Shown in pieces: positions 1-64,000 of a DNA stretch of 64,000 nt (positions within the stretch are counted from its first letter, which is position 1; each line of letters opens with the position of its first letter). Source of the stretch: Nitrospinaceae bacterium. Its GTDB lineage: Bacteria; Nitrospinota_A; UBA7883; JAJDBK01. The notes beneath the pieces are model-generated. The model saw nothing but the letters and a program-made list of their open reading frames with translations. It had not been told where the DNA came from and did no database searches. The translations under genes and the position numbers were made by a program. The stretch covers positions 29,086 to 93,085 of the forward strand of contig JAJDBK010000063.1 of assembly GCA_029261405.1 (NCBI GenBank). Direction: 5' to 3'.

Positions 1-127
1 CGGTTGAAGACCTTCATGGAAGCGGGATACTTTTGTATCACCTCGTTTATAATCATCTTTTCGGTAATAATCGGCATTGTCTGTCTCCAGTGGATTGCTA
101 TGAATGGAAAGATAACACCGTTCTTTT

Positions 128-1003
128 ATGATGGTTATGACAAATATCAAAATCTGTAAATCGTTCGCGAAGGTGAATCTGGCTCTTGCCATCGTTGGGC
201 GGAGGAAGGACGGATATCACGAACTGAAATCCTTGTTCAGCAAAATCGACCTTTTCGACACAGTCACTCTGGCCCTGAACGATTCCGGCAAAATAACCTG
301 CGACTGTGGCGATGCCGATATTCCGACCGATAACAGAAACATTGCGGTACTGGCGGCGGAGAAGATCGGAGGGGAGGCTGGAGTGGTACCGGGGGTCCAC
401 ATCAAGATAGAGAAGCGGATTCCTGTTTCAGCTGGACTGGGAGGCGGTAGTTCCAACGCCGCCACGGTTCTTCTGGCTTTGAACGATCTTTTGGAACTCG
501 GGTTGTCCATATCAAAACTGACTGAAATCGCTCTTTCCATCGGCGCTGATGTCCCATTTTTTCTCGGCCCCCCCTGTTCGTGGGTGGAGGGGATCGGGGA
601 GGTTCTTACGCCTGTTTTGAGCGAATCGCCTCTTTATATGGTGTTATTAAATCCAGGATTTGGCGTTTCGGCGGCGTCAGCATACAAAGGGTCAGATTTT
701 TCATTTGAACCATTCATGGGGAAAGATGAGCTGATTTCCGCTCTCGTATCGGGTGACCCTGAAAAAACAGCCGGTATTATGAGGAACGACCTGGAACCGT
801 GGGTTCTGAACCGTCACCCCGACCTTGCGACCCTTGCAAGAAAAATTGAAAAAGGGAAACCCGCTCCGCTAAAGGTGATGATGAGCGGAAGCGGGCCAAC
901 GTTGATGGCCCTCTATCGGAACCGGGAGGAAGCGCTGGCGGCGGAAATAGAACTGAAAAGAGCCGCAACGTTCGTAAAAATGGTGAAGAGAGTCACCAGT
1001 TAA
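128..1003 (+). CDS. ispE: 4-diphosphocytidyl-2-C-methyl-D-erythritol kinase (GHMP kinase)
   Basis: GHMP kinase ATP-binding motif PVSAGLGGGSSNAA; N-terminal KINLAL pattern typical of IspE; 291 aa. Confidence 0.8.
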   Translation: MMVMTNIKICKSFAKVNLALAIVGRRKDGYHELKSLFSKIDLFDTVTLALNDSGKITCDCGDADIPTDNRNIAVLAAEKIGGEAGVVPGVHIKIEKRIPVSAGLGGGSSNAATVLLALNDLLELGLSISKLTEIALSIGADVPFFLGPPCSWVEGIGEVLTPVLSESPLYMVLLNPGFGVSAASAYKGSDFSFEPFMGKDELISALVSGDPEKTAGIMRNDLEPWVLNRHPDLATLARKIEKGKPAPLKVMMSGSGPTLMALYRNREEALAAEIELKRAATFVKMVKRVTS

Positions 1004-1039
1004 AAAAGTCTCGAATCCCCTCGCCGCTATTTGTTGATT

Positions 1040-1280
1040 CACATGAGCCTAAGTGATACTATTTTCTTTCTCTGGGAGCCTGTCAGACGCAGGGGTTCAT
1101 CAGCGAAGTGGTACGAGCAGGGCGAAAAGGAGCGGATTTGAGTCAGGTGTTTTGGTGCATTGAGGTGAATAGCGGAACTATTCGCCAAAAAAGAGCTATA
1201 AATCTGTTCGAGACTGTTTGTCGCTATGGTCGCAACACTTTGCAATAGAATCATCCTAAGCCCGACAGACTCCTGAAAAC
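1040..1280. repeat. Non-coding MITE-like repeat, copy A, with imperfect terminal inverted repeats (family shared with 45385..45590)
   Basis: Left end GGAGCCTGTCAGACGCAGGGGTTCATCAGCGAAGTGG and right end ...GAATCATCCTAAGCCCGACAGACTCCTG are imperfect reverse complements of each other. Internal blocks (TTGAGTCAG, TTTGAGGTG, TTCGCCAAAAAAGAGC) recur in copy B. Only a spurious minus-strand ORF overlaps it. Confidence 0.6.
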
Positions 1281-1320
1281 CACACAACTGTCATTATTAT
1301 TGCATATCGCAAAAAGGTGA

Positions 1321-3558
<2,238 letters not shown>

Positions 3559-3590
3559 GGCGTTATCACTGTGCCGGACTCGAATAGCGT

Positions 3591-4067
3591 ATGAAATTAT
3601 ATCTGGTTCGGCATGGTGAAGCCCTTCCAAGGGAGGTTGATCCGGCCTGTTCACTCAGCGACAATGGACGCGCCGAGGTTGCCCGGACATCGGAAGCTTT
3701 TACGGCGAAGGGAGTAGACGTAGCGCGGGTGATCCATAGCGGTAAAACCCGCGCCGAAGAGACGGCGAAACTTCTTGCGTCAGTAATCGGCCCGGGCGTT
3801 CCGGTGACCAGGGGGGACGGGTTAAACCCCCTAGATCCCGTAGGCCCCATCGCCCGGATGGTGAACGGCTTGAATGAAGATACGATGCTGGTGGGGCATC
3901 TACCCTTTATGGGAACCCTCACCACCCTCCTTGTTACAGGTGAAATGGGCAACGATATATTCTTGTTCACCACAGCCTGCGTTGCCTGCCTTGAACGGTC
4001 GGATGACGACAGATGGTCGCTGGCGTGGACCTTCGATCCAGGAGGCGCAGGGCTCAAGGCCCGGTAG
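3591..4067 (+). CDS. sixA: Phosphohistidine phosphatase SixA
   Basis: N-terminal LYLVRHGEA histidine-phosphatase motif; 158 aa. Confidence 0.75.
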   Translation: MKLYLVRHGEALPREVDPACSLSDNGRAEVARTSEAFTAKGVDVARVIHSGKTRAEETAKLLASVIGPGVPVTRGDGLNPLDPVGPIARMVNGLNEDTMLVGHLPFMGTLTTLLVTGEMGNDIFLFTTACVACLERSDDDRWSLAWTFDPGGAGLKAR

Positions 4068-5781
4068 CCACCCCCTCTGCGCCCCCCCTGTGAACGACAA
4101 TTTGGGTAAACGGGATCTCCCATCCCTGTTCGTTGCACAGATCCACTGACAGCCGCTGGAGGATCCGGGGAATTCCCAGGTATTCACTGGCGCCTGAACC
4201 TCGGAAGATGGCAATAACCTTGTAGTTGAGGGATGAAGCCGCCGCCTCTTCAAACTGTACGAGCAGGTTCGACAGGTGTTCGCCGACACTCTCCTTTTCA
4301 AGCCTTTCTCTCATTCCCGTCCTCATCAGTTCAGGAATCTCAGCTGTGGCGGCCCTCTGCAGGTCGTAGGAGAGCCCGAAAGTTATGGTGATAGTGAAAC
4401 CGGTATCGAGGTTCTTTGGCGTGGCGCCAAGAAAATCGGAGATGGTGTAGCTGATTATGGCGCCCCCTCCTACAACCAGAGTCACGCTGTCAACCGTTAT
4501 GGTTTTCACCCTGCCGAAAACTTCATCGGAGAGGAGAACATAAGAGCCGACGTTGCAGGGGAACCATGCCTCGTCGGGGTGGGATTCACGGGATTCAAGA
4601 CCGATCAGCGATTTTAAAGGCGTTCGAAGGGTTGGTACCGAAAGGGCCGGGTTGGTGAGGCTGGAAAAAACATCGAGTGAATCGACCCGCCACGGAAGAC
4701 CGGAGTAGACAACCCTCTCCCCTACACGGACCGGACCCACGTTCAGGATAAGTTTTATCTCGTCGATATATCTGGGAATGGAGTTTTTAAGGACCAAGAA
4801 TATTCCGACCAGCATCAGAATCGCAACCCCCTGCATAACCTTGTCACCCCGGATATGAAACACATAAAAGAGCGCAACTATAGAGAGTAAAACCGAAACA
4901 AGCTGGTAGTTAAGCCCGATGAAACGTTCCACAGGTCTGCTGGAGCTGCTGGTCAGATGGAAAGCCTTTTTAACCAGAGACTTGGACAGGTGTAACCCGA
5001 TATATACTCCGATGGCGGCGAAGAGAGCCATAAACAGAGTGCCACCCCTCCCCAGAAGAAGTCCTTTGAGCTGGTCGGAGAAAGAGAGGTCAAGGGTCTT
5101 GTCGGTCTTTGCCATCTCTTCAAGCTGAAGGTTTACGACTTCTATCAGGTGGTGGTTCTCTCTCTGTTTGTCTTCCCATTGCTTGCGGACATTTTTCAGA
5201 CGGGTGAGTGTTGCAGGTTTCAGGTTTTCCGTGGAGATCAGTACGATGTTCTTGAGCGCTTCATCGATTATCCGGTTCTGATCCTGGCAGACAGCCAGTC
5301 TGTTACGCAACATCTCCATTTTGCGCCGTTTCTCGGTGAGCTTGCGCAACTCGCTCATGATCGGCCGTATGATCTCCAGAAGTCCTTTCTGCCAATCGAA
5401 AGGTTTCTCCTCCCGCTCTGTTAGCGAGTCGAGTTCCAGCCCCCCCGTGGCGATCAGCTCGAAGGAACGCTGTTGGTCATCAATGGTACTGGAAATCGTC
5501 TCGATCTGTACGGTGAGTGTCTTTTTATCGTTCTCGAGAACAGCTTTTTCAAGTTCGGCCTTCTTCTCCTTGAGCTCGCTTCTGCGTTCCCTGAGAATGT
5601 CGAGAATGTCGTTCAGTTTTTCGATGCCCCTCAGTGCGGTCAGTTCTTTCCCTGCGAAGTTTTGCGTCGGCGAATCCCCCACTGCGGGGTCGGTCGCGGC
5701 AGACACCCCTGTCGCACCACAGAAAACAAGAGCTGAAATGAAGACACCGGTAATTGCTTTGTATCTGATTTTCAGCGCCAT
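4054..5781 (-). CDS. Mechanosensitive ion channel family protein (MscS/MscK-like) with signal peptide and periplasmic coiled coil
   Basis: Signal peptide; long Glu/Lys-rich coiled-coil segment; multiple TM helices followed by an MscS-like beta domain; 575 aa. Confidence 0.55.
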   Translation of the reverse strand: MALKIRYKAITGVFISALVFCGATGVSAATDPAVGDSPTQNFAGKELTALRGIEKLNDILDILRERRSELKEKKAELEKAVLENDKKTLTVQIETISSTIDDQQRSFELIATGGLELDSLTEREEKPFDWQKGLLEIIRPIMSELRKLTEKRRKMEMLRNRLAVCQDQNRIIDEALKNIVLISTENLKPATLTRLKNVRKQWEDKQRENHHLIEVVNLQLEEMAKTDKTLDLSFSDQLKGLLLGRGGTLFMALFAAIGVYIGLHLSKSLVKKAFHLTSSSSRPVERFIGLNYQLVSVLLSIVALFYVFHIRGDKVMQGVAILMLVGIFLVLKNSIPRYIDEIKLILNVGPVRVGERVVYSGLPWRVDSLDVFSSLTNPALSVPTLRTPLKSLIGLESRESHPDEAWFPCNVGSYVLLSDEVFGRVKTITVDSVTLVVGGGAIISYTISDFLGATPKNLDTGFTITITFGLSYDLQRAATAEIPELMRTGMRERLEKESVGEHLSNLLVQFEEAAASSLNYKVIAIFRGSGASEYLGIPRILQRLSVDLCNEQGWEIPFTQIVVHRGGAEGVATGP

Positions 5782-5922
5782 TTACGCCCTTACATATTAT
5801 ATTTCAGTTCAGGTTCCAATATACCACACTACATTTCATCCCAAGAAAGTGGCGGAAAGCTGGTCGGCAACGGTTACTTTCCCGGACCTGATATGATACA
5901 GTGTCAAGCCGCCGGGGTTTAA

Positions 5923-6573
5923 ATGACCGGTGAACTCCAAACCTGTATCGGGATTGATGGAAGCATGTTGTTCGTTGACGAGGAAAAATATCTCGGCCTC
6001 ATGAAAGAGGTCGGCGTCGTTCCTTGCAAAGAGGGGCGCGGACTCTGTTACGAGGATGAAGAATCGGTTTTAGGGTTCGATTTTACCAACCTCACCGTTC
6101 CACTGACTTCCCCGGCCGCCTTTGAGTCTCCAGCTCCGGGCGACAGGCGTGTGGAGTCTTCCATGGTCAGCACACTGCTTGACCTTCTCGACAAGCTGGG
6201 CGAATATCCGGCCTCAATGTATCTGGCCGATGACGAATGGCTCGCCGAAGAGACTGGACCGCTGGTCAAAAATGGTCACATGACAAAAACTGAAGGTCTT
6301 ATTCTCTCAAAGTTGTGCGAGGAGGATCACGGTATGGATGTCATTGTAGTCGGGCCGGACGAAAAGGCGATTGCCGAGTCGATCATAATCCCCCAACTGA
6401 CCCTCTTCTCCACCACCTGCTGTATTACCGGACCGAAAGGAAGGGTACTGGCGGTGATAAGTGAAGATGATGAAGTATCATTCAACACCAACGATCCGGC
6501 CCTGTTCCAATTAGCGGACGCCATCATGAAGGAGTTGGAGCCAGACCTGCCGTTCAAGTTAATCAGGGCGTAA
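5923..6573 (+). CDS. Hypothetical protein
   Basis: 216 aa ORF divergent from the MscS gene; no recognisable motif. Confidence 0.4.
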   Translation: MTGELQTCIGIDGSMLFVDEEKYLGLMKEVGVVPCKEGRGLCYEDEESVLGFDFTNLTVPLTSPAAFESPAPGDRRVESSMVSTLLDLLDKLGEYPASMYLADDEWLAEETGPLVKNGHMTKTEGLILSKLCEEDHGMDVIVVGPDEKAIAESIIIPQLTLFSTTCCITGPKGRVLAVISEDDEVSFNTNDPALFQLADAIMKELEPDLPFKLIRA

Positions 6574-7156
6574 ACGAATCCCTTATAGCCGCCCACAACT
6601 CTTTTTTACCTTCGCCTGAGAGGGAAGAAAAGATGAGCGGTTTCCCTTCCGTCTCCATAACCTCGCCGATAGAGTTCCACACTTTTTTTATCTCCGTGGC
6701 TCTGCGGGTCTTCGGGATTTTGTCTATCTTGGTGAAAACAGGTATGGTGACAATCTTGTGGTGGTATAACCATTCGAACAGGGATAGATCGTCATCGTTC
6801 GGTTTTCGCCTGCAATCGAGGAGCGCCAGTGTGATTTTTTTCCGGCCGGTATCGCCGAGGTAACTCTCCACCATCGCGCCCCAGCTCTTTTGCACATTCC
6901 CCGGTACGTTGGCGAACCCGTAACCGGGAATATCAACGAACGTGTAGACATCGTTGATGTTGAAGAAATTCAGGAGCCTTGTTTTGCCGGGAGTCTTGGA
7001 GACCTTTACAAGCCCGTTACGGCCAGTAAGTTTATTTATCAGGGACGATTTCCCCACGTTCGACCGCCCGGCGAATACAACCTCCGGTACCGTATACTTC
7101 GGATATTGATCCGCCTCTTGCGCCGACTTTATGAATTCAGCCTTATGAACCCGCAT
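6563..7156 (-). CDS. engB: Ribosome biogenesis GTP-binding protein EngB/YsxC (YihA)
   Basis: P-loop GRSNVGKSSLIN; DxPGYG switch; 197 aa. Confidence 0.85.
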   Translation of the reverse strand: MRVHKAEFIKSAQEADQYPKYTVPEVVFAGRSNVGKSSLINKLTGRNGLVKVSKTPGKTRLLNFFNINDVYTFVDIPGYGFANVPGNVQKSWGAMVESYLGDTGRKKITLALLDCRRKPNDDDLSLFEWLYHHKIVTIPVFTKIDKIPKTRRATEIKKVWNSIGEVMETEGKPLIFSSLSGEGKKELWAAIRDSFTP

Positions 7157-7163
7157 CCGATGG

Positions 7164-8432
7164 TTATATCAACTGATTCATCACCAGCCCGGAGATCAGC
7201 TTCGGGTAGAAGTAGGTAGATTTCTGCGGCATGACACCACCACCTGTAGCTACTTTAAAAACCTTGTCGATATCGGTCGGGTTTAACAGAAAACCGAGGG
7301 TTGCGTCACCCTCATCGACACGATTCATCAGGGCTGAAGCGTCGATAGTGTATGCGACACTCTTCTTGCTTGCCACAGCTTCCCGCGAGATCCCCAAAAC
7401 CTTCTCGAAAATAAGATCCTGCAACGTTATAACTTCGATCTGTCCGTTCTCTTCTTTCAACTCCAGCAGTAACGCCCTGTTGTTTCCTGCGTAGAGGCCG
7501 AAACTTTGTCGGCTCTGACCGGCTGTTGCGAGTTTCTCCATGAACTGATCCGGCGCGTCAGAATCGATGGCGTGTTCTGAAATATCGAAATATTCAGACA
7601 GCTTATTTTTTATCTCGTCGATGTTGTCGGTCAGTTTCGATATCACCACCCGGTGAGTGGCCAGAACCGTAAAACCTTCGCCATGAGAGTTGGCGAGGTA
7701 CATCATTGCGTATTTGTAACCGTCCGATTTGTCGCTATTCGTGGCCGAGCTTCGTTCTTTCATGTAATTGATAGCGGTCTCATATCTGTGATGTCCGTCG
7801 GCGATCACCACCGGGATATCCTCCAGAAACTCCTGGGCGGTTTTAATAACATCCGCATCAGTCACGACCCACATCATATGTTTTACGCCATCCTTGTCGG
7901 TAACCTCGATCTCAGCGGGCTCCTCCATAATACCGCTCCAGATAGCGTCGAGTTTCCGTGTCGGATCGGAATAGAGCGTAAAGACCTGGGAGAAGTTTGT
8001 TTCACATGCGCGGGTAAGGTTCAGCCGGTCTGTTTTAGGGCCGGAGAGAGTTCTTTCGTGGGGGTGAATCGACGAACCGAGCGGCTCGACCAGTCGTCTG
8101 CAGATAAATCCGGTGCGGCGCAAGGTTTCACCACCGATATCGAAATCCTGAGCGTAGAGGTAGAGAGCTTCTTTATCGTCCCGCTCAAGCACACCTGTAT
8201 CGAGCCAATTTCTCAAGGTTTCGGCTGATCTGGTGTAACGGTTATCCTCATCGGTGTCGTCGTCGTTTATCTCCCCGAGAATCAGCCGGACCACGTTATA
8301 GTCGCTCTGGTTGTATAGCTCGTTCTGCTCAGCGGGAGAGATGACATCGTAAGGGGGGGCTAACAGGTCTGCGATGTTTCCGGCTTTAGTAACGTTATAT
8401 CTGGTTCCTTTAAAAGGATTTACTCTCGGCAT
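7164..8432 (-). CDS. DUF1015 family protein
   Basis: N-terminus PFKGTRYN...APPYDVIS is the hallmark of DUF1015; 422 aa. Confidence 0.7.
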   Translation of the reverse strand: MPRVNPFKGTRYNVTKAGNIADLLAPPYDVISPAEQNELYNQSDYNVVRLILGEINDDDTDEDNRYTRSAETLRNWLDTGVLERDDKEALYLYAQDFDIGGETLRRTGFICRRLVEPLGSSIHPHERTLSGPKTDRLNLTRACETNFSQVFTLYSDPTRKLDAIWSGIMEEPAEIEVTDKDGVKHMMWVVTDADVIKTAQEFLEDIPVVIADGHHRYETAINYMKERSSATNSDKSDGYKYAMMYLANSHGEGFTVLATHRVVISKLTDNIDEIKNKLSEYFDISEHAIDSDAPDQFMEKLATAGQSRQSFGLYAGNNRALLLELKEENGQIEVITLQDLIFEKVLGISREAVASKKSVAYTIDASALMNRVDEGDATLGFLLNPTDIDKVFKVATGGGVMPQKSTYFYPKLISGLVMNQLI

Positions 8433-8459
8433 CTTGTTTCTTTTTCTCTCATAATTTTA

Positions 8460-10424
8460 TCAAGGCTGTACAGTTTCACATTGGAAGCCCCTGGAGTGTA
8501 TATCAGCTCTCACCTTCTCCGCCACCTCTTTTGAGGCGAACGCGCCCACAAGGACGTTCACCTCCCCTTCCGGGTTGGCCCTTACGGTATATGGCGAAAA
8601 CCCCTCTTCAGAGAGTCGGTGCGAAAGTCGATCAGCCGTCTCCCGGTCCATCCTCTCCTCCACCAGGACAGCGTAAGGAAGTTTGAGTATTCGCGTGTAG
8701 TTCAATGTCCCGGACCTTCGTACCGAGCTGGCAAACTCCCCGGCGCCCTCCCGGTCGGAGTATCGGTCGATAACCACCCGGTACCAGTCCCCTTTGCCGG
8801 GAACGAAAGTCAACACCTCAAAAGCGTTGTATCCCTTTAGCTTGAGCAAACGCACCATATTTCTTGCGTGGTTCCCTCTTTTAAACGAGGCGACGTGTAC
8901 GACATATGACTTTGACTCAGGCTCCACCTTTTCCGGCTCAGGCGTTGGTTCCGGTTTCTTCTCTTCCCCGGCAAGAATTGTTACCACTTCGTAAGACCCG
9001 TCACCCGAAGGTTTAAGCGATAACGACATATCCTCTTTCGATCCCCCCTGTTCCGTCTGCGCCGTAGCCTGTACGGATCCATCCCCGCTCTTTTCTATCG
9101 TCACGTTGTCGAGGTCGAGGTCGATGGAGCTTTGTTCACTCCACCTTGAAAGCGCCGACAGAACCGAGTTGCGGAATGGGATAACCCCTGTAGCCACTTT
9201 CCCGGTTGCCGCCACAGTGTCGCCTGTCGCCGGTATCCCCTTTTTGGCGACCCGCATAACGTCTCTTCTTTTCCAGTCACCCCATTGCCGGGCGATTATC
9301 CTTTTCGCTTCCGCTTTGCTCAGTGTCGCCGCTGTTTCATTCACTTTTGTCAGGTTCAACACCGACGACGCTCTTAAGCCGTGCATGTTTCCCTTTATGA
9401 ACTTCGATTTATTGTTCATCCATATGGCAACTACCACCTGATCGTAATCGACTTTTCCGACGCCACCCTCCTTTACAATTCTATAGAGAGAAGCGCCCTC
9501 TTCAACCTTATGGATGGCCGTTTTAATGTCAGCGCCCATGGGTAGATATATCTTTTCATCTGAGGCTTGTTCCACTGGCTCAGGAGTCTTTGGTGTCACA
9601 ACCGGTTCAGCCGCCGCCGCTTCAGCAACCTCTTCTTTTGTGGCGGGTTCAGGCTCTATCGCCTTGACCACGATGATGGTCTCTTTTTTCTCAACCTTTG
9701 CAGGCGCAGGCGGCGCCTTGACGGGGTTCGGGGTGGCTACGGTTGCAGGCTCTTCAGGTTCGATCTTCTTTACAACTATTGAGTCGTTCTTTTCCTGAGG
9801 CGTCACACTCACCTGCTCGGCCGATTCCTCCTCCGCTCTTATCTTTTCCAGAAGAAGACGGTCCTCACCTTTCATCCGCTGGTCTTCTTTCTCATCAAGC
9901 CTGGTCCCCTTTTTCATCGCATCCATGGCCGAGGCGATTCTATCCATCTCCTCCTTTTCAGCAGGGTCGATGTCCAATGAAAGGTTCTTCTGAAAATCGA
10001 CGGCAAGAAAAAAATTCTCCAGGATAACCCCACCGCCAAGTCGGGCTTTTACCAGCAGGTTGAACGAAGGTTTGAAAATGGGACGGTCGCTTATAATATA
10101 GATAATCATCTGTTTGGGCGCCGTGGGGTGTTTCCCGACCCGAACCCTCAAGCCGTCAATGACATCCGACCAGGTGACCCCCAGCTTTTTGTACTCCTCT
10201 TTCGGGGCAAGTGAAACTACCAGATCGGTTTTCCCGTCTGTGCGCACAGGTATTTCCGCCTTGAACTGGCTTTCAAAAGCGCCTGTGACACGTATCTTTC
10301 CCAGAGAGAACGCAGTAGCGTCAGGAGTGGCGCATATTGCGGTGATAAGCAGTGCAAGAATGGTTCCGAAGCTATAGCCGGATCGGCGGTGTGTCATACC
10401 GATAAAATACAAATATTTTGACAA
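8460..10424 (-). CDS. FimV N-terminal-domain/LysM/SPOR domain protein with Pro/Glu-rich linker
   Basis: Signal/TM at N-terminus; FimV-like N-domain; low-complexity PEP/AEE linker; LysM-like segment; two C-terminal SPOR-like domains (YVVHVASFKRGNHARNMVRLLKLKGYNAFEV...). Confidence 0.55.
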   Translation of the reverse strand: MSKYLYFIGMTHRRSGYSFGTILALLITAICATPDATAFSLGKIRVTGAFESQFKAEIPVRTDGKTDLVVSLAPKEEYKKLGVTWSDVIDGLRVRVGKHPTAPKQMIIYIISDRPIFKPSFNLLVKARLGGGVILENFFLAVDFQKNLSLDIDPAEKEEMDRIASAMDAMKKGTRLDEKEDQRMKGEDRLLLEKIRAEEESAEQVSVTPQEKNDSIVVKKIEPEEPATVATPNPVKAPPAPAKVEKKETIIVVKAIEPEPATKEEVAEAAAAEPVVTPKTPEPVEQASDEKIYLPMGADIKTAIHKVEEGASLYRIVKEGGVGKVDYDQVVVAIWMNNKSKFIKGNMHGLRASSVLNLTKVNETAATLSKAEAKRIIARQWGDWKRRDVMRVAKKGIPATGDTVAATGKVATGVIPFRNSVLSALSRWSEQSSIDLDLDNVTIEKSGDGSVQATAQTEQGGSKEDMSLSLKPSGDGSYEVVTILAGEEKKPEPTPEPEKVEPESKSYVVHVASFKRGNHARNMVRLLKLKGYNAFEVLTFVPGKGDWYRVVIDRYSDREGAGEFASSVRRSGTLNYTRILKLPYAVLVEERMDRETADRLSHRLSEEGFSPYTVRANPEGEVNVLVGAFASKEVAEKVRADIHSRGFQCETVQP

Positions 10425-10751
10425 GCGTATTTCAACATATACCTATTCTAGGCACAAGTCGTTATTTTTTCAATTAAAACCTTTAACCCTTTTATTAAAG
10501 GGGGTTGCACAAAAGGGAAAGATGGCGGGTCTTGTATATTGATATTCCCCTTTTATAATACTCTGTATATATGGTCAGACCTTTGCGAATCGGTCAGCAT
10601 GAGGGCGCCCAGTATGTTGGACTACACCATTCGACGGTAAATAAGTTGATAAATTGAATACAGCAAAACACAAGACCCGCCACCCTGTTCCTCTTCAACC
10701 TTGCCATCTACATCCAGACGGTAATGCTGGTCCTCGCCATACGTCGCAGGT

Positions 10752-11201
10752 TCAAACGGTAGTCCCGTCTATGGCGAGGTTCGCCAGTTCGTCGGCTTTT
10801 TCGTTTCCGGGATGACCGGCATGGCCTTTCACCCATTCCCACGTTACTTCGTGGTTCGACACTGCGGCGGAGAGGGCTTTCCACAGTTCCTGATTTTTCA
10901 CAGGTTTTTTTCCAGCGGTTTTCCAGTTGTTTTTCCGCCAGTTGAAAATCCATTCTGTCATGCCTTTGATGACATATGTCGAATCGGTGACAATCCGTAC
11001 CTTGCACGGTTTGGAAAGGGCGTTGAGCGATTCTATAGCGGCGGTCAGTTCCATCTCGTTGTTGGTGGTGTGGGCTTTGAACCCGTTGATCTCTTTGGTC
11101 TTTTCGCCATATTTCAACAATGCGCCCCAACCGCCAACGCCAGGATTTCCCCGACATGCGCCATCGCAATAGATGACAACCAGTTCTCTCTCTCCCATCA
11201 A
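10752..11201 (-). CDS. rnhA: Ribonuclease HI
   Basis: [29 protein letters not shown] and [14 protein letters not shown] motifs; 149 aa. Confidence 0.9.
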
Positions 11202-11920
11202 AAATCGATGTCGAACTGTACGGTAAAGGTATCCTCACCCGCTTGTGCGTTGTCGGTATAAGCGTCGTACCCGGCAAGGGCGCTTATGTGCGGTGAGAAT
11301 CTCCAGGCCAACCCGAAGGAGAGCGCCCCGTATGAGTTACTCCCCCCCATGTAATCAACGGCTACCCAGAGCCTGTCGTCGATCTCGGCGAGGGTTCTGT
11401 CCCATGAGAAGAGAGCGCCTGAGTTGTCGTCCTGCAGGAGTGCGTCGTTGCCGATGTAGTATCCGAGACTGAATCTGCCCACGACAGGAAAATTCTTCGA
11501 GACCAGTCCATAAATGATATTAAAATCGGTCTCGTCAGATTTTGACCCGAAATCGTAACCACCGATAGCGATGGCCGGGAAAAATTCGTGTACCGAATCT
11601 TCTTTTATCTGGACCTTGACGTTAAGGTATATAGGATCGTCGCTATACTCTTTTAAATCCGCGCCAAACTCCACACCCACGAACGGTGAATCGACAGCTC
11701 CGAAGGTCAGACCATAAACCGTAGGGGCGCCATGTCCGCCATCGCTCCCCTTTTTGAAGACGGTATTGTAGTTGTCAACTCCCACATGGACCGTTCCCGC
11801 CGGTTGAGTGTCGGTTGAGGGTATCCATATCTGGGTCGATGGTGTCGCCCACGCATCACCCGCGCCCACAGCCAGAGTGAAAACCAGAATTCCCATTAAT
11901 ACAGACACTTTCGTCATCAC
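11198..11920 (-). CDS. Outer-membrane beta-barrel protein (putative porin/OMP)
   Basis: Signal peptide; alternating amphipathic strands; C-terminal Phe (..FDIDF); overlaps rnhA start by 4 nt. Confidence 0.5.
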
Positions 11921-11941
11921 ACCCCCCGAAAAAACTTGTTA

Positions 11942-12805
11942 TTAAAACCTGAATGCGCCGCCAGCCATAATGCCGTTCCAGCCGATATTGCCCCGTTTAT
12001 CGTCGATATCCACATCGAGCCTGTAAGCCCGGTAGCCTAAATAGAGACCAACGTTTCTGGTCGGGTTTATATCCATGTAGAAGGTGAAATCGCTCATGGA
12101 GGATTTATCGAACGCAATGCCGGACACTTCTCCCGTCATGGAAACATACTCGCTGAAATTCATCCTTGCCGCCAGCCCGATTACCGGAACTCCGACAGAT
12201 ATATTGGCGCTGTTGGAGAGAAGGTCGTTGGTTACGATAGAGACGTTGGTCGAGACCCCCTCCACACCAAACCGGAACGATACATACCCCTCTTTTTCCC
12301 TGATAAAATCGTATTCGTAGTTGAATATAAACAGGTTAACGTCCATGCTGGTATCGGCTTTTACACCAGCGGGGTAAATGACATCGTTGAAAGTAAATTG
12401 GCTATCCACAATAGTGGAGCCGCTATATTTCAGTGCGATGGAGTTGAGTTTGAGTTTATGTTTTTCGGCGAACTTTATGGTCGCCTCCACTCCGGGAAAA
12501 CCTTTGCTTCTCTCAAGCCCCAGATCGTCCACAACATCGATATCGGTTCCGCTCAGATCACCACCATCGACCCGGATTTCGGCGTCGAACCCTGTAAGCC
12601 AGTAGTAGGCCCGCACCTCGAAATTGAACATCTCCCCCGGTGTATAGTCGCCACCCTGATCGTAATCGATCGGATTGGGCTGGACCGGGCTGTTATCGAC
12701 CGGGAAATTTGGGAGCGGTCTGCTTCGTCCGCTCTGAGCGTCAGCGTCGTTCGGGAATGAGATAAAAGATAGTGCGGAGATCAGGGAAAATATAAGTATT
12801 CGCAT
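11942..12805 (-). CDS. Outer-membrane beta-barrel protein
   Basis: Signal peptide ending ADA; beta-strand periodicity; C-terminal ...GGAFRF. Confidence 0.5.
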   Translation of the reverse strand: MRILIFSLISALSFISFPNDADAQSGRSRPLPNFPVDNSPVQPNPIDYDQGGDYTPGEMFNFEVRAYYWLTGFDAEIRVDGGDLSGTDIDVVDDLGLERSKGFPGVEATIKFAEKHKLKLNSIALKYSGSTIVDSQFTFNDVIYPAGVKADTSMDVNLFIFNYEYDFIREKEGYVSFRFGVEGVSTNVSIVTNDLLSNSANISVGVPVIGLAARMNFSEYVSMTGEVSGIAFDKSSMSDFTFYMDINPTRNVGLYLGYRAYRLDVDIDDKRGNIGWNGIMAGGAFRF

Positions 12806-13021
12806 GGCAATATAAATATGTTAGTTGGTGTATGGTACAATGGCCCCAAGTCAAACGTCAACACGATTCCTCAAAGACCGTTCGTCGAAGGGGTGCGTCC
12901 CCCCTTATAAAGCAATGTTCGCACCAGTAGACCAAGCGCCAAATATATCAACGAATAAAGAAAATATACAGAACGGAAAGAAGTGTATTGTACACAACTG
13001 CGACAGATTAGACGTTCCAGA

Positions 13022-14728
13022 TCAGGACACTATATCGACAATTCTGAGTTGCAGTCTGCTGTTTCCGTTGAAGTGGTTAAGCTCCGGCGTATAAACGACA
13101 TCGAAAGTTATCGCGCCACTTTTCCGCACCCTGGAGCCAAGAGAAAAACCGACCATCGAAGCGCCCCCCGCAAGATCAAGCCGAATAGTCGATCCATCTT
13201 TCCCGATGTAGCGCACATCGGTGAAATCGACCGATTTGCCGAGAAAAAGTGGCGCCCGGTTCCCTTCGCCAAAGGGCGCCAGTGGCTCGATGGCGTTGTA
13301 TTTTTCCATATTAAAAAGGGTAGGGTCGATTTCGTCGTCTATTTCGAGAACAGGTCTTGTATCGACGTTTTCCAACAATCTTGAGCATACTGCAAGGAAT
13401 CGCTCTTTCATTCGGCTATAATCTTCCTTGCGAAGGGCAAACCCCGCCGCCATCTTGTGTCCACCAAAACCTTTCAGGCATTCCGAAATCTCAGCAAGCG
13501 CGGCGGAGCAGTCGAAGCCGGGGAGACCGCGAACAGAACCCCGTCCGGTATCGCCATCGAACCCGACAATCGCCACCGGAACGCCATATCTCTCCACAAG
13601 ACCAGCGGCGACGATGCCGATCACCCCTTGCGACCAGCTATCATGCCCTAGAACAAGCGCCCGATCCGACTCCGGGTCGAAGGTTTCTTCAGCCACTTTA
13701 ATGGCGGAGGTCAGGATATCGCTCTGGATTTCTCTCCGCTTTTTGTTGATCTCTTCGAGTTCACCCGCAAGTTTTACAGCCACCCTTTTTTCGTGGGTTA
13801 ACAGGAGATCAAAAGCGATTTTCGGACACGCAAGACGACCGGCGGCGTTAATCCTTGGCGCCAGCCCGAAAGCTATCTGTTCGGAGGTGATTTTTGTTCC
13901 TGCGCCAGCGTTTTTCTTCAGGGCGGCAAGCCCCGGATTGTCCGTATTCTCGATCTCGGCAAGCCCATGCCGTACCACTATCCTGTTTTCACCAGTTAAC
14001 GGCACACAGTCGGCTACGGTAGCTAACGCCACCAGGTCGAGGTTTCGTTTCAGGTTTGGCAGGCTCTCCTTCGGCGCTCCCCGCCTGTGTAGCTCCCTGC
14101 GGACAGAAGAGCAGAGTTTGAAGGCTATCCCGGCGCCGCAAAGGTAGTTATACGGGTATTGCCCGCTATCGACATGCAGGTTGGCGATGGCGAAAGCCTC
14201 CGGCAAGGAATCGCCCTGTTTCAGGTGATGGTCGGTAATGATAACATCAAGGCCCAGCTCGTTGGCCCTTTTTGTCTCCTCCACGGCAGACACGCCGTTA
14301 TCGACGGTGACAAGGAGTTTACAGCCCACCCTGGCAATTTTTTCCACAGCGTGGACGTTTAGTCCGTATCCTTCCTTTTCCCGATCAGGAAGGTAACAGT
14401 CGGCGTTGGCGCCTACATCTCGCAGAAAACGGAGTAGAAGGGCCGAACCGGTTATGCCATCCACGTCGTAATCACCGTATACGACGATTTTTTGCTTCTC
14501 CTCTATGGCTGATACGATTCTTCCCGCAGAGGTTTTCAGGCCGGGTATAAGGTCCGGGTCGTGAAGGGCCGATAGAGGCGCAGTCAGAAAAGAAGCTACC
14601 TCCTCAGGTTCTGTAATGCCACGGTTAAGGAGGAGGCGGGCGGTTAAGCGGTCGATCTTGTGTGTGACCGAGAGTTTCGATTCTAATTCGCGGTTTTTCT
14701 TGCTAAATCTTAAAATCGCGCCTTTCAT
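13022..14728 (-). CDS. recJ: Single-stranded-DNA-specific exonuclease RecJ
   Basis: DHH motifs (VVYGDYDVDGITG, VIITDHH); DHHA1 region; 568 aa. Confidence 0.85.
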   Translation of the reverse strand: MKGAILRFSKKNRELESKLSVTHKIDRLTARLLLNRGITEPEEVASFLTAPLSALHDPDLIPGLKTSAGRIVSAIEEKQKIVVYGDYDVDGITGSALLLRFLRDVGANADCYLPDREKEGYGLNVHAVEKIARVGCKLLVTVDNGVSAVEETKRANELGLDVIITDHHLKQGDSLPEAFAIANLHVDSGQYPYNYLCGAGIAFKLCSSVRRELHRRGAPKESLPNLKRNLDLVALATVADCVPLTGENRIVVRHGLAEIENTDNPGLAALKKNAGAGTKITSEQIAFGLAPRINAAGRLACPKIAFDLLLTHEKRVAVKLAGELEEINKKRREIQSDILTSAIKVAEETFDPESDRALVLGHDSWSQGVIGIVAAGLVERYGVPVAIVGFDGDTGRGSVRGLPGFDCSAALAEISECLKGFGGHKMAAGFALRKEDYSRMKERFLAVCSRLLENVDTRPVLEIDDEIDPTLFNMEKYNAIEPLAPFGEGNRAPLFLGKSVDFTDVRYIGKDGSTIRLDLAGGASMVGFSLGSRVRKSGAITFDVVYTPELNHFNGNSRLQLRIVDIVS

Positions 14729-16197
14729 CTGGTTCCTTGCAGGTCGAAAATGGCGTCCACGATCCTGTCTTCGATTCTGTCAGCCCCGCTATACCCGCAC
14801 TTGTTGTTGTTGAGAAAGATGGAGAAAGCGTAGAGGTTTCCGCTCCTGTCGGGCGCCAGTCCGGCCAGGTTGCTTACTTTCATGAGGGAGCCTGTTTTGG
14901 CCCTGACGTACCCAAGCAGGGGAGAGCCTTTCAGTCGGTTCTTTATCGAACCTTCCATACCCATTATCCCCATCGTGGAGACGAAATCGGGCCACAGATC
15001 GAATCGTTTGTAGAGCTTTTCCATGAGGCTGGTGACGGTTTTAACGGAGAGCCTGTTCTCGCGTGACAGGCCGGAAGCGTCGGCTAATACCATTCCTTTG
15101 GTATCGACACCCGCCTCGTCAAGAAACCCTTTGAGCAGGGTAAAGGCGGTCTTGTGGGATCCGGGAGCGGAACCGCCCGCCTCCGCCGCCATGGTTTTGG
15201 TGATCTGCTCGGCGAGAAAATTGTTTGAATACCGGTGAAGTTGCCGGAGAGTATCGGCAAGCGGCTCTGATTCGTAGGTATAGAGGCTCCGTATCTTTGC
15301 CGGTACAGCATTAATGCGAACCTTCCCTTCGACCAACACGCCCGACTGAATGAAAAAATCGCGAAATACCGATCCTGCGTATTTCAACGGTTCATAGACG
15401 GTTACATACCGTTGCTTCGGTTCATCACCCGGCCTCATTTGGCCGGTAACGGTTATTTCGATCCCGTTCTTTGTTTTTCTGCGGGATATGTTAACTTCCC
15501 GACCGCCCTTATTGATTGTCTTCGATTTATTGACAAGTTTCAGGTAGGAGCTTTCCGGGTCGAGACCTACGATCAGGGGTTTGCCCGGCGCCAGCCCCGG
15601 AAAAACCGATACCGCCACGGTGTTAAAGTTGACGGAAAGGGCCGCAAGGCCTGCGTCGTAGGCTCTGGGGGAACGGTTCTTCCTCCAGGCCGGAGCCCTC
15701 GCCAGGTCGTCAAAAAACGAACCGTCAACAACGATATCTCCTGTGACACGCGCTACACCTCGTCTTTTTACCTCCTGAACGATACGCCAGACAATTTCGG
15801 GTGTCAGCTTTGGGTCGCCTCCCCCTTTCAGGACAAGGTCGCCTTCGATGGTTCTTCCGTGTCGGCGACCCGAATAGTAGACCTTCGTCTTGAATCTGTA
15901 TCCCGGAGTCAGGTAGTGCAACGCCCCGGCTGATGTCAGTAGTTTCATGACGGAAGCGGGGATCAACGGCTTTGTGGCGTTATGTTCGTAAACAGCCTTG
16001 CCTGTGGCAATTTCCACAACCCTGATCGCGGTTCTCGTCCGGTCGATACAGGACGATTTTAATGCCTTATCGACCTTTTTGGCGAAGGGGCTTGCGGCGA
16101 AGCAGTCGGGCGACAAAAGTAACGTTACGAAAATAACCGCTACGACGCGCATTGCCCAAAAACCGCAGAGACCCGGTTTAATCATCGAACGATGCAA
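14725..16197 (-). CDS. dacB: D-alanyl-D-alanine carboxypeptidase/endopeptidase (PBP4, S13 family)
   Basis: SVMKL active-site serine motif and SNNFLAEQ; signal peptide; 490 aa. Confidence 0.75.
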   Translation of the reverse strand: MHRSMIKPGLCGFWAMRVVAVIFVTLLLSPDCFAASPFAKKVDKALKSSCIDRTRTAIRVVEIATGKAVYEHNATKPLIPASVMKLLTSAGALHYLTPGYRFKTKVYYSGRRHGRTIEGDLVLKGGGDPKLTPEIVWRIVQEVKRRGVARVTGDIVVDGSFFDDLARAPAWRKNRSPRAYDAGLAALSVNFNTVAVSVFPGLAPGKPLIVGLDPESSYLKLVNKSKTINKGGREVNISRRKTKNGIEITVTGQMRPGDEPKQRYVTVYEPLKYAGSVFRDFFIQSGVLVEGKVRINAVPAKIRSLYTYESEPLADTLRQLHRYSNNFLAEQITKTMAAEAGGSAPGSHKTAFTLLKGFLDEAGVDTKGMVLADASGLSRENRLSVKTVTSLMEKLYKRFDLWPDFVSTMGIMGMEGSIKNRLKGSPLLGYVRAKTGSLMKVSNLAGLAPDRSGNLYAFSIFLNNNKCGYSGADRIEDRIVDAIFDLQGTR

Positions 16198-17150
16198 GCG
16201 GAGTTATGTCCGGGTGAGCGTTCGGTAAGAGCGGGTACGATTTTTTCGCAATCAGTAATCTTCAGAGGACAGCGGGTGTGGAACACACATCCTGAAGGTG
16301 GATTCATGGGTGAGGGAACATCCCCTTCGAGTTTGATCCGGTTTCCCTTCTTTAGAGGGTCTGGCGTGGGGGTAGCCGAAAGCAAGGCTTCAGTGTAGGG
16401 GTGGGCCGGATTTGAATAGACCGCTCCCGCCTCTCCGATCTCCACAATTTTCCCGAGATACATAACCGCTACGTCATCGCATATCTTTTCAACCACTGAC
16501 AGGTCGTGGGATATAAAAAGGTAGGCCATCTTCCGTTTGTCTTTAAGGTCGGTCAGTAGATTAATGACCTGAGCCTGAATCGACACGTCGAGGGCCGAGA
16601 CCGGCTCGTCGCACACCACAAGCTCCGGGTTTAACGCTATGGCTCTGGCGATTCCGATTCGTTGGCGCTGACCACCTGAAAACTCGTGCGGGTACCTGCT
16701 GACCGCCTCGGAACCCAAACCGACGCTTTCGAGCAGGTCAACAGCCATCTGTAACCGATCCTTTTTCGCCCCCACCCGGTGTATATGGTACGGCTCTGTG
16801 ACGATAGCGCCGACCGTCATCCTGGGATTAAGAGACGCATACGGGTCCTGAAAAACTATCTGCATCCGTTTCCGCAAGGATCGCATTTCGCCTGTGGAGA
16901 GAGAGAAGATATCTGTCCCCTTGAAACTGACCGAGCCTTCCGTCAGGTCAAGTAATCGGAGGGCAAGTTTGCCGGTGGTCGATTTTCCACAACCAGACTC
17001 GCCCACAAGGCCCAGGGTTTTCCCGTAGCCCAGATCAAAATCGATTCCGTCTACAGCCCTGACATGCCCTGTGACCCGCGAAAAAACACCCCCTTTTACC
17101 GGAAAATGTTTCTTCAAATTTCTTACACTTAGCAATTGTCCGTTTTCCAT
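16182..17150 (-). CDS. ABC transporter ATP-binding protein, oligopeptide/dipeptide (OppF/DppF-like); no cognate permease adjacent
   Basis: Walker A GESGCGKST; signature LSGGQRQR; Walker B LVVCDEP; C-terminal oligopeptide-type extension. Confidence 0.8.
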   Translation of the reverse strand: MENGQLLSVRNLKKHFPVKGGVFSRVTGHVRAVDGIDFDLGYGKTLGLVGESGCGKSTTGKLALRLLDLTEGSVSFKGTDIFSLSTGEMRSLRKRMQIVFQDPYASLNPRMTVGAIVTEPYHIHRVGAKKDRLQMAVDLLESVGLGSEAVSRYPHEFSGGQRQRIGIARAIALNPELVVCDEPVSALDVSIQAQVINLLTDLKDKRKMAYLFISHDLSVVEKICDDVAVMYLGKIVEIGEAGAVYSNPAHPYTEALLSATPTPDPLKKGNRIKLEGDVPSPMNPPSGCVFHTRCPLKITDCEKIVPALTERSPGHNSACIVR

Positions 17151-17305
17151 AACGAATTATGTATGCGAACAGCATGGTTTTGTCAATCGGTCATCATTCG
17201 GTCCGTATTGGCCCGATGATTCGAGCCATGTTGACGAACAGCTATAAACCTTGTCATAATGCGGTTTTAATAAATTACATCATTTTCCTAAGGGGGATGG
17301 CTGGT

Positions 17306-18601
17306 ATGCGAAAACAAGCTTTCTATTTTCTGGCGTTGGCGCTGGTCATGGCTCCAGGTTTCGCCACTGCGGCAGGTTTCAGGGTAGTGGAACAGGGGAA
17401 CATGGCTCAGGGTATGGCCCACGCCGTTACGGCCAGCGTTTCGGACGCTTCGTCCGTCTATTACAACCCGGCGGCCATGGTTAATATTGAAAAATACGCT
17501 GTTTCAACCGGTTTCCAGTTTGTAGATCCTAAAACGGAATATAGCGGGGCGGGAGGTGACGTTGAGACATCGAACACTACATTCGCCATACCACACCTCT
17601 ATCTGGTGAAGAGTTTTCAGGATAGTGGTCTCTCAGTAGGGTTCGGTTTATTCGCAAACTTCGGACTCGGCTCCACCTGGTCCGATGGCGGACCATTCAA
17701 CTATACCGCCACCGACACACAGCTACAAACCCACACACTGAACCTTAATGTCGCAAAGAAGTTTGGTGACAAACTCTCTGTTGCCGTTGGGGTCAACCAT
17801 ATGACCTCCGAAGTCACTTATAAATCTATGTACCCCTTCGGTTATATCGTGCCAGGCTCCGCTCCCGGCTACCAGATCCTGACCGGAGACGGAACCGGAT
17901 TCGGATTCAACGTGGCTCTCCTTTACGAAGTCTCCGAAAGGGTAAAGGTCGCATTCACATACAGATCTAAAGTCTCTACCACGTTGTCGGGAGATTTTAC
18001 AGTGGAAAACTGGCCGACCGCGCTTCAGGGGCTACTGGCACTCAAGGGAATTTCGGGAGACGATTACAAAACATTGGGTGAAGTCGATCTCGAATATCCC
18101 GATATCACTGTGTTGGGTGTCTCCTTTCAGGCCACAGACAGGCTGTTACTCGAACTCGACCTTGACCACACAGGCTGGTCCTCCTACGATCAGCTCGATT
18201 TTGTCTTCGGGGATTCAGTGGTAGCGCCCACCGGGGCCACACTGTTACCGAAATCGTCAAGCTCGGAAAAGAACTGGAATAACGTCATGGCCATCAGGGT
18301 CGGAGGAGCCTACAGCTATACGGAGCAACTGACATTACGATCCGGCTTCTATTACGACCCTACTCCCATACCGGACGAGACTTTTGAACCGAGGCTTCCG
18401 GGGTCGAACCGATACCTTGTGGCTATCGGCGCAGGGTACAAGGCTACCGATAATTTTACCGTTGACGCCTCTTTCTCTCGCATATGGTCCGATTCAAGGG
18501 ATATCGACAACGATATCGGGGACTCCCTGAATCAACCAATAGATGGTAAATACTCAACAGCGCTCAACATTTTCGGAATAAGCTTCGGTTATCTCTTTTA
18601 A
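17306..18601 (+). CDS. Outer membrane transport protein, OMPP1/FadL/TodX family
   Basis: Signal peptide MRKQAFYFLALALVMAPGFATAAGF; FadL N-terminal pattern QGMAHAVTA...YYNPAAM; C-terminal Phe. I placed the start at 17306 (GGGGGA RBS 8 nt upstream) rather than the ORF-track start of 17159. Confidence 0.65.
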   Translation: MRKQAFYFLALALVMAPGFATAAGFRVVEQGNMAQGMAHAVTASVSDASSVYYNPAAMVNIEKYAVSTGFQFVDPKTEYSGAGGDVETSNTTFAIPHLYLVKSFQDSGLSVGFGLFANFGLGSTWSDGGPFNYTATDTQLQTHTLNLNVAKKFGDKLSVAVGVNHMTSEVTYKSMYPFGYIVPGSAPGYQILTGDGTGFGFNVALLYEVSERVKVAFTYRSKVSTTLSGDFTVENWPTALQGLLALKGISGDDYKTLGEVDLEYPDITVLGVSFQATDRLLLELDLDHTGWSSYDQLDFVFGDSVVAPTGATLLPKSSSSEKNWNNVMAIRVGGAYSYTEQLTLRSGFYYDPTPIPDETFEPRLPGSNRYLVAIGAGYKATDNFTVDASFSRIWSDSRDIDNDIGDSLNQPIDGKYSTALNIFGISFGYLF

Positions 18602-18628
18602 GGGGGGAACCCGGGACAATCGAGTCGC

Positions 18629-19072
18629 ATGAGTTCTAAACCAAAGAAGGTCAAGGTTATGGAACTTGCCATCGGCGGCAAGTACTTAACCCCGCTCGAT
18701 ATAAAGAAAATGGGGGTGACTCCACCCGAAGTGACCGACGAACAGAGGGTGGAGGCGGTGGGTAAACTGCTCGATTTTTGCATGACCAACGCTGATCTAT
18801 CGCAAATCATCGCCTCGACAAACTCCAAAAAGGAGACGTTGAACGAGGTTTTTGAAACTCTCGAACTAAACGGCGCCTGTTACTGGGTCGGTGGCTCTTA
18901 TGTCCCCGTCGGGGCGCTGGTCGATCCGTACACCCTCTCCTACTGCCTGGAGGCGAAGAACCGTGACCTGTTCAACAGCCTTGTCATTAATCAGGTTCTC
19001 GGTTATTTCGATGGGCTTACAAAACGGCTCCTTTTTCCGGACGAACGGGAAAAGCTCATCAAGAAGAGATAA
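18629..19072 (+). CDS. Hypothetical protein, upstream of ABC-2 transporter genes
   Basis: 147 aa ORF directly upstream of the ABC-2 ATPase gene; no recognisable motif. Confidence 0.4.
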   Translation: MSSKPKKVKVMELAIGGKYLTPLDIKKMGVTPPEVTDEQRVEAVGKLLDFCMTNADLSQIIASTNSKKETLNEVFETLELNGACYWVGGSYVPVGALVDPYTLSYCLEAKNRDLFNSLVINQVLGYFDGLTKRLLFPDEREKLIKKR

Positions 19073-19092
19073 ACACCTTTTGATCTTCAGTT

Positions 19093-20124
19093 GTGCCGGA
19101 TAAACCGTTAATCAAGGTCGATAACCTCGTGCGGGAGTTTTCCGTCGCAGAGGGTGAAAGCGGATTTTTGGGTTCTATCAAGAATCTTTTCTCGCGGAAA
19201 AAGAGTATCAAACGGGCGGTGGATAACGTCTCGTTTTCTATCAATCCGGGAGAGTTCGTCGGCCTTGTGGGAGAGAATGGCGCCGGTAAATCGACCACTA
19301 TCAAAATCCTCACCGGGATTCTGGTCCCCACTTCAGGTTCTGTCGATGTGTCTGGAATCGTACCTTACGAAAACCGGAAGGAGAACTCGAAAAACATCGG
19401 CGTAGTCTTTGGTCAGCGGACCCAGCTCTGGTGGGATCTTCCGGTGCGGGAGTCGTTCGATCTTCTCCGCTCTATCTTTCGTGTGCCGGACGAGATCTTT
19501 CATGAAAACTTTAAGGAGATAACCGAAGTTCTCGACCTGGGCCCACTATTGAAAGTTCCTGTGCGAAAACTCTCGCTGGGCCAGCGGATGCGTTGCGATA
19601 TGGCGGCGGCCCTGATACACAGTCCCAGGATCCTTTTCCTCGACGAACCTACCATCGGCCTCGACATTTTGGCCAAAGAACATGTCCGGGCGTTTCTGAA
19701 AAAGATAAATGATGAGCGGGGTGTCACCATCATCCTGACCACACACGACATGGACGATATCGAAACGTTGTGCAATCGGATAATGATCCTCGACGAAGGG
19801 GTCATAGTCTACGACGGGCCGACGGAAACCTTGAAAGAACGATACGTCAATGAAAAGATTCTCAAAATAGAGTTCGACGGTATCGGCGACGATGAGATTC
19901 TCACACCTCATATCACCACCGTAAAAAAAGAGGGGAATATCCGATGGCTCTCCTTTAAAAAAGATGAAACGAATATACAAAGTGTCATCACAAAGATTCT
20001 GGGTGAATATTGCGTCAAGGATATCGCCATTCATGAACCGAAAGTGGAAGACATAGTAAAGAACATCTACTCCACCGGAAACAGCGAGGCGGCCAAACGC
20101 AGGTCTGGAGCCGTAGCCCCTTGA
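19093..20124 (+). CDS. ABC transporter ATP-binding protein (ABC-2 type)
   Basis: Walker A GENGAGKST; signature variant LSLGQRMR; Walker B LFLDEPT. Confidence 0.8.
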   Translation: MPDKPLIKVDNLVREFSVAEGESGFLGSIKNLFSRKKSIKRAVDNVSFSINPGEFVGLVGENGAGKSTTIKILTGILVPTSGSVDVSGIVPYENRKENSKNIGVVFGQRTQLWWDLPVRESFDLLRSIFRVPDEIFHENFKEITEVLDLGPLLKVPVRKLSLGQRMRCDMAAALIHSPRILFLDEPTIGLDILAKEHVRAFLKKINDERGVTIILTTHDMDDIETLCNRIMILDEGVIVYDGPTETLKERYVNEKILKIEFDGIGDDEILTPHITTVKKEGNIRWLSFKKDETNIQSVITKILGEYCVKDIAIHEPKVEDIVKNIYSTGNSEAAKRRSGAVAP

Positions 20125-20954
20125 TCGAAACTGTTCTGTCGGAGAAGAGGCGTAACGTCTATCTTAATTTCGCCGCAAAGTCGTTCCAGAAACAACTGGC
20201 GTACAAGTTTGAATATTTTGTCGGTGTATTAAACGGTCTTCTTTTCATATTTGTCTTTACGTCGCTCTGGAAAGGGATTTACGAACACTCCACATCCTCG
20301 GCCATTGCCGAAGGGGTGTCGTTCAGCAAAGAACAGATGCAGACCTACGCGGTCTACGCCATACTGTTTCGCATATCGATGACCATGGACGATAACTCCA
20401 TCACCCAGAAGGTGCGAACCGGCGCCATCAGCATGGACCTTATCAAGCCGGTTAATTTTTTCTTCATGAGCTTGTCGGAAAATCTGGGGCAGACGATGTT
20501 CCACTGGTTCACAAGGGTGATCCCCGTTCTTATGGTGACCCTTGTCATGTTTGAGGCGCCTTTGCCAACAGGTATATCCAACTACGCGCTTGCAATGGTG
20601 GCGTGGGTTTTCGGATATTTAATTATGGTCACTCTCAACTTCGCTGTCGGACTGCTGGCGTTCTGGTTTATCGAGACTTTCAGTTTTCAGCTTATGAAAT
20701 ACGGATTGATAACCCTCTTCTCGGGTGGAATTCTTCCCATCGATTTTTTCCCCGAGTGGCTTAAACCGACCGTAGCCATGTTGCCGTTCCAATATATTCT
20801 CTACGTCCCGACATCGATTTTTATCGGGCATATTGACGGCGGGGCCGCTCTCTCCATGATCGCCCTGCAAGGGGTGTGGGTTGCGCTTCTCGGCCTGATC
20901 TGTTTTACCATGTGGAGAGCGGGCCAGAAAAAGCTGATCGTCCAGGGGGGGTAG
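20121..20954 (+). CDS. ABC-2 family transporter permease
   Basis: Six predicted TM helices; start overlaps the ATPase stop (translational coupling). Confidence 0.6.
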   Translation: MIETVLSEKRRNVYLNFAAKSFQKQLAYKFEYFVGVLNGLLFIFVFTSLWKGIYEHSTSSAIAEGVSFSKEQMQTYAVYAILFRISMTMDDNSITQKVRTGAISMDLIKPVNFFFMSLSENLGQTMFHWFTRVIPVLMVTLVMFEAPLPTGISNYALAMVAWVFGYLIMVTLNFAVGLLAFWFIETFSFQLMKYGLITLFSGGILPIDFFPEWLKPTVAMLPFQYILYVPTSIFIGHIDGGAALSMIALQGVWVALLGLICFTMWRAGQKKLIVQGG

Positions 20955-21758
20955 GTGGATACTTTTTCGATCTATCTACGTCTGATGACAGCCTCGGTCA
21001 TGGCGAAGATGGAATACAAGTTCTCCTTTTTCTTCATGCTCTTCGCCTTGTCCTGGTACTACATCGGCCAGATCGGTGTGATACTGGTTGTGCTGAACAA
21101 ATTCAACACTATCAACGGCTGGACGTTAGGCGAGATGGCGTTTCTCTACGGACTGATGGTCTTCAGTCAGGCGTTGACGACCTTTATCTTCTCTTCGCTA
21201 AACCATTTCGAGGGACAGATCATTGAAGGAACTTTCGACCGCTTGTTGCTGAGGCCCCTTAGTCCGTTAGGGCAGATTCTTGCCGGGAACTTCGACTTAA
21301 GCTCCATCGCACACCTGCTTATCGGCTCCGTTGCGCTATATTACGGCTCGACGATGGCGAATATCGACTGGACCTTCGACAAGATACTATTTTTTATGCT
21401 GGTAATAACCGGGGCGGCCCTGATCCAGGGGGGCATAAGGATCGCCGTGTCGGCTGTGACTTTCTGGACGTTGCGGAACCGTTCGCTTGTGCATATCCTG
21501 ATATTCAGCTCGAAGGAGTTTATCCTATATCCGGTTTCGATTTTCAACCAATGGGTCCAGATATTCCTGACGGTTGTTTTCCCTATAGCCTTTATAAACT
21601 TCTATCCGAGCCACTACTTTCTGGACAAGGAGACGGGCGATCTTCTGTTTCATCCTGCGATCCAGTATATGACTCCTGTAGTGGGCATTATCGTATTCGC
21701 CCTCTCGTTCCTCCTCTGGAGAACCGGGATCAATCGATACCAGAGCGTCGGTAACTGA
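20955..21758 (+). CDS. ABC-2 family transporter permease (second subunit)
   Basis: Multi-TM protein paralogous in architecture to the preceding permease. Confidence 0.6.
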   Translation: MDTFSIYLRLMTASVMAKMEYKFSFFFMLFALSWYYIGQIGVILVVLNKFNTINGWTLGEMAFLYGLMVFSQALTTFIFSSLNHFEGQIIEGTFDRLLLRPLSPLGQILAGNFDLSSIAHLLIGSVALYYGSTMANIDWTFDKILFFMLVITGAALIQGGIRIAVSAVTFWTLRNRSLVHILIFSSKEFILYPVSIFNQWVQIFLTVVFPIAFINFYPSHYFLDKETGDLLFHPAIQYMTPVVGIIVFALSFLLWRTGINRYQSVGN

Positions 21759-21855
21759 GCGGCTATCCGATATCAACTCTTCCAATTCATAAGTTTGTTG
21801 TTCTAAATGTTAATTCTGTTATACTGCCGCTGTTGTTCTGGGGGGGGCCAGATGG

Positions 21856-22500
21856 ATGACATTACACATAACTGGGCAAAATATGCGATTCCTTCCTGTT
21901 ATCGGATGCTTGCTGATCTGTTTTGTCGTGAGCGCTTGTTCTTCTGTGGGGACACTGACTCATTCGTTAAAGCTGGTTGAAACACCAGATCAAGACTCTG
22001 GAACTGGTAGAGAATACAACGCCATAACAATTTCAGGGGCGGATGCGAGTAACGGTCGTTTTTCCGATGAACATATAGAAATCGTCTGGACTGTGAATTA
22101 CAGTCACTTATCTTTTACGTTGACCAACAAGACAGATAAATCGATCCTGGTTGTTTGGGATGAAGCGACTTATGTGGACGTATCGGGGAACAACAGCCGT
22201 GCAATACATTATGGTGTGAAGTATGCCGATAAAGCCTTAAGTCAACCACCAAGTGTGATAATCAAGCGTAGCAAACTTGAGGATGTTATTGTGCCGACAA
22301 ATAATATCCACTTCTTACAGGGGTGGACCATAAGACCACTTTTCAAGGGTTTGTTTCACTCGGATCGCGGAGAAGTGGAGAAGAATTGCGCTATGTACAA
22401 GGGCAAAGACCATCGTGTACTATTGCCGCTTAACATTCTCGGGAAACGTACTGAATACCTTTTTACTTTCGAGATTTCCGATTGCAAACTTCGTAAATAG
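21856..22500 (+). CDS. Hypothetical lipoprotein (AT-richer gene)
   Basis: Signal peptide with lipobox VVSAC|SS; alternative start at 21883; noticeably lower GC than the flanks by eye. Confidence 0.5.
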   Translation: MTLHITGQNMRFLPVIGCLLICFVVSACSSVGTLTHSLKLVETPDQDSGTGREYNAITISGADASNGRFSDEHIEIVWTVNYSHLSFTLTNKTDKSILVVWDEATYVDVSGNNSRAIHYGVKYADKALSQPPSVIIKRSKLEDVIVPTNNIHFLQGWTIRPLFKGLFHSDRGEVEKNCAMYKGKDHRVLLPLNILGKRTEYLFTFEISDCKLRK

Positions 22501-22535
22501 ATCTTACACCGACACCCCAATCCGGTTGAGCGAAT

Positions 22536-23420
22536 TTAAAGCCGCACCGTCTCTTCATCGACATAATCAAGCGATCTGATGTCGTCGGGCGGTGGGAAGA
22601 TCATCTTGCTCCGGTCGTGGGTTCCTCTTCTTTTGTCGTTTCTTCTCATGCTCTTGGAGTTGATTGTATTGTCGGTGCCAACCGGATCGTAACCGAGACA
22701 GACCGCGCTCTCCATGTTAACGAGCAGATCGATTATCAGGTTTATGGCAAGGTTGTTCATGGCGATAACATATTTCTTCGGCATGCGCGCATCGCCGTTG
22801 TATGAGCTTTCCACCTTCTCGCGCCAGATGGTTAAATCGGTGAGGTGGACCGAGCGCGCAAAAACCATCTTCTTTGCCGAAAAGCCAAGTTTATTGCGAC
22901 TTACCACCTGTTTTATAAGCGTATCGCTCTCTTTGTTTCTCCTCGTTACAACTTCTGAAGCGAGCTTCCAGAAGTCCTTTTTCACCAACCGGTCCGCGCG
23001 ATACTCCCAATAGACGTGGCCGAGCCGTTTTGAAGTCGGCGTGGAATAGAGCATGTTCGGTATCAGATAGTTGTGGGCGATCACATCTGCGGCGAGGTGT
23101 GACATATAACCGTATGCGTAGGCTTTCGCCTTCTCATCCTCAGCGCCTTTGAGAACCTCAAAACCGACGCTCCAGTTGTGGCAATGATCGTCCCTGCGCT
23201 GGTACCCCTTGCCGATGAATATATCGGCGCTTACACATCCGTAGAGATAATCGAGCGGATACTCCATAAGAAACCCGGCGATCTCCGGCCTGATCATCGC
23301 AAGGTTATTCAGGATAAAACTTCCTTGCGAAATATGGATTCCAGCCCCCCACGCAAAAGCGTCTCCGGGAAAGAGAAGAACGCCAATCACCGTGATAGAA
23401 AAAAACGAGGTTCTTCGCAT
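22536..23420 (-). CDS. Zinc-dependent phospholipase C / S1-P1 nuclease superfamily protein, secreted
   Basis: Signal peptide then WGAGIH at the mature N-terminus (the Trp-1 zinc ligand pattern); HLAADVIAHN His/Asp cluster. Confidence 0.5.
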   Translation of the reverse strand: MRRTSFFSITVIGVLLFPGDAFAWGAGIHISQGSFILNNLAMIRPEIAGFLMEYPLDYLYGCVSADIFIGKGYQRRDDHCHNWSVGFEVLKGAEDEKAKAYAYGYMSHLAADVIAHNYLIPNMLYSTPTSKRLGHVYWEYRADRLVKKDFWKLASEVVTRRNKESDTLIKQVVSRNKLGFSAKKMVFARSVHLTDLTIWREKVESSYNGDARMPKKYVIAMNNLAINLIIDLLVNMESAVCLGYDPVGTDNTINSKSMRRNDKRRGTHDRSKMIFPPPDDIRSLDYVDEETVRL

Positions 23421-23437
23421 GATCGTAAGTTACGCTT

Positions 23438-24388
23438 TCAGGGCGTCGATCCTTTCCACTCGGAAAACCGCTCCCGGATGGTCATGTAATCAGATGTGTT
23501 GTCAACGTCGAGGGCCGCTCCTCCATCTGTGGTAATCACACAGGTGGCTCTCAGGCCGAGGCTCAACTCCACAGCTTCCATAGCGTCGTCAAGTGAAACA
23601 AATTTTCGGATAAAATCGGATACCCTCGATAAACCGAATCTGCGCAAGCGCATGGCTGTCTGCATGAACAGGTAGACCCACATTTTTCTCCTCACCGCCT
23701 TGATCGCCCAGATGTCACGGGCAAGCCGCAAGACACCCTTCATGGTTATCTGGTATCGGGAGTTGTACAGTTTCTGAATTGCCGCCCTGTTATGGAAGGC
23801 GAATGGACGCGCCAGATGCATATTGTTTATCCTGAACAGACCTTCGGCCAGATGAAAATAGGCCATTTTCACCCCCGGCTTCCCCTTCTCCGGGGCGAAT
23901 TTGTCCATGACATATGAAGGGGTTACGCCCATGACGTAATCGTGGTTTTCCATATCCGCTCCATCGAAAAACTGATCTATCTCGACGGGGGATATCGCCG
24001 GGCAGTCGGACGGAAGAACAAAAATCAGGCGGTCGTGGATCGCCTTATCCTCATGCTCGGCGCCAAGTGAATAACCATCGATGGTTGTGAGAAACCCGTT
24101 CCAGACGTTAGCCATCAGGTCGCTCCACTGTTGCAGTGTGACGACCTCTTTTTCCCCCTTGGCGCCATGAAGGGCGATAGCCTTGTCGAGGCTTTGTTTA
24201 TCTCCGACGATAAATATGCGCCCGATCCTTTCGACCTGCTGTAGCGCTCCCAGGACGTGCATGAAGAGCGGAAGACCGTCTATTACGAGGCGCCCTTTGT
24301 TTCTCTCTCCAGCCACCTGTTTACTGGCTTTACCCTCCCCGCAAAGGAGTATGGTGTCGATTCCGGTCAACCGGTTCTGGTCAAGCAT
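23438..24388 (-). CDS. Nucleotidyltransferase-family protein (MobA-like NTP-transferase fold)
   Basis: N-terminal ILLCGEGKASKQV...GRLVIDGLP resembles the GxG..R NTP-transferase motif; 316 aa. Confidence 0.4.
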   Translation of the reverse strand: MLDQNRLTGIDTILLCGEGKASKQVAGERNKGRLVIDGLPLFMHVLGALQQVERIGRIFIVGDKQSLDKAIALHGAKGEKEVVTLQQWSDLMANVWNGFLTTIDGYSLGAEHEDKAIHDRLIFVLPSDCPAISPVEIDQFFDGADMENHDYVMGVTPSYVMDKFAPEKGKPGVKMAYFHLAEGLFRINNMHLARPFAFHNRAAIQKLYNSRYQITMKGVLRLARDIWAIKAVRRKMWVYLFMQTAMRLRRFGLSRVSDFIRKFVSLDDAMEAVELSLGLRATCVITTDGGAALDVDNTSDYMTIRERFSEWKGSTP

Positions 24389-24390
24389 TC

Positions 24391-25053
24391 TTATTTGTCA
24401 GATGATCCTATTTGCACCAGCTTGTCGTCGGCGCCCATAATAACGAGTATATCGGAGTCCTTGATGACAAAATCGGCTGTAGGGCTCATGTTAATCCGCT
24501 CCGGAACAAGCTCTCGTATGGCGATAACCTGCACACCGTAGGTATTACGAAGTTGAAGTTCCTTTAACGATTTCCCTATGAACGACTGATCCGGAGCGAT
24601 TTCCACAATCGAATACCCTTCCATGAGCGGCAGGTGATCGACCAGGTTCGGCGATGAAAGGGATGCGGCAAGTTTTAAAGCGACATCCTTTTCAGGAAAG
24701 ATTATCTCCGACGCTCCGAGCAGACGCAGAATCTTCCCCTGATCCTCCGTTAAGGCTTTAACGATGATCTCCTTTACCCCAAGCTCTTTTAACCTGAGTG
24801 TCACCAGAATCGAATGGTCCAGGGAACTACCCATTCCCACTACAGCAAAATCGACGCTAGGCACATGGAGCGCCTTTAACGTCTCGTTGTCTGTGGCGTC
24901 GGCTATCACGGCTCTGGAGCAGTGATCTTTTATTCTCTGGACCACATCTTTCTTTTTGTCTATGGCCAGGACCTCGTGCCCTTTTTCATGGAGGCTTTTG
25001 GCCAGGTAGAACCCGAAATTGCCAAGCCCTATGATCGCACATCGTTTTTTCAC
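24391..25053 (-). CDS. trkA: Potassium uptake protein TrkA/KtrA (NAD-binding)
   Basis: Rossmann motif IIGLGNFG; RCK_N and RCK_C arrangement; 220 aa. Confidence 0.8.
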   Translation of the reverse strand: MKKRCAIIGLGNFGFYLAKSLHEKGHEVLAIDKKKDVVQRIKDHCSRAVIADATDNETLKALHVPSVDFAVVGMGSSLDHSILVTLRLKELGVKEIIVKALTEDQGKILRLLGASEIIFPEKDVALKLAASLSSPNLVDHLPLMEGYSIVEIAPDQSFIGKSLKELQLRNTYGVQVIAIRELVPERINMSPTADFVIKDSDILVIMGADDKLVQIGSSDK

Positions 25054-25073
25054 TAATTTAACTCCGTCATAGC

Positions 25074-26447
25074 CTATCCAACCATCACGTTCTCTTCAGA
25101 GTAATGGTATATACCCTTTGACGCCTTCCTGGCAACCGCCATGGTGACTGTAAGAGGCCCGAGTCTGCCGATGAGCATCAGCAGGGTTATAAGCCCCTTT
25201 CCGATTTCCGTAAGCTCCGATGTCGCTCCGGCGGAAAGACCCACCGTTCCGAACGCCGAAACCACCTCGAACATTATCTGCATGAACTTGTCCCTGTGAG
25301 AATCAGAGTCTGTCGGTCCCGATTCCGTCAGGAGAAGAATGAAAGTGAAAAGCACTATGATCTGAACAGAAACGAAGAGGATCGAAATGGAACGGGATGT
25401 TATCTCCTCAGGGATAGTCCTGTTAAACGCAAAGACCTTTTCGCGAGAGTAGAGCCTTGAAATACCCATAGCTATCAGCACGCCGAATGTCGTTACCTTT
25501 ATGCCACCCCCCACTGAACCTGGCGCCGCCCCCACGAACATCAGCATAATATAGAGGAAAAGGGAGCCGTTGCTGAACTCATGAAAATCCACGGTGATAA
25601 ATCCTGCGGTTCTGGAGACAGAATGAAAGAGGGAGGCCATCAGTTTGTCCACGAAACTCATGCCGACAAAAACGTTGCTCTCTTCAATGAAAAAGGTCAG
25701 CAACGCTCCAGTCAGTATTAACGCCGTGGAGACGGTAAAAATCATCCGTGTTTGCAGGGAGAAGCCTATCCTCTTCCCGGCCATCTTTCTCACACTGACC
25801 ATCGACACCTCCACCAGGGTAACAAACCCCAGGGACCCCGCCACTATCAGGGCGCCAAAAACCATATTGACGGTCAGATCACCCGAATAAGAGATCAGGC
25901 TGTCGGGGAACAGGCAGATACCTGCGTTGCAGAAGCCTGAAACCGCATGAAAAATGGCGTAATAAGTCCCTTTTTCGATCCCCATTTCCGGTATCCATCG
26001 CGCCGCAAGGAAGAGGAAACCAACGATTTCAATGACAAAAGTAAGCTTTATTACCCTGGTAAGAAGCTCTTTTATGGAGAGTTGATGAAAGGGGTCGAAT
26101 GAGTCGAAGACTATGGAGGACTCCCGCATGGATAGCGCCCTTCCCAGGACGAAAGAGAAAAAGACCGAAAAGGTCATTATGCCAAGTCCGCCAACCTGAA
26201 TCAGGGCCAGGATAACCAGTTGACCGAAGAATGTGAAGGTTGTTCCGGTGTCAACCACCATAAGCCCGGTCACACACGCCGCCGAGGTCGCCGTAAAGAG
26301 GGCGTCCATAACGCTTATTCCGTCATGGGTCGCAAAGGGGAGTTTTAGCAGTATCGTGCCGAGTAGTATAAAACCTGCAAAAACCCCGGACAAAAGCTGG
26401 GATGGATGTAACTCCAGCAGGCTATTCATCCTTTTACTGTTACCCAT
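25074..26447 (-). CDS. trkH: TrkH/KtrB family potassium transporter
   Basis: Polytopic membrane protein with repeated selectivity-filter-like GxG segments; adjacent to trkA. Confidence 0.75.
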   Translation of the reverse strand: MGNSKRMNSLLELHPSQLLSGVFAGFILLGTILLKLPFATHDGISVMDALFTATSAACVTGLMVVDTGTTFTFFGQLVILALIQVGGLGIMTFSVFFSFVLGRALSMRESSIVFDSFDPFHQLSIKELLTRVIKLTFVIEIVGFLFLAARWIPEMGIEKGTYYAIFHAVSGFCNAGICLFPDSLISYSGDLTVNMVFGALIVAGSLGFVTLVEVSMVSVRKMAGKRIGFSLQTRMIFTVSTALILTGALLTFFIEESNVFVGMSFVDKLMASLFHSVSRTAGFITVDFHEFSNGSLFLYIMLMFVGAAPGSVGGGIKVTTFGVLIAMGISRLYSREKVFAFNRTIPEEITSRSISILFVSVQIIVLFTFILLLTESGPTDSDSHRDKFMQIMFEVVSAFGTVGLSAGATSELTEIGKGLITLLMLIGRLGPLTVTMAVARKASKGIYHYSEENVMVG

Positions 26448-26455
26448 ATTTTCGC

Positions 26456-29068
26456 TCAGTCCACGCCTGCGGGGCTGAGGATGGCCGATAGCAGAGCCTC
26501 CTCTACCCTCTTTCGCCCCGCTTTATCCTCGATTTTCTTCCCGGTTTCGGTGTTGACGTAAAAGATACTGATTGCTTTTGGCCCTTCAGTACTCACTTTT
26601 GCGGTCTTGATATCGAGTCTCAAACCGGCCAGTGTACGGGTGATATCGTAGAGCAGTCCTATCCTGTCCGGCGCCCATACCTCTATGACGGTGCAGATCC
26701 TGGACAAGGTGTTCACAATCGAGATGGTCGGTTCGAAGGCGGCCAGACCATGTTTTGTCTCGTTCGGCAGGTAACGGGTCCTGCGGGCCACCGCCGACTG
26801 CACATCCTTCTCCCCCTTGACCATCAAGGTAAGTTCTTTCTCGAACCGTTTGAGCGACGCTGGCTCCGCGAACATGTCGAGGTTCGCGCCGCCTAACGTC
26901 ACAGTGTTCAACGCAAGGTGTCCCGGCAGAGTATGGATCTGGGCGTCAACGACGTTTACGTTCTTGGCGGCGAAAGCCCCGGCCACTATGGAGAAGAAGC
27001 CGATCCGCTCCGAGGCCGCCATGGTGATCCTGCAAGTATCATCACCCGGATTAGCCTGATACCGCAAGGCCACCGCACCGCTCTCCCTCGATTCCACCAG
27101 ATCGATATCGGCGGTTATCGTTTCAGGATCGGCGTTGGTCAGGTATTGATGAGGCGCCATGGCGAGGAAGTCTGCGACCATCGACTCTTCGTATGCGCCC
27201 GCATACTGTTTCGCCGTCAGTTTTGCGAGAGCCAGCGCCTGCTCCTCCTTGGTTTTGAAAACAGCCTCCCCTTCCAGGTAGTAGGCCTTGGCCCGACCAT
27301 AGAGATCGTCGAGTAGCATATCTTTCCAGTTGTTCCATATCTTCGGGCCTACCGCCTTTATGTCGGCGTAGGTGATAAGGTACAACATCTTCATCGTCTC
27401 AAGGTCGCCTGCTGTATTGCAGAATTTCCTCAGCGCCTCCGGTCTCGAAAAATCGAAACGCTGGGCCGTGGCGCTCATCAGCACATGGTTTCTGACAAGC
27501 GGACCTACAGTCTCGATATAACGTTCCAGCCCCAGCCTGTTGAGAATTTTTTCCGTATGGGTGTCGTCCTCCACCAGGTGGCGGTCTTCCGCTTTTTTCC
27601 CTATATCGTGGATAAGCAGGATAAGTTTTATCAGGGCGATATTGTCAATCGACCTGAAAACCTGTTTAAGAACATCGCTGACTCCTTCGGCTGACGGTAA
27701 AAGTTCCAGTTCCCGGACGGCGGTCAATGTATGTTCATCCACCGTATACCTGTGGTACATGTCGAATTGCGAGAGCCGGGTAACCTGTTCGAACTCAGGA
27801 ATGAAGCGGGCAAGAATCCCCGTTGCGTGAAATTCCGACAACACCGACCCTGCGTTGTGGAGGTTCAATATCCTCATAAAAAGCTGGCCGGCTCTCTCCC
27901 CTTCAAACCAGCTTGAGGGCGCTTGCTTTGCTGTTTTTTCGAGTCCTCTTGTAAGGTTTGGAGAGAGCGCCAAGGCTTCGTTCGATATCCTGGCAGCGAT
28001 ATTGTAGAGAATGTCCTGTTTATCTTCGTATACATCGGGTGGAAACGCTCTTGCGCGAAGTGTCTCCTTGTCGGTAAAAAGATTGTCAGCATCGATCTGG
28101 ACCGGTCGAAAGCTCCATTTTCTCCTGTAAGAGTTGGCGTACCGTATCATCTCGTTGGTGAATCGTTCTATGGTTTGGGCCGCCTCGTAATAACGATACA
28201 TCAGGCTGGCCGAAATCTGGTTATCGGACCCATCGGAAAATCCCTCCGACCTGGCAATTGCAGGCTGGTGTCCGTAAGAGAGGGTATCTGTCTGCTTACC
28301 TGTGGTGAAATGGAGGGAGTTTCTTAACCTTAACAGAAAGGAGTGGGCGCGGTTTACAGGTTCAACATCCTCCGGCGACATCATGCCCCGCTTTGCCATC
28401 TCCTCGATCGTCGTAACGTCCGACTTGGAACGCATCATCCACATGACGGTATGCAAATCGCGCAGACCGCCGGGGCTTTCCTTGATATCCGGCTCCGTCA
28501 GAAGAGAAACGCCGCCATGCAGGTTGCGACGCGCCATCAACGCATCGTATTTCTCCCTGATGTAAAGGTTAGGTTTGTACCTTACGACCTTATGATCATA
28601 TTTCTTCCTGAACCCATCGTAAAGCTCCCGGTCCCCTGCGAGAAATCGATGCTCCGACATGGCTGTACGGGCGGTGATATCGCTAAAACCGACTGTAACC
28701 GTGTCCGCTATTGTACGGGACGAGTGTCCCACCTTAAGTCCGAGATCCCACAACCCCGCAAGCATGACATGGGGAGGTTTACCTGTCTCGTCACGTTTTC
28801 CGGTAAGCAGGAATAGTATGTCAATGTCGGAGAACGGATTGAGAATCCCCCTGCCGTAACCACCTATGGCGATCATGGCGCCGCAGAAATTTCCGGTCTC
28901 TTTTGTGAAAAGGCTTATGATGGTTTCATCGACTACAGAGCGCAAACGGGAGCAGACAGTAAATCCGTCACTTCCCGCCCAATGTTCCTCTTCTATTATT
29001 CCCCGCTTCTCTTCTAACCCCTGTTTTAAAAGAGCCGCTTGTTCCGCCATATGGGAGGCCTCTGTCAT
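26456..29068 (-). CDS. glnD: [Protein-PII] uridylyltransferase/uridylyl-removing enzyme GlnD
   Basis: 870 aa; nucleotidyltransferase N-domain; HD domain (HDIGK); two C-terminal ACT domains. Confidence 0.85.
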   Translation of the reverse strand: MTEASHMAEQAALLKQGLEEKRGIIEEEHWAGSDGFTVCSRLRSVVDETIISLFTKETGNFCGAMIAIGGYGRGILNPFSDIDILFLLTGKRDETGKPPHVMLAGLWDLGLKVGHSSRTIADTVTVGFSDITARTAMSEHRFLAGDRELYDGFRKKYDHKVVRYKPNLYIREKYDALMARRNLHGGVSLLTEPDIKESPGGLRDLHTVMWMMRSKSDVTTIEEMAKRGMMSPEDVEPVNRAHSFLLRLRNSLHFTTGKQTDTLSYGHQPAIARSEGFSDGSDNQISASLMYRYYEAAQTIERFTNEMIRYANSYRRKWSFRPVQIDADNLFTDKETLRARAFPPDVYEDKQDILYNIAARISNEALALSPNLTRGLEKTAKQAPSSWFEGERAGQLFMRILNLHNAGSVLSEFHATGILARFIPEFEQVTRLSQFDMYHRYTVDEHTLTAVRELELLPSAEGVSDVLKQVFRSIDNIALIKLILLIHDIGKKAEDRHLVEDDTHTEKILNRLGLERYIETVGPLVRNHVLMSATAQRFDFSRPEALRKFCNTAGDLETMKMLYLITYADIKAVGPKIWNNWKDMLLDDLYGRAKAYYLEGEAVFKTKEEQALALAKLTAKQYAGAYEESMVADFLAMAPHQYLTNADPETITADIDLVESRESGAVALRYQANPGDDTCRITMAASERIGFFSIVAGAFAAKNVNVVDAQIHTLPGHLALNTVTLGGANLDMFAEPASLKRFEKELTLMVKGEKDVQSAVARRTRYLPNETKHGLAAFEPTISIVNTLSRICTVIEVWAPDRIGLLYDITRTLAGLRLDIKTAKVSTEGPKAISIFYVNTETGKKIEDKAGRKRVEEALLSAILSPAGVD

Positions 29069-30168
29069 AAAGCGCTCTCGATCCTTTCGGTCAAAACCGT
29101 CTCCACCATCAGACTTACCCCGTTCCGGACAATATCCAGGGTAACTTTTTTACCAACCGGTTTTTGCAGGGCCATGCTCCTTAACTCCGAAGGGGATTCG
29201 ATATTTACTCCGTCAAAGCCTGTAATAATATCCCCCTCCATTATGCCCGATTCGGCTGTGGGCGATCCGGGCGTAACACCCGCTACCAAGACCCCCTTAA
29301 CTTCCGAAGCCGATAACGCTTCAGCCAACTCCTCTGTCAGAGGTTGAACATTGAGGCTCAGGGAGGCGCGGGTCACTTTTCCATCTTTTATTATTCTGGT
29401 AACGACATATTTTACAGTATTTGACGGAATGGCGAATCCCACCCCCGCCCCTGCGCTTAAGGTGGCTGTGTTTACCCCCACAACTTTACCGTCAAGATCG
29501 CACAACGGTCCACCTGAGTTGCCGGGATGGATCTGGGCGTCTGTCTGGATAAACCCTTCGATGGCAAGAAGCCCCAGACCGGAGCGGGAGAGGGCTGAAA
29601 TGACACCGAAGGTGACTGTCTCCTCCAGCTGGAACGGGGCGCCCACCGCCAGGACCAGTTGGCCCGGTTCAAGCCTTGCCGAATCGCTGAATCTGGCGGG
29701 GGTGAGACGACCGGCGTTTTGCACTTTTATGACCGCTATGTCTGTGGCGGGGTCCGCGCCGATCAGCGTGGCGTGAACCTCTTCGCCCGATGGATACAGT
29801 TTTACAACCGCCCTCTTTGAAGTTGCGACCACATGATGATTGGTGACGATATGCCCCCTGTGATCGAAGACCACTCCGGACCCCATCGATTCGACCTTGT
29901 ATTTCTGAATGAACATGGAGCTAAAAACCCTCCACGCTTTTATTATTCCTGTCGGGTCATTCACTTCTTCGTCATCGGGTAGACTTTCGGTAAGCCCCAT
30001 GACCTGCACTACCGATGGTTGCACGGTTTTGGCCACACGGGTGAAGAGGCGATTTTCGTCGTTCGGAGAGCGTCGTCCGTAAAGGTCTCCCCTGCCCGAC
30101 AAAACCAGAATTACCAGCAGTCCGGCTGCGGCGCCTGAAGCCACTCCCGCTACGAACCGGCCATTCAT
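29065..30168 (-). CDS. Trypsin-like serine protease with PDZ domain (HtrA/DegP family)
   Basis: Catalytic GNSGGPL motif and His/Asp residues; C-terminal PDZ; N-terminal TM anchor. Confidence 0.8.
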   Translation of the reverse strand: MNGRFVAGVASGAAAGLLVILVLSGRGDLYGRRSPNDENRLFTRVAKTVQPSVVQVMGLTESLPDDEEVNDPTGIIKAWRVFSSMFIQKYKVESMGSGVVFDHRGHIVTNHHVVATSKRAVVKLYPSGEEVHATLIGADPATDIAVIKVQNAGRLTPARFSDSARLEPGQLVLAVGAPFQLEETVTFGVISALSRSGLGLLAIEGFIQTDAQIHPGNSGGPLCDLDGKVVGVNTATLSAGAGVGFAIPSNTVKYVVTRIIKDGKVTRASLSLNVQPLTEELAEALSASEVKGVLVAGVTPGSPTAESGIMEGDIITGFDGVNIESPSELRSMALQKPVGKKVTLDIVRNGVSLMVETVLTERIESAL

Positions 30169-30878
30169 TTTTTTACGCCGGTATATATTCCACAGATACC
30201 AAAGGTGAGAGGTGTGAACTTTATATGTGACAGACCGGAATTCTCCAGAATCGAGATAAACTTTTCAGGTCTCGGAAACGCATAGACCGATTCGGGAAGG
30301 TAGCTATACGCCTGGGGTTTGCCGGAGATCAGTCCCCCCATGAATGGAAGGGCGCGGGTGAAATAGAATTTGTAGATAGCGGCGATAACCCGATTTTCGG
30401 GTGTGGTGAATTCGAGGATCACCATCCGCCCCGCCGGTTTAAGTACACGGCTCATCTCCTTGAGGCCGGTTTCGAGTTCTGCAAAATTGCGGACACCGAA
30501 GGCGCAGGTCACACCATCAAAAATTTCGTCAGGATGGGAGATGTTGAGCGCGTCACCAGCCTTAACGGTAATCCGGCCCTGAAGATTCAGCGCAGTGACT
30601 TTTTCCTGGCCGCGTATCACCATTTCGGGGGAAAAATCCTCCGCAGAGACTTTTACGGTCGAATCCGATTCCGCTATCTGGATGGCAAGATCGCAGGTGC
30701 CGCAGGCGATATCAAAAACACTCTTCCCCACCAGATCGTCGAAACAGGCCACCGCCCGTTTTCTCCAGATGGTGTCGATCCCAAGGCTGAGAAAATGGTT
30801 CAGGAAATCGTAACGGTGAGCGATGCCGTTGAACATCTCCCTCACGGCGTCGGCTTTAGATTCCGAAGTTACGTTCAT
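30165..30878 (-). CDS. ubiE: Demethylmenaquinone/ubiquinone methyltransferase UbiE/MenG
   Basis: FNGIAHRYDFLNHFLSLGID motif; SAM-binding VFDIACGTCDLA; 237 aa. Confidence 0.85.
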   Translation of the reverse strand: MNVTSESKADAVREMFNGIAHRYDFLNHFLSLGIDTIWRKRAVACFDDLVGKSVFDIACGTCDLAIQIAESDSTVKVSAEDFSPEMVIRGQEKVTALNLQGRITVKAGDALNISHPDEIFDGVTCAFGVRNFAELETGLKEMSRVLKPAGRMVILEFTTPENRVIAAIYKFYFTRALPFMGGLISGKPQAYSYLPESVYAFPRPEKFISILENSGLSHIKFTPLTFGICGIYTGVKK

Positions 30879-30891
30879 GACAATTTCCGGA

Positions 30892-32511
30892 TCACGCCTT
30901 TTTGGACGCGCTCTTTTTCTTTCGCGTACCGCTATTGGCGTTTGGTCTGTGCAACCTGTATTCGAGGCTGTCTACCAGCGCCATCCACGCCGCCTCTATG
31001 ACGTTCGGGGAGAGACCCATGGTGGCCCACCTGCCGTTTTTGTCGCCCGATTCTATGAGAACCCGTGTGATGGCGGCTGTTTTGGCGCTTTCGTCGATCA
31101 GGCGCACCTTGAAATCGTGCAACTCCACATCGGCCAATTGCGGGTAGTAGTTAACCAGGGCCTGACGGATCGCCTTGTCTAGAGCGTTCACCGGACCGTT
31201 TCCTTCGGCGACCGCATGGGCGGTCTCTCCATCAGGCAACCTGACCTTGATTACAGCCTCGGCCCAGTTGGAGCCTTTAAGGTCGGAAAAATTCGATACG
31301 ACCCTTGCTCGCTCCACGTCGAATTTTTTTTTCCACTGGCCGAGAGTTTTTCGCATCAGCAGTTCAAATGAAGCCTCCGCGCCTTCGAACTGATAACCCT
31401 GGTTCTCCATCTCTTTAAGTTTTTCCAGGATTTCTTTCGCTCCCGGATCGGTGGCTTTCAGGTCGAAACCGAACTCCTCGGCTTTGCTCAGGATATTGCC
31501 CCGGCCCGACAGGTCCGATACGAGGATACGTCGTTTGTTCCCGACTGTCTCAGGCTCGATATGTTCATAAGTGAGAGAGCTTTTCCTGACGGCGGCGACG
31601 TGGATTCCCCCCTTGTGCGCGAAAGCGGAACGACCCACATACGGCTGATGAGGTCTTCTGGCCATGTTCGCAAGTTCAAATACGAGCAGGGAAAGCTCCC
31701 GCTGTTTTTTCAGCTTGGAAGGCGGGACACATTTGTATCCCATCTTTATCTGGAGGTTCGACACTATCGATATAAGGTTGGCGTTGCCGCACCTCTCGCC
31801 GATACCGTTTATGGTTCCTTGCACATGGATCGCCCCCGCGCGGACCGCTTCTATTGTATTGGCGATGGCTGTGTCGGAGTCGTTGTGGCAATGTATGCCA
31901 ACCTTCGCCGACGGAAAGGTTTTTGCCACATCGGTAACCACGGGGGCTATCTCGAAGGGCAATGCTCCGCCGTTGGTCTCACAGAGGCAGATCAGGTCCG
32001 CCCCTCCATCAATAGCCGCCTTTAACGCCGAGAGCGCGTATTCCCGATTCGCTTTGTAACCATCAAAAAAATGCTCCGCATCGAAGATCACCTCGTCCAC
32101 CCGTTTTTTCAGATATCGGATGGTATCGTGAACTATTTCGAGATTCCGGTTCGGCGAAACCTTTAACACGGTCTTGGCGTGCATATCCCATGTCTTGCCC
32201 ACAACAGTCACCACCGGCGAATCGGCCTTGAGCAGTGTTTTCACGTTCGAGTCGGTGTCTGGGCTGTTTTTCGGATGATGGGTCGATCCGAAAGCGGCGA
32301 TCCGTGATTTTTTAAGGTTAAGTTTCTTTACTTCCACGAAGAAGGCCGCGTCTTTCGGGTTGGAACCGGGCCATCCCCCCTCTATGTAGCTTATACCGAA
32401 ATCGTCGAGCGCCTCTGCCAGACGAAGTTTGTCGTCGAGCGAAAAGCTGACCTCTTCAGCCTGGGCGCCGTCCCTCAAGGTGGTGTCGTATATCTTTATG
32501 GTTTTTGCCAT
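30892..32511 (-). CDS. cimA: (R)-citramalate synthase
   Basis: IYDTTLRDGAQAEEVSFS HMGL-like N-terminus; ~540 aa with C-terminal LeuA-dimer-like regulatory domain; adjacent to aspartate kinase as in Geobacter. Confidence 0.75.
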   Translation of the reverse strand: MAKTIKIYDTTLRDGAQAEEVSFSLDDKLRLAEALDDFGISYIEGGWPGSNPKDAAFFVEVKKLNLKKSRIAAFGSTHHPKNSPDTDSNVKTLLKADSPVVTVVGKTWDMHAKTVLKVSPNRNLEIVHDTIRYLKKRVDEVIFDAEHFFDGYKANREYALSALKAAIDGGADLICLCETNGGALPFEIAPVVTDVAKTFPSAKVGIHCHNDSDTAIANTIEAVRAGAIHVQGTINGIGERCGNANLISIVSNLQIKMGYKCVPPSKLKKQRELSLLVFELANMARRPHQPYVGRSAFAHKGGIHVAAVRKSSLTYEHIEPETVGNKRRILVSDLSGRGNILSKAEEFGFDLKATDPGAKEILEKLKEMENQGYQFEGAEASFELLMRKTLGQWKKKFDVERARVVSNFSDLKGSNWAEAVIKVRLPDGETAHAVAEGNGPVNALDKAIRQALVNYYPQLADVELHDFKVRLIDESAKTAAITRVLIESGDKNGRWATMGLSPNVIEAAWMALVDSLEYRLHRPNANSGTRKKKSASKKA

Positions 32512-32520
32512 ACGTTTTCT

Positions 32521-33753
32521 TTATCTCTGGTCGGGTGGCAAGGCCAGCGAAAAAGCGTCGTGCAGTATCCTGATAGCTCTATCGACTTCCTGCGCCTCGA
32601 TGACACACGATATCTTTATCTCTGACGTGGAAATCATCATTATATTGATACCGGCGTCCGCCAGAGAGCTGAACGTTTTTGCCGCTACACCGCTATGGCT
32701 CCTCATGCCGACACCTATGACAGATATTTTGGCTATATCCTCATCGGTAGCGATATGGTCGGCGTCAAGCTCTTTAATCAACGGTTGCAACGCATTCACC
32801 GCCCGATTCATTTCGGTCTTCGGAGCTGTAAAGGAGATATCGGTGGAGCGTCCTTCGGAGACGTTCTGGATAATCATATCGACGTTGATCTCATGATCGG
32901 CTATGACGGAGAATATTCTGGCGGCGATACCCGGCCTGTCCGGCACACCTGTGACGGTTATCTTCGCCTGGTTCCTGTCGTAAGTGACAGCGGATACAAC
33001 TACCTCTTCCATTTCACTCGACTCCTTGCTCACCAGCGTCCCTTTCCCTTCGGTAAAGGTCGATTTTACATGTATGGGCATATTATATTTCATTCCAAAC
33101 TCGACAGACCTCGTCTGCAGGACCTTGGCGCCGAGGGAGGCCATCTCAAGCATCTCCTCGAACGACACATTGTCGAGCCGTCGGGCGTTCGGCACGATCC
33201 GCGGATCGGTGGTGTATACCCCGTCTACGTCAGTATATATTTCGCAAAGGTCCGCCTTCATGGCCACGGCTATAGCGACGGCGGATGTGTCCGTTCCGCC
33301 ACGACCGAGGGTGGTTACCGAGCCGCTGGTTTCGTCCATTCCCTGAAAACCGGCCACCACGGCCACCTTCCCCTCCGCGACAGCCTCTCTTAGCCGTTCT
33401 CCTGTTATTCTACGGATACGGGCTTTCATATGCACACTATCGGTGGTAAGGCCGATCTGGCGCCCGGTAAAGGAGATAGCCGGAATACCGAGGTCGGTCA
33501 AGGCGATAGCCAGAAGGGCCGCCGTTACCCGCTCACCGGAACTCATCAGCAGGTCCATCTCCCGATCCGGGGGGAAATCGTTAAGTTTATGCGCCATCTC
33601 TATCAGTTTGTCGGTCTCTCCGCTCATGGCGGACACCACAACTATCAGGCTGTTCCCATCAGACTTCGCTCTGCCGACCCGCTGGGCCACCCGCGCGATT
33701 CTGTCGAGGTCGCCTACGGAAGTGCCGCCATATTTCTGTACGATAAGCGCCAC
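32521..33753 (-). CDS. lysC: Aspartate kinase
   Basis: [12 protein letters not shown]-terminus; two C-terminal ACT domains; 410 aa. Confidence 0.85.
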
Positions 33754-33756
33754 GGG

Positions 33757-34968
33757 TCAGACACGGCCCCCTTCGATAAAATAGTCGAACAGATCAACAG
33801 CGTTGTCGAACCTGAGTTGTGAAGTTTCGACTATCGATTCGTCAAAAGCGCCCGATGGCGAAGCGTCGAGAGGCGGAAAGATGGCGAACGGCACCGGGTT
33901 GGTGGTATGGGTTTTCAACTCAAGGGGTGTCGCATGGTCGGAGAGCGCGATTATTCTCACATCCGTACCTTCCATGGCAAGTTTCAGAATCGGCCCGACA
34001 ACCTTCTTGTCGAAATCGGTTATGGCTTTTATCTTGTCATCAAGTCCTCCGGCGTGACCCGCCTCGTCTGGCGACTCTACATGAAGGTAGACAAGATCGA
34101 CCTCCTTTAGCGCCTCAAGACACGCCTGCGCCTTGCCATCGTAGTTGGTGTCGATCCAGCCGGTGGCGCCCTCCACATCGATAACTTTCATGTCGGCGTT
34201 TATCGCAATCCCACGCATCAGGTCCACCGCCGTTATCATGGCGCCCGAAAGTTTTCGTTTCTCCATCAGAGGTGGGAGAATCGGCTTTTTACCATGACCC
34301 CAGAGCCAGACGCTGTTCGCCTCTTTTTTACCTGCAGCTTTACGTCTTATGTTCACACGATGTTTGCTTAAAAACATCTGGGAGTCGTTCATCACTTTGC
34401 GAATAAAATCGGAGCCATCCCCGGAAGGCAGATATCCGCGAATATCCTGATCTGAAATATCGTGAGGAGGTGTCAGTTTCATCTCGGTCCGCCCCCCTCT
34501 CCAAACCATCAGGTGGCGGTACGAAACTCCGGGGTAGAAGGTTATCGATTCATCCCCTATCGCATCGTTGAGACCTTCTATTAATTCTTTCGCATCATCA
34601 GTCTCAAGATGCCCGGCGGAAAAATCGTGCATGATTACACCACCACCCGCAGGTTTGAGCGTAACCAGGTTGCATCGGAAAGCCACGTCGTCGGGACCGA
34701 GATCGACCCCCATGGCGGTGGCTTCGAGCGGTGAACGTCCTGTGTAATAGAACGAAGGATCGTATCCGAGAATGCCCATATTGGTAACATCGGACCCCGG
34801 CTCGAAACCTTCCGGGGTTGTGGAGACCGAACCCGCGCTTCCTTCGCGCGCCATGGTATCAAGGTTCGGGGTGTTTGCCAGCATAAGCGGGGTTTTGTTA
34901 TCCATCTGCGGGATCGGCCTGTCGGGCATGCCGTCACCGAGAAGAATCACATACTTTTCGGCTCTCAC
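33757..34968 (-). CDS. apgM: Cofactor-independent phosphoglycerate mutase, archaeal type (ApgM family)
   Basis: ILLGDGMPDRP...NTPNLD N-terminus characteristic of ApgM; 403 aa. Confidence 0.7.
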   Translation of the reverse strand: MRAEKYVILLGDGMPDRPIPQMDNKTPLMLANTPNLDTMAREGSAGSVSTTPEGFEPGSDVTNMGILGYDPSFYYTGRSPLEATAMGVDLGPDDVAFRCNLVTLKPAGGGVIMHDFSAGHLETDDAKELIEGLNDAIGDESITFYPGVSYRHLMVWRGGRTEMKLTPPHDISDQDIRGYLPSGDGSDFIRKVMNDSQMFLSKHRVNIRRKAAGKKEANSVWLWGHGKKPILPPLMEKRKLSGAMITAVDLMRGIAINADMKVIDVEGATGWIDTNYDGKAQACLEALKEVDLVYLHVESPDEAGHAGGLDDKIKAITDFDKKVVGPILKLAMEGTDVRIIALSDHATPLELKTHTTNPVPFAIFPPLDASPSGAFDESIVETSQLRFDNAVDLFDYFIEGGRV

Positions 34969-36267
34969 CTACTCCTCCTCCCCTTCGACCCTTATGACCA
35001 CTGTCGGGGCGGAGCATATGCCCAGCCGTCCGATCTCGTCGAGAGCCTTGTCAAGGTTGGCTGTCAAGGCGGTGTGTGTCATTAACACCACACTCACCGG
35101 CATGTCAGCTTTGCGCCCCCGTTGCATCATCGAAGCTATCGAGATGCCGTTGTCACCCAGGAGACCGGCGAGCTGGGCCAGAACACCGGGGCTATCTGGA
35201 ACTGTAAACCTGAGGTAGTGCCTGCTCTTTATTTCAACCATCGGCCTGACAGCAATCGGATCTTGCGACATTGACGATGGTGTTTTGCCCGCCGAACCGG
35301 CTAATATCTTCGTGGCGATATCGGCGATGTCACCAAGCATGGCGGATGCTGTGGGGCCTCCACCTGCGCCGGGACCTACCAGCATGTTCACGCCACCTTC
35401 GCTACAATCGATCTCTATGGCGTTAAAAGCTCCTGAAACTTTGGCTATCGGATTACTGCAGGCCACCATTGCGGGGTGAACCCGTATCTCGACCATTTCA
35501 CGTTCATACTTTGCTATGGCCAAAAGCTTTATTACATATCCAAACTCTTTGGCCATGCCGATATCCTCGGCGGTTATCCTGGTAACGCCTTCCACATAAA
35601 CATCGGAAAAATCGACCGGCGTTCCAAACGCCAACGACGCCAGGATGGCCGCCTTATGAGCCGAGTCGATCCCCTCAACGTCGAAGGTAGGGTCCGCTTC
35701 AGCGTATCCCAGACGTTGCGCCTCCGACAAGGCTGTTTCATAAGGAGCGCCTTCATCAGCCATTTTTGAGAGAATATAGTTGGCGGTGCCGTTCACGATG
35801 CCGTAAAGAGAGATTATCCGGTTTGCGGAGAAGGAGGAGCGTAACGTGCGGACTATCGGGATAGCCCCGGCTACGGCGGCCTCGAAACCGAGTTCCACAC
35901 CATTCTCACCTACAGCGGCAAAAACCTCGGCTCCCCGCATGGCAAGCAGATGTTTGTTGGCTGTGACAATATGTTTCCCGTTTTTGGCCGCCTGCAACGT
36001 AAGCTCAAGGGCGAGTGATTCACCACCCATAGCCTCTACAACTATCTGCACAGCCGGATCGTTCACAACATCGAACGGGTCATCTGTAAAGAGAGCTGTG
36101 TCAAGTTTGGTCTCTCTCTTTTTTGTTGTATCGCGGACGGCGACTTTTACAATTTCCAGTCCAGCTCCGATACGGGAGGCCAGAAGGTCGCCGTTCCGGT
36201 TTATCAGATCTTCGATAGCCGAACCGACCGTACCGAAACCTATGAGTCCGAGTTTTACCGGTTTCAT
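34969..36267 (-). CDS. hom: Homoserine dehydrogenase
   Basis: GLIGFGTVG Rossmann motif; catalytic domain; C-terminal ACT domain; 432 aa. Confidence 0.85.
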
Positions 36268-37463
36268 CCCTGGTCCATCTTTCTGAAGGCTTCGCGGATG
36301 CCACGGATCGCCTGCCTGGTCCTGTGTTCGTTCTCCACCAGAGCGAATCTTACATGTTTGTCCCCACCGTCTCCGAAACCGGCGCCGGGGGATACGGCCA
36401 CCTGACCTTTACGCAAAAGCTCCTTGCAAAACTCCACAGAACCCATATGTTGGAACCGCTCAGGTATTTTGGGCCACACGAACATGGTGGCGGCAGGTTT
36501 TTCGACATTCCACCCGATACGATTCAAGCCTTCGCAAAGGACATCCCTTCTCGACTGGTATGTGAGCCTGATATCCTCCACGCAATCTTGCGGACCGTTG
36601 AGCGCGATGATGCTGGCGACCTGGATCGGTTGGAACATTCCGTAATCGAGATAACTTTTCAGTTTCTGAAGGGCGTAAACAATTTCGCGGTTGCCGACCA
36701 TGAAACCGACCCGCCATCCCGGCATGTTGTAGCTTTTCGAGAGGGTGTATAACTCCACCGCCACATCCTTCGCCCCTTCCACCTGGAGGATGGAGGGCGC
36801 CTTGTATCCGTCGAAAGCTATCTCGGCGTAGGCCAGATCGTGAACGACTATGATGTCGTGTTTTTTTGCAAACTCCACCACCCTTTTAAAGAAGTCGAGA
36901 TCGACACAGACGGTGGTCGGGTTGTGCGGGAAATTAAGCATCATCGCCTTCGGCCTCGGCCACGCTCTCTCGTAAGCGGTGGTGAGGCTTTCAAAAAAAT
37001 CGGCCCCGTTGGAGAGAGGCACGTTGATGACATCTCCATTGGCTATGACCACGGCGTATGTGTGGATCGGATAAGTGGGGGCCGGAACCAGAACCGAGTC
37101 GCCGGGAGATATTATCGCCAGCATCAGATGGCTTATCCCCTCTTTCGATCCGATGGTGACTATCGCCTCGGTCTCAGGGTCGAGATCAACCCCGTATTTC
37201 CGGTCGTACCAGGAACAGATGGCGTGACGCAGTTTGGTTATTCCACGACTGGCGCTATATCTGTGGTTAGGTGGTTTTTTCGCCGATTCAACCAGCTTAT
37301 CGACAATATGCGCGGGAGTCGGCATGTCGGGGTTGCCCATACCGAAATCGATGATATCCTCACCTGCCCTGCGGGCTTCCATGCGTAGATTGGTCACCTC
37401 CGCCAGCACATATGGCGGCAGTCTCTTGATCCTGTAGAATTCTCTCTTCTTGCCGGTGGTCAT
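36264..37463 (-). CDS. Pyridoxal-phosphate-dependent aminotransferase, class I/II (AlaC/AspC-like)
   Basis: 399 aa; class-I aminotransferase pattern (N-terminal [10 protein letters not shown]); operonic with hom. Confidence 0.7.
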
Positions 37464-37493
37464 ATCGGGTTCCGGTTAATTATCTAAAACGTA

Positions 37494-38240
37494 TTAGTGT
37501 AACAACGATTCGAGGGCGGTGTCGAATTCATCCTGGGCGACTTTTGTGCCGATGATCTGTTTTACGATAAGCCCGTCCTTCCCCACAGCCGTCACCAACG
37601 AGATATGCGCCCATATCTCCTCAGGATGAGGCATGTATGAAAATCCAAAAGCCGAAGTCAGATCCTTTACTGTTTCTTTCTCCGCCATGCCGAATGTCCA
37701 GTTAGGGAAATCGTCCAGATAACCCTCGGAATAATCTTTCATCATCGATACATCGTCGGTCTCCACATCGAAACTCACCGTTATCAACCGGAATTTATCC
37801 CCATGTTTTGAACTTGCCACCCTTGCCGCCCTCCCCATATTGCCGTTTATGGTGGGACAGATATGTGGACAGGTTGTGAACATGAAAGTTATGAAAAAAG
37901 GCTCACCGAAAAAATCGCCCAGGCTCACCTTTTTGCCACTGCTGTCTATGAATGATAACGAACCATCGACCTTGGTCCCTACTTTCGACAGGGCCAGCGG
38001 CATCCACTTTACCAACCTTTTATTCATCTCCGCCGGACTCATCATCTTGTGGTCGCTGGCCATTTTATGATCGCCCGACATTTTGTGGTCACCAGTCATT
38101 TTGTGGTCACCGGCCATTTTATGATCGCCGTGATCGTTATTCATTTGGCTGTGGTCATGGCTGTCAGCCGCCAGCGAGTCTTGCGCTCCGTAAAGCAGGG
38201 CCACAGATAATATCAGAGCGAAAATCGCGCTATTTCTCAT
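37494..38240 (-). CDS. SCO1/SenC family copper chaperone with N-terminal His/Met-rich pentarepeat
   Basis: Signal peptide; five tandem GDHKM(x) repeats; thioredoxin-fold CPHICP copper-binding motif. Confidence 0.75.
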   Translation of the reverse strand: MRNSAIFALILSVALLYGAQDSLAADSHDHSQMNNDHGDHKMAGDHKMTGDHKMSGDHKMASDHKMMSPAEMNKRLVKWMPLALSKVGTKVDGSLSFIDSSGKKVSLGDFFGEPFFITFMFTTCPHICPTINGNMGRAARVASSKHGDKFRLITVSFDVETDDVSMMKDYSEGYLDDFPNWTFGMAEKETVKDLTSAFGFSYMPHPEEIWAHISLVTAVGKDGLIVKQIIGTKVAQDEFDTALESLLH

Positions 38241-38282
38241 AGTTGTCTCCTTTGGAAAATGATCGAAACTTAAAAAGGGGGT

Positions 38283-38669
38283 TCAAGAAGTCTGGTTAAG
38301 TGTGTTCAGCAGGTCGGCCAGGCTCGCCCTGATCTCTCTTAACGTATCAGATTTCTTTTCTGAAACTCGTTTGGTGGTCGCTACCTTCGGACTTCGTTTA
38401 TTTCTGAAATACTGTTTTGCCCCTGCGATGGAGTATTTTTCCACATAGAGCAAGCGTTTGATCTCCAGGATAAGATCGATCTCCTTGCGCGAGTATATTC
38501 TCTGACCGTTCTTGTTTTTGTGCGGTTTCAAGGTCGGAAACTCCGACTCCCAGTATCGCAGAACATGCGTCTTCACGTCAGCTATCTGCGCCACGTCCCG
38601 GATCTTGTAGAACATCTTCTCAGGCGCCCCGCCGGGCAATAACCCGGTCTGCCGCTCCTCGTCACTCAT
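38283..38669 (-). CDS. MerR family transcriptional regulator
   Basis: HTH region YKIRDVAQIADVKTHVLRYWESEF; no C-terminal Cys metal-binding motif. Confidence 0.65.
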   Translation of the reverse strand: MSDEERQTGLLPGGAPEKMFYKIRDVAQIADVKTHVLRYWESEFPTLKPHKNKNGQRIYSRKEIDLILEIKRLLYVEKYSIAGAKQYFRNKRSPKVATTKRVSEKKSDTLREIRASLADLLNTLNQTS

Positions 38670-38683
38670 ATCTCACCCGCACG

Positions 38684-39523
38684 TCAACCAACCTTCTCCG
38701 CTACACAATCTATGTCCATCTTCTTCAACTCGCCGACCTTGCGCATAACGCTGTCCCTCTCCTGAAACCCTTCGTTCAGGTAGGCTTTCGTAACTTTGCG
38801 CGACTCCTTTTTAGATGATACACCCGCCTTGACGTTTAATACCCTGGCTTTTTTCAGAATCGTGTCTATATCGGCTTTTGACTTCAACTGCGCCGTAACC
38901 AGATAACGCTTCGATCCTGCGGAGAAAAGGGATGTGTCTATTGCGTTCTGTTTCAGTTTTTTTCTGGCCTCAAGCGCCTGGGTTTCTGTCGGCCACGGCC
39001 CGAAGCTCACCCTGTTGGCTGGCATTCTTGCAACTCCATCCACCAGGAAAGCCTCTATGTTTTTCTTGCGCAGGTCTCTGACAAGGCTCTCGCAACTTTC
39101 CCTGAGTACGCAAAAACCCAGACGGATTCGCCATACAGGCTCCCGACCAGCGACAGGAGTCTGCGATGTAACAGACTCCGAGGGCGTTTCAGGAGCTATT
39201 GCCGAGGCGACGGGACGAGATTGCACGTCAAGAGAGTCGGCGTTCTCCGTAATTTTCGGGGTCGCCTCTTCCACCTCTTCGGTATCGATGAAAGAACCTG
39301 GATCGTCCTTTTCCTGCGACACCTCCACCCCCTGTTTCATCCGTTCCATAAGTTTGGTTGGCTTGTCTCCCCATTGAGGAGGGAACACCCAGTACGCAAT
39401 CGATACGACCGCCATCACAAAGGCCATTGCATAGGCCGGACGGGTAAGTTTCTCGCCGTCAGGTTTCACGCTGTTCCTGTAGTTTTGAAGTTCTGCAAGC
39501 AGGTTTATCCTGTTCATCCGCAA
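38684..39523 (-). CDS. SPOR domain-containing membrane protein (FtsN/DedD-like)
   Basis: Short N-terminal segment, single TM, Ser/Thr/Pro-rich linker, two C-terminal SPOR-like repeats (WRIRLGFCVLRESCESLVRDL...). Confidence 0.4.
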   Translation of the reverse strand: MRMNRINLLAELQNYRNSVKPDGEKLTRPAYAMAFVMAVVSIAYWVFPPQWGDKPTKLMERMKQGVEVSQEKDDPGSFIDTEEVEEATPKITENADSLDVQSRPVASAIAPETPSESVTSQTPVAGREPVWRIRLGFCVLRESCESLVRDLRKKNIEAFLVDGVARMPANRVSFGPWPTETQALEARKKLKQNAIDTSLFSAGSKRYLVTAQLKSKADIDTILKKARVLNVKAGVSSKKESRKVTKAYLNEGFQERDSVMRKVGELKKMDIDCVAEKVG

Positions 39524-39549
39524 GCTGGGTTCTGGTCACCAGAGTACAA

Positions 39550-41625
39550 CTATTTCTCCTCTTCCTTTTTCGTCCCCTCGATTATCTTCCGGGTTACGGC
39601 TGGTGGGGTCTCTTCATAGTCGTGAAAATGCATGGAGAACGATCCACGACCACCTGTCAGGGAACGGAGGGTCTTGACGTATTCGAGGACTTCGGCCAGA
39701 GGCGCGAGCGCCTTGATTCTCTGCTGACCACCCATAACCCCCATGCCGAGAACCTTGCCCCGTTTCTGGCTTAAGTCGGCCATGATATCCCCAAGACACT
39801 CGTCGGGCGCCACGACCTCCATTTCCATGACAGGTTCCAGCAGTACAGGCGCCGCCTTTGTGAAGGCTTCCCTGAACGCCATGGCGGAGGCGGATTTAAA
39901 AGCCATTTCTGAAGAATCGACATCGTGGTATTTGCCGTCGAAGACCGTCACCTTGCATCCGGTAACCGGGTATCCGGCCAGTCCACCTTTGGTCATCGCC
40001 TCAACAACCCCCTTCTCCACACCCGGAATGTATCCGCGCGGGATAACGCCACCTACTATGGCGTTGACAAACTCGAAGTTCTCCCCGTCGGCAAGCGGCT
40101 CTATCCTTATCTTGCAGTCGGCGAACTGACCGTGTCCACCGGTCTGTTTTTTGATCCTGCCGTGTCCTTCAGCCGATCCTCTGATCGCCTCTTTGTAAGC
40201 TATCGTTGGTGGTTTAATGGTAACGCCCAGCCCGAACTTGTCCTTGAGTCGGCATACCACTGTCTCTATGTGAACCTGACCCATCCCGGAGAGGAGCAGT
40301 TCGCCCGTGGTTTTGTCTGTTTTCACGGTAATGGTGGGATCCTCCTCCACGAGCCTGTGCAGGGAGCTGGCCAGCTTATCCTCATCCCCTTTCGACTCAG
40401 GTTCGATAGCGAAAGATATGACCGGATGTGGAGCAACCTCTTTCTCCAGTACGACATCCGCCTTCGGGTCGCCGATAGTATCGCCGGTCTGGGTAGCTTT
40501 CAGTTTTGCGACAGCGGCCAGGTCACCGAAGGGGACGGATGAGACAGCGGTATGGTTTTTGCCGTTTATCTGCAGTAACGTTCCGATCCGCTCTTTGGCG
40601 CCATCCTGGCTCATGTTCACATGGGAGGAGTCCGAGCTCAGATCTCCTGAAAAGACCCTGAAAAAGCTCAGTTTGCCAGCGTACGGATCCGCCACGGTTT
40701 TGAACACCTGGATCACCGTGGGGCCGTTCGGGTCGGGGTTGAGAGTTTTGTCCGAGTTGGCTATCTTTCTCGGACGAGCCTGAAGTGGCGAAGGGAAAAA
40801 TCTGATAATCGTATCGAGAGTCTTGCGAATAACAATATTCTGGGTGGCCGAACCACAAAGAACCGGGACTATTTCGCCTGCGCGGATAGCGTTGCGCAAT
40901 CCGGCAAAGAGATCCTCGTCGCTTAACGTGTCGTTGTCCATATATTTTTCGAGCAGGCTTTCGTCGGTCTCCGCCACCGATTCGACGATATCCCGGCGCT
41001 CATTCTCCGCCCACTTGAGCAGGTTGTCCGGTATCTCCTCAACGGTAAAGGTTCCTTCGCCATCCCGTTCGTAGATGTACGCTTTCATGTAGAGCAGATC
41101 AACCACACCCCTGAACGTTGGCCCGGAGCCTATCGGGATTGTGAACTTCAACGTCCTCTGATGAAACACCGCGTCGATCTGTCCGAAAGCGGTCTCGTAG
41201 GAGGCTTTGTCGTTATCCATCTTGTTGATGAAGATGATTCTCGGCAGACCATGGTCGCACGCCCATCGCCACACCGTCTCCGTCTGGGTCTTGATTCCCG
41301 ATACTGCGGATATGATGACCAGGGCGGCGTCCATGACACTCATCGACAGCAGGGAGTCTGCAACGAAGTTCTGGTCTCCCGGAGTATCGAGGATGTTTAT
41401 TTTATGCTCTTTCCACTCGCACGACGCAAGGGAGGCGCTGATCGATATCTGTCTTTTGATCTCTTCCGGGTCGTGATCCATTACAGTGTTACCGTCCTGG
41501 ACTTTTCCCATGCGATTTATTCCACCAGAGTCGTAGAGGATAGCCTCTGCAAGAGATGTTTTACCAGCGCCACTGTGGGCGAGTATTCCTATGTTGCGGA
41601 TTTTCTCAGGATCGTATCTTTTCAT
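39550..41625 (-). CDS. Elongation factor G paralog (EF-G2-like translational GTPase)
   Basis: G-domain motifs GILAHSGAGKTS, DTPGDQNF, NKMD; 691 aa; not in an str operon context. Confidence 0.8.
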   Translation of the reverse strand: MKRYDPEKIRNIGILAHSGAGKTSLAEAILYDSGGINRMGKVQDGNTVMDHDPEEIKRQISISASLASCEWKEHKINILDTPGDQNFVADSLLSMSVMDAALVIISAVSGIKTQTETVWRWACDHGLPRIIFINKMDNDKASYETAFGQIDAVFHQRTLKFTIPIGSGPTFRGVVDLLYMKAYIYERDGEGTFTVEEIPDNLLKWAENERRDIVESVAETDESLLEKYMDNDTLSDEDLFAGLRNAIRAGEIVPVLCGSATQNIVIRKTLDTIIRFFPSPLQARPRKIANSDKTLNPDPNGPTVIQVFKTVADPYAGKLSFFRVFSGDLSSDSSHVNMSQDGAKERIGTLLQINGKNHTAVSSVPFGDLAAVAKLKATQTGDTIGDPKADVVLEKEVAPHPVISFAIEPESKGDEDKLASSLHRLVEEDPTITVKTDKTTGELLLSGMGQVHIETVVCRLKDKFGLGVTIKPPTIAYKEAIRGSAEGHGRIKKQTGGHGQFADCKIRIEPLADGENFEFVNAIVGGVIPRGYIPGVEKGVVEAMTKGGLAGYPVTGCKVTVFDGKYHDVDSSEMAFKSASAMAFREAFTKAAPVLLEPVMEMEVVAPDECLGDIMADLSQKRGKVLGMGVMGGQQRIKALAPLAEVLEYVKTLRSLTGGRGSFSMHFHDYEETPPAVTRKIIEGTKKEEEK

Positions 41626-41748
41626 GATTCAGCCTCTGTAAAAAGTCTCCGTTAAGACAGCCTCTCTCAGCCTGGACCATTTTACCAGTTGATTGATCTT
41701 TTACAACGCATTAACCTTTATCATTCATGAATAATAATGGGTATTGGC

Positions 41749-41777
41749 GAAAGTAATCGGGGCGATATACCGATAAC
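41749..41777 (+). promoter_or_regulatory. Candidate sigma-28 (FliA)-type promoter upstream of the fliK-like operon
   Basis: AAAG..(17 nt)..CCGATAA resembles the TAAA-N15-GCCGATAA consensus; about 185 nt upstream of the first ORF. Confidence 0.25.
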
Positions 41778-41960
41778 AAGGTGAGATCTATGCGCCCTTG
41801 CGGTTGAACTTGTCGTTTGCGTGACCTATATGGCTGGTTAAAAAGCTGTTATAATGTTCGCGTAGCCGTAGTAAGGCGTTTATTTATCCAGGTTGGCCCT
41901 GTCAGGTCTTGACTCATGTGGCGTGAGTTTTAAACCGGCATGGGCGCAAGGAGCGTCAAA

Positions 41961-42284
41961 ATGGTCGAATCGGTCGGAATGCAACAAGTTTTACAAATGT
42001 CCAGCACAGTGGAAAAAGCGAATGTTTCGCCTTCAAACCAGCTGGCCGCTACCGCCAGGGCGTTTGAAGACGAGATGAAAAAGACCACAGACCTGCAACT
42101 TGAGCAAGTCCAGGAGACCAAAGCGACCGAAGAGGCGAAAATCCGGGATGAAGACCTTCCGAAACATCACAGGCAGGCGAAACGGCCACCAGGAGGTGGC
42201 GCTCACAAAGATGACGCCGAAGAAGAGGAGGTCGTGCCAATCAAAGAGCTTGGTGTCGGCGGTCAGATCAACATCGTAGCCTGA
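41961..42284 (+). CDS. Hypothetical acidic protein, first gene of the fliK-like operon
   Basis: AAGGAG RBS 7 nt upstream of the ATG at 41961; Glu/Lys-rich, probably disordered; 107 aa. Confidence 0.45.
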   Translation: MVESVGMQQVLQMSSTVEKANVSPSNQLAATARAFEDEMKKTTDLQLEQVQETKATEEAKIRDEDLPKHHRQAKRPPGGGAHKDDAEEEEVVPIKELGVGGQINIVA

Positions 42285-42307
42285 CAGCCCCTTTTTTGTG
42301 ACCACCC

Positions 42308-43663
42308 ATGTGGATAGATAACATAGCCATCAAGATCGCCCAGGCGATCACTCTGCCGAAAATGAGTGGAGAAGCGCCAAAATCCCCTCTCGCCGATGGC
42401 CAGATCGTCCAGGGGAAAGTCATCAAGCTCCTGCCAAACGCCCAACTGCTTGTGAACGTGGAAGGCCAGAAGATGGTCGCCTCAAGCAAGAGTCCCATGG
42501 CTGAGGGGCAGACTTTTGTGGGGAAACTTCAAAACGTCGGTCAGAAGATGACCATTAATATACTGCCCGGGAAAAATGCGGGAGATATTAAAACGACAGA
42601 AATGTTGCGCGCGCTCCTGCCCGGGAAAGAGCCGATGGGACAGTCCCTCTCCAAGGTTCTCGATCTTCCCCAAAAGGAGGGGTTACCGTCGGCGATCAAA
42701 CAGACCGTCACCGATCTTGCCGGGAATATACAGAAAACCATAGCGGGAAATATCGAAAATAACACCCCTGCGAAAACAAAAAGCGCTATACGGAACTCAG
42801 GTCTTTTTATGGAAGCGACGTTAAAAGAGGCGGTGGTGAAAAATATGGACCGGACAACCGTTGGCAAGATTCTGCAAACCGATGTAAAAGCTATGCTCGG
42901 CACAGCTCTGACAGAGATTACTACAGAGACCGAAAGGGTGGCGAACAGACTCAAAGCCCTCGTTCCTCTGTCAACGTCGGCGGAAAAAGAGATCATGGCC
43001 ACCCAAAGGGAGACAAAATCAACTGTCCCACTGACGACTGAAAGTGGCAAGGAGCCGGTAATAGCGGAGAAAGCGGTCAGGGCTGGCGCCGCAAACAGCG
43101 CCAAAGGCGCGGCGCCACATGGTCAGGCCGCATTAATCGAGTCCACCCTTGCTGACCTTGCTCGAATGCGGGAAGCCGGAAAAAATATTCGGGACGCGAT
43201 CAACAACATAGAGCTTAACCAGGTAATGAACTCAACGGTTGACAGAAAACAGGGGGATGGCGCCCCCCCCTCCTTCTACCAGCTCCCTTTTTTTGAAGGA
43301 AACCTTGTAAATAACGCCAGGGTCTTCATCAATCCGAGGCGGGAAGGAGACGCTTCGTCCGAAGGCAAAGGGTCAGACGAGAGCAGGATGGTCTTCATGC
43401 TAAACATGTCAAAGCTCGGCCCAGTGAGAGTCGATGTCAGGGTGAATAAGGAAAAGGTGACAGGATCGATCTTCGCCGTCAACGATTCCGCCACATCGTA
43501 CATGAAAAATGAACTGCCCAAACTTGTATCCCCCCTTACCTCGGCAGGATACAAGGTATGGTTTGATGTGGCGACAGCCGGGGCCGGATATGTGACCGAA
43601 GAGCTGGAAAACGCCATACCTCTAAGAAACGCTCCCCAAGGGCTGATAAACGTAAAGGCTTAA
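42308..43663 (+). CDS. Flagellar hook-length control protein FliK-like (C-terminal Flg_hook-like domain)
   Basis: C-terminal RMVFMLNMSKLGPVRVDVRVNKEKVTGSIFAVNDSATSYMKNELPKL matches the FliK C-terminal pattern (L.L.P..LG.V.V.....). An N-terminal QGKVIKLLPNAQLLVNVEGQ segment is also FliK-like. Confidence 0.55.
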   Translation: MWIDNIAIKIAQAITLPKMSGEAPKSPLADGQIVQGKVIKLLPNAQLLVNVEGQKMVASSKSPMAEGQTFVGKLQNVGQKMTINILPGKNAGDIKTTEMLRALLPGKEPMGQSLSKVLDLPQKEGLPSAIKQTVTDLAGNIQKTIAGNIENNTPAKTKSAIRNSGLFMEATLKEAVVKNMDRTTVGKILQTDVKAMLGTALTEITTETERVANRLKALVPLSTSAEKEIMATQRETKSTVPLTTESGKEPVIAEKAVRAGAANSAKGAAPHGQAALIESTLADLARMREAGKNIRDAINNIELNQVMNSTVDRKQGDGAPPSFYQLPFFEGNLVNNARVFINPRREGDASSEGKGSDESRMVFMLNMSKLGPVRVDVRVNKEKVTGSIFAVNDSATSYMKNELPKLVSPLTSAGYKVWFDVATAGAGYVTEELENAIPLRNAPQGLINVKA

Positions 43664-43667
43664 CGTT

Positions 43668-43952
43668 TTGCATAAAAAAAAGCCACCAAGAAAAAAAGCT
43701 GTCGCCCTGAAATATGAGAGGGGTTTGCAAGCGGCGCCTACCGTGGCGGCCAAAGGGGTCGGGGATATAGCCGAAAAAATCCTTCAGATAGCAAAGGAGC
43801 ATGGCATTCCGATAAAGGAGGACCCGGACCTGGTCGAGACTCTCGCTGGCCTTGATTTGGACGAGCAGATACCACCGGAGCTTTACCATGTTATAGCCGA
43901 AGTGTTATCCTGGGTGTATCATGTGAACGGGTCTTACGGGAAAAAAGTGTAA
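43668..43952 (+). CDS. FlhB C-terminal-domain homolog (YlqH/FhlB-like, EscU/YscU family fragment)
   Basis: 94 aa; AVALKYE...AP.VAAKG.G..AEKI..IAKEHGIPI.ED..L.E.L..L....IP.ELY..IAE.L..VY matches the small FlhB-C family. Confidence 0.65.
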   Translation: MHKKKPPRKKAVALKYERGLQAAPTVAAKGVGDIAEKILQIAKEHGIPIKEDPDLVETLAGLDLDEQIPPELYHVIAEVLSWVYHVNGSYGKKV

Positions 43953-43979
43953 CGAACGAAATTTACGTTTGCTTCGGTT

Positions 43980-45365
43980 ATGGAAATCAACGAAAAATCT
44001 ATCGACAACCGCCAGGCTTATGATGAGCTTATAAGGGCGCTTGAGATTGTATCCAAAGGCTTGCCCGCGCCATATTTACCACCTGTAAACGACCCTAAAC
44101 TTAATTCGATCTCACGCCTCGTTACAGAAGTGTCGGAAAAGAACCAAACGGCGTTTGAAAACCTCCGGTCAGTCAACAGGTCCCTTAGAACCGAAAAGGA
44201 ACGGCTCGAAGACAAGGTGGAGATCCTGGAAGGCGAACTCGAACAGGCTGTCGACAGCGCCAAGGTCGGCGAGCGGATGAAAGAAGAGTTCATAGCCAAT
44301 ATCAACCATAAACTACGCACACCTCTAACCTCCATTATAGGCTTTACCTCGCTATTGTTGCAGGACAAGGAAGGTATGATGGACACGAGAAAAATTGCCG
44401 AATATCTTGGCATTGTTCTTCAGGAGGGGGAGCGACTTATGGGAATGGTCGAGACCATGATCAATCTGGCCCGTATCAACTCCGGAGAGTCGCCCCCTGC
44501 GTTCAAACTGTTTGGCCTCAATAAGCGCATCACAACCGAATCCCCGAAATGGAGCAACGACCTTCCAAAGGACGTTGCTCTCTACCTTGATCTGGACGAA
44601 TCTGTTGGCTCCATCGTCGCCGATCCCGGGATGATACTCACGGCGATAGGGATGTTGATCTCTAACGCCTCGGCCTGCTCACCTGCGGGTAGCGTAATAA
44701 CAGTAACCACATGTAATATGGGCGATAATGTGGTCATAGAGGTCATAGATCAGGGGGAGGGGCTTCCGGGGGAGGCTCTCGACTCCATATTCCAGAATTT
44801 CACCCAACACAACAAACCGGATGGAAGTGGAGGTCTGGGCGTCGGGCTATCGCTTGTCCGTTCGATCGCGTGGTTGCACAAAGGGGAAGTCTCCGTCACA
44901 AGTGAAGAGGGAGTGGGGAGCCGGTTCAAGGTAACGATCCCCTACAACCCGGATGCGGCCTATGATGCGCTCACCACAAGCTCCAATATGGAGAGAAGTC
45001 TGGCGTTGGTAGCCGATGACGACATGAACTCCCGACTGCTTCTCAAGGGCATGTTGAAAGAGAAATTCGATATTGTAGAGGCCGCCGACGGTCATGAGGC
45101 CGTAAGGATGTGTGCAAAACATAAACCTGCGATTCTGCTTGCGGACATGGCCATGCCGGAAAAGGACGGGATTGCGACAATCCTGGAGATTCGGTCAAAC
45201 CCTGAAATCTGCGATACTCCCATCCTGGTCCTTTCGGCAAAAACATCGCCGAAAGTGGTCGAAGCGGCTTATAGCGCCGGAGCCAACAGCTATCTTAGCA
45301 AACCGTTCACAAAAGAGGAGTTGCTACGCGACATATATGCAATCCTTGGCGTAAAACAGACGTAG
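43980..45365 (+). CDS. Hybrid sensor histidine kinase/response regulator (cytoplasmic; coiled-coil, HisKA, HATPase, REC)
   Basis: H-box ANINHKLRTPLTSI; HATPase G-boxes; C-terminal receiver with DD...D...K pattern (LVADDDMNS...LLADMAMP...). Confidence 0.8.
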   Translation: MEINEKSIDNRQAYDELIRALEIVSKGLPAPYLPPVNDPKLNSISRLVTEVSEKNQTAFENLRSVNRSLRTEKERLEDKVEILEGELEQAVDSAKVGERMKEEFIANINHKLRTPLTSIIGFTSLLLQDKEGMMDTRKIAEYLGIVLQEGERLMGMVETMINLARINSGESPPAFKLFGLNKRITTESPKWSNDLPKDVALYLDLDESVGSIVADPGMILTAIGMLISNASACSPAGSVITVTTCNMGDNVVIEVIDQGEGLPGEALDSIFQNFTQHNKPDGSGGLGVGLSLVRSIAWLHKGEVSVTSEEGVGSRFKVTIPYNPDAAYDALTTSSNMERSLALVADDDMNSRLLLKGMLKEKFDIVEAADGHEAVRMCAKHKPAILLADMAMPEKDGIATILEIRSNPEICDTPILVLSAKTSPKVVEAAYSAGANSYLSKPFTKEELLRDIYAILGVKQT

Positions 45366-45384
45366 TAGCCCCGATTATTCCGCT

Positions 45385-45590
45385 AGGAGTCTATCGGACT
45401 TAGGGGTTCGTTAGCGAAGTGGCGCGACCACAGCGATAAGGTTTTGAGTCAGATTTATTGCACTTTTGAGGTGTAATCGCCGTGGCCACGCCACTTCGCC
45501 GAAAAAGAGCGGATAATTTGGCCAAAACTGGGCCAACGGCGTGGTCGCGCCACTTGTAGCAGAATCATCCTAAGTCCGACAGGCTCCTGG
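45385..45590. repeat. Non-coding MITE-like repeat, copy B, with ~46 bp imperfect terminal inverted repeats
   Basis: Left end AGGAGTCTATCGGACTTAGGGGTTCGTTAGCGAAGTGGCGCGACCAC. The reverse complement of the right end is CCAGGAGCCTGTCGGACTTAGGATGATTCTGCTACAAGTGGCGCGACCAC. Internal blocks are shared with copy A. Confidence 0.65.
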
Positions 45591-46646
45591 TGAATAGTCC
45601 ATAACTCTTCTGCGAGCGGTAAACCCCGCATCCTCCACAAGCCTTCTTATCTCCTTTTCCGTCAATCTGAAACTTACCCCGGCCGATGCGACGACATTCT
45701 CTTCGATCATCGTCGAACCCATGTCGTTGGCGCCGAAATATAAGGAGAGCTGGGCAATCTTCGCGCCCTGGGTCACCCATGACGCCTGAATGTTATCTAT
45801 GTTATCAAGATAGAGGCGGGAGACGGCCAGCGTTTTTAGATACTCGAACCCGCCGGTCTCCGCCCTACCTTCAAGGTCGGTATTCTTCGGCTGAAACGGC
45901 CAGGGGATAAAGGCGGTAAAGACACCAGTCTCGTCCTGCAACTCCCTTATCCGTCCGAGGCTTTCGATCCTCTCCCTCAAAGTCTCCTCGTGACCGAACA
46001 TCATGGTGGCCGTTGCCCTCATTCCCTGAAGACCCGCCTGACGCATCACCTCTATCCATTCGTCCGCGCTACACTTGTTCGGGCTAACGATGTCCCTGAC
46101 CCGGTCCACAAGGATTTCTGCGCCACCACCCGGTATCGAGTCAAGGCCGGCTTTTTGCAACCTTGCGATGGTGTCAGCTATCGAGAGTTTCGAGATGCGG
46201 GAGATATGCGCGATCTCAGGCCCGGAGAAACCGTGGATACCGATTCCCCGCCCCTTGATAACCCGCAAAAGGTTTTCGTACCACTCTAACTGAAGTTTCG
46301 GATGCAATCCCCCCTGTAGCAGAATCCGTTTTCCACCCAGTTTTATTGTCTCGTCTATCTTTTCAAGTATCTGATCATCCGTGATGAGATAAGCGTCACC
46401 GTGACCGGGGGTCTTGTAAAACGCGCAGAACCGGCAGGCGGAGACACATACGTTTGTATAGTTGACGTTCCGGTCAACTATATATGTAACAACGCCGTCC
46501 GGGTGTTTTCCTCGACAGAGAGTGTCCGCCGCCTTTCCGATGGCCAGAAGCTCGTGCGACTTTAAAAGGGCCAGTGCGGAATCGTCGTCAAGACGCTCTC
46601 CCTCAAGAACGCCCTTGAGAATTGCATCAACCGTCTTTATCGACAT
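45570..46646 (-). CDS. Radical SAM enzyme of the futalosine menaquinone pathway (MqnC/MqnE family)
   Basis: CVSACRFCAF (CxxxCxxC) cluster; ~358 aa with MqnC/MqnE/CofH-like architecture; ubiE is elsewhere in the window; the last 7 codons and stop codon lie inside the repeat TIR. Confidence 0.6.
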   Translation of the reverse strand: MSIKTVDAILKGVLEGERLDDDSALALLKSHELLAIGKAADTLCRGKHPDGVVTYIVDRNVNYTNVCVSACRFCAFYKTPGHGDAYLITDDQILEKIDETIKLGGKRILLQGGLHPKLQLEWYENLLRVIKGRGIGIHGFSGPEIAHISRISKLSIADTIARLQKAGLDSIPGGGAEILVDRVRDIVSPNKCSADEWIEVMRQAGLQGMRATATMMFGHEETLRERIESLGRIRELQDETGVFTAFIPWPFQPKNTDLEGRAETGGFEYLKTLAVSRLYLDNIDNIQASWVTQGAKIAQLSLYFGANDMGSTMIEENVVASAGVSFRLTEKEIRRLVEDAGFTARRRVMDYSPGACRT

Positions 46647-47889
46647 CGGTCACCCTCACGTCAATTATCTCCACTGACAACAGACGCTGAGGTGTGCTGT
46701 CGAGCGTTTTTATCAGATACGGACCTGTCGCCATCATGGTTCCTTTTTTTGGAATCCGCTCCAACGCATCGTTCATGAACCCGCTAACAGTCTCGTAGTC
46801 TCCCGTAGGCAGGGTGAATCCTAGCTCTTCGTTGAGGCTGTCGACCTCCATCATGGCGTCGATGACGTATTTCCCCTCACCGGTTTTCTCATAGAACTTT
46901 ATGGGGGAGTCGTATTCATCCTCAATCTCCCCGACGATCTCCTCCACGAGGTCTTCGACGGTGACTACACCCACCGAACCGCCGTACTCGTCCACGGCTA
47001 TGGCCATATGCACATTGTTCTGGTTCATCTCCCGCATAAGGGATGAACTTCGTCTTGTTATCGGTGTATAGATAACAGGTTGCATAAGTTTATCGACAGT
47101 TTCGTTCTGGTTGTGGTTTCTCAGAATGTCAAACGCGCTGACTATACCGACGATATTGTATATGCGCTCGTTATAGACAGGAAGCCGGGAGTAGCCCGAT
47201 TTTGCTATCCGCTCTTTCGCCTGGGCCACGGTGGAGGAACTCGATACCGCGACAAGGTTTACCAGCGGACGCATCACCGATTCTACGTTCGTTGTGCGAA
47301 ACTCGAAAATCCGGTCGATCATTTTCCGTTCATCATGGGCGATGTCGAGGTTGGAGTCGCTTTTCCTTGTCATCCGGTGCAACTCCTCCCGGGTGATAAG
47401 GCCGACCGGTTCACCGTTGTCGGGACGGAATAATGAAGCCACGCCCCTGGCTATGGCGGATGTGACCTTTAAGAGCGGAGAAAAAAGAGTCTGCGCCTTT
47501 TCCAGCGGTCCGGCCACATATTCGGTCATGGTCTCCGCTTTTTGACTGAAAAGAATCTTCGGGGCGATCTCACCCAGGATAAGAGTTAACGGACCCATTA
47601 TCAGGAACGAGTAGATATCAGCGCTCTCACCAACACGGCTGGCCAGATAGGCTGTAACAAGGGAAGCCCCGGCGAATACAAAGATATTGGTCCCGAGAGA
47701 TGTGGCGCCGAACACCCGTTCCGGGTTCTTTAGAAGGCGCTCGAAGGTTTTCGCCCCTTCCGAACCCGATTCGGCCAGATGCCGCAGTTTTACCCGGTCA
47801 AACGAAATCAGCAGATATTCGCAACCTGAAAAGAATCCTTCCGACAGGAGGCAGAAGATAGCAAGGGTAATAGTGGCGGTAAGGTCCAT
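46627..47889 (-). CDS. CNNM/HlyC-CorC family transporter (DUF21, CBS pair, CorC_HlyC)
   Basis: N-terminal DUF21 TM domain; tandem CBS domains; C-terminal CorC/HlyC domain. Confidence 0.75.
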
Positions 47890-49163
47890 CAGCCTTTCGC
47901 CTCGTTATCATGCTCGCTATTCTTTAACCTCAAGGTCAGCAGTTTTATCCGTCTTTCGTTCACCTGCTCCACCGTAAAAACCAATCCTTCGTACTCTATC
48001 GACTCGCCCGCTGTCGGCACCCGTCCAAACAGGTGGAATACATAACCGCCCACAGTCTCCAGCTCATCATGTTTTATCTCAAGATTCAGCTTTTCGTTGA
48101 GCCGGTCAAGCTCCAGACCTCCCGAAAGCCTGTAGGAGTCGGGGCCGGTCTTTTCGATATAACCATCCCCCTCCCGGGCGGTCATTGTCTCCCCCACAAG
48201 TTCCTCGATCACATCGTTCATGGTCACAAGCCCGGTGAGGCCACCATATTCATCCATGGCCAAGGCTACATGGGTCTTCTTCTTCTTGAACGCCCGCAAC
48301 AACTCGTCGATCGGCATCGTCTCCGGCACAATGAAAGGTTTTCTGACAATGCTTGCAAGTTTGGTTTTCGGATCTGGGGGATAGTCGAACCTGAGCAGAT
48401 CCTTCTTGTACAGTATGCCCACTACGTTATCGGTCGAATCCTCGTATACCGGCGCCCGCGAAAAGAGAGTGTCGGATAATTTGTCCCAGGCTGTCTTTAA
48501 CGGTGTCTCTATCGGCAGGGCGTATATTTCTGTCCTGGGAGTCATGACATCATCAACAGTAACATCACCGAATTCGAAGACGTTCTGAATCATCTCCTTC
48601 TCCCCCTCGTCGATGACCCCTTCGTCCGCCACCCCCTCCACCAGAGTGATAAGCTCCTCTTCGGTCAACCGTGAATTTGAGGCGGTGGGCCGCCCCCAGA
48701 GGGAAACAACCTTGCTAGACAGGTAGTTGACCACAAGATGGGCCGGATGAATTATGACGATGAAAAAAGAGAGGATATGTACCGTTAAAAGCGCCCACCT
48801 CTCGTTATTGTAGTGGGCTATGGTTTTGGGAGTGATCTCACCCACCACAAGCAGGGCAAAAGTTCCGGCGCCGAGAGCTATGGCAAGACCAGCGTCGCCG
48901 AACAGCTCCAGTGCGATAAAAGTTGTAACGGCGGAGGCCGCTACATTGACAAGTTCGTTACCTATGTAGATGGAGATCAGGAGGCGGCGGGGTGAATCGA
49001 GCAGTTTGGAAATTTTAGCGCCCGCTCTGCCGTTCTCCTCTCTTAATCTTGTCAGTTGAACCTGTGAAAGGGAGAAGAGAGCCACCTCGCAACCTGCGAA
49101 GAAAGCGGAGAGCAACAGCAGGGCAACCAGCAGGATCGACCTTGCAATCAGAGCGTCGTCCAT
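47889..49163 (-). CDS. CNNM/HlyC-CorC family transporter (paralog, tandem)
   Basis: Same DUF21/CBS/CorC architecture as the adjacent gene. Confidence 0.75.
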   Translation of the reverse strand: MDDALIARSILLVALLLLSAFFAGCEVALFSLSQVQLTRLREENGRAGAKISKLLDSPRRLLISIYIGNELVNVAASAVTTFIALELFGDAGLAIALGAGTFALLVVGEITPKTIAHYNNERWALLTVHILSFFIVIIHPAHLVVNYLSSKVVSLWGRPTASNSRLTEEELITLVEGVADEGVIDEGEKEMIQNVFEFGDVTVDDVMTPRTEIYALPIETPLKTAWDKLSDTLFSRAPVYEDSTDNVVGILYKKDLLRFDYPPDPKTKLASIVRKPFIVPETMPIDELLRAFKKKKTHVALAMDEYGGLTGLVTMNDVIEELVGETMTAREGDGYIEKTGPDSYRLSGGLELDRLNEKLNLEIKHDELETVGGYVFHLFGRVPTAGESIEYEGLVFTVEQVNERRIKLLTLRLKNSEHDNEAKG

Positions 49164-49205
49164 GCTCTTCTTTCCGGGAAATTAAAGCGTGGACTGGGAG
49201 GTTCG

Positions 49206-50654
49206 TCAGTCATGGTGTTTCTGTTTTTCACCAGTGCGGTAGTCCTCAAGCTCAATCTCGTTTATCTCCCCGAATAAAGAGAGGCCATCTTTCAGCGATT
49301 CGGTGTCACCTACCACCACGAACTTTAAACCGTCCGGGTGCAGATATTTTTTCGCCACCCGCAAGACATCCCCTTTCGTAACCCACATCACCTTGTCGCG
49401 GTAACTTAACAGATAGTCATGAGGATAATCGTAATATTCCAGAGTCAGCCACTGGTCGAGAATCCGGGCCGGTTTATCGAAAATGAAAATAAACGAATTC
49501 ACGATTGCGTTTCTCGCCACGTCGATCTCATCGTCTGTCACCTCTACTTCCCTGATAGCCGAAATCTCTTCGATCATGATTTTCACAACCTCGGCGACGC
49601 TTTCGGTTTTGGTCTCCGCCCCTATGAGAAGGCGGCCCAATTCACTTCTGCCGCCGAGATAATAAGACCATGCGGAGTAAGCAAGCCCCCTTTCGGTCCT
49701 TATCTTCTGAACCATTCTGGAGGCGAACCCGTTTGCTCCGAGAATCTTGTCCATCACCCGTAGCGAAAAATAGTCGGGATTGGTCCTCTTTGTAGCAAGG
49801 TGACCGGCCCTGATTACCGCTTGAGGGAGTTTTTTGTCCGCAACAAAAAAACCGCCTTCATACTTCTCCGGCGCAGGGGTAACCTCCGGGAAGAGAGGAT
49901 CAACTCCTTGCCATCCCTCAAAAACCTTTTCAAGTTTTGCAATAATGCTCTTCTCGTCAAAATCCCCCGCTACGCCGATTATCATTCCTTGCGGAACAAA
50001 GTAGTTTCGGTGGAACTGTTTTGCATCCTCGATAGTTATAGAAGAGACGCTTTTTAGTGTCAGTCTGTTGGCGTAAGGCGTTCCTTCGTAGAGCAGGTGT
50101 GACAACTCCCGCATGGCGATGCCGGAGGGGTCGTCGTTCTCCCTGCGAATCGACTCCATGGTCTGGGCTTTTGAAAGCTCGAATCTGCTCTCATCAAACC
50201 GGGGATTGCGCAAAACGTCCGCGAAAGTTTCAAGCCCCGTATCCAGATCCTTGGTAAGCGTGGAAAGGGTGGCGGTCCCGGACTCTTCGCCTATGCTGAC
50301 TTCCACCATCGCCGCCATTCGTTCCAGCTTTTCATCCAGTTCGTCAGGGGGAATCGCCACGGTTCCGCCCGAACGGATATTGGCGCCGGTAAGTGCGGCC
50401 AATCCCTCTTTTCCGGGAGGATCGTAGATGGCGCCGGTCTTTATCATGGCGCTTACCGTTATTAACGGCAGTTCATGATCCGGCAGAAGCAACACCCGGA
50501 CCCCGTTTTTCAGGGTGACTCTTGAAGGCTGGGGAATGTCGGTCTTGATGGGGGGGAACGAAAGCCGGGATAGAGCCTCTTCGCCACCACTGCCGCTGGC
50601 CGAATCGGCCTGAACAAAAAAGACCAGCAGTAAAGGTATTATGAAATTTCTCAT
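49206..50654 (-). CDS. M16 family peptidase, non-catalytic (beta-like) subunit, secreted
   Basis: Signal peptide; M16 fold pattern but no HxxEH zinc motif. Confidence 0.65.
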   Translation of the reverse strand: MRNFIIPLLLVFFVQADSASGSGGEEALSRLSFPPIKTDIPQPSRVTLKNGVRVLLLPDHELPLITVSAMIKTGAIYDPPGKEGLAALTGANIRSGGTVAIPPDELDEKLERMAAMVEVSIGEESGTATLSTLTKDLDTGLETFADVLRNPRFDESRFELSKAQTMESIRRENDDPSGIAMRELSHLLYEGTPYANRLTLKSVSSITIEDAKQFHRNYFVPQGMIIGVAGDFDEKSIIAKLEKVFEGWQGVDPLFPEVTPAPEKYEGGFFVADKKLPQAVIRAGHLATKRTNPDYFSLRVMDKILGANGFASRMVQKIRTERGLAYSAWSYYLGGRSELGRLLIGAETKTESVAEVVKIMIEEISAIREVEVTDDEIDVARNAIVNSFIFIFDKPARILDQWLTLEYYDYPHDYLLSYRDKVMWVTKGDVLRVAKKYLHPDGLKFVVVGDTESLKDGLSLFGEINEIELEDYRTGEKQKHHD

Positions 50655-52165
50655 TTCGATTTGTCTTTGCTGACGATATTGGCCACGGTGGCGTTTTCCT
50701 GAGTGAAAATTTTCTTCGCCACCCGCTCTATGTCTTCGGCTGTAACGGCTTCTATCCGTTCGGTCTCCCGCACTACGTTTCTCCAGTCTCCGGTTATCTG
50801 CTGATAATAAGCGAGCAGGCGGGCCATGCCGTAATGGGAGACCAGCCCCCGGATAAAATCGGCCTGAAGGTTTGTCTTCACCTTTTCAAGCTCCTCGTCG
50901 CCGACCGGTTCGTTTTTCAGTTTTTCAAGCTCCTCCCATACCGCCTTCTCCAGATCCTTGACGGTATTGGGGGGAAGAGGCTCGCCGCTTATCATGAATT
51001 CGTTCGGGTAGCGCGATCCGGGGGCCGTAAAAGTACCAGCAGAGAGGGCGATCTTCTTTTTTCTGACGATATTAACGTTGAGCCTCGATGTTCTGCCGGT
51101 CGAAAGGAGACCGTCTATTACTGTCATCACGTCATCGTCCGGGTCGTCCCACGCAGGTTTATGAAACCCGATGAAAAATGTAGGGCTGGCGTCAAAGCTT
51201 ATCTCAATCTCACGGCGACCACCCTGGACAGGCTCCGTCGTTACCACCCGCTCCGGCAATGGGCGGGCTGGAATGTCGGAGAAATATTTCCGGACGACCC
51301 GCTCCACTTCCTCGACCTTGACATCCCCCACTATGGCTATGGCGGCGTTGTTCGGCACATACCAGGTGTCCCAGAAACGCTGAACCTCCGACAAGGGGAG
51401 CCTCGATATATCCGCAGGCCAGCCTATGATTGGCTCTCCGTAAGGATGAGCTATGAAAGCCGAAGCGAGAAATCTTTCGTACAGTTTTCCGGTGGCCCGG
51501 TTTTCGTAACTCCTCCTCCGCTCCTCCAGCACTACGTCCCGCTCCGAGTAGAACTCCCGGAAGACCGCGTTCTTGAGCCGGTCCGACTCTATCCATGCCC
51601 AAAGCTCCAGCTTGTTGGCCGGCATTCGGATAATGTAAGTGGTCAGGTCCTTGCTCGTACCCGCGTTGAAACCGACACCTCCGGCTGAAGAGTAGATTTT
51701 TGAATATATTTCGGAGACGACATACTTTTTCTGCTCCGCAGAAGCTTTGGCGAGATCCGATTTTATCTTTTCGATAGTTTCGGGCGATTCGTTATCGCGT
51801 CGCGCCTTGTCGAGTTTTGCGCCGAGCCGATTCACTTCCGCCAGGAGGGGCTCTTCCTTGCTCCAGTCGGTACTGCCCAGATTTGTGGTCCCTTTAAAAA
51901 GCATATGTTCGAGCATATGGGCGGCGCCTGTCATGCCTCTTCGCTCCTCCACGGATCCGACCTTAAACGCTATATGAGCCGCGAATATAGGAGCGCCGGG
52001 GCGTTCGAGCACAATAACCTTCAGACCGTTATCGAGAGAAAACTCTTTCACCCTCTCCGCGAGATCAAAGGCGAACAGTGGTGTTGCGTAGAGCGACAAG
52101 AGAGTAATGAGACAAGCGAGCCTGGAAAATCGGCCCTGGCGACAGGAATAGTCTGATGTTTGCAT
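50651..52165 (-). CDS. M16 family zinc peptidase (pitrilysin-like), catalytic subunit, secreted
   Basis: Inverted zinc motif HMLEH (GAAHMLEHMLFKGT); signal peptide; overlaps the downstream paralog by 4 nt. Confidence 0.75.
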   Translation of the reverse strand: MQTSDYSCRQGRFSRLACLITLLSLYATPLFAFDLAERVKEFSLDNGLKVIVLERPGAPIFAAHIAFKVGSVEERRGMTGAAHMLEHMLFKGTTNLGSTDWSKEEPLLAEVNRLGAKLDKARRDNESPETIEKIKSDLAKASAEQKKYVVSEIYSKIYSSAGGVGFNAGTSKDLTTYIIRMPANKLELWAWIESDRLKNAVFREFYSERDVVLEERRRSYENRATGKLYERFLASAFIAHPYGEPIIGWPADISRLPLSEVQRFWDTWYVPNNAAIAIVGDVKVEEVERVVRKYFSDIPARPLPERVVTTEPVQGGRREIEISFDASPTFFIGFHKPAWDDPDDDVMTVIDGLLSTGRTSRLNVNIVRKKKIALSAGTFTAPGSRYPNEFMISGEPLPPNTVKDLEKAVWEELEKLKNEPVGDEELEKVKTNLQADFIRGLVSHYGMARLLAYYQQITGDWRNVVRETERIEAVTAEDIERVAKKIFTQENATVANIVSKDKSK

Positions 52166-52267
52166 CGGGTTTTTAAGTATTACACCTCCTCAATAAATTA
52201 CGGAAATACGATTTCACTGGTTCAATGGTAAATAAACAGGACACACTGTGTCAACTGCCAGAAAAGG

Positions 52268-54625
52268 TTACAGGGAGGATGGCTCCCCTTCTTTTATCAT
52301 CGATTCAAGGATTGTGAGGTTGTTGAGCACGAGTTTGGCGCTCGGATGGTTCTCCCCGTGGCGCTTCCTGTAGATATCGAGGGCGCTGGATGCGCACTCC
52401 CTTGCGCCTTCAAGGTCGCCCTGCGCTTTAAGGACAGAACCGAGATTGTTCAGGCGAACAGCCACCTTGGGATGGTCTTTTCCAAAAACCTTCCGGTCTA
52501 TTTCAAGAGCCCGTCTGTATTCGACTCTGGCGCCGTCAAGATCGCCCTGGGCTTTTAGCACAAAAGCGAGATTATTGAGCCGAATGGCTATCTTCGGATG
52601 TTCCGCACCGTAAACTCCGGTATCTATAGCTAAAGCGCGAGTGTAATTTTTTTTCGCGCCGTCAAGATCCCCCTCCGCCTTAAGTATGGAGCCAAGATTG
52701 TTCAGGCGAATGGCGACTAAAGCGTGGTTCTCCCCATAAACCCTCCTGTCCACCTGCAAGGCGAGTTGGTAATTTTTTTTCGCGCCGTCAAGATCCCCCG
52801 TAGCCTGAAGTGTCAGGCCCAGATTGTTAAGAAGAATAGCAATCAGAGGGCTTTCTTCATTAAACAAGCTGGTGACTATCTTAAGAGCGCGCCTGAAGTA
52901 TATTTCCGCCCCATGGTGATCCCCCTCCGAGAGCAGAAGTGAACCGAGACTGTTAAGACAGTTGGCGACATTTTCATGATCTCGCCCATACTCCGACTCC
53001 GCTACGGCAAGCGCCTTTGTAAGCAGGTGTTTCGCCTCTCCAACCTCTCCGCGTGTCAACATGAAGCGGGCGGCCCGGTTAAAGAGAATCCACGCCTTAT
53101 CGTAAGATACGTTAAGCCGCTTGGCATGGGTCGCCACCGATATTACATGGGGCAATAGAGATGCGTAGATGGGACGGGCTGTGAAATTGTTCTGATTGTA
53201 GGTGAAAACCTTTTCCATCATCAAAACGGCGTTTTTGGCGTATTTGACCCGGCTCTTTTTCATCCAGTCGAGCGTCACTGTCTGCACCATCGGATGCACG
53301 GAAAAACGTCTCTCCTCCTCCGTGGCGCATACATGGATGAGCGCGAGCCGGGTAAGAGGCTCGATGGCCCCGCCGAACCTGCTACCGTCCCTTATGGCCG
53401 CCGCAAGTTTTTTTGGCATAAGGTCCGCGCAGATCGTCAGCATCCACTCCGGAATGTTCTCCGAATGGAAGAATGCAAAGAGGTTCATGATATCGGCGAC
53501 CACATCTGATTCTTTCTGAGCCCGCTTGAAGGAAGTGAGCCAGACGGTTGCGATGGTTTTCCTGAAATCGCCAGGCTCATCGTGTTCCATGATTTTAATC
53601 CAGTTGCCCCGATAAAGCTCCAGGTAGGTGTCAAAACCGGTTCCCTCACAGGAGATGTATACACCAGCAAGCTCCAGCGCCAGAGGTAAGCCGGAAAGCT
53701 CACCCGCGAGTAGCCTTGCGATCTTCTCATCACCCATACGTCCTGTTCTTGCCACCAGATATTCCACAGACTCATCCAGAGTAAGAGGCTCCACCGAGAC
53801 CCGGGTGGCTTTGGTGGCGAAAGCCGGGTTCCTCGAAGTTATGATTACGGCGCCCTTTTCGACCGGTGGGAGGTAACCTGCGAGATCCTCAGGTTTTTCG
53901 GCGTTATCAAAAACCAGCAACCAGTCGCCATGCTCGCTGAGCCATTGCAGGACCGCTCTGGTTATCTCCTTTGACTTAAGCCCTCCAACACCCGCTATTC
54001 CAATCTCTTCGGCAAGCCCCTTGAAACCTTCATCCAACTGCGATTCGGTCTCCGACTCGATCCACCAGATGATCGAATAGTCGCCACTGTTTGCATAGAC
54101 GTACTCTACCGCCAGTCCTGTTTTTCCCATGCCTCCGGCTGGCTGTATCAGAGCCACCCGCTCCCCCTCCGCAAGTTTTGCGGAGAGTTTTTGAATCACG
54201 GTTTTGCGACCAGTGAAAAAGAGATTCCTGGTATGGGGAATGTTGTGGACTGTTTTGGGTAGCGCTTTTACGCCGCCATTGCATAGTTCCTTGAACGCGA
54301 ACGCCTCGGCGGACGATTTCCACTCCATAAGCTGGTTTGCCGTAAGGGTTTTGTCATGATCCACGCATTTTGAGCAGAGCCATACGAAGTTTTCGACATT
54401 CTTATTATCGTTTCCGTCGGGGGAAATCCGGACCGGCGTACCGGCAACCAGTGATTTGTATTTAAAGGTATCGGGGCCGGGTGTATATGAGCGGCAATCG
54501 GGATTGGAACATCTGTAATTTACCCTCTCGGCCAATATTCCCGCATCGACGTCCGAAAGGTTTTCCCTTGTTTCATTCATCATAGGTTTACGACAGATCA
54601 AAATTGAATGTGAAAATTTCCCCAA
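52268..54625 (-). CDS. STAND NTPase: N-terminal Cys-rich HNH-like zinc-finger domain + NB-ARC ATPase + C-terminal TPR repeats (NLR/Avs-like)
   Basis: P-loop GGMGKTGLA; Walker B LLVFDNAE; NB-ARC hallmark GLPLALELAG; seven or more TPR_10/12-type repeats (..NNLG.VL.A.GDL.GA...Y..AL.I...) in the C-terminal 300 aa; N-terminal CSNPDC...ISPDGNDNKNVENFVWLCSKCVDH (CxxxxC...N...LCxxC-H) resembles the HNH second half. Confidence 0.7.
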   Translation of the reverse strand: MGKFSHSILICRKPMMNETRENLSDVDAGILAERVNYRCSNPDCRSYTPGPDTFKYKSLVAGTPVRISPDGNDNKNVENFVWLCSKCVDHDKTLTANQLMEWKSSAEAFAFKELCNGGVKALPKTVHNIPHTRNLFFTGRKTVIQKLSAKLAEGERVALIQPAGGMGKTGLAVEYVYANSGDYSIIWWIESETESQLDEGFKGLAEEIGIAGVGGLKSKEITRAVLQWLSEHGDWLLVFDNAEKPEDLAGYLPPVEKGAVIITSRNPAFATKATRVSVEPLTLDESVEYLVARTGRMGDEKIARLLAGELSGLPLALELAGVYISCEGTGFDTYLELYRGNWIKIMEHDEPGDFRKTIATVWLTSFKRAQKESDVVADIMNLFAFFHSENIPEWMLTICADLMPKKLAAAIRDGSRFGGAIEPLTRLALIHVCATEEERRFSVHPMVQTVTLDWMKKSRVKYAKNAVLMMEKVFTYNQNNFTARPIYASLLPHVISVATHAKRLNVSYDKAWILFNRAARFMLTRGEVGEAKHLLTKALAVAESEYGRDHENVANCLNSLGSLLLSEGDHHGAEIYFRRALKIVTSLFNEESPLIAILLNNLGLTLQATGDLDGAKKNYQLALQVDRRVYGENHALVAIRLNNLGSILKAEGDLDGAKKNYTRALAIDTGVYGAEHPKIAIRLNNLAFVLKAQGDLDGARVEYRRALEIDRKVFGKDHPKVAVRLNNLGSVLKAQGDLEGARECASSALDIYRKRHGENHPSAKLVLNNLTILESMIKEGEPSSL

Positions 54626-54675
54626 CTAAACTTATACCATTGCACAGGCTTATCCGGCAAACAGAATCATATCTA

Positions 54676-56861
<2,186 letters not shown>

Positions 56862-56915
56862 TCAGCCATTGTATCGGCAGTGGCGAATGAGGACCGAAAA
56901 ATATTTGGAGAAAAA

Positions 56916-57311
56916 ATGTCTAAAGAGGATATCGAAGAGGGATTATCGCTGGTCGTTAATTTTGCAAAAAGAGGCGGATTGGTCCCCACCATGGTTCAGG
57001 AGGATGAAACCGGTGAAAACCTGATGCTGGCGTATGTAAATAAAGAAGCTCTTGATGAGACCATCCGTTCTGGCATGGCAACGTTCTGGTCCACCTCAAG
57101 AAACTGCCTTTGGAAAAAAGGGGAAACCTCAGGCGACTACCTGAAAATCATCGATATCCTCACCGACTGCGATCAGGACGCGCTGGTCTACAAGGTGAAA
57201 CTGATGGGGAAAGGCGCATGCCACACAACCGATAAAACCACAGGTGCATCCAGAAAAAGCTGTTTCTACAGAAAACTGGACAAAACCGGAAGCTCTCTAA
57301 CCAAAATGTAG
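56916..57311 (+). CDS. hisI: Phosphoribosyl-AMP cyclohydrolase
   Basis: LVPTMVQEDETGENLMLAYVNKEAL...WSTSRNCLWKKGETSG...DCDQDAL matches HisI; GGAG RBS at 56907-56910; the ORF-track start of 56490 is antisense overlap with tgt. Confidence 0.8.
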   Translation: MSKEDIEEGLSLVVNFAKRGGLVPTMVQEDETGENLMLAYVNKEALDETIRSGMATFWSTSRNCLWKKGETSGDYLKIIDILTDCDQDALVYKVKLMGKGACHTTDKTTGASRKSCFYRKLDKTGSSLTKM

Positions 57312-57354
57312 TGGCATACACTTCCTTTCGGGGTGCGTTGGCGCACTCCCCCAC

Positions 57355-57515
57355 CAGAAGGCCGTCCCATCGGGGCCACCTGAACAAACGTAATCAGATT
57401 ATCGGATATCCTGGCGTGTGTGACTTTGGGTGCGCCCTAAAGTAAGGACCCTCACCACTCGAAGGCCGCCCCATCGGGGCCGCCTGAACAAACGTAATCA
57501 GATTATCGATTCCTA
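57355..57515. repeat. Tandem direct repeat, 2 copies of ~105 bp, each with a GC-rich hairpin (GGCCGYCCC-ATC-GGGGCCRCC)
   Basis: GAAGGCCGTCCCATCGGGGCCACCTGAACAAACGTAATCAGATTATCGGA at ~57357 is repeated almost exactly at ~57462; lies between the convergent hisI and Panacea genes. Confidence 0.7.
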
Positions 57516-57545
57516 GCGAAGCGACTTTGGCCGTGGCCCAGCCAC

Positions 57546-57986
57546 TTAGAGGTATTCGAGGTAGGCTTTTTTTATTTCTTCTTTTTCCATGGTTTCGTCT
57601 CCGCCACCTTCGGCTTCGACCTTCTCCCGAACCGCTTTCCACGCCTCGTCCATGGCGGCTTCTTCAATCTCGTCGTCGGGCATTCGGGAGTAGTTTTCCC
57701 ACAATCCGTTCAGAAACTCTTCTACTTTGATGGTCAGGAACGGTTTTTTCTTGGCCGGGATGGTCTCCCATACACGTCCATATTTTTGGTATATCTTCCA
57801 AAGTGAAGGAAGGGTGGGGCCGTGGTTCCACGCCTCGAAATCCTCGTCGAAAAGGGCTTCTCCGGTATTGGCGAGCATCCACGCCTGGGCGAAATAGACC
57901 AGCCGCTGAAGCTTTACGTGAGTAACCCCGCCTTCGGAGATGAAAAGAAAATAATCGGCGACATCCTCTGGAGCGACTTTTGCCAT
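57546..57986 (-). CDS. Panacea domain (DUF4065, SocA/GepA-like) protein, putative antitoxin, orphan
   Basis: VADYFL...KLQRLVYFAQAWMLANTGEALFDEDFEAWNHGPTLPSLW matches the DUF4065/Panacea core; no adjacent toxin ORF recognised. Confidence 0.6.
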   Translation of the reverse strand: MAKVAPEDVADYFLFISEGGVTHVKLQRLVYFAQAWMLANTGEALFDEDFEAWNHGPTLPSLWKIYQKYGRVWETIPAKKKPFLTIKVEEFLNGLWENYSRMPDDEIEEAAMDEAWKAVREKVEAEGGGDETMEKEEIKKAYLEYL

Positions 57987-58114
57987 GCTATCCCGTATTA
58001 GATTAATACCGTCATTATATCATCCATTCGGGTAAAAAAACACCTTTCCAGCCGGTTTGCGGGTAACGTATAGTTCTGTTAGAAAAAGAAACCATCAACT
58101 GAAACTGTAATCTG

Positions 58115-58912
58115 ATGTCAAACTTCTCACGGTTTAAAAACAGGCTGTTAGCCAAAGCTCTCACCCGGTTCCCTATCCTCGCCCGTATGATGGCGGCCAA
58201 GGTTAAACCACTCGAGTTTGACACAATACCCTGGGCGCCTTTACGAGGCCCACTCAAAGAAATGAAAGTGGCGCTGATAACCACAGCCGGTGTTCATCTT
58301 GTCGATGATAAACCTTTCGACATGAACGACAAAACAGGTGACCCGACGTTCCGGGTCGTGCCATCCTCCACACCTGCGGAGAACCTCGCAATTACCCACG
58401 ACTACTACAACCATAAAGACGCCGATACGGATATAAACATCGTTTTTCCCATTCACAGACTTGCAGAGTTCGCCAGCGAAGGACGAATCGGGGCCGTGGC
58501 GGAACGGCATTTCGGGTTTATGGGACATATCGAGGAGAACCACCTCGACCAATTCATTAATGAACAGATTCCGGCGGTAACCGCCATGCTGAAAGAAGAT
58601 GGGGTCGATGTAGTCCTCATCACACCTGGATGAGGATTGTGCAATCGGTCCGGTGGACTGATCCAGCGAGTTCTTGAAGCGGAAGGCATAAGTAGTGTCG
58701 GCGTTTCGATTGAACGGAAATTTACGGAAGAGATAAAACCTCCCAGGTCGATCTACTTAAAATGGCCCTATGGACATCCTCTCGGAGAGCCGGGAAACGT
58801 GAAACAACAAAGAGCGGTCATGAACAAAGCCTTTGAACTGCTCGAAACCGCCACCCAGCCCGGAGTCATCGATGATATCCCGTTCAGGTGGAGAAGAGAG
58901 AAATATGACTGA
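58115..58912 (+). CDS. GrdB/PrdB-family (glycine/sarcosine/betaine/D-proline reductase B-like) selenoprotein; in-frame UGA (Sec) at 58631..58633
   Basis: ORFs 58115..58633 and 58637..58912 are in the same frame, separated only by TGA. The junction reads ITPG-U-GLCNRSGG (U-x-x-C redox motif). The N-terminal part has the PrdB/GrdB-like pattern (..PL.E.KVALITTAGVH...FPI.RL.E...EG.IG.....FGFMG). Confidence 0.6.
58644..58662 (+). promoter_or_regulatory. SECIS-like hairpin 10 nt downstream of the in-frame UGA
   Basis: AUCGGUCC-GGU-GGACUGAU: 8 bp stem (one G-U pair) with a G/U-containing apical loop, at the spacing expected for a bacterial SECIS. Confidence 0.45.
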
Positions 58913-58956
58913 CAGGATGTGGTAACATTGGATTTTTTCGAGATTACGCTCAAAAT

Positions 58957-59499
58957 ATGAAACGATTATCGCCTCTTTTGGTCATGCTTGCGCTGGCTCT
59001 GGCTATGACAGCTTGCTCTACCGGCAAGTCGATGGAAAAAACGGCTCCGTCAAAAAGCTCACCACTGCGCCAGGAGGGAAGCCGAAAAGTAAGCTACCAG
59101 ACACACACCCTCATATTTAACGGATCCACAGGGGCGGAAGTAAGCGAACGCGCGTACAGAACCGAAACCTCCATAGCGGTTCGGTCCACTGTGCAAAGCT
59201 ACCGGCTCGAAAACTATGTCAACAACCTTCCCAAACCAGACACGGTAGTCTTGCTGGCTATATCTGGCAAAACCGCAGGGCTGTCGATCCTGGGTCCAGC
59301 CGGTATTCCCCTGGCGGAATACAGCAATGGCAAGGTCGTCGGGAACACTCTCCTGTTCGAACAATCTGGCGAAACCGGCAAACTGAGAATCAGATGGATG
59401 ATGGGAATATCGGGGATGGCAAGCTTCGTGGAAAGCCTTAACCCACGCGGAGAAATCCTCTACTCGGAAATCACCACCTTCACACCCACCTCACACTAA
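58957..59499 (+). CDS. Hypothetical lipoprotein
   Basis: Signal peptide with lipobox AMTAC; 180 aa; no recognisable motif. Confidence 0.45.
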   Translation: MKRLSPLLVMLALALAMTACSTGKSMEKTAPSKSSPLRQEGSRKVSYQTHTLIFNGSTGAEVSERAYRTETSIAVRSTVQSYRLENYVNNLPKPDTVVLLAISGKTAGLSILGPAGIPLAEYSNGKVVGNTLLFEQSGETGKLRIRWMMGISGMASFVESLNPRGEILYSEITTFTPTSH

Positions 59500-59583
59500 G
59501 TAGTGCGACTACAGCGAGTGGCGCGACTACACCGATTATTATTGCGCCAGCCTAACGGGATGCTATAATCCCAGGTTCTGGAT

Positions 59584-59672
<89 letters not shown>

Positions 59673-59916
59673 CACCCTTACGGGTGCTTTGCGCGGGCGC
59701 GTGGTACCCAACCTGGCACAAGCTCCTTGCCACCCAAGTCATAGGGTCGGTATTCTTGATTTTCCGTCAAAGACCGGCAGAGTCGATTTGACCTGCACTT
59801 TTCCTGATGTGGCAATTTGGAACGCACCCCCGTACTGGACTGTTCGGATTACAACTTGATGGTCTGTCTGGAAAAAGATGTGCGTGTGGAGGAGATAGCC
59901 GAAACCCGAACACTTT

Positions 59917-60168
59917 TTAACTATTGTGTGACCAGAACTCTTTCGGATCGATTTCAAACCTTCGTAACAGGGCGGAGAGTGTCCCTTGTCGGACCTCCGT
60001 TTTTGCGCCGTGGTATTTAATGGGGTATATCGGGCCTTTCATTGAACCGGGAGATTCCGGCTTCAAAAGGATTCGCTCGGAACCTTTGCCCCGTTTTTTT
60101 GTGCACTCAACAACTCCGTAAGACTGGAGCCTTGTTAAAAGCTCTTTGTAGCTAAGGGACTTTCCCAA
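59917..60168 (-). CDS. hicA: HicA/YcfA-like toxin (type II TA), degenerate catalytic motif
   Basis: 83 aa; LLTRLQSYGVVECTKKRGKGSERILLKP fits the HicA dsRBD-like pattern, but GSHH is replaced by GSER; 4 nt downstream of the hicB-like gene. Confidence 0.5.
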   Translation of the reverse strand: MGKSLSYKELLTRLQSYGVVECTKKRGKGSERILLKPESPGSMKGPIYPIKYHGAKTEVRQGTLSALLRRFEIDPKEFWSHNS

Positions 60169-60171
60169 AGC

Positions 60172-60513
60172 TTAAACTACAGTGCAGGTGTTTGTAATAA
60201 CTTCCGATGGCACGAACACTTTTGGACCATTTTCTTGTGAGGACCGGCTTCCAATACGAAGAATTTCAGATGTGGTCCTCTCCGGGCATTCATAAAATTG
60301 CTTCCAAACTTCGGTGGGCGCTGATCGGTACAAATTATCGAGGTTATTGTTGCTGAACGCGAAATCGATCTGCGTGATAATCAATTCCCTGATGTCATCC
60401 ATGACACCTGTCTGAGTGTCAGACTCCGCCACTATGTCTAACTCAAGACAGTGGGCTACGAACGTATCACCGTCACGTTTAATGAAAATATTAAAAACCA
60501 TGGAGTTATCCAT
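60172..60513 (-). CDS. hicB: HicB-like antitoxin (UPF0150 family)
   Basis: MVFNIFIKRDGDTFVAHCLELDIVAESDTQTGVMDDIRELIITQI matches the HicB N-terminal RNase-H-like fold pattern. Confidence 0.55.
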   Translation of the reverse strand: MDNSMVFNIFIKRDGDTFVAHCLELDIVAESDTQTGVMDDIRELIITQIDFAFSNNNLDNLYRSAPTEVWKQFYECPERTTSEILRIGSRSSQENGPKVFVPSEVITNTCTVV

Positions 60514-60804
60514 TACGCCACCCTAAAGTAATCCTGCTGATATTGTACGTTCATTTGGCTTACCCCGGCAAGCGTTCCACGTAATCAAAATCAATGACTA
60601 CTTGTGGTTCACAGAATAGTCACAAGGCTATTTGCAGCTAAGTCATGAGCTTCAAAATGATTCATAGCCCTCGGTTATGTTTAGCAGTTGCGGGCAGAGC
60701 AAGGTTTCGGCGCGGTGGTGCTCTCTGAGAGGAATCGTCATTCGATTTATCGAATGTATTGTTATTGCGGTAGCATTGATAAACATAGCGAAAGGAGGTA
60801 TATT

Positions 60805-61860
60805 ATGAGGCAGGGAGGAGTGGAAATGGTCAATCAAGAGATATTGTCGATTATCCACCTTTGTCATGATCTAGACAACTCGGCGCATTTTATTTATTCA
60901 CAATTCGCCGAACGCGAAGAATTCCCGGAAAAAACGCGGCTCTTTTGGCGCAATGTCACCAATGACGAGAAGATGCATGTCAGGTTCTGGGAACAGGTGG
61001 AAGCGCTTGCAGAGAAAGGCGATCTTCCGCAACTATTCTCTGATCCTGAGGAGACTCTTCGTGACCTTGGAGATGTCGCCAACAAAGGCGCCCAATTGGA
61101 AGAGCGGGCATGCAATATTGAGTCTATAAGGGAAGCTCTGTTGATTGCCTATGCGATGGAAATCCACCTTCTTCATCCGGCTTTTGAAACATTCTTTCAC
61201 TTCTTCAACAAGTCAATGGGTGTCGATTCACCCGCTCAGGGTTACGATAAACATCTGCAAAAGTTTTTATCTGTCGCAGGTGAATGCTCATTCGCACCTT
61301 TGGAACTCAAGCTTTTTGAAGATATATTCAACCGTATCCTCAAGGTAAATCGTGAATTAGTGGTTACGAGCAACACAGATATGCTCACGGGAACTTACAA
61401 TCGTCGTGGCTTCTTTTCATTGATACATGTACTCGGAGAATCAGCCCGGCGCAGGAAGGAGGATGTCGGTATTCTGCTCATGGATATCGACCACTTTAAA
61501 CGAATAAACGACACTCACGGGCATCAGGCGGGCGATGTTGTGTTATCCGGTGTCGCCAAATGCATCCAGGAAACCGTTCGAGCCTCCGATGTTGTCGGGC
61601 GGTACGGTGGTGAGGAGTTCATAGTTTTTCTTCCAGATGTCCAGCCTGATACTCTTGAAGTGGTAGGAGAGAAGATTCGAGCCTCCATTATTCAAGACAG
61701 CCAGGAGATCTTGCCTATTACGATCAGCATAGGTGGCGCGAAACTACGACCTATGGAAGGCATGAAAGAAGAGTTGGAGAAGACCATCGCGAAGGCGGAC
61801 AAATTGTTGTACCGGGCTAAAGAATCAGGCAGAAACCGTGTGATAGTCCAGAACGATTAA
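60805..61860 (+). CDS. Diguanylate cyclase (GGDEF) with N-terminal His/Glu-rich helical putative metal-binding sensor domain
   Basis: AGGAGG RBS then ATG at 60805; RYGGEEF active site; DIDHFKRINDTHGH; N-terminal ~200 aa rich in spaced His/Glu (HLCHD, EKMH, EIHLLH, FFHFF), reminiscent of hemerythrin/ferritin-like bundles. Confidence 0.75.
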   Translation: MRQGGVEMVNQEILSIIHLCHDLDNSAHFIYSQFAEREEFPEKTRLFWRNVTNDEKMHVRFWEQVEALAEKGDLPQLFSDPEETLRDLGDVANKGAQLEERACNIESIREALLIAYAMEIHLLHPAFETFFHFFNKSMGVDSPAQGYDKHLQKFLSVAGECSFAPLELKLFEDIFNRILKVNRELVVTSNTDMLTGTYNRRGFFSLIHVLGESARRRKEDVGILLMDIDHFKRINDTHGHQAGDVVLSGVAKCIQETVRASDVVGRYGGEEFIVFLPDVQPDTLEVVGEKIRASIIQDSQEILPITISIGGAKLRPMEGMKEELEKTIAKADKLLYRAKESGRNRVIVQND

Positions 61861-61905
61861 ATCAGAAGGTTTTAACGTTATCGCTTACATTTATACTGGG
61901 AAAAA

Positions 61906-63081
61906 TCACTTCTTCGCAAGGTTGACAAGCAGGTTTGAGAGCGCTAGGGACATCCAGCCGTTGCACCATCTTAGTAGCGTGAATCGTTTGGTGAACAGGG
62001 CGGTCTGCTGGTAGTAGAAACGGCCTTTTGAGGTGTTGTACATGTTCGCCAGCGCCCAGTTTGCGATTTTTATGGCGAGGTCGCCGTAGTCGTCCATTCG
62101 GCGTGAGAAGGTCAGGATGCCCTGCGCGCTTCCGTGGATATCGTGCGGGTAGTCGGTGTCGCTCATCCAGCGGGGGGAGCCATCTTCGTTGAACAGGTTT
62201 TCCGCATAAAACTTCAGACCCTGTTCGTGACTCTCCCGGAACGAATAATCGTCCGCCGCTTCCATATATCTCCAGAGCGCGTCGAGGATAAAACCGGTAT
62301 GGTAATTATCGTGTCTGATCGGCGAGTCTTCCGGCGGGTCGGTATAAAACCACGCCCCTTCTTCGGTCTGCTGGTTCACCACATATGTCACTAGCCGTTT
62401 GGCGTCATCCCTATATTTCGTGTCGCCCGATAACATGCCGTAGCGGGCCAGAACGGCGCCTATCAGTACACTCACATCCATCACCCGCATTGTCATCGGA
62501 AGCGGCATGTATCCCATGCAGAGTTCATCGTTCTCGTTTTTCAGTTCCGTCAGGTCGTTCATGAAAAAACAGGTGGCGCTTTTTACGGTGTCGAGATATT
62601 CGCTTTTACCGGTAAGTTCGTATGCGGTCAGGAACGATTCGCAGACGAAACTTGTGACAACAGCGTTCGGAGTATTGGTTGGCGCGAAGAATCCGAGGTC
62701 TTGCCACGGATAGTGATAACCCCAGCACGAGCCGCTCCATTCGCCGGGGGAGCGTACACCCATCAGCAGACCGAGTAGTTCCGTGGCTTCGTCCATATAT
62801 TTTTTTATTCCGGTGGCCCGGTACCTGTTCATCAGCCCCATGGAGAAGAGGGCCAGCCCCTTCGGGTTGTAGACTTTCGGGGCCAGGAGCCACGGTCGCA
62901 TGTTTATCGGGAACCGCATCACCGACTGGATCGCAACAATCCTCGGCCATCTACCCCATCCGCAAAGGCCGCGCAGTATGGGGCTGTTGAGGCCGTCATG
63001 TTTGTTATAACCCTTGTACCCTTCCCGCCGGGAGTATTGGAAGACCTTGTCGAGTATAATTTCTATCTCTTCAGTTTTCAT
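61906..63081 (-). CDS. Hypothetical protein, possibly an (alpha/alpha)6-barrel glycoside-hydrolase/epimerase-like fold; upstream of asnB-like gene
   Basis: 391 aa; Trp/Tyr-rich with no clear catalytic motif; operonic with the asparagine synthase-like gene. Confidence 0.35.
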   Translation of the reverse strand: MKTEEIEIILDKVFQYSRREGYKGYNKHDGLNSPILRGLCGWGRWPRIVAIQSVMRFPINMRPWLLAPKVYNPKGLALFSMGLMNRYRATGIKKYMDEATELLGLLMGVRSPGEWSGSCWGYHYPWQDLGFFAPTNTPNAVVTSFVCESFLTAYELTGKSEYLDTVKSATCFFMNDLTELKNENDELCMGYMPLPMTMRVMDVSVLIGAVLARYGMLSGDTKYRDDAKRLVTYVVNQQTEEGAWFYTDPPEDSPIRHDNYHTGFILDALWRYMEAADDYSFRESHEQGLKFYAENLFNEDGSPRWMSDTDYPHDIHGSAQGILTFSRRMDDYGDLAIKIANWALANMYNTSKGRFYYQQTALFTKRFTLLRWCNGWMSLALSNLLVNLAKK

Positions 63082-64000
63082 CTATTAAGCCTGTCTCGCC
63101 CCGTTCAAAAATTTCTACCCATATCTGCGCCCCGATCATCAGGTATAACATGAAATAGTGCCATCGCACGTTTCTCCGTTCGGAAAGCGAAGTGACATAT
63201 TTCACAAAAGCGGGGTTGAAAAGAGCTGTCTCTTTTATCTTTTTTTCGTTCAGCCATATCTGCGCCAACCCGGCGAGTTTGTCGTTAAAAAACCGTGGAG
63301 CGTCGACCTGGAATCCGCTTTTCGGTCTGTTGAGGATACTATCCGGCAGAAGAGCGTGGGAGAGCTTGTTTTTAAGGTAACCTTTTTTCACTCCTCCCGG
63401 AGTCAGCTCACTTCTGTTCATGGCGAATATCTTATCGGCGAGAACCGTATCGACAAACGGGACACGCACTTCAAGCCCTTCGGCCATGCTCGCCCTGTCC
63501 TCTTGCCACAAAAGGTCGTTGACCATCTTCTGTTTCCACTCGAACCGGGCCATAGCCATAACCGGATCTTTTTCGTCGGGCCAAAGCTCACTTACGGTAT
63601 CGAAAACGTTACTGGTGACGGTATCGAGCATTCTGGGACCGTAGATTTTTCTTCGGAGCGGTTCGCTGTCCCATACGTTGCGCAAAAGGGCGTAGACCCT
63701 CGACCAATCGCCCAGGCTTTGCGCCATGAGCGCCTGTCGTTCCAGTTCGCTGTTGATAAGCGGGTTGACAGCCCGGATCATCGACGCGCCGAGTTCTCCT
63801 ATCTGATTCGTGATAAAACGGGGCGCCCGGGAGTCGAGCGCCACAGCTTTGCTCATGATGCTGTGCGCGTTGTATCCGAGAAAAAGTTCATCCCCCCCCA
63901 GGCCGGAGAGGGCCACCTTGACATGTTTTGCTGTAAGCGCCGCCAGCCGGTTCACCTGTATCGAGTTGACCTTCGGAACTTCGAGGCTCCAGATCAGACG
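63071..64000 (-). CDS. Asparagine synthase (glutamine-hydrolysing)-like protein, C-terminal part; N-terminus lies beyond the window edge
   Basis: SGLGGDELFLGY synthetase-domain motif; the minus-strand reading frame stays open to position 64000. Confidence 0.65.
   Translation of the reverse strand, partial: RLIWSLEVPKVNSIQVNRLAALTAKHVKVALSGLGGDELFLGYNAHSIMSKAVALDSRAPRFITNQIGELGASMIRAVNPLINSELERQALMAQSLGDWSRVYALLRNVWDSEPLRRKIYGPRMLDTVTSNVFDTVSELWPDEKDPVMAMARFEWKQKMVNDLLWQEDRASMAEGLEVRVPFVDTVLADKIFAMNRSELTPGGVKKGYLKNKLSHALLPDSILNRPKSGFQVDAPRFFNDKLAGLAQIWLNEKKIKETALFNPAFVKYVTSLSERRNVRWHYFMLYLMIGAQIWVEIFERGETGLIDEN

Follow-up and report, generated by a model that had tools for sequence, protein, structure and literature searches.

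Two intergenic palindromes as copies of a widespread hairpin MITE family that is probably mobilised by an IS1182-type transposase

The 64-kb stretch of DNA that was analysed here (the window) carries two odd intergenic palindromes, which raise the question of what kind of element they are and what has spread them. A sequence-only reading had taken the downstream one for a miniature transposable element with inverted repeats (MITE), with a second copy in the same window, and had named a structured intergenic RNA as the alternative. Both members of this two-copy family proved to be real, and their boundaries could be sharpened to those given in Table 1. Copy B comprises 202 bp, and copy A, previously noticed as a diverged copy at about 1040..1280, comprises 199 bp; the two lie in equal orientation and share 69% identity over 209 aligned columns. 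Common to both are 19-nt terminal inverted repeats with the consensus GGAGYCTGTCGGRCTTAGG. With up to three mismatches this consensus is matched four times in the window, once per element end, against 0.03 matches expected from shuffles, and the 26-nt right end is matched twice against none expected. No third copy was found in the 64-kb window, neither by the end-pattern search nor by a covariance model of the wider family.

On the plus strand, copy B starts with GGAGTCTATCGGACTTAGG and its final letters are CCTAAGTCCGACAGGCTCC. The imperfect terminal inverted repeat of ~46 bp that had been described for this copy was resolved by the repeat finder into 20-nt arms with 90% complementarity (45385-45404 / 45569-45588) and a perfect inner pair of 15 nt (45417-45431 / 45541-45555), within a pairing that runs over nearly the full length of the element. 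Copy B also carries a third, internal arm segment (45414-45437 / 45476-45499 / 45541-45555), so that the left arm can pair either with the right arm or with the middle segment to give alternative folds; in the minimum free energy (MFE) structure of the minus strand, the left arm is paired with the middle segment. As the first reading had it, there is no credible ORF: copies A and B contain only short, overlapping ORFs on both strands, none longer than 82 aa, and no protein-level signal or coding homology was found in either copy. Because the two copies have diverged by 31% and their ends and flanks are decayed, both are likely to be old insertions that no longer move, and to represent a ~200-bp subfamily of a widespread 162-bp form that is described below.

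Table 1. Coordinates of the two MITE copies, their parts and flanks, and the adjoining mqnC gene in the window
Feature	Position	Strand	Basis or remark
Copy B of the MITE	45386..45587	+	sequence; plus strand is the better-folding 'G strand'
Copy B, left terminal inverted repeat, GGAGTCTATCGGACTTAGG	45386..45404	+	one mismatch to consensus; pairs with 45569-45587
Copy B, right terminal inverted repeat, minus-strand reading GGAGCCTGTCGGACTTAGG	45569..45587	-	0 mismatches; identical to the IS1182-type end in L206
Copy B, subterminal left arm	45405..45437	+	partner 45541-45568, alternatively 45476-45499; inverted repeats, MFE structures
Copy B, subterminal right arm	45541..45568	+	15-nt inverted-repeat pair, 100% complementary
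Copy B, left flanking TA	45384..45385	.	context gCTA-GGAG; half of the target-site duplication
Copy B, right flanking TG	45588..45589	.	decayed TA; junction CCTGG
mqnC ORF	45570..46646	-	Pfam Radical_SAM and CofH_C
mqnC, last six codons (PGACRT) and TAG stop, from the element end	45570..45587	-	ORF; alignment with 11 MqnC relatives
Copy A of the MITE	1075..1273	+	orientation as copy B, more decayed; 69% identical to B
Copy A, left terminal inverted repeat, GGAGCCTGTCAGACGCAGG	1075..1093	+	3 mismatches to consensus
Copy A, right terminal inverted repeat, minus-strand reading GGAGTCTGTCGGGCTTAGG	1255..1273	-	0 mismatches
Copy A, apex hairpin, GAATAGCGGAACTATTC	1167..1183	+	conserved ATAG-N5-CTAT tip of the family
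Copy A, left flanking TG	1073..1074	.	TG/TG flanks concordant
Copy A, right flanking TG	1274..1275	.	TG/TG flanks concordant

Copy B is situated between convergent genes; it starts 21 bp past the stop of a gene that encodes a hybrid histidine kinase/receiver. The earlier description of this copy as lying just 3' of a gene stop does not hold on its other side, where the minus-strand mqnC ORF runs 18 nt into the element and terminates at a TAG inside the right end. Eleven MqnC relatives end in ...RRxMxY(E/T)xL(E/D), and the window protein in ...RRRVMDYS-PGACRT; judged from this alignment, copy B has taken the place of the final few mqnC codons and supplies the stop, a small local consequence. 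That the stop falls inside copy B agrees with a general property of the element ends, which within 19-25 nt close all three incoming frames by TA+G at the junction, TAG at 16-18 and TGA at ~21-23; elsewhere, too, the junction (TA+G) is the exact stop of many ORFs that flank copies in other genomes. Copy A is located 72 bp after a GHMP-kinase gene, which is probably ispE, and 57 bp before a gene for monomeric isocitrate dehydrogenase; only weak promoter-like matches were detected near it. No MqnC relative that was found shares more than 68% identity with the window protein, the named ones among the closest being labelled Nitrospinota, Nitrospirae or Desulfobulbaceae, and the source appears to be a lineage without close sequenced relatives in the databases searched.

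We were curious to know whether these ends recur elsewhere, as would be expected of a mobile element. A scan of species-representative genomes (one genome per species) with the 21-nt right end as query located the same ends at no fewer than 119 loci, spread over many phyla and with several loci in some single MAGs. The hosts among the matches listed comprise Gamma-, Beta-, Delta- and Zetaproteobacteria, Nitrospirota, Spirochaetes, Armatimonadota, Gemmatimonadales and Victivallales, and also include Geobacter and Thermodesulfobacteriota. The many gammaproteobacterial hosts include the sulfur oxidisers Thiohalomonas, Lamprocystis, Thiocapsa, Ca. Thiodiazotropha and Ca. Venteria, and the betaproteobacterial ones are Massilia glaciei, Telluria and Ca. 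Rhodoferax. At least 6-8 loci each were recorded for MAG S141_33, the SuakinDeep MAG and Massilia glaciei, and many matches are found no more than 150 bp from a contig end, a placement typical of repeats. The source genome itself contributes two copies in the 64 kb of the window, and a public short-read (Logan) contig with the window's mqnC terminates within copy B, which suggests that the element is a repeat in the source genome as well. In the SuakinDeep Gammaproteobacteria MAG (L017, L027, L042, L052, L059 and L060), ~100 bp on each side of the MITE are likewise repeated between contigs at 93-99% identity, so that the MITE lies inside a larger repeat unit there.

When ends were paired among the matches listed, 70 copies had a length of 155-170 bp with a sharp mode at 161-163 bp, and the ~200-bp window copies represent a longer variant in which both arms are extended by 15-19 nt at mirrored positions. 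Judged by a crude ORF map, almost every copy is intergenic, most commonly between convergent genes (23 copies), followed by tandem settings (15-17 co-oriented and 14 anti-oriented copies) and divergent ones (14 copies). Clustering of all ORFs at the loci listed (at least 119) revealed no recurrent gene beside the MITEs, and the solo ends among these loci are truncated remnants without an adjoining transposase. Unrelated interiors bounded by the same ends were also encountered, namely a spirochaete type of 203-234 bp, forms shortened by deletion to 96-123 bp and others containing nested inserts, as would be expected if the transposase reads only the ends. The 203-234-bp type (L038, L047, L049, L100, L108 and L112; Spirochaetes and others) has an off-centre hairpin and an unpaired tail, and its unrelated interior suggests that MITEs have arisen from these ends more than once. 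At one locus of Ca. Rhodoferax mariagerensis (L026, 4672-6412), an IS110-family (DEDD-type) element, whose transposase frame is split across several ORFs, interrupts the MITE just past its 20-nt left end. A filled site (L041) could be compared with an unfilled orthologous one (L032); the flanks are 87% identical, but the intergenic region differs by another ~65 bp. Whole-element BLAST searches against plasmids, phages and E. coli genomes gave no match, and in viral contigs the end followed by GGAT was matched 0 times, while the 17-nt end gave five coincidental coding matches in addition to L206, a contig that is treated below. Taken as a whole, the shuffle controls, the more than 100 homologous copies elsewhere, the absence of a protein-level signal and the short, overlapping ORFs refute a chance palindrome or a duplicated gene fragment as the origin of the window copies, and nothing was found in favour of either.

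The flanks of these copies are informative about the target. In the common orientation the copies read cTA-GGAG...CTCC-TAg (hyphens mark the element boundaries). The flanks are TA/TA in 48 of 90 copies from the matches listed and the full CTA/TAG in 44 of 90, the exceptions mostly differ by one transition (TG or CA), and the spacer between neighbouring copies is exactly TA. The first G and the last C of the element are invariant and the outer c and g are variable; thus it is TA that is duplicated, with CTAG as the preferred target. A 4-bp CTAG duplication with GAG...CTC ends, as in IS5-like elements, was considered and rejected, since the non-CTAG flanks vary and the element's initial G and final C stay constant. 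Read from these junctions, the element inserts at TA, preferentially within CTAG, and duplicates the TA. Neither window copy has clean TA/TA flanks, as copy B is flanked by TA/TG and copy A by TG/TG; both are decayed but compatible with a TA duplication, and concordant TG/TG flanks occur in three copies of the family, copy A included. Decayed duplications mostly changed from TA to TG or to CA, which yields CCTGG or CCAGG junctions, and this decay looks like an erosion of CTAG of the Dcm/very-short-patch type. In the window, CTAG occurs at 13 sites where base composition would predict ~249, a ~19-fold depletion. With a size below 300 bp, no coding capacity, terminal inverted repeats and a target-site duplication in the family, the two segments are MITEs by each of these features, as had been supposed from copy B and its second copy.

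Which enzyme could move them was approached through the ends. A 37-nt end query run with BLAST against plasmids (E <= 10) was the only query that found an insertion sequence (IS) in Mesorhizobium, with matches at four places on pMspAR07d of Mesorhizobium sp. AR07. One of these places is a 1595-bp IS with the ends GCAGCCTGTCGGACTTAG... and ...CAGTCCGACAGGCTGC and the flanks cTA...TAg, and its 457-aa transposase matches NCBIfam IS1182 with 352.9 bits (cutoff 270) as well as the Pfam families DUF772, DDE_Tnp_1 and DDE_Tnp_1_6. The clade of this IS is very abundant in metagenomes: 80 metagenomic loci were examined and yielded 66 full-length relatives of 1.5-1.9 kb with the ends GCAGCCTGTCGGACT. 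CTA/TAG flanks are present in 60 of these 66 copies, and the variants TTA/TAG, CTA/TAA and CTA/TAC show that TA is the duplicated unit of the IS as well. The MITE end agrees with the Mesorhizobium IS and its 66 metagenomic relatives at 17 of 19 positions; at end position 2 this abundant clade has C where the MITE has G (GCAG versus GGAG form).

The exact GGAG end was encountered in two further places, each followed by the start of an IS1182-type transposase. In L206, at a contig end, 19 of 19 positions match; the sequence reads cTA-GGAGCCTGTCGGACTTAGG, and 54 nt further on an ORF starts with MGERFINIDRETP, which fits the N-terminal pattern xxFxxIDRETx of the clade. In L211/L212, from a Gammaproteobacteria MAG, 16 of 16 positions match; here ccTA-GGAGCCTGTCGGACTTT is followed after 76 nt by MARFIQYDRHQQYLLPPSVDEWLPEDHLAR..., with a DUF772 match, and the ORF is broken after ~69 residues. 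The IS1182 relic on the Gammaproteobacteria HGW-3 contig (L211, 2700-2884) ends in unrelated AT-rich sequence just before the contig end, and this sequence may be another insertion. A relative from Balneolaceae has kept only the core GTCGGACTT. Hence a full-length IS with matching ends, of the sort that could supply a transposase in trans, does exist in the IS1182 family, although full-length copies carry the GCAG form and the GGAG form is seen only on truncated left ends. A complete GGAG-type IS was not recovered beyond the contig-end fragment (L206) and the broken relic (L211/L212). Three scans to extend L206 returned L206 itself or unrelated genes only, and a search for an L206-type transposase with a 43-aa query (13 real residues and a family-consensus tail) returned only short N-terminal IS1182 fragments, none with the L206 N-terminus. 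Neither the window nor the 0.8 Mb that surround MITE copies at the loci from the scan, which number at least 119, was found to contain an IS1182 transposase. Furthermore, past ~17 nt the MITE showed no resemblance to either the left or the right end of the IS; ends and target are shared with IS1182 elements, while the missing internal homology does not agree with a derivation from IS1182 by internal deletion.

From the shared ends and the shared TA/CTAG junctions we conclude, at a probability of roughly 80%, that both window segments are copies of a MITE moved in trans by an IS1182-family DDE transposase. TA duplication and CTAG targets are classically tied to another family, IS630/Tc1-mariner, and a Stowaway- or RUP-like MITE mobilised by a transposase of that kind would display the same duplication and the same CTAG preference. 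The assignment to IS1182 follows the same argument by which RUP was assigned to IS630-Spn1, so that precedent could equally be cited for an IS630 origin (PMC2229807). We nevertheless consider such an origin very unlikely, as 16-19 of 19 end positions agree with IS1182-family elements, IS1182 elements make identical TA/CTAG junctions, and there is no IS630-type gene near the copies at the loci listed (at least 119). As to what the first reading had named as refuting, copies beyond these two exist, a related IS exists and coding homology does not account for the similarity. The MITE reading accounts for the two palindromes, the altered MqnC C-terminus and the short-read assembly breaks at copy B. 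In mechanistic terms, an IS1182-type DDE transposase supplied in trans would bind the 19-nt ends (GGAGCCTGTCGGACTTAGG), cut the element out and insert it at a TA within CTAG, with duplication of the TA.

The long stem between the ends was analysed separately. Folding, which the first reading had proposed as a check, gave one long hairpin for the plus strand of copy B, with an MFE of -113.6 kcal/mol (z = -10.7) that none of 200 shuffles reached; pairing extends over nearly the full length. The minus strand of copy B reaches -98.8 kcal/mol, and the fold of copy A is weaker (-75.6 kcal/mol). A consensus structure of 54 pairs was derived from an alignment of 66 distinct canonical copies, in which compensatory double changes keep 38 of the 54 pairs. 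Standard pairs occupy 94.4% of the cells, compared with 77% in column shuffles, and 0 of 500 shuffles match the observed alignment on any measure; when partner columns were slid by 1-3 positions, standard pairs fell to 47% or less. Substitutions in the element track base-pairing, not codons. The covariation is located in the two long inner helices and the apex (ATAG-N5-CTAT) because the ends are nearly invariant.

The hairpin is also polar. On the strand starting GGAGYCTGTCGGACTTAGGnGnTCGTAGCGARG, 297 G·U cells face 63 A·C cells (roughly 5:1), and the excess recurs in the subfamily consensus sequences (96 to 19) as well as in private deviations (61 to 23). This strand folds better by ~15 kcal/mol on average and is the better strand in 64 of 71 oriented copies. 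It corresponds to the window plus strand for both copies, on which the covariance model R1 scores 80.5 bits for copy B (42.6 on the minus strand) and 40.8 bits for copy A (27.8 on the minus strand). With respect to neighbouring ORFs, the family copies are oriented at random on a crude ORF map, as the tandem counts given above show, and neither a conserved sigma-70-like promoter consensus nor an IHF site was found inside the element across the family. The strand polarity of the hairpin thus has no explanation from gene orientation, an internal promoter or an IHF site.

A full-length hairpin kept by covariation, with one favoured strand, is what would be expected if the element were primarily a structured RNA (for example a small RNA or a hairpin for mRNA stabilisation or processing) that spread for the RNA's use and whose inverted ends are simply the base of the stem; co-transcribed ERIC and Correia repeats are known RNA hairpins (PMC2229807). 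To this extent the alternative raised by the sequence-only reading could apply as an added layer. The remaining observations speak against an element that is primarily an RNA and leave this improbable. Copy A and copy B have no gathering-score match in Rfam, copy B has none even at E <= 10, and a canonical copy gives at that threshold only weak matches to microRNA-precursor hairpins, which we regard as noise. The orientation relative to neighbouring ORFs is random, and the family lacks a conserved sigma-70-like promoter, an IHF site and a 3' terminator-like T-run; no terminator-like site was found in 45300-45700, nor with copy A on either strand. In addition, the most conserved part is the 19-nt end that is common to IS1182 elements and accompanied by TA duplications, and the same ends bound unrelated interiors. 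The window's sole Rfam gathering-score match is an 86-nt tRNA with a long variable arm (59584-59669, plus strand, 51.7 bits).

Strand-specific conservation of a hairpin together with G·T tolerance would also fit recognition of a folded single strand, as in REP/BIME- or attC-like palindromes that serve as single-stranded DNA substrates of a tyrosine (HUH/RAYT) or integrase-type enzyme instead of a DDE transposase. Long perfect terminal inverted repeats and a 2-bp duplication are unlike REP/RAYT or IS200/IS605-type elements, the ends belong to a DDE IS family, and no recurrent gene adjoins the copies at the loci listed; we therefore judge this origin extremely unlikely.

Within the preferred reading, that of a MITE served by an IS1182-family transposase, the strictly kept length of 162 bp, the compensation in 38 pairs and the surplus of G·U on one strand exceed what end recognition by a transposase needs. 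We infer a role of the hairpin in the propagation of the element, namely while one particular strand of it is single-stranded. Whether it is a working part of the element and no by-product, with a polarity such that one specific strand must fold single-stranded for the family to persist, we would answer only tentatively and with more doubt than belief. The folded strand could be fold-back DNA that presents both ends to an IS1182-type transposase as one duplex, or it could be an RNA made from every copy; in either form, propagation would have an extra need for the folding of one particular strand. If true, this polar hairpin would account for the fixed 162-bp length across phyla and the symmetric arm extensions, and for the 38 compensated pairs and the roughly fivefold prevalence of G·U over A·C, and it would mean that a DDE-family MITE is mobilised through a step that depends on structure and is specific to one strand. 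The strand-biased, covarying hairpin thereby turns into a testable question, namely whether the fold-back structure of a MITE is under selection and at which step. In at least nine bacterial lineages the ends of the family are nearly invariant, and its tie to the little-studied IS1182 family offers, in the MITE ends and an IS1182 transposase, a concrete substrate and enzyme that could be tested together; several copies are present in Massilia glaciei B448-2, a cultured host.

With IS1182-family insertion sequences such as the 1595-bp IS of pMspAR07d, the window elements share the terminal 16-19 nt, G[G/C]AGCCTGTCGGACTT, and the cTA...TAg junctions, whereas they are only ~200 bp long, have no transposase and are dissimilar past the ends. 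ISKpn6 is a distant member of the same family. Among known MITEs, RUP of Streptococcus pneumoniae was attributed to IS630-Spn1 from shared ends and target, and it is likewise a small, non-coding, TA-flanked, multi-copy intergenic repeat whose IS link was inferred from ends and target (PMC2229807). It differs in IS family, sequence and host range, as the present family is spread across many phyla and its covarying stem is much longer. ERIC/IRU elements of enterobacteria (~127 bp) have TA termini, form a stem-loop over their whole length and are intergenic, as are the elements described here, and their transcripts can alter mRNA stability (PMC2229807). In ERIC, however, the perfect end measures 7 bp in contrast to 19 nt here, and a candidate parent IS family has been identified for the present elements; a sequence relation to ERIC was not found, as blastn gave no match in 5,426 complete E. 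coli genomes (28 Gb), which are ERIC carriers. Correia/NEMIS elements of Neisseria (100-155 bp) resemble the present family in their inverted ends (~24 bp), TA duplication and length variants, which there concern internal blocks, and they also give hairpin transcripts (PMC2229807). Their sequence is unrelated and they are confined to one genus, whereas the present family crosses phyla and has no IHF-site or promoter consensus. Stowaway MITEs of plants and animals, which derive from Tc1/mariner, show TA duplication and strong fold-back along the whole element as well, and differ in being eukaryotic and in belonging to another transposase superfamily. Hairpin MITEs with TATAG ends and no parent IS were reported in a paper on Thiomargarita, and these can be set beside the present family by description only. 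A full-text search for the end sequence in the paper library that was available found no paper, and the family is apparently undescribed and distinct from ERIC, Correia/NEMIS and RUP, the comparison with the Thiomargarita MITEs being one of description only. In kind, the element is a conventional piece of mobile DNA that resembles the classic bacterial hairpin MITEs ERIC, Correia/NEMIS and RUP.

Follow-up and report, generated by a model that had tools for sequence, protein, structure and literature searches.

Bacterial NLR-like proteins are usually read as a sensor, a switch and a killing domain in one chain. The locus examined here raises the question of whether all three parts are in working order in a stand-alone STAND ATPase, encoded among housekeeping genes in a 64-kb stretch of DNA (hereafter the window). 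The initial annotation described the protein as a candidate of NLR/Avs type with 785 amino acids, in which an HNH-like N-terminus precedes NB-ARC and TPR modules. The uninterrupted minus-strand open reading frame behind this length (52268..54625, from the ORF list and its translation) is real, but the length itself presumes a TTG start at 54625, and the 14 extra residues so gained are without counterpart in homologues. The first ATG, at 54583, is the likely start of the gene, giving 771 amino acids, since the database protein P0001, which is 100% identical to the 771-residue product, has this length and the N-termini of homologues begin there: those of the family align from residue ~3 ('M..RDDFS' against 'MMNETRENLS'). 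The Logan assembly of SRR15505517, an independent assembly though one that may share its source sample with the contig of the window, agrees with the window at 99.98% identity over 4626 bp and leaves the N-terminus unchanged. The features of the gene are collected in Table 1.

Table 1. Features of the STAND gene and its product, with positions in the window and residues numbered from the ATG at 54583.
Feature	Residues	Position	Strand	Remarks
Complete gene	1-771	52268..54583	-	771 codons and stop; ATG start at 54583
Degenerate HNH (His-Me finger) domain, Cap5/SPARHA clade	1-105	54269..54583	-	phmmer, family HMM, AF2
First Cys pair, CSNPDC	C25, C30	54494..54511	-	Columns invariant in HNH family
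Codon CGG (Arg) at the position of the catalytic general-base His	52	54428..54430	-	His in 143/143 aligned homologues
Second Cys pair, CSKC	C70, C73	54365..54376	-	Followed by VDHD; family has C-AKL-ID.D
NB-ARC module	118-485	53129..54232	-	Nucleotide-binding domain, helical domain, winged helix/DUF7779
Walker A (P-loop), GGMGKT	150-155	54119..54136	-	G and K invariant in alignment A2
Walker B, LLVFDNAE	222-229	53897..53920	-	W-L-L..D-N invariant in A2
GLPLALELAG, helical domain	298-307	53663..53692	-	LPLALE invariant in A2
VHPMVQ	429-434	53282..53299	-	Winged-helix His; counterpart of plant NLR MHD motif
TPR sensor array	486-771	52271..53128	-	Six full 42-residue TPR_10/TPR_12 units and a truncated seventh

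All three motifs by which the NB-ARC core was originally recognised (GGMGKT, LLVFDNAE and GLPLALELAG) are present, together with a sensor-1 Arg motif, IITSR, at residues 247-251, which is conserved in A2, and His430 of VHPMVQ, whose column (H313 of the core) is invariant in the same alignment. Pfam models for NB-ARC (29.8 bits against a cutoff of 23.5), DUF7779 and TPR_12 (E = 2e-63) match the protein, as does TPR_10 in six stretches, and the NCBIfam model NF040586 matches over profile positions 3-373 (E = 4e-108; 363 bits against a curated cutoff of 300). These motifs and profile matches are far beyond chance. The array had been credited with at least seven repeats; it does exist, with 42-residue units spanning residues ~492-771, although only six of them are full. 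As a single-sequence query against the PDB the NB-ARC core gave no match; a profile was required, and with it AfsR was the best match (E = 1.5e-16), with Roq1, NRC1-4, Apaf-1 and ZAR1 also found. The AF2 model of the NB-ARC module (pLDDT 90) finds its best Foldseek matches in Apaf-1-ADP (E = 1e-13, TM 0.65), NRC2, CED-4 and ZAR1; in fold the STAND core thus resembles Apaf-1 and the NLRs of plants, in sequence AfsR. At columns conserved at ≥90% in relatives, 85% of those in NB-ARC are kept, the changes being mostly conservative, and 16 of 16 are kept in the TPR region. Judged from its sequence, the NB-ARC/winged-helix/TPR portion is an intact, bacterial NLR-like STAND module of the NB-ARC (AP-ATPase) clade.

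The identity of the N-terminal head was less easily recovered. Searches with the N-terminal 120-126 residues returned no Pfam family at E ≤ 10, no PDB match by phmmer and no homologue by a word-indexed search; the family surfaced only with exhaustive phmmer, which found 1097 homologues of the head. The top non-self matches in phmmer (P0121-P0123, P0127 and P0130) come from very large proteins of repetitive sequence, matched many times over stretches of 25-62 residues within query residues 35-109, and were discarded as having no relation to the HNH family. A family HMM made without the query matches residues 1-105 (E = 2e-22), and the HNH-family profile in turn matches the SPARHA HNH structure 9om4 (E = 2e-18) and Cap5 structures (E = 1e-10 to 1e-6) in the PDB. 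PADLOC models matched by homologues of the head are those for the CBASS endonuclease effector/SAVED_HNH, PDC-M68A and SduA. The AF2 model of the head has a pLDDT of 80, with strands E49-52 and E66-69 and helix H71-76, and the best matches in a fold search are all Cap5 HNH domains. Residues 1-105 contain a beta-beta-alpha core, here shortened, together with a Cys4 zinc site, and have a helix at either end, of which the C-terminal one is long. By homology, then, the first ~105 residues belong to the Cap5/SPARHA clade of HNH defence nucleases: the HNH-like character first proposed for this N-terminus is borne out by homologues, family HMM, PDB profile and fold alike, and the suggested check of residues 1-130, blank when made directly against Pfam, leads to the same clade by exhaustive phmmer and the family profile.

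We found that the catalytic centre of this domain is eroded. Arg52 lies in the column of PsCap5 His56 and AcaSPARHA His46 (by alignment offsets), and of MllaSPARHA H53, so that the first catalytic His, already noted as missing, is indeed replaced where every aligned homologue has it. The damage extends further than had been supposed for the HNH effector: in the alignment of 143 homologues, 16 well-occupied conserved family columns around the active site (TAA, PRYD-PSLTP, AKL and A) are deleted, accounting for 13 residues of the beta-hairpin and three of the metal-binding helix. The deleted AKL includes the position of AcaSPARHA H80 and PsCap5 H91. Among HNH columns conserved at ≥90%, 74% are kept, as against 98% in a typical member (minimum 91%), and the losses cluster at the active site. 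Other parts of the domain are retained. C25, C30, C70 and C73 occupy invariant or near-invariant columns and form a predicted structural zinc site; the flanking helices, including those for HNH dimerisation, are present, as are the structural Asn65 (Asn in 142 of 143 homologues) and both D75 and D77 of the ID.D motif, with His76 between them. The role of the general-base His in Cap5 and SPARHA has been described (PMC12141522, PMC12738770): PsCap5 H56A was introduced to stop DNA cleavage in crystals (PMC12141522), and the equivalent H53A substitution abolished the nuclease activity of MllaSPARHA (PMC12738770). With its catalytic centre lost, the head is probably disarmed or repurposed, and on its sequence it should not be counted among functional nuclease effectors. 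The head may have acquired a non-catalytic function, and an unconventional catalytic arrangement involving D75, D77, Asn65 and His76 is conceivable.

Comparison with known systems sets the two halves of the protein apart. A search for relatives of the core gave 253, of which the best 120 cover residues ~119-771 only. These include the TIR-NB-ARC-TPR NLR-like proteins (P0002-P0120, often automatically annotated by NF040586 as 'FxSxx-COOH system tetratricopeptide repeat protein'), which have in common with the present protein the NB-ARC, DUF7779 and TPR_10/12 core at 30-41% identity and share the motifs FTGR, GGxGKT, LLVFDNA, TSR, LPLALE and VHxLVQ, while their N-terminal heads of ~170 residues are variable. 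Among the 119 relatives listed, ~75 carry TIR_2, and PNP, kinase, protease or SARP heads occur in others; unlike the present protein, none of the 119 has a Cap5/SPARHA-clade HNH head. The present protein forms a long branch, being 33-40% identical to the sequences in A2, whose mean column identity is 58%. Conversely, the nucleases from which the head is known, Cap5 (CBASS HNH-SAVED) and SPARHA HNH-APAZ, share with it the N-terminal helix, the zinc site, the structural Asn and the C-terminal helix. They are, however, controlled by SAVED or by a short Argonaute, whereas the present head is joined to a STAND ATPase, and they keep the catalytic His (H56 in PsCap5, H53 in MllaSPARHA), whereas the present head has Arg52 and a shorter hairpin and helix. 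Fusions of HNH and STAND domains have been noted in the literature (PMC12738770; Kibby et al. preprint), and two HNH-NACHT proteins (P0125, P0137) and one HNH-NB-ARC-TPR protein (P0140) carry the same HNH family N-terminal to a STAND ATPase and repeats. Their HNH domains are nevertheless canonical, and their ATPases, which are NACHT or AfsR-like NB-ARC, are not close to the present one: in BLAST comparisons with the three, only the TPR regions match.

The affiliation to NLR/Avs-type proteins therefore needs to be divided. The NLR-like three-part architecture stands, and the logic of effector, STAND NTPase and repeat sensor is common to Avs (AVAST) and the present protein; the ATPase, however, is of the NB-ARC clade. 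A PADLOC search, which the initial annotation had suggested for the contig, was made with the protein and returned no specific defence model but a generic TPR match: at E ≤ 1 there was no Avs model, and only TPR, PDC-S39 and a weak Cas3fv were returned. Avs structures were likewise absent from the PDB profile matches and from the top 50 fold matches, and an Avs type was rejected on these grounds. A bNACHT assignment was rejected as well, because NACHT (PF05729) gave no match at E ≤ 1 and the protein has an NB-ARC module instead.

The genomic setting is as first described, in that tgt, hemW and M16 peptidase genes are neighbours and no mobile-element genes adjoin the STAND gene. The housekeeping neighbours comprise tgt, hemW, two M16 peptidases, two CNNM/CBS genes and MqnC, and the STAND gene is co-directional with them. 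Synteny was obtained by way of TGT homologues. A Nitrospinota-like contig (L087) has the order tgt-hemW-M16-M16-CNNM-CNNM-MqnC with a gap of 90 bp between hemW and M16 and no STAND gene; as hemW and M16 are adjacent there, the difference is a single-gene indel at the hemW/M16 junction. Other Nitrospinota keep tgt-hemW, with varying genes downstream. A HemW search of genome contigs gave only relatives of 31-39% identity, in other phyla, and a metagenome search with the M16 peptidase gave relatives of ≤48% identity whose synteny is confined to the M16 pair; a STAND gene was found near none of 17 related M16 loci. No orthologue of the gene was found. The GC, GC3 and codon usage of the STAND gene match those of its neighbours, and composition gives no sign of recent transfer. 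The 90-bp spacer of L087, compared with both junctions for an insertion scar, gave no exact match beyond one of 10 nt, a length that 14 of 500 shuffles also reached; no target-site duplication was found at the hemW/M16 junctions, and a scan for promoters and terminators gave counts no higher than in shuffled sequence.

On balance, we think it somewhat probable that the protein is an NLR-like STAND switch with a disarmed suicide nuclease as its head, surviving as a relic or with a residual non-lethal output. In Cap5 and SPARHA systems, the HNH domain is activated by oligomerisation and shreds DNA, which leads to abortive infection. In the present protein, the C-terminal TPR array would bind a trigger, as is thought for the NB-ARC STAND family, and the NB-ARC ATPase would exchange nucleotide, oligomerise and gather the N-terminal output domains. 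These domains descend from the Cap5/SPARHA HNH clade, with the nuclease centre gone. Because sensor and switch look intact while the catalytic His has become Arg52 and residues of the hairpin and helix are deleted, we infer that the protein may still sense and assemble but would not cut DNA by the family mechanism. The gene would then persist as a non-lethal relic or through a residual DNA-binding or scaffolding output. The intact reading frame of 771 codons, the matching codon usage and the kept ATPase and TPR regions point, however, to continued selection, and the term relic may thus be wrong. The case for a role in defence comes from the relatives only, and repurposing for signalling or regulation, or a disarmed relic, would fit at least as well.

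That the HNH head still degrades DNA through a non-canonical active site, in a working abortive-infection NLR whose TPR/NB-ARC module would oligomerise once a phage protein is sensed, is improbable in our view. HNH-STAND defence proteins do have the same architecture (PMC12738770; Kibby et al. preprint), neither the zinc site nor Asn65, D75/D77 or the dimerisation helix has been lost, and reading frame and ATPase are intact; against this, Arg52 stands where 143 of 143 homologues have His, mutation of that general base served to block cleavage by PsCap5 and abolished MllaSPARHA activity (PMC12141522, PMC12738770), hairpin and metal-binding helix are shortened, and PADLOC offers no defence model beyond the generic TPR. 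Still less can be said for the role implied by the NCBIfam equivalog name, which would make the protein the TPR part of a RiPP-like FxSxx-COOH system for peptide maturation; we regard this as very improbable. The score of NF040586 does exceed its cutoff, but no Fxs system partners were found within the 64-kb window: none of its ORFs is a plausible precursor with an FxSxx end (the pattern closes three mechanical stop-to-stop ORFs, judged chance matches), and its only two radical-SAM proteins with CxxxCxxC were assigned to HemW and MqnC by equivalog models. Relatives of the same name, moreover, are found in unrelated phyla, and their heads are TIR and other death effectors. The name 'FxSxx-COOH system TPR protein' here falls on NLR-like proteins without Fxs partners nearby.

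Less likely than the preferred reading, but deserving some weight, is the proposal that the suicide nuclease has been turned into a non-catalytic head kept by selection, serving either as a trigger-gated switch for DNA binding or regulation or as a sensor NLR through which a separate HNH helper is activated in trans. The former, a ligand- and ATP-dependent regulator like AfsR or MalT with the dead HNH fold as its DNA-binding head, seems to us unlikely. AfsR, the Streptomyces SARP-NB-ARC-TPR activator, is the PDB entry closest in sequence to the core and, like the present protein, has NB-ARC followed by TPR; HNH domains in the inactive conformation within Cap5 tetramers provide DNA binding only (PMC12141522); and composition matching that of the neighbours, a preserved ATPase and TPR array, which suggest long-term selection, and co-direction with housekeeping genes are all in keeping with it. 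The head of AfsR is, however, a SARP winged-helix/BTAD DNA-binding domain, and the present protein has no such domain: Pfam detects neither SARP/BTAD nor a LuxR HTH, the only BTAD match (E = 0.13) lying inside the TPR region. In addition, Cap5-type HNH domains touch only the phosphates of DNA and have no sequence specificity (PMC12141522), and the gene would regulate nothing conserved, since it is absent from L087 and no orthologues were found; the 17 related M16 loci have no STAND gene nearby either. The latter, in which the dead head hetero-oligomerises with a competent HNH protein encoded elsewhere and activates it, appears more doubtful again. It draws on the conserved N-terminal dimerisation helix, on the brevity of most HNH family members, in which the HNH is N-terminal (median 266 aa; 118 of 143 at ≤400 aa), and on the HNH domains of Cap5 and SPARHA, which work as dimers of dimers with catalysis confined to some of the subunits (PMC12141522, PMC12738770), with plant sensor/helper NLR pairs and the effector-associated adaptor domains of bacterial conflict systems as analogues. 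No second HNH of this family occurs within the 64-kb window, however, and there is no adjoining partner gene, as both flanks are housekeeping genes, also in the relative without the STAND gene.

HNH-STAND fusions and Cap5/SPARHA HNH nucleases are known; what appears to be new is an eroded catalytic centre on an intact NB-ARC/TPR switch. The killing domain is eroded specifically at its catalytic centre, while sensor and switch are intact and the composition of the gene matches that of its neighbours. If the gene is a relic, it records that costly abortive-infection genes may be disarmed rather than deleted, and warns against scoring such genes as active defence by domain architecture alone. If it is functional, an immune STAND protein would have been repurposed to a non-lethal output, and a non-catalytic head kept by selection would be a prokaryotic parallel to the effector-dead sensor NLRs of plants and their helpers.

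The STAND gene, which encodes an HNH-like head, an NB-ARC domain and a TPR array, lies on the minus strand in an open reading frame running from 54625 to 52268 (ORF list and translation). A start at the TTG at 54625 gives the 785 residues counted in the initial annotation and one at the first ATG, at 54583, gives 771; the 771-residue product is 100% identical to P0001, its sole database copy, and the N-termini of homologues coincide with this ATG ('M..RDDFS' aligned to 'MMNETRENLS'). The same N-terminus occurs in a Logan contig of a separate assembly (SRR15505517, possibly the sample behind the window's own contig; 99.98% identity across 4626 bp), so an assembly error is unlikely for this unusual sequence. 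Every motif listed in the initial annotation was located in the translation.

Features of the query protein, its alignment and its locus
Feature	Position	Strand	Basis or remark
GGMGKT	residues 150-155		translation
LLVFDNAE	residues 222-229		translation
IITSR	residues 247-251		translation
GLPLALELAG	residues 298-307		translation
VHPMVQ	residues 429-434		translation
Cys pairs	C25/C30 and C70/C73		translation
TPR array			6 full 42-residue units and a truncated seventh; translation
Missing columns TAA; PRYD-PSLTP	right behind His strand; in hairpin		alignment with 143 members
Missing columns AKL; one more Ala	AKL in helix past second Cys pair		alignment with 143 members
Flanking housekeeping genes			tgt, hemW, two M16 peptidases, two CNNM/CBS transporters, MqnC
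SocA/Panacea antitoxin-domain ORF	57546-57986	-
Unannotated 89-aa ORF	58015-58284	-	directly upstream of SocA/Panacea ORF
tRNA-Ser(GCT)	59584-59672	+
HicA-toxin-like ORF, weak	59917-60168	-	22 bits, under Pfam cutoff
113-aa ORF	60172-60513	-	adjoins HicA-like ORF; no matches

Single-sequence searches of Pfam, the PDB and a word-indexed database with the N-terminal module returned no match. An exhaustive phmmer search found 1097 homologues (E <= 1e-3) among 1.84 billion representative proteins, which have in common an N-terminal domain of ~115 residues with the consensus RDDFS..LAKRVGYRCSNPDCR..TSGP...NIGVAAHITAASPGGPRYD....ER.S..NGIWLC..CAKLID.D..RYT...L..WK..AE. Its carriers (median length 266 aa) include NACHT, NB-ARC-TPR and TPR-only proteins and many short ones. 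Ten canonical members matched the PADLOC models for the CBASS 'Endonuclease effector'/SAVED_HNH (Cap5), PDC-M68A and SduA, and two of the ten weakly matched Pfam HNH_2. Against the PDB, the family profile matched 9om4, the SPARHA HNH-APAZ effector (E 2e-18), and the Cap5 structures 7rwk, 7rwm, 8ysq, 8fm1 and 9dif. For the AlphaFold model of residues 1-125 (pLDDT 80; helix 11-20, strands 49-52 and 66-69, helices 71-76 and 82-102), Cap5 chains fill the first 35 places among the PDB fold matches, ahead of the HNH domains of McrA and Cas9. The HNH-like reading of the N-terminus was therefore right, and the profile and fold searches allow its clade to be named precisely as Cap5/SPARHA-type HNH. The top-scoring non-self matches to the N-terminal query (P0121, P0122, P0123, P0127 and P0130; 1126-4407 aa each) matched stretches of 25-62 residues (query residues 35-109) 7-18 times each; these repeated short matches were taken as repeat or compositional, and the proteins were set aside from the family.

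Across 143 family members aligned to the query, the catalytic-His column holds His in 143/143; the query has Arg52 there (codon CGG, 54428-54430). The missing His had already been remarked upon, but the loss is wider: the family's two Ala before it are Pro and Val in the query, and 16 well-occupied columns are absent. By alignment offsets, Arg52 stands where PsCap5 has His56 and AcaSPARHA has His46, and the missing AKL takes in the position of AcaSPARHA His80 and PsCap5 His91. In Cap5, His56 is the general base, His91 and Asp95 hold a Mg2+ ion, and H56A served to stop cleavage (PMC12141522); in SPARHA, nuclease activity was abolished by H53A or by N71A/H80A (PMC12738770). Among HNH columns at least 90% conserved, the query retains 26/35 (74%), compared with 98% in a typical member and a minimum of 91%, and the losses concentrate around the active site. 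Conserved columns are retained at 39/46 in the NB-ARC, with mostly conservative changes, and at 16/16 in the TPRs; erosion of the head is local. The four zinc-site Cys, structural Asn65 and D75/D77 are kept in the alignment, as are the C-terminal WK..AE helix and the N-terminal helix, which serves HNH dimerisation in SPARHA and Cap5.

The query matches Pfam NB-ARC (29.8 bits, cutoff 23.5), DUF7779 and, strongly, TPR_10/TPR_12, and also NCBIfam NF040586 ('FxSxx-COOH system TPR protein'; 363 bits, cutoff 300), which spans residues 119-483 and the repeats. A PDB profile search with the core placed AfsR first (E 1.5e-16), then the plant NLRs Roq1, NRC1-4 and ZAR1, and Apaf-1; the AlphaFold model of residues 118-485 (pLDDT 90) superposed best on ADP-bound Apaf-1 (E 1e-13, TM 0.65), resting NRC2 and CED-4. 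Neither Avs nor NACHT models or structures matched the query in the Pfam, PADLOC, PDB profile or fold searches, which places the switch in the NB-ARC clade rather than with Avs or bNACHT. The observation in the initial annotation is confirmed and its interpretation partly supported: of the proposed Avs/NLR-type identity, the NLR-like part stands and the Avs part does not.

We found 253 relatives in 5.8 billion protein clusters, with top identities of just 30-41% and no orthologue above 41%. Among the best 120 of the 253, alignment to the query starts only at residue ~119; about 75/119 have an N-terminal TIR_2, and other heads are nucleoside phosphorylase, kinase, trypsin, CHAT, metallophosphatase and SARP, a variation of effector heads that is characteristic of bacterial NLR-like proteins. 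An HNH-family head was found in 0/119 of these nearest relatives and a close NB-ARC core in 0/143 HNH-family proteins; the domain combination is thus unique among sampled sequences, and the query is a singleton.

Family models identified tgt, hemW (TIGR00539, 281 bits, cutoff 205) and the M16 pair, in agreement with the housekeeping neighbourhood first described; the window's TGT is 68-73% identical to proteins of Nitrospinae/Nitrospinota MAGs and a hydrothermal-vent metagenome. One contig from this set, L087 (GCA_900491345.1), has the same order (hisI ... tgt-hemW-M16-M16-CNNM-CNNM-MqnC), with 90 bp between hemW and the first M16 gene and no STAND gene. Five other relatives keep tgt-hemW with different downstream genes, one having ParE/RHH and Phd/ParE toxin-antitoxin pairs there. 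The gene thus marks a variable junction at which either a single gene was inserted here or the relative lost it. The gene junctions showed no detectable scar of insertion, and GC, GC3 and codon usage equal those of neighbouring genes, giving no compositional sign of recent transfer.

In L094 (Nitrospinae MAG GCA_016235255.1), an inserted RHH/ParE pair (6887-7430) separates tgt from hemW, and shortly past hemW comes a Phd/ParE pair (9566-10130); in this lineage, small accessory cassettes seem to gather around tgt-hemW. Both spacers flanking the STAND gene (52166-52267 and 54584-54675) carry sigma-70-like elements, with TTGACA-18-TACCAT preceding the M16 gene and TTTGCC...TATAAG preceding the STAND gene, and have the short strings AAGCCTGTGC and GTTGACAC in common with the single L087 hemW-M16 spacer, a similarity that is not significant. 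Beyond MqnC, a FliK-like gene for flagellar hook length occupies 42308-43663 and a hybrid histidine kinase/response regulator gene 43980-45365; L087 has the flagellar genes Flg_hook and Bac_export_2 directly past MqnC, so synteny reaches at least that far. A small accessory stretch (57394-60513) separates hisI from a GGDEF gene; in L087, the space from hisI to tgt is instead taken by LptD and a Glu_synthase gene. The match of a 172-aa ORF (58115-58633, plus strand) to the glycine/sarcosine/betaine reductase selenoprotein B family is confined to the C-terminal part, positions 210-345 of 347; the gene may be truncated, or an in-frame UGA codon for selenocysteine may interrupt it.

HNH-STAND fusions have been listed among the DNase effectors of bacterial NLR-related proteins (PMC12738770; Kibby et al. 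preprint). In the family model, the TPRs would bind a trigger, the NB-ARC would oligomerise, and the HNH heads would be brought together to cut DNA; in the query, the cutting step should fail. The most likely account, which we consider somewhat probable from sequence comparison, is an NLR-like protein with sensor and switch intact and its suicide nuclease disarmed. An AfsR/MalT-like regulator whose DNA-binding head is the dead HNH is unlikely, if the least so of the alternatives. We regard as rather less probable still both a nuclease that is active through an unconventional site, because the catalytic His is invariant in the family, and a sensor NLR recruiting a helper HNH in trans, as a second HNH of the Cap5/SPARHA clade was not found within the 64-kb window. 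Membership of an Fxs peptide-maturation system would agree with the NF040586 score above cutoff, but neither precursor nor SPASM maturase was found in the window, and we consider it very improbable.

Returning to the disarmed NLR-like protein, the absence of an orthologue argues against a conserved role, whereas an uninterrupted ORF of 771 codons and a composition like that of neighbouring genes favour some continuing selection. The query belongs to a known kind, bacterial NLR-like proteins of effector-NB-ARC-TPR layout whose head is a Cap5/SPARHA-type HNH, and is, as predicted from its residues, a catalytically degenerate variant of it; the gene may be a decaying relic or the holder of a new non-catalytic role.

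Follow-up and report, generated by a model that had tools for sequence, protein, structure and literature searches.

Can a stand-alone Panacea (DUF4065) gene that has no toxin gene beside it still be read as one half of a toxin-antitoxin (TA) module, and if so, where is the toxin? The question is raised by a panA-like gene located at 57546..57986 (minus strand; 146 amino acids, beginning with ATG) of the window, by which we mean the whole 64-kb stretch of DNA that was analysed. The preliminary description of this DNA implied that a lone Panacea gene is out of the ordinary. This is overstated: of the 2,281 DUF4065 proteins surveyed by Kurata et al. 2022 (PMC8832971), 1,313 are found in preliminary and only 1,268 in reliable TA-like loci, which leaves approximately 44% without a TA-like locus. 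Solitary genes of this family are already known, and the window gene is a divergent addition to them.

Domain and predicted fold

PF13274 (SocA_Panacea) aligns with the window protein from the first to the last of its 113 model positions, scoring 55.1 bits where the gathering score is 25.7 (E 1.7e-14), and phrog_1281 matches the protein as well (E 4.9e-31). The preliminary description had reported a DUF4065/Panacea core, quoting a peptide that corresponds exactly to residues 25-63, and had left its confirmation to a profile search; the full-length match to PF13274, above the gathering score, provides it.

An alignment of 27 relatives served as input for an AlphaFold2 model, which reached a pLDDT of 95.7 and a pTM of 0.91, a confidence that partly mirrors this alignment. 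The model comprises seven helices and two short strands, arranged as published for Panacea, namely alpha1-alpha7 plus beta1-beta2 (Ernits et al. 2023, PMC10440598). There are no spare residues at either terminus for an HTH, PAD1, zinc-binding (ZBD) or Phd-C extension. The GPV sequence in strand beta2 is a conserved Panacea motif (PMC8832971); in the window protein G56 and P57 are kept and the valine is replaced by threonine (GPT), while the two nearest relatives carry GPI and GPS. In the PanA of V. harveyi, the substitution V64S by itself left function unabolished.

The anti-phage defence models of PADLOC gave no match to the window Panacea protein. A foreign island was considered on the basis of composition and rejected, the GC content of the gene (~0.52) being that of its surroundings.

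Gene neighbourhood

Both neighbours of the Panacea gene are located on the plus strand. Downstream of it lies the convergent hisI gene (phosphoribosyl-AMP cyclohydrolase; 56913..57311; PF01502, 97.8 bits), and upstream a divergent GrdB-like selenoprotein gene (58115..58912; PF07355, 32.5 bits). The latter reads from 58115..58633, meets an in-frame TGA at 58634-58636 and continues in the same frame over 58637..58912; from its position exactly at the end of the PF07355 match, this TGA is consistent with a selenocysteine codon. The divergently transcribed selenoprotein gene that had been named as the upstream neighbour thus agrees with both the profile and the in-frame TGA.

Because its upstream neighbour is divergent and its downstream neighbour convergent, the Panacea gene is monocistronic by layout. 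The divergent intergenic region (57987..58114, 128 bp) presumably holds the promoters of both genes; the sole sigma-70-like site in it lies on the plus strand (58045-58074), and the promoter search of the minus strand gave no consensus match. The spacer between the convergent hisI and Panacea genes (57312..57545, 234 bp) reaches the hisI stop codon and is too short to hold the ~145-aa partner gene that accompanies more distant relatives. Farther neighbours include tgt, a HemN-like radical-SAM gene, a gene for an NB-ARC/TPR protein, a lipoprotein-like ORF, tRNA-Ser, a HicA/HicB-like pair and a GGDEF gene. With both neighbours on the opposite strand and no ORF with a credible Shine-Dalgarno sequence in either flank, the gene has no recognisable adjacent partner, as had first been described.

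The flanking spacers and the 54-nt repeat

A partner in the form of an RNA or a small peptide had been proposed within 57312..57545, and both spacers were searched, as had been suggested, for small ORFs with a ribosome-binding site. No ORF of at least 12 aa with a credible Shine-Dalgarno sequence was found in 57312..57545 or 57987..58114, most candidates starting with GTG or TTG. The sole minus-strand ORF in the 57987..58114 region would encode a peptide of 26-27 aa (58098..58015) without a Shine-Dalgarno sequence, and a Pfam search of the 89-aa antisense ORF at 58015..58284 and of a 44-aa spacer ORF gave no match. The Rfam search of the spacer, extended to E values up to 1, revealed no family, and 57312..57545 folds no better than shuffled sequence (z of -1.6 for the minus and -0.2 for the plus strand). 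Together with the lack of any similar sequence beside homologs, these results lend no support to a partner in either spacer.

What the hisI-Panacea spacer does contain is a 54-nt direct-repeat core in two copies (57351..57404 and 57455..57508), 93% identical and spaced 104 nt start to start; the remainder of the ~104-nt unit is poorly conserved in comparison. A weak partial third unit can be seen by eye only. The downstream sequence had been described as a non-coding tandem-repeat region; the two cores bear this out in part, but Tandem Repeats Finder reports no array in the spacer and the copies number only two. No other local non-coding repeat in the 64-kb window is as long as this core. A REP- or MITE-like family spread through the genome was rejected as its source: apart from the two copies the window has none, and searches of the viral, GTDB-genome and JGI-metagenome collections gave no match. 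A 9-nt inverted match on either side of the Panacea gene is about what is expected by chance.

The best phage homolog of the window protein (36% identity; Cylindrospermopsis raciborskii virus RM-2018a, MH636380, L003 3119-3450) is followed, 178 nt downstream, by a five-repeat mini-CRISPR array, which has no relation to the window repeats. A Panacea gene with a CRISPR array after it, in cyanophage CrV-01T, was considered as a parallel to the arrangement of gene plus repeats and rejected; the repeats there form an ordinary mini-CRISPR array, the sequence and period of which are unrelated to those of the window repeats.

The nearest relatives form a small solitary clade

A word-index search for close homologs returned only the window protein itself, and a viral scan returned none; an identical copy is present on a Logan contig, which matches the window at 100% identity over a length of 2,205 bp. 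An exhaustive HMMER search for homologs (E up to 1e-3), resulting in 6,345 representative clusters, revealed only two close relatives, P0002 (45% identity, E 4.6e-31) and P0003 (37% identity, E 1e-27). These two and the window protein are all singleton clusters. The P0002 gene is located downstream of leuS at a distance of 77 nt, and beyond it come, in this order, a convergent membrane ORF and gyrase/topoisomerase-type genes; the P0003 gene is divergent from dcd (dCTP deaminase) and is followed by a convergent 38-aa ORF. Neither a co-directional partner gene nor a comparable repeat is found beside P0002 or P0003, one of which is carried on a 1.2-kb contig with 222 nt of downstream sequence visible.

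In the preliminary description, homologs that were consistently solitary had been held to speak against an orphan antitoxin. The two nearest homologs are indeed solitary, but the wider family is overwhelmingly paired. A comparison of neighbourhoods, proposed at the same time, accordingly gives a divided picture, with P0002 and P0003 standing alone and the more distant homologs being accompanied by one conserved downstream gene.

In a neighbour-joining tree the window protein, P0002 and P0003 fall together, outside the paired bulk, a grouping that could be the product of long-branch attraction. The core residues Q27, Y31, W36, A52, W53, G56, P57, E108, W116 and R120 are common to all three. They also share changes at columns which are 88-100% conserved among paired PanAs, as computed over 56 distinct sequences (K28R, Y32F/L, V58T/I/S, A104D, H112M/K, E113D and M138I), as well as a one-residue deletion read from the alignment. 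P0029, P0053 and other database proteins closely resemble them in the N-terminal half; because these proteins have the mainstream KLQKL and TH motifs, we place them outside the solitary clade. Relative to the set of Kurata et al. 2022, what is new is this small divergent clade with three known members, all of them solitary.

Residue 112 of the window protein, where His is replaced by Met, is located at the C-terminal end of helix 5. In the stand-alone PanA of B. choladocola, the substitution H120E "at the C-terminal end of alpha5" abolishes neutralisation (PMC10440598). Judged by position, rather than by alignment to that protein, residue 112 would be the equivalent of H120. The shared substitutions at partner-contact positions could equally reflect a changed function.

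The wider family is organised in two-gene operons

A metagenome scan with a 10-sequence alignment gave 80 loci, the homologs being 31-41% identical to the window protein over most of its length; two shorter matches reach 43-49% identity. A co-directional ORF of ~143-150 aa lies downstream of panA in 54 metagenome loci, usually overlapping the panA stop codon by 4-26 nt, and BLAST clustering places 49 of 54 downstream ORFs of at least 60 aa in one homologous family. With a six-frame HMM search the ~145-aa partner was detected in 62 of the 70 metagenome loci having enough downstream sequence, a figure that takes in frameshifted relics; some of these loci are near-duplicates and the counts therefore not independent. 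The same search revealed frameshifted or relic copies of the partner at L086, L087, L102 and L167, from which we conclude that toxin decay occurs in this family.

The ~145-aa partner has no match in Pfam and no sequence-level relative in the PDB, and matches the C-terminus of PADLOC NsnC weakly (E 2.5e-5). Its C-terminal region carries the motif HGF-x5-F-(I/L)-VWLD-x2-H; members of the family lie, for example, at L092 1376-1834 and L101 4419-4850. Presumably the family is one of the uncharacterised PanT toxin clusters.

In a six-frame search of the 64-kb window with the partner-family HMM, the best hit had an E value of 1.7, with nothing in the spacer and no relic; the window gene is for this reason an orphan relative to its own family. 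The panA-partner architecture is conserved only among relatives that are at most 41% identical to the window protein.

Comparison with known systems

By the definition of PMC8832971, a PanAT locus requires a second gene, located on the strand of panA at a distance of no more than 100 nt and conserved across species. The window gene has no same-strand gene within 100 nt, and no pairing is conserved in its nearest relatives. Like the stand-alone PanAs of B. choladocola and Gelidibacter mesophilus, the window protein is a single Panacea domain of ~150 aa without extensions, with the same architecture and the Q/AW/GP residues. It differs from the stand-alone PanAs of PanAT loci in lacking an adjacent toxin gene, in having GPT in place of GPV, and in having Met in place of the His at the end of helix 5. 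The PanAs of the panA-partner operons (L088-L167) are 31-41% identical to it and have an equal length and domain layout; the downstream partner, which overlaps the panA stop codon there, is absent from the window and has left no relic. From DUF4065 proteins outside TA-like loci there is no difference in kind, the conserved two-gene neighbourhood being missing in both cases.

SocA of Caulobacter crescentus is a type VI antitoxin that serves as the ClpXP adaptor for SocB. The window protein shares the Panacea domain with it, but the NCBIfam SocA model NF047745 aligns to residues 18-88 only, with 58.8 bits against an equivalog cut-off of 190, and no co-directional partner gene is found beside the window gene. 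Type III TA systems are characterised by a short tandem-repeat array located upstream of, and co-transcribed with, the gene for an endoribonuclease toxin. Here there are only two 54-nt cores, located downstream of the gene, and the predicted fold is of the antitoxin type and not ToxN-like. DarG of the M. tuberculosis DarTG complex (PDB 7yk3 chain D) is 20% identical to the window protein, which is not a sequence-level match; the 146 residues are filled by the Panacea domain, so that a macrodomain could not be accommodated, and the neighbourhood lacks a DarT-like gene.

Origin and possible function

The reading that we favour, tentatively, is that the window protein is an orphan PanA-type toxin-binding protein, derived from a panA-panT operon of which the toxin gene has been lost, and acting, if it is active at all, by direct binding in trans. 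Its ancestor would have been a two-gene operon like those of the next-nearest relatives. The panT gene would have been lost long ago, and the Panacea gene would have persisted alone. If still active, the protein would bind its toxin directly through the globular Panacea core, in the manner of other stand-alone PanAs, which neutralise toxins directly (PMC10440598); the target might be a PanT-type toxin encountered in trans, arriving for example with a phage or mobile element. The domain, the fold, the monocistronic layout, the lack of the usual partner or of its relic, and the solitary state of the two nearest relatives are established by the analysis. What we infer is the descent of the gene from a paired module and whatever binding its product may exert today. 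Since the window contains no relic of a toxin gene, the loss of the toxin is read from the relatives and not seen in the window itself.

In place of a toxin-binding protein, the three-member clade might represent a domesticated, non-TA function that is kept alone, such as sensing a cellular target or serving as its adaptor (a protease adaptor, like SocA with ClpXP, would be one example). We regard this as rather unlikely, although all three genes are intact, solitary and located beside core genes (hisI/tgt, leuS and dcd), and their common derived substitutions fall at positions nearly invariant in toxin-paired PanAs. Ernits et al. 2023 (PMC10440598) have moreover proposed that in some antitoxins the role of Panacea is primarily sensory. 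The three neighbourhoods differ, however, so that neither an operon nor synteny is conserved that would hint at a cellular function; with 3 of 6,345 representative clusters the clade is very small, and it is patchy, as is expected of accessory genes, and the score with the SocA equivalog model is far below its cut-off. That the gene is instead a functionless remnant, an antitoxin gene left after toxin loss with its degradation still to come, is unlikely. The decay of the partner at four metagenome loci, the substitutions at otherwise conserved sites and the want of a consensus promoter on the minus strand are what such a remnant might display, but the ORF is intact, nearly all of the fold-defining residues are kept, and the model is confidently folded, with a confidence that is in part alignment-driven. 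Furthermore, the two relatives, at no more than 37-45% identity, also have intact genes that stand alone, which speaks for maintenance over a long time.

Improbable to a similar degree is a cognate toxin encoded elsewhere in the genome, beyond the window, the TA pair being split or encoded in trans. The genes of type II TA systems are nearly always adjacent, which counts against this explanation, as does the absence of the family's usual partner from the window. The other genes within 3 kb are housekeeping genes, the lipoprotein-like ORF (no Pfam match) and the self-contained HicA/HicB-like pair. It retains some probability because the search covered 64 kb of the genome, on a contig of 109,613 bp, and because PanA partners are extremely diverse (88 clusters, PMC8832971), so that an HMM for a single partner family would miss others. 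A non-canonical partner, either an RNA or a micro-peptide, produced from the repeats of 104-nt period in 57312..57545 is highly improbable. The identity of the 54-nt cores, far above that of the rest of the unit, and their rank as the longest local non-coding repeat of the window count in its favour, as does a plus-strand frame, shared by the two copies, in which each could be read as an Arg-rich peptide (TRRPSHRGHLNKRNQII and TRRPPHRGRLNKRNQII). There are only the two copies, though; the peptides would start with GTG or TTG without a Shine-Dalgarno sequence, and two of the four differences between the copies are non-synonymous. No base-pair covariation is apparent by eye, folding is not above that of shuffled sequence and no Rfam family matches, the core is found nowhere else in three public collections, and no comparable repeat follows the two nearest relatives. 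We know of no protein antitoxin of an RNA toxin.

A bolder interpretation would have the window protein and its two relatives leave TA biology altogether, as single genes among housekeeping genes whose toxin-contact positions have been remodelled and whose products act as sensor or adaptor for a cellular target. This is distinctly unlikely, and a variant in which the three Panacea proteins work with an RNA or peptide product of adjacent 104-nt repeats is even less likely. As an orphan PanA, the window gene is a single example, from an uncultured genome, of a known phenomenon and requires no new mechanism. Panacea proteins outside recognisable TA loci, nearly half of all, have to our knowledge been studied by nobody. 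A small clade of which all members are solitary and intact, and which is altered at partner-contact positions, would be a convenient test of whether orphan PanAs bind toxins, in immunity or anti-addiction, or have another role.

Other features of the window

Among 185,579 GTDB species representatives, none has a Tgt protein more than 58% identical to that of the window (55761-56861, minus strand), the best match being a Thermodesulfobacteriota MAG; the source of the window is thus without a close sequenced relative in that set. Neither a Panacea gene nor the 54-nt repeat was found at the loci of the Tgt relatives (L004-L083).

The region 59584-60513 holds tRNA-Ser(GCT) and, after it, a pair of small minus-strand genes. 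The first of these, HicA-like (59917-60168), matches PF07927 with 22 bits, which is below the gathering score; the second (60172-60513) has no Pfam match and an N-terminus that is HicB-like by eye. The two genes adjoining the tRNA gene are a probable TA pair.

A 785-aa protein with NB-ARC and TPR domains (STAND-type) is encoded at 52268-54625 (minus strand), 3 kb from the Panacea gene. Its N-terminal ~130 residues are Cys-rich; the protein is a possible defence NTPase. At 38042-38129, four to five tandem 18-nt units are present within an ORF (37494-38240, minus strand), where they would encode a six-residue peptide repeat. Lastly, a 36-nt motif occurs twice in the window (1240-1275 and 45554-45589); the two copies are 86% identical, 44 kb apart and each near the end of a long ORF, and they may constitute a shared regulatory site.
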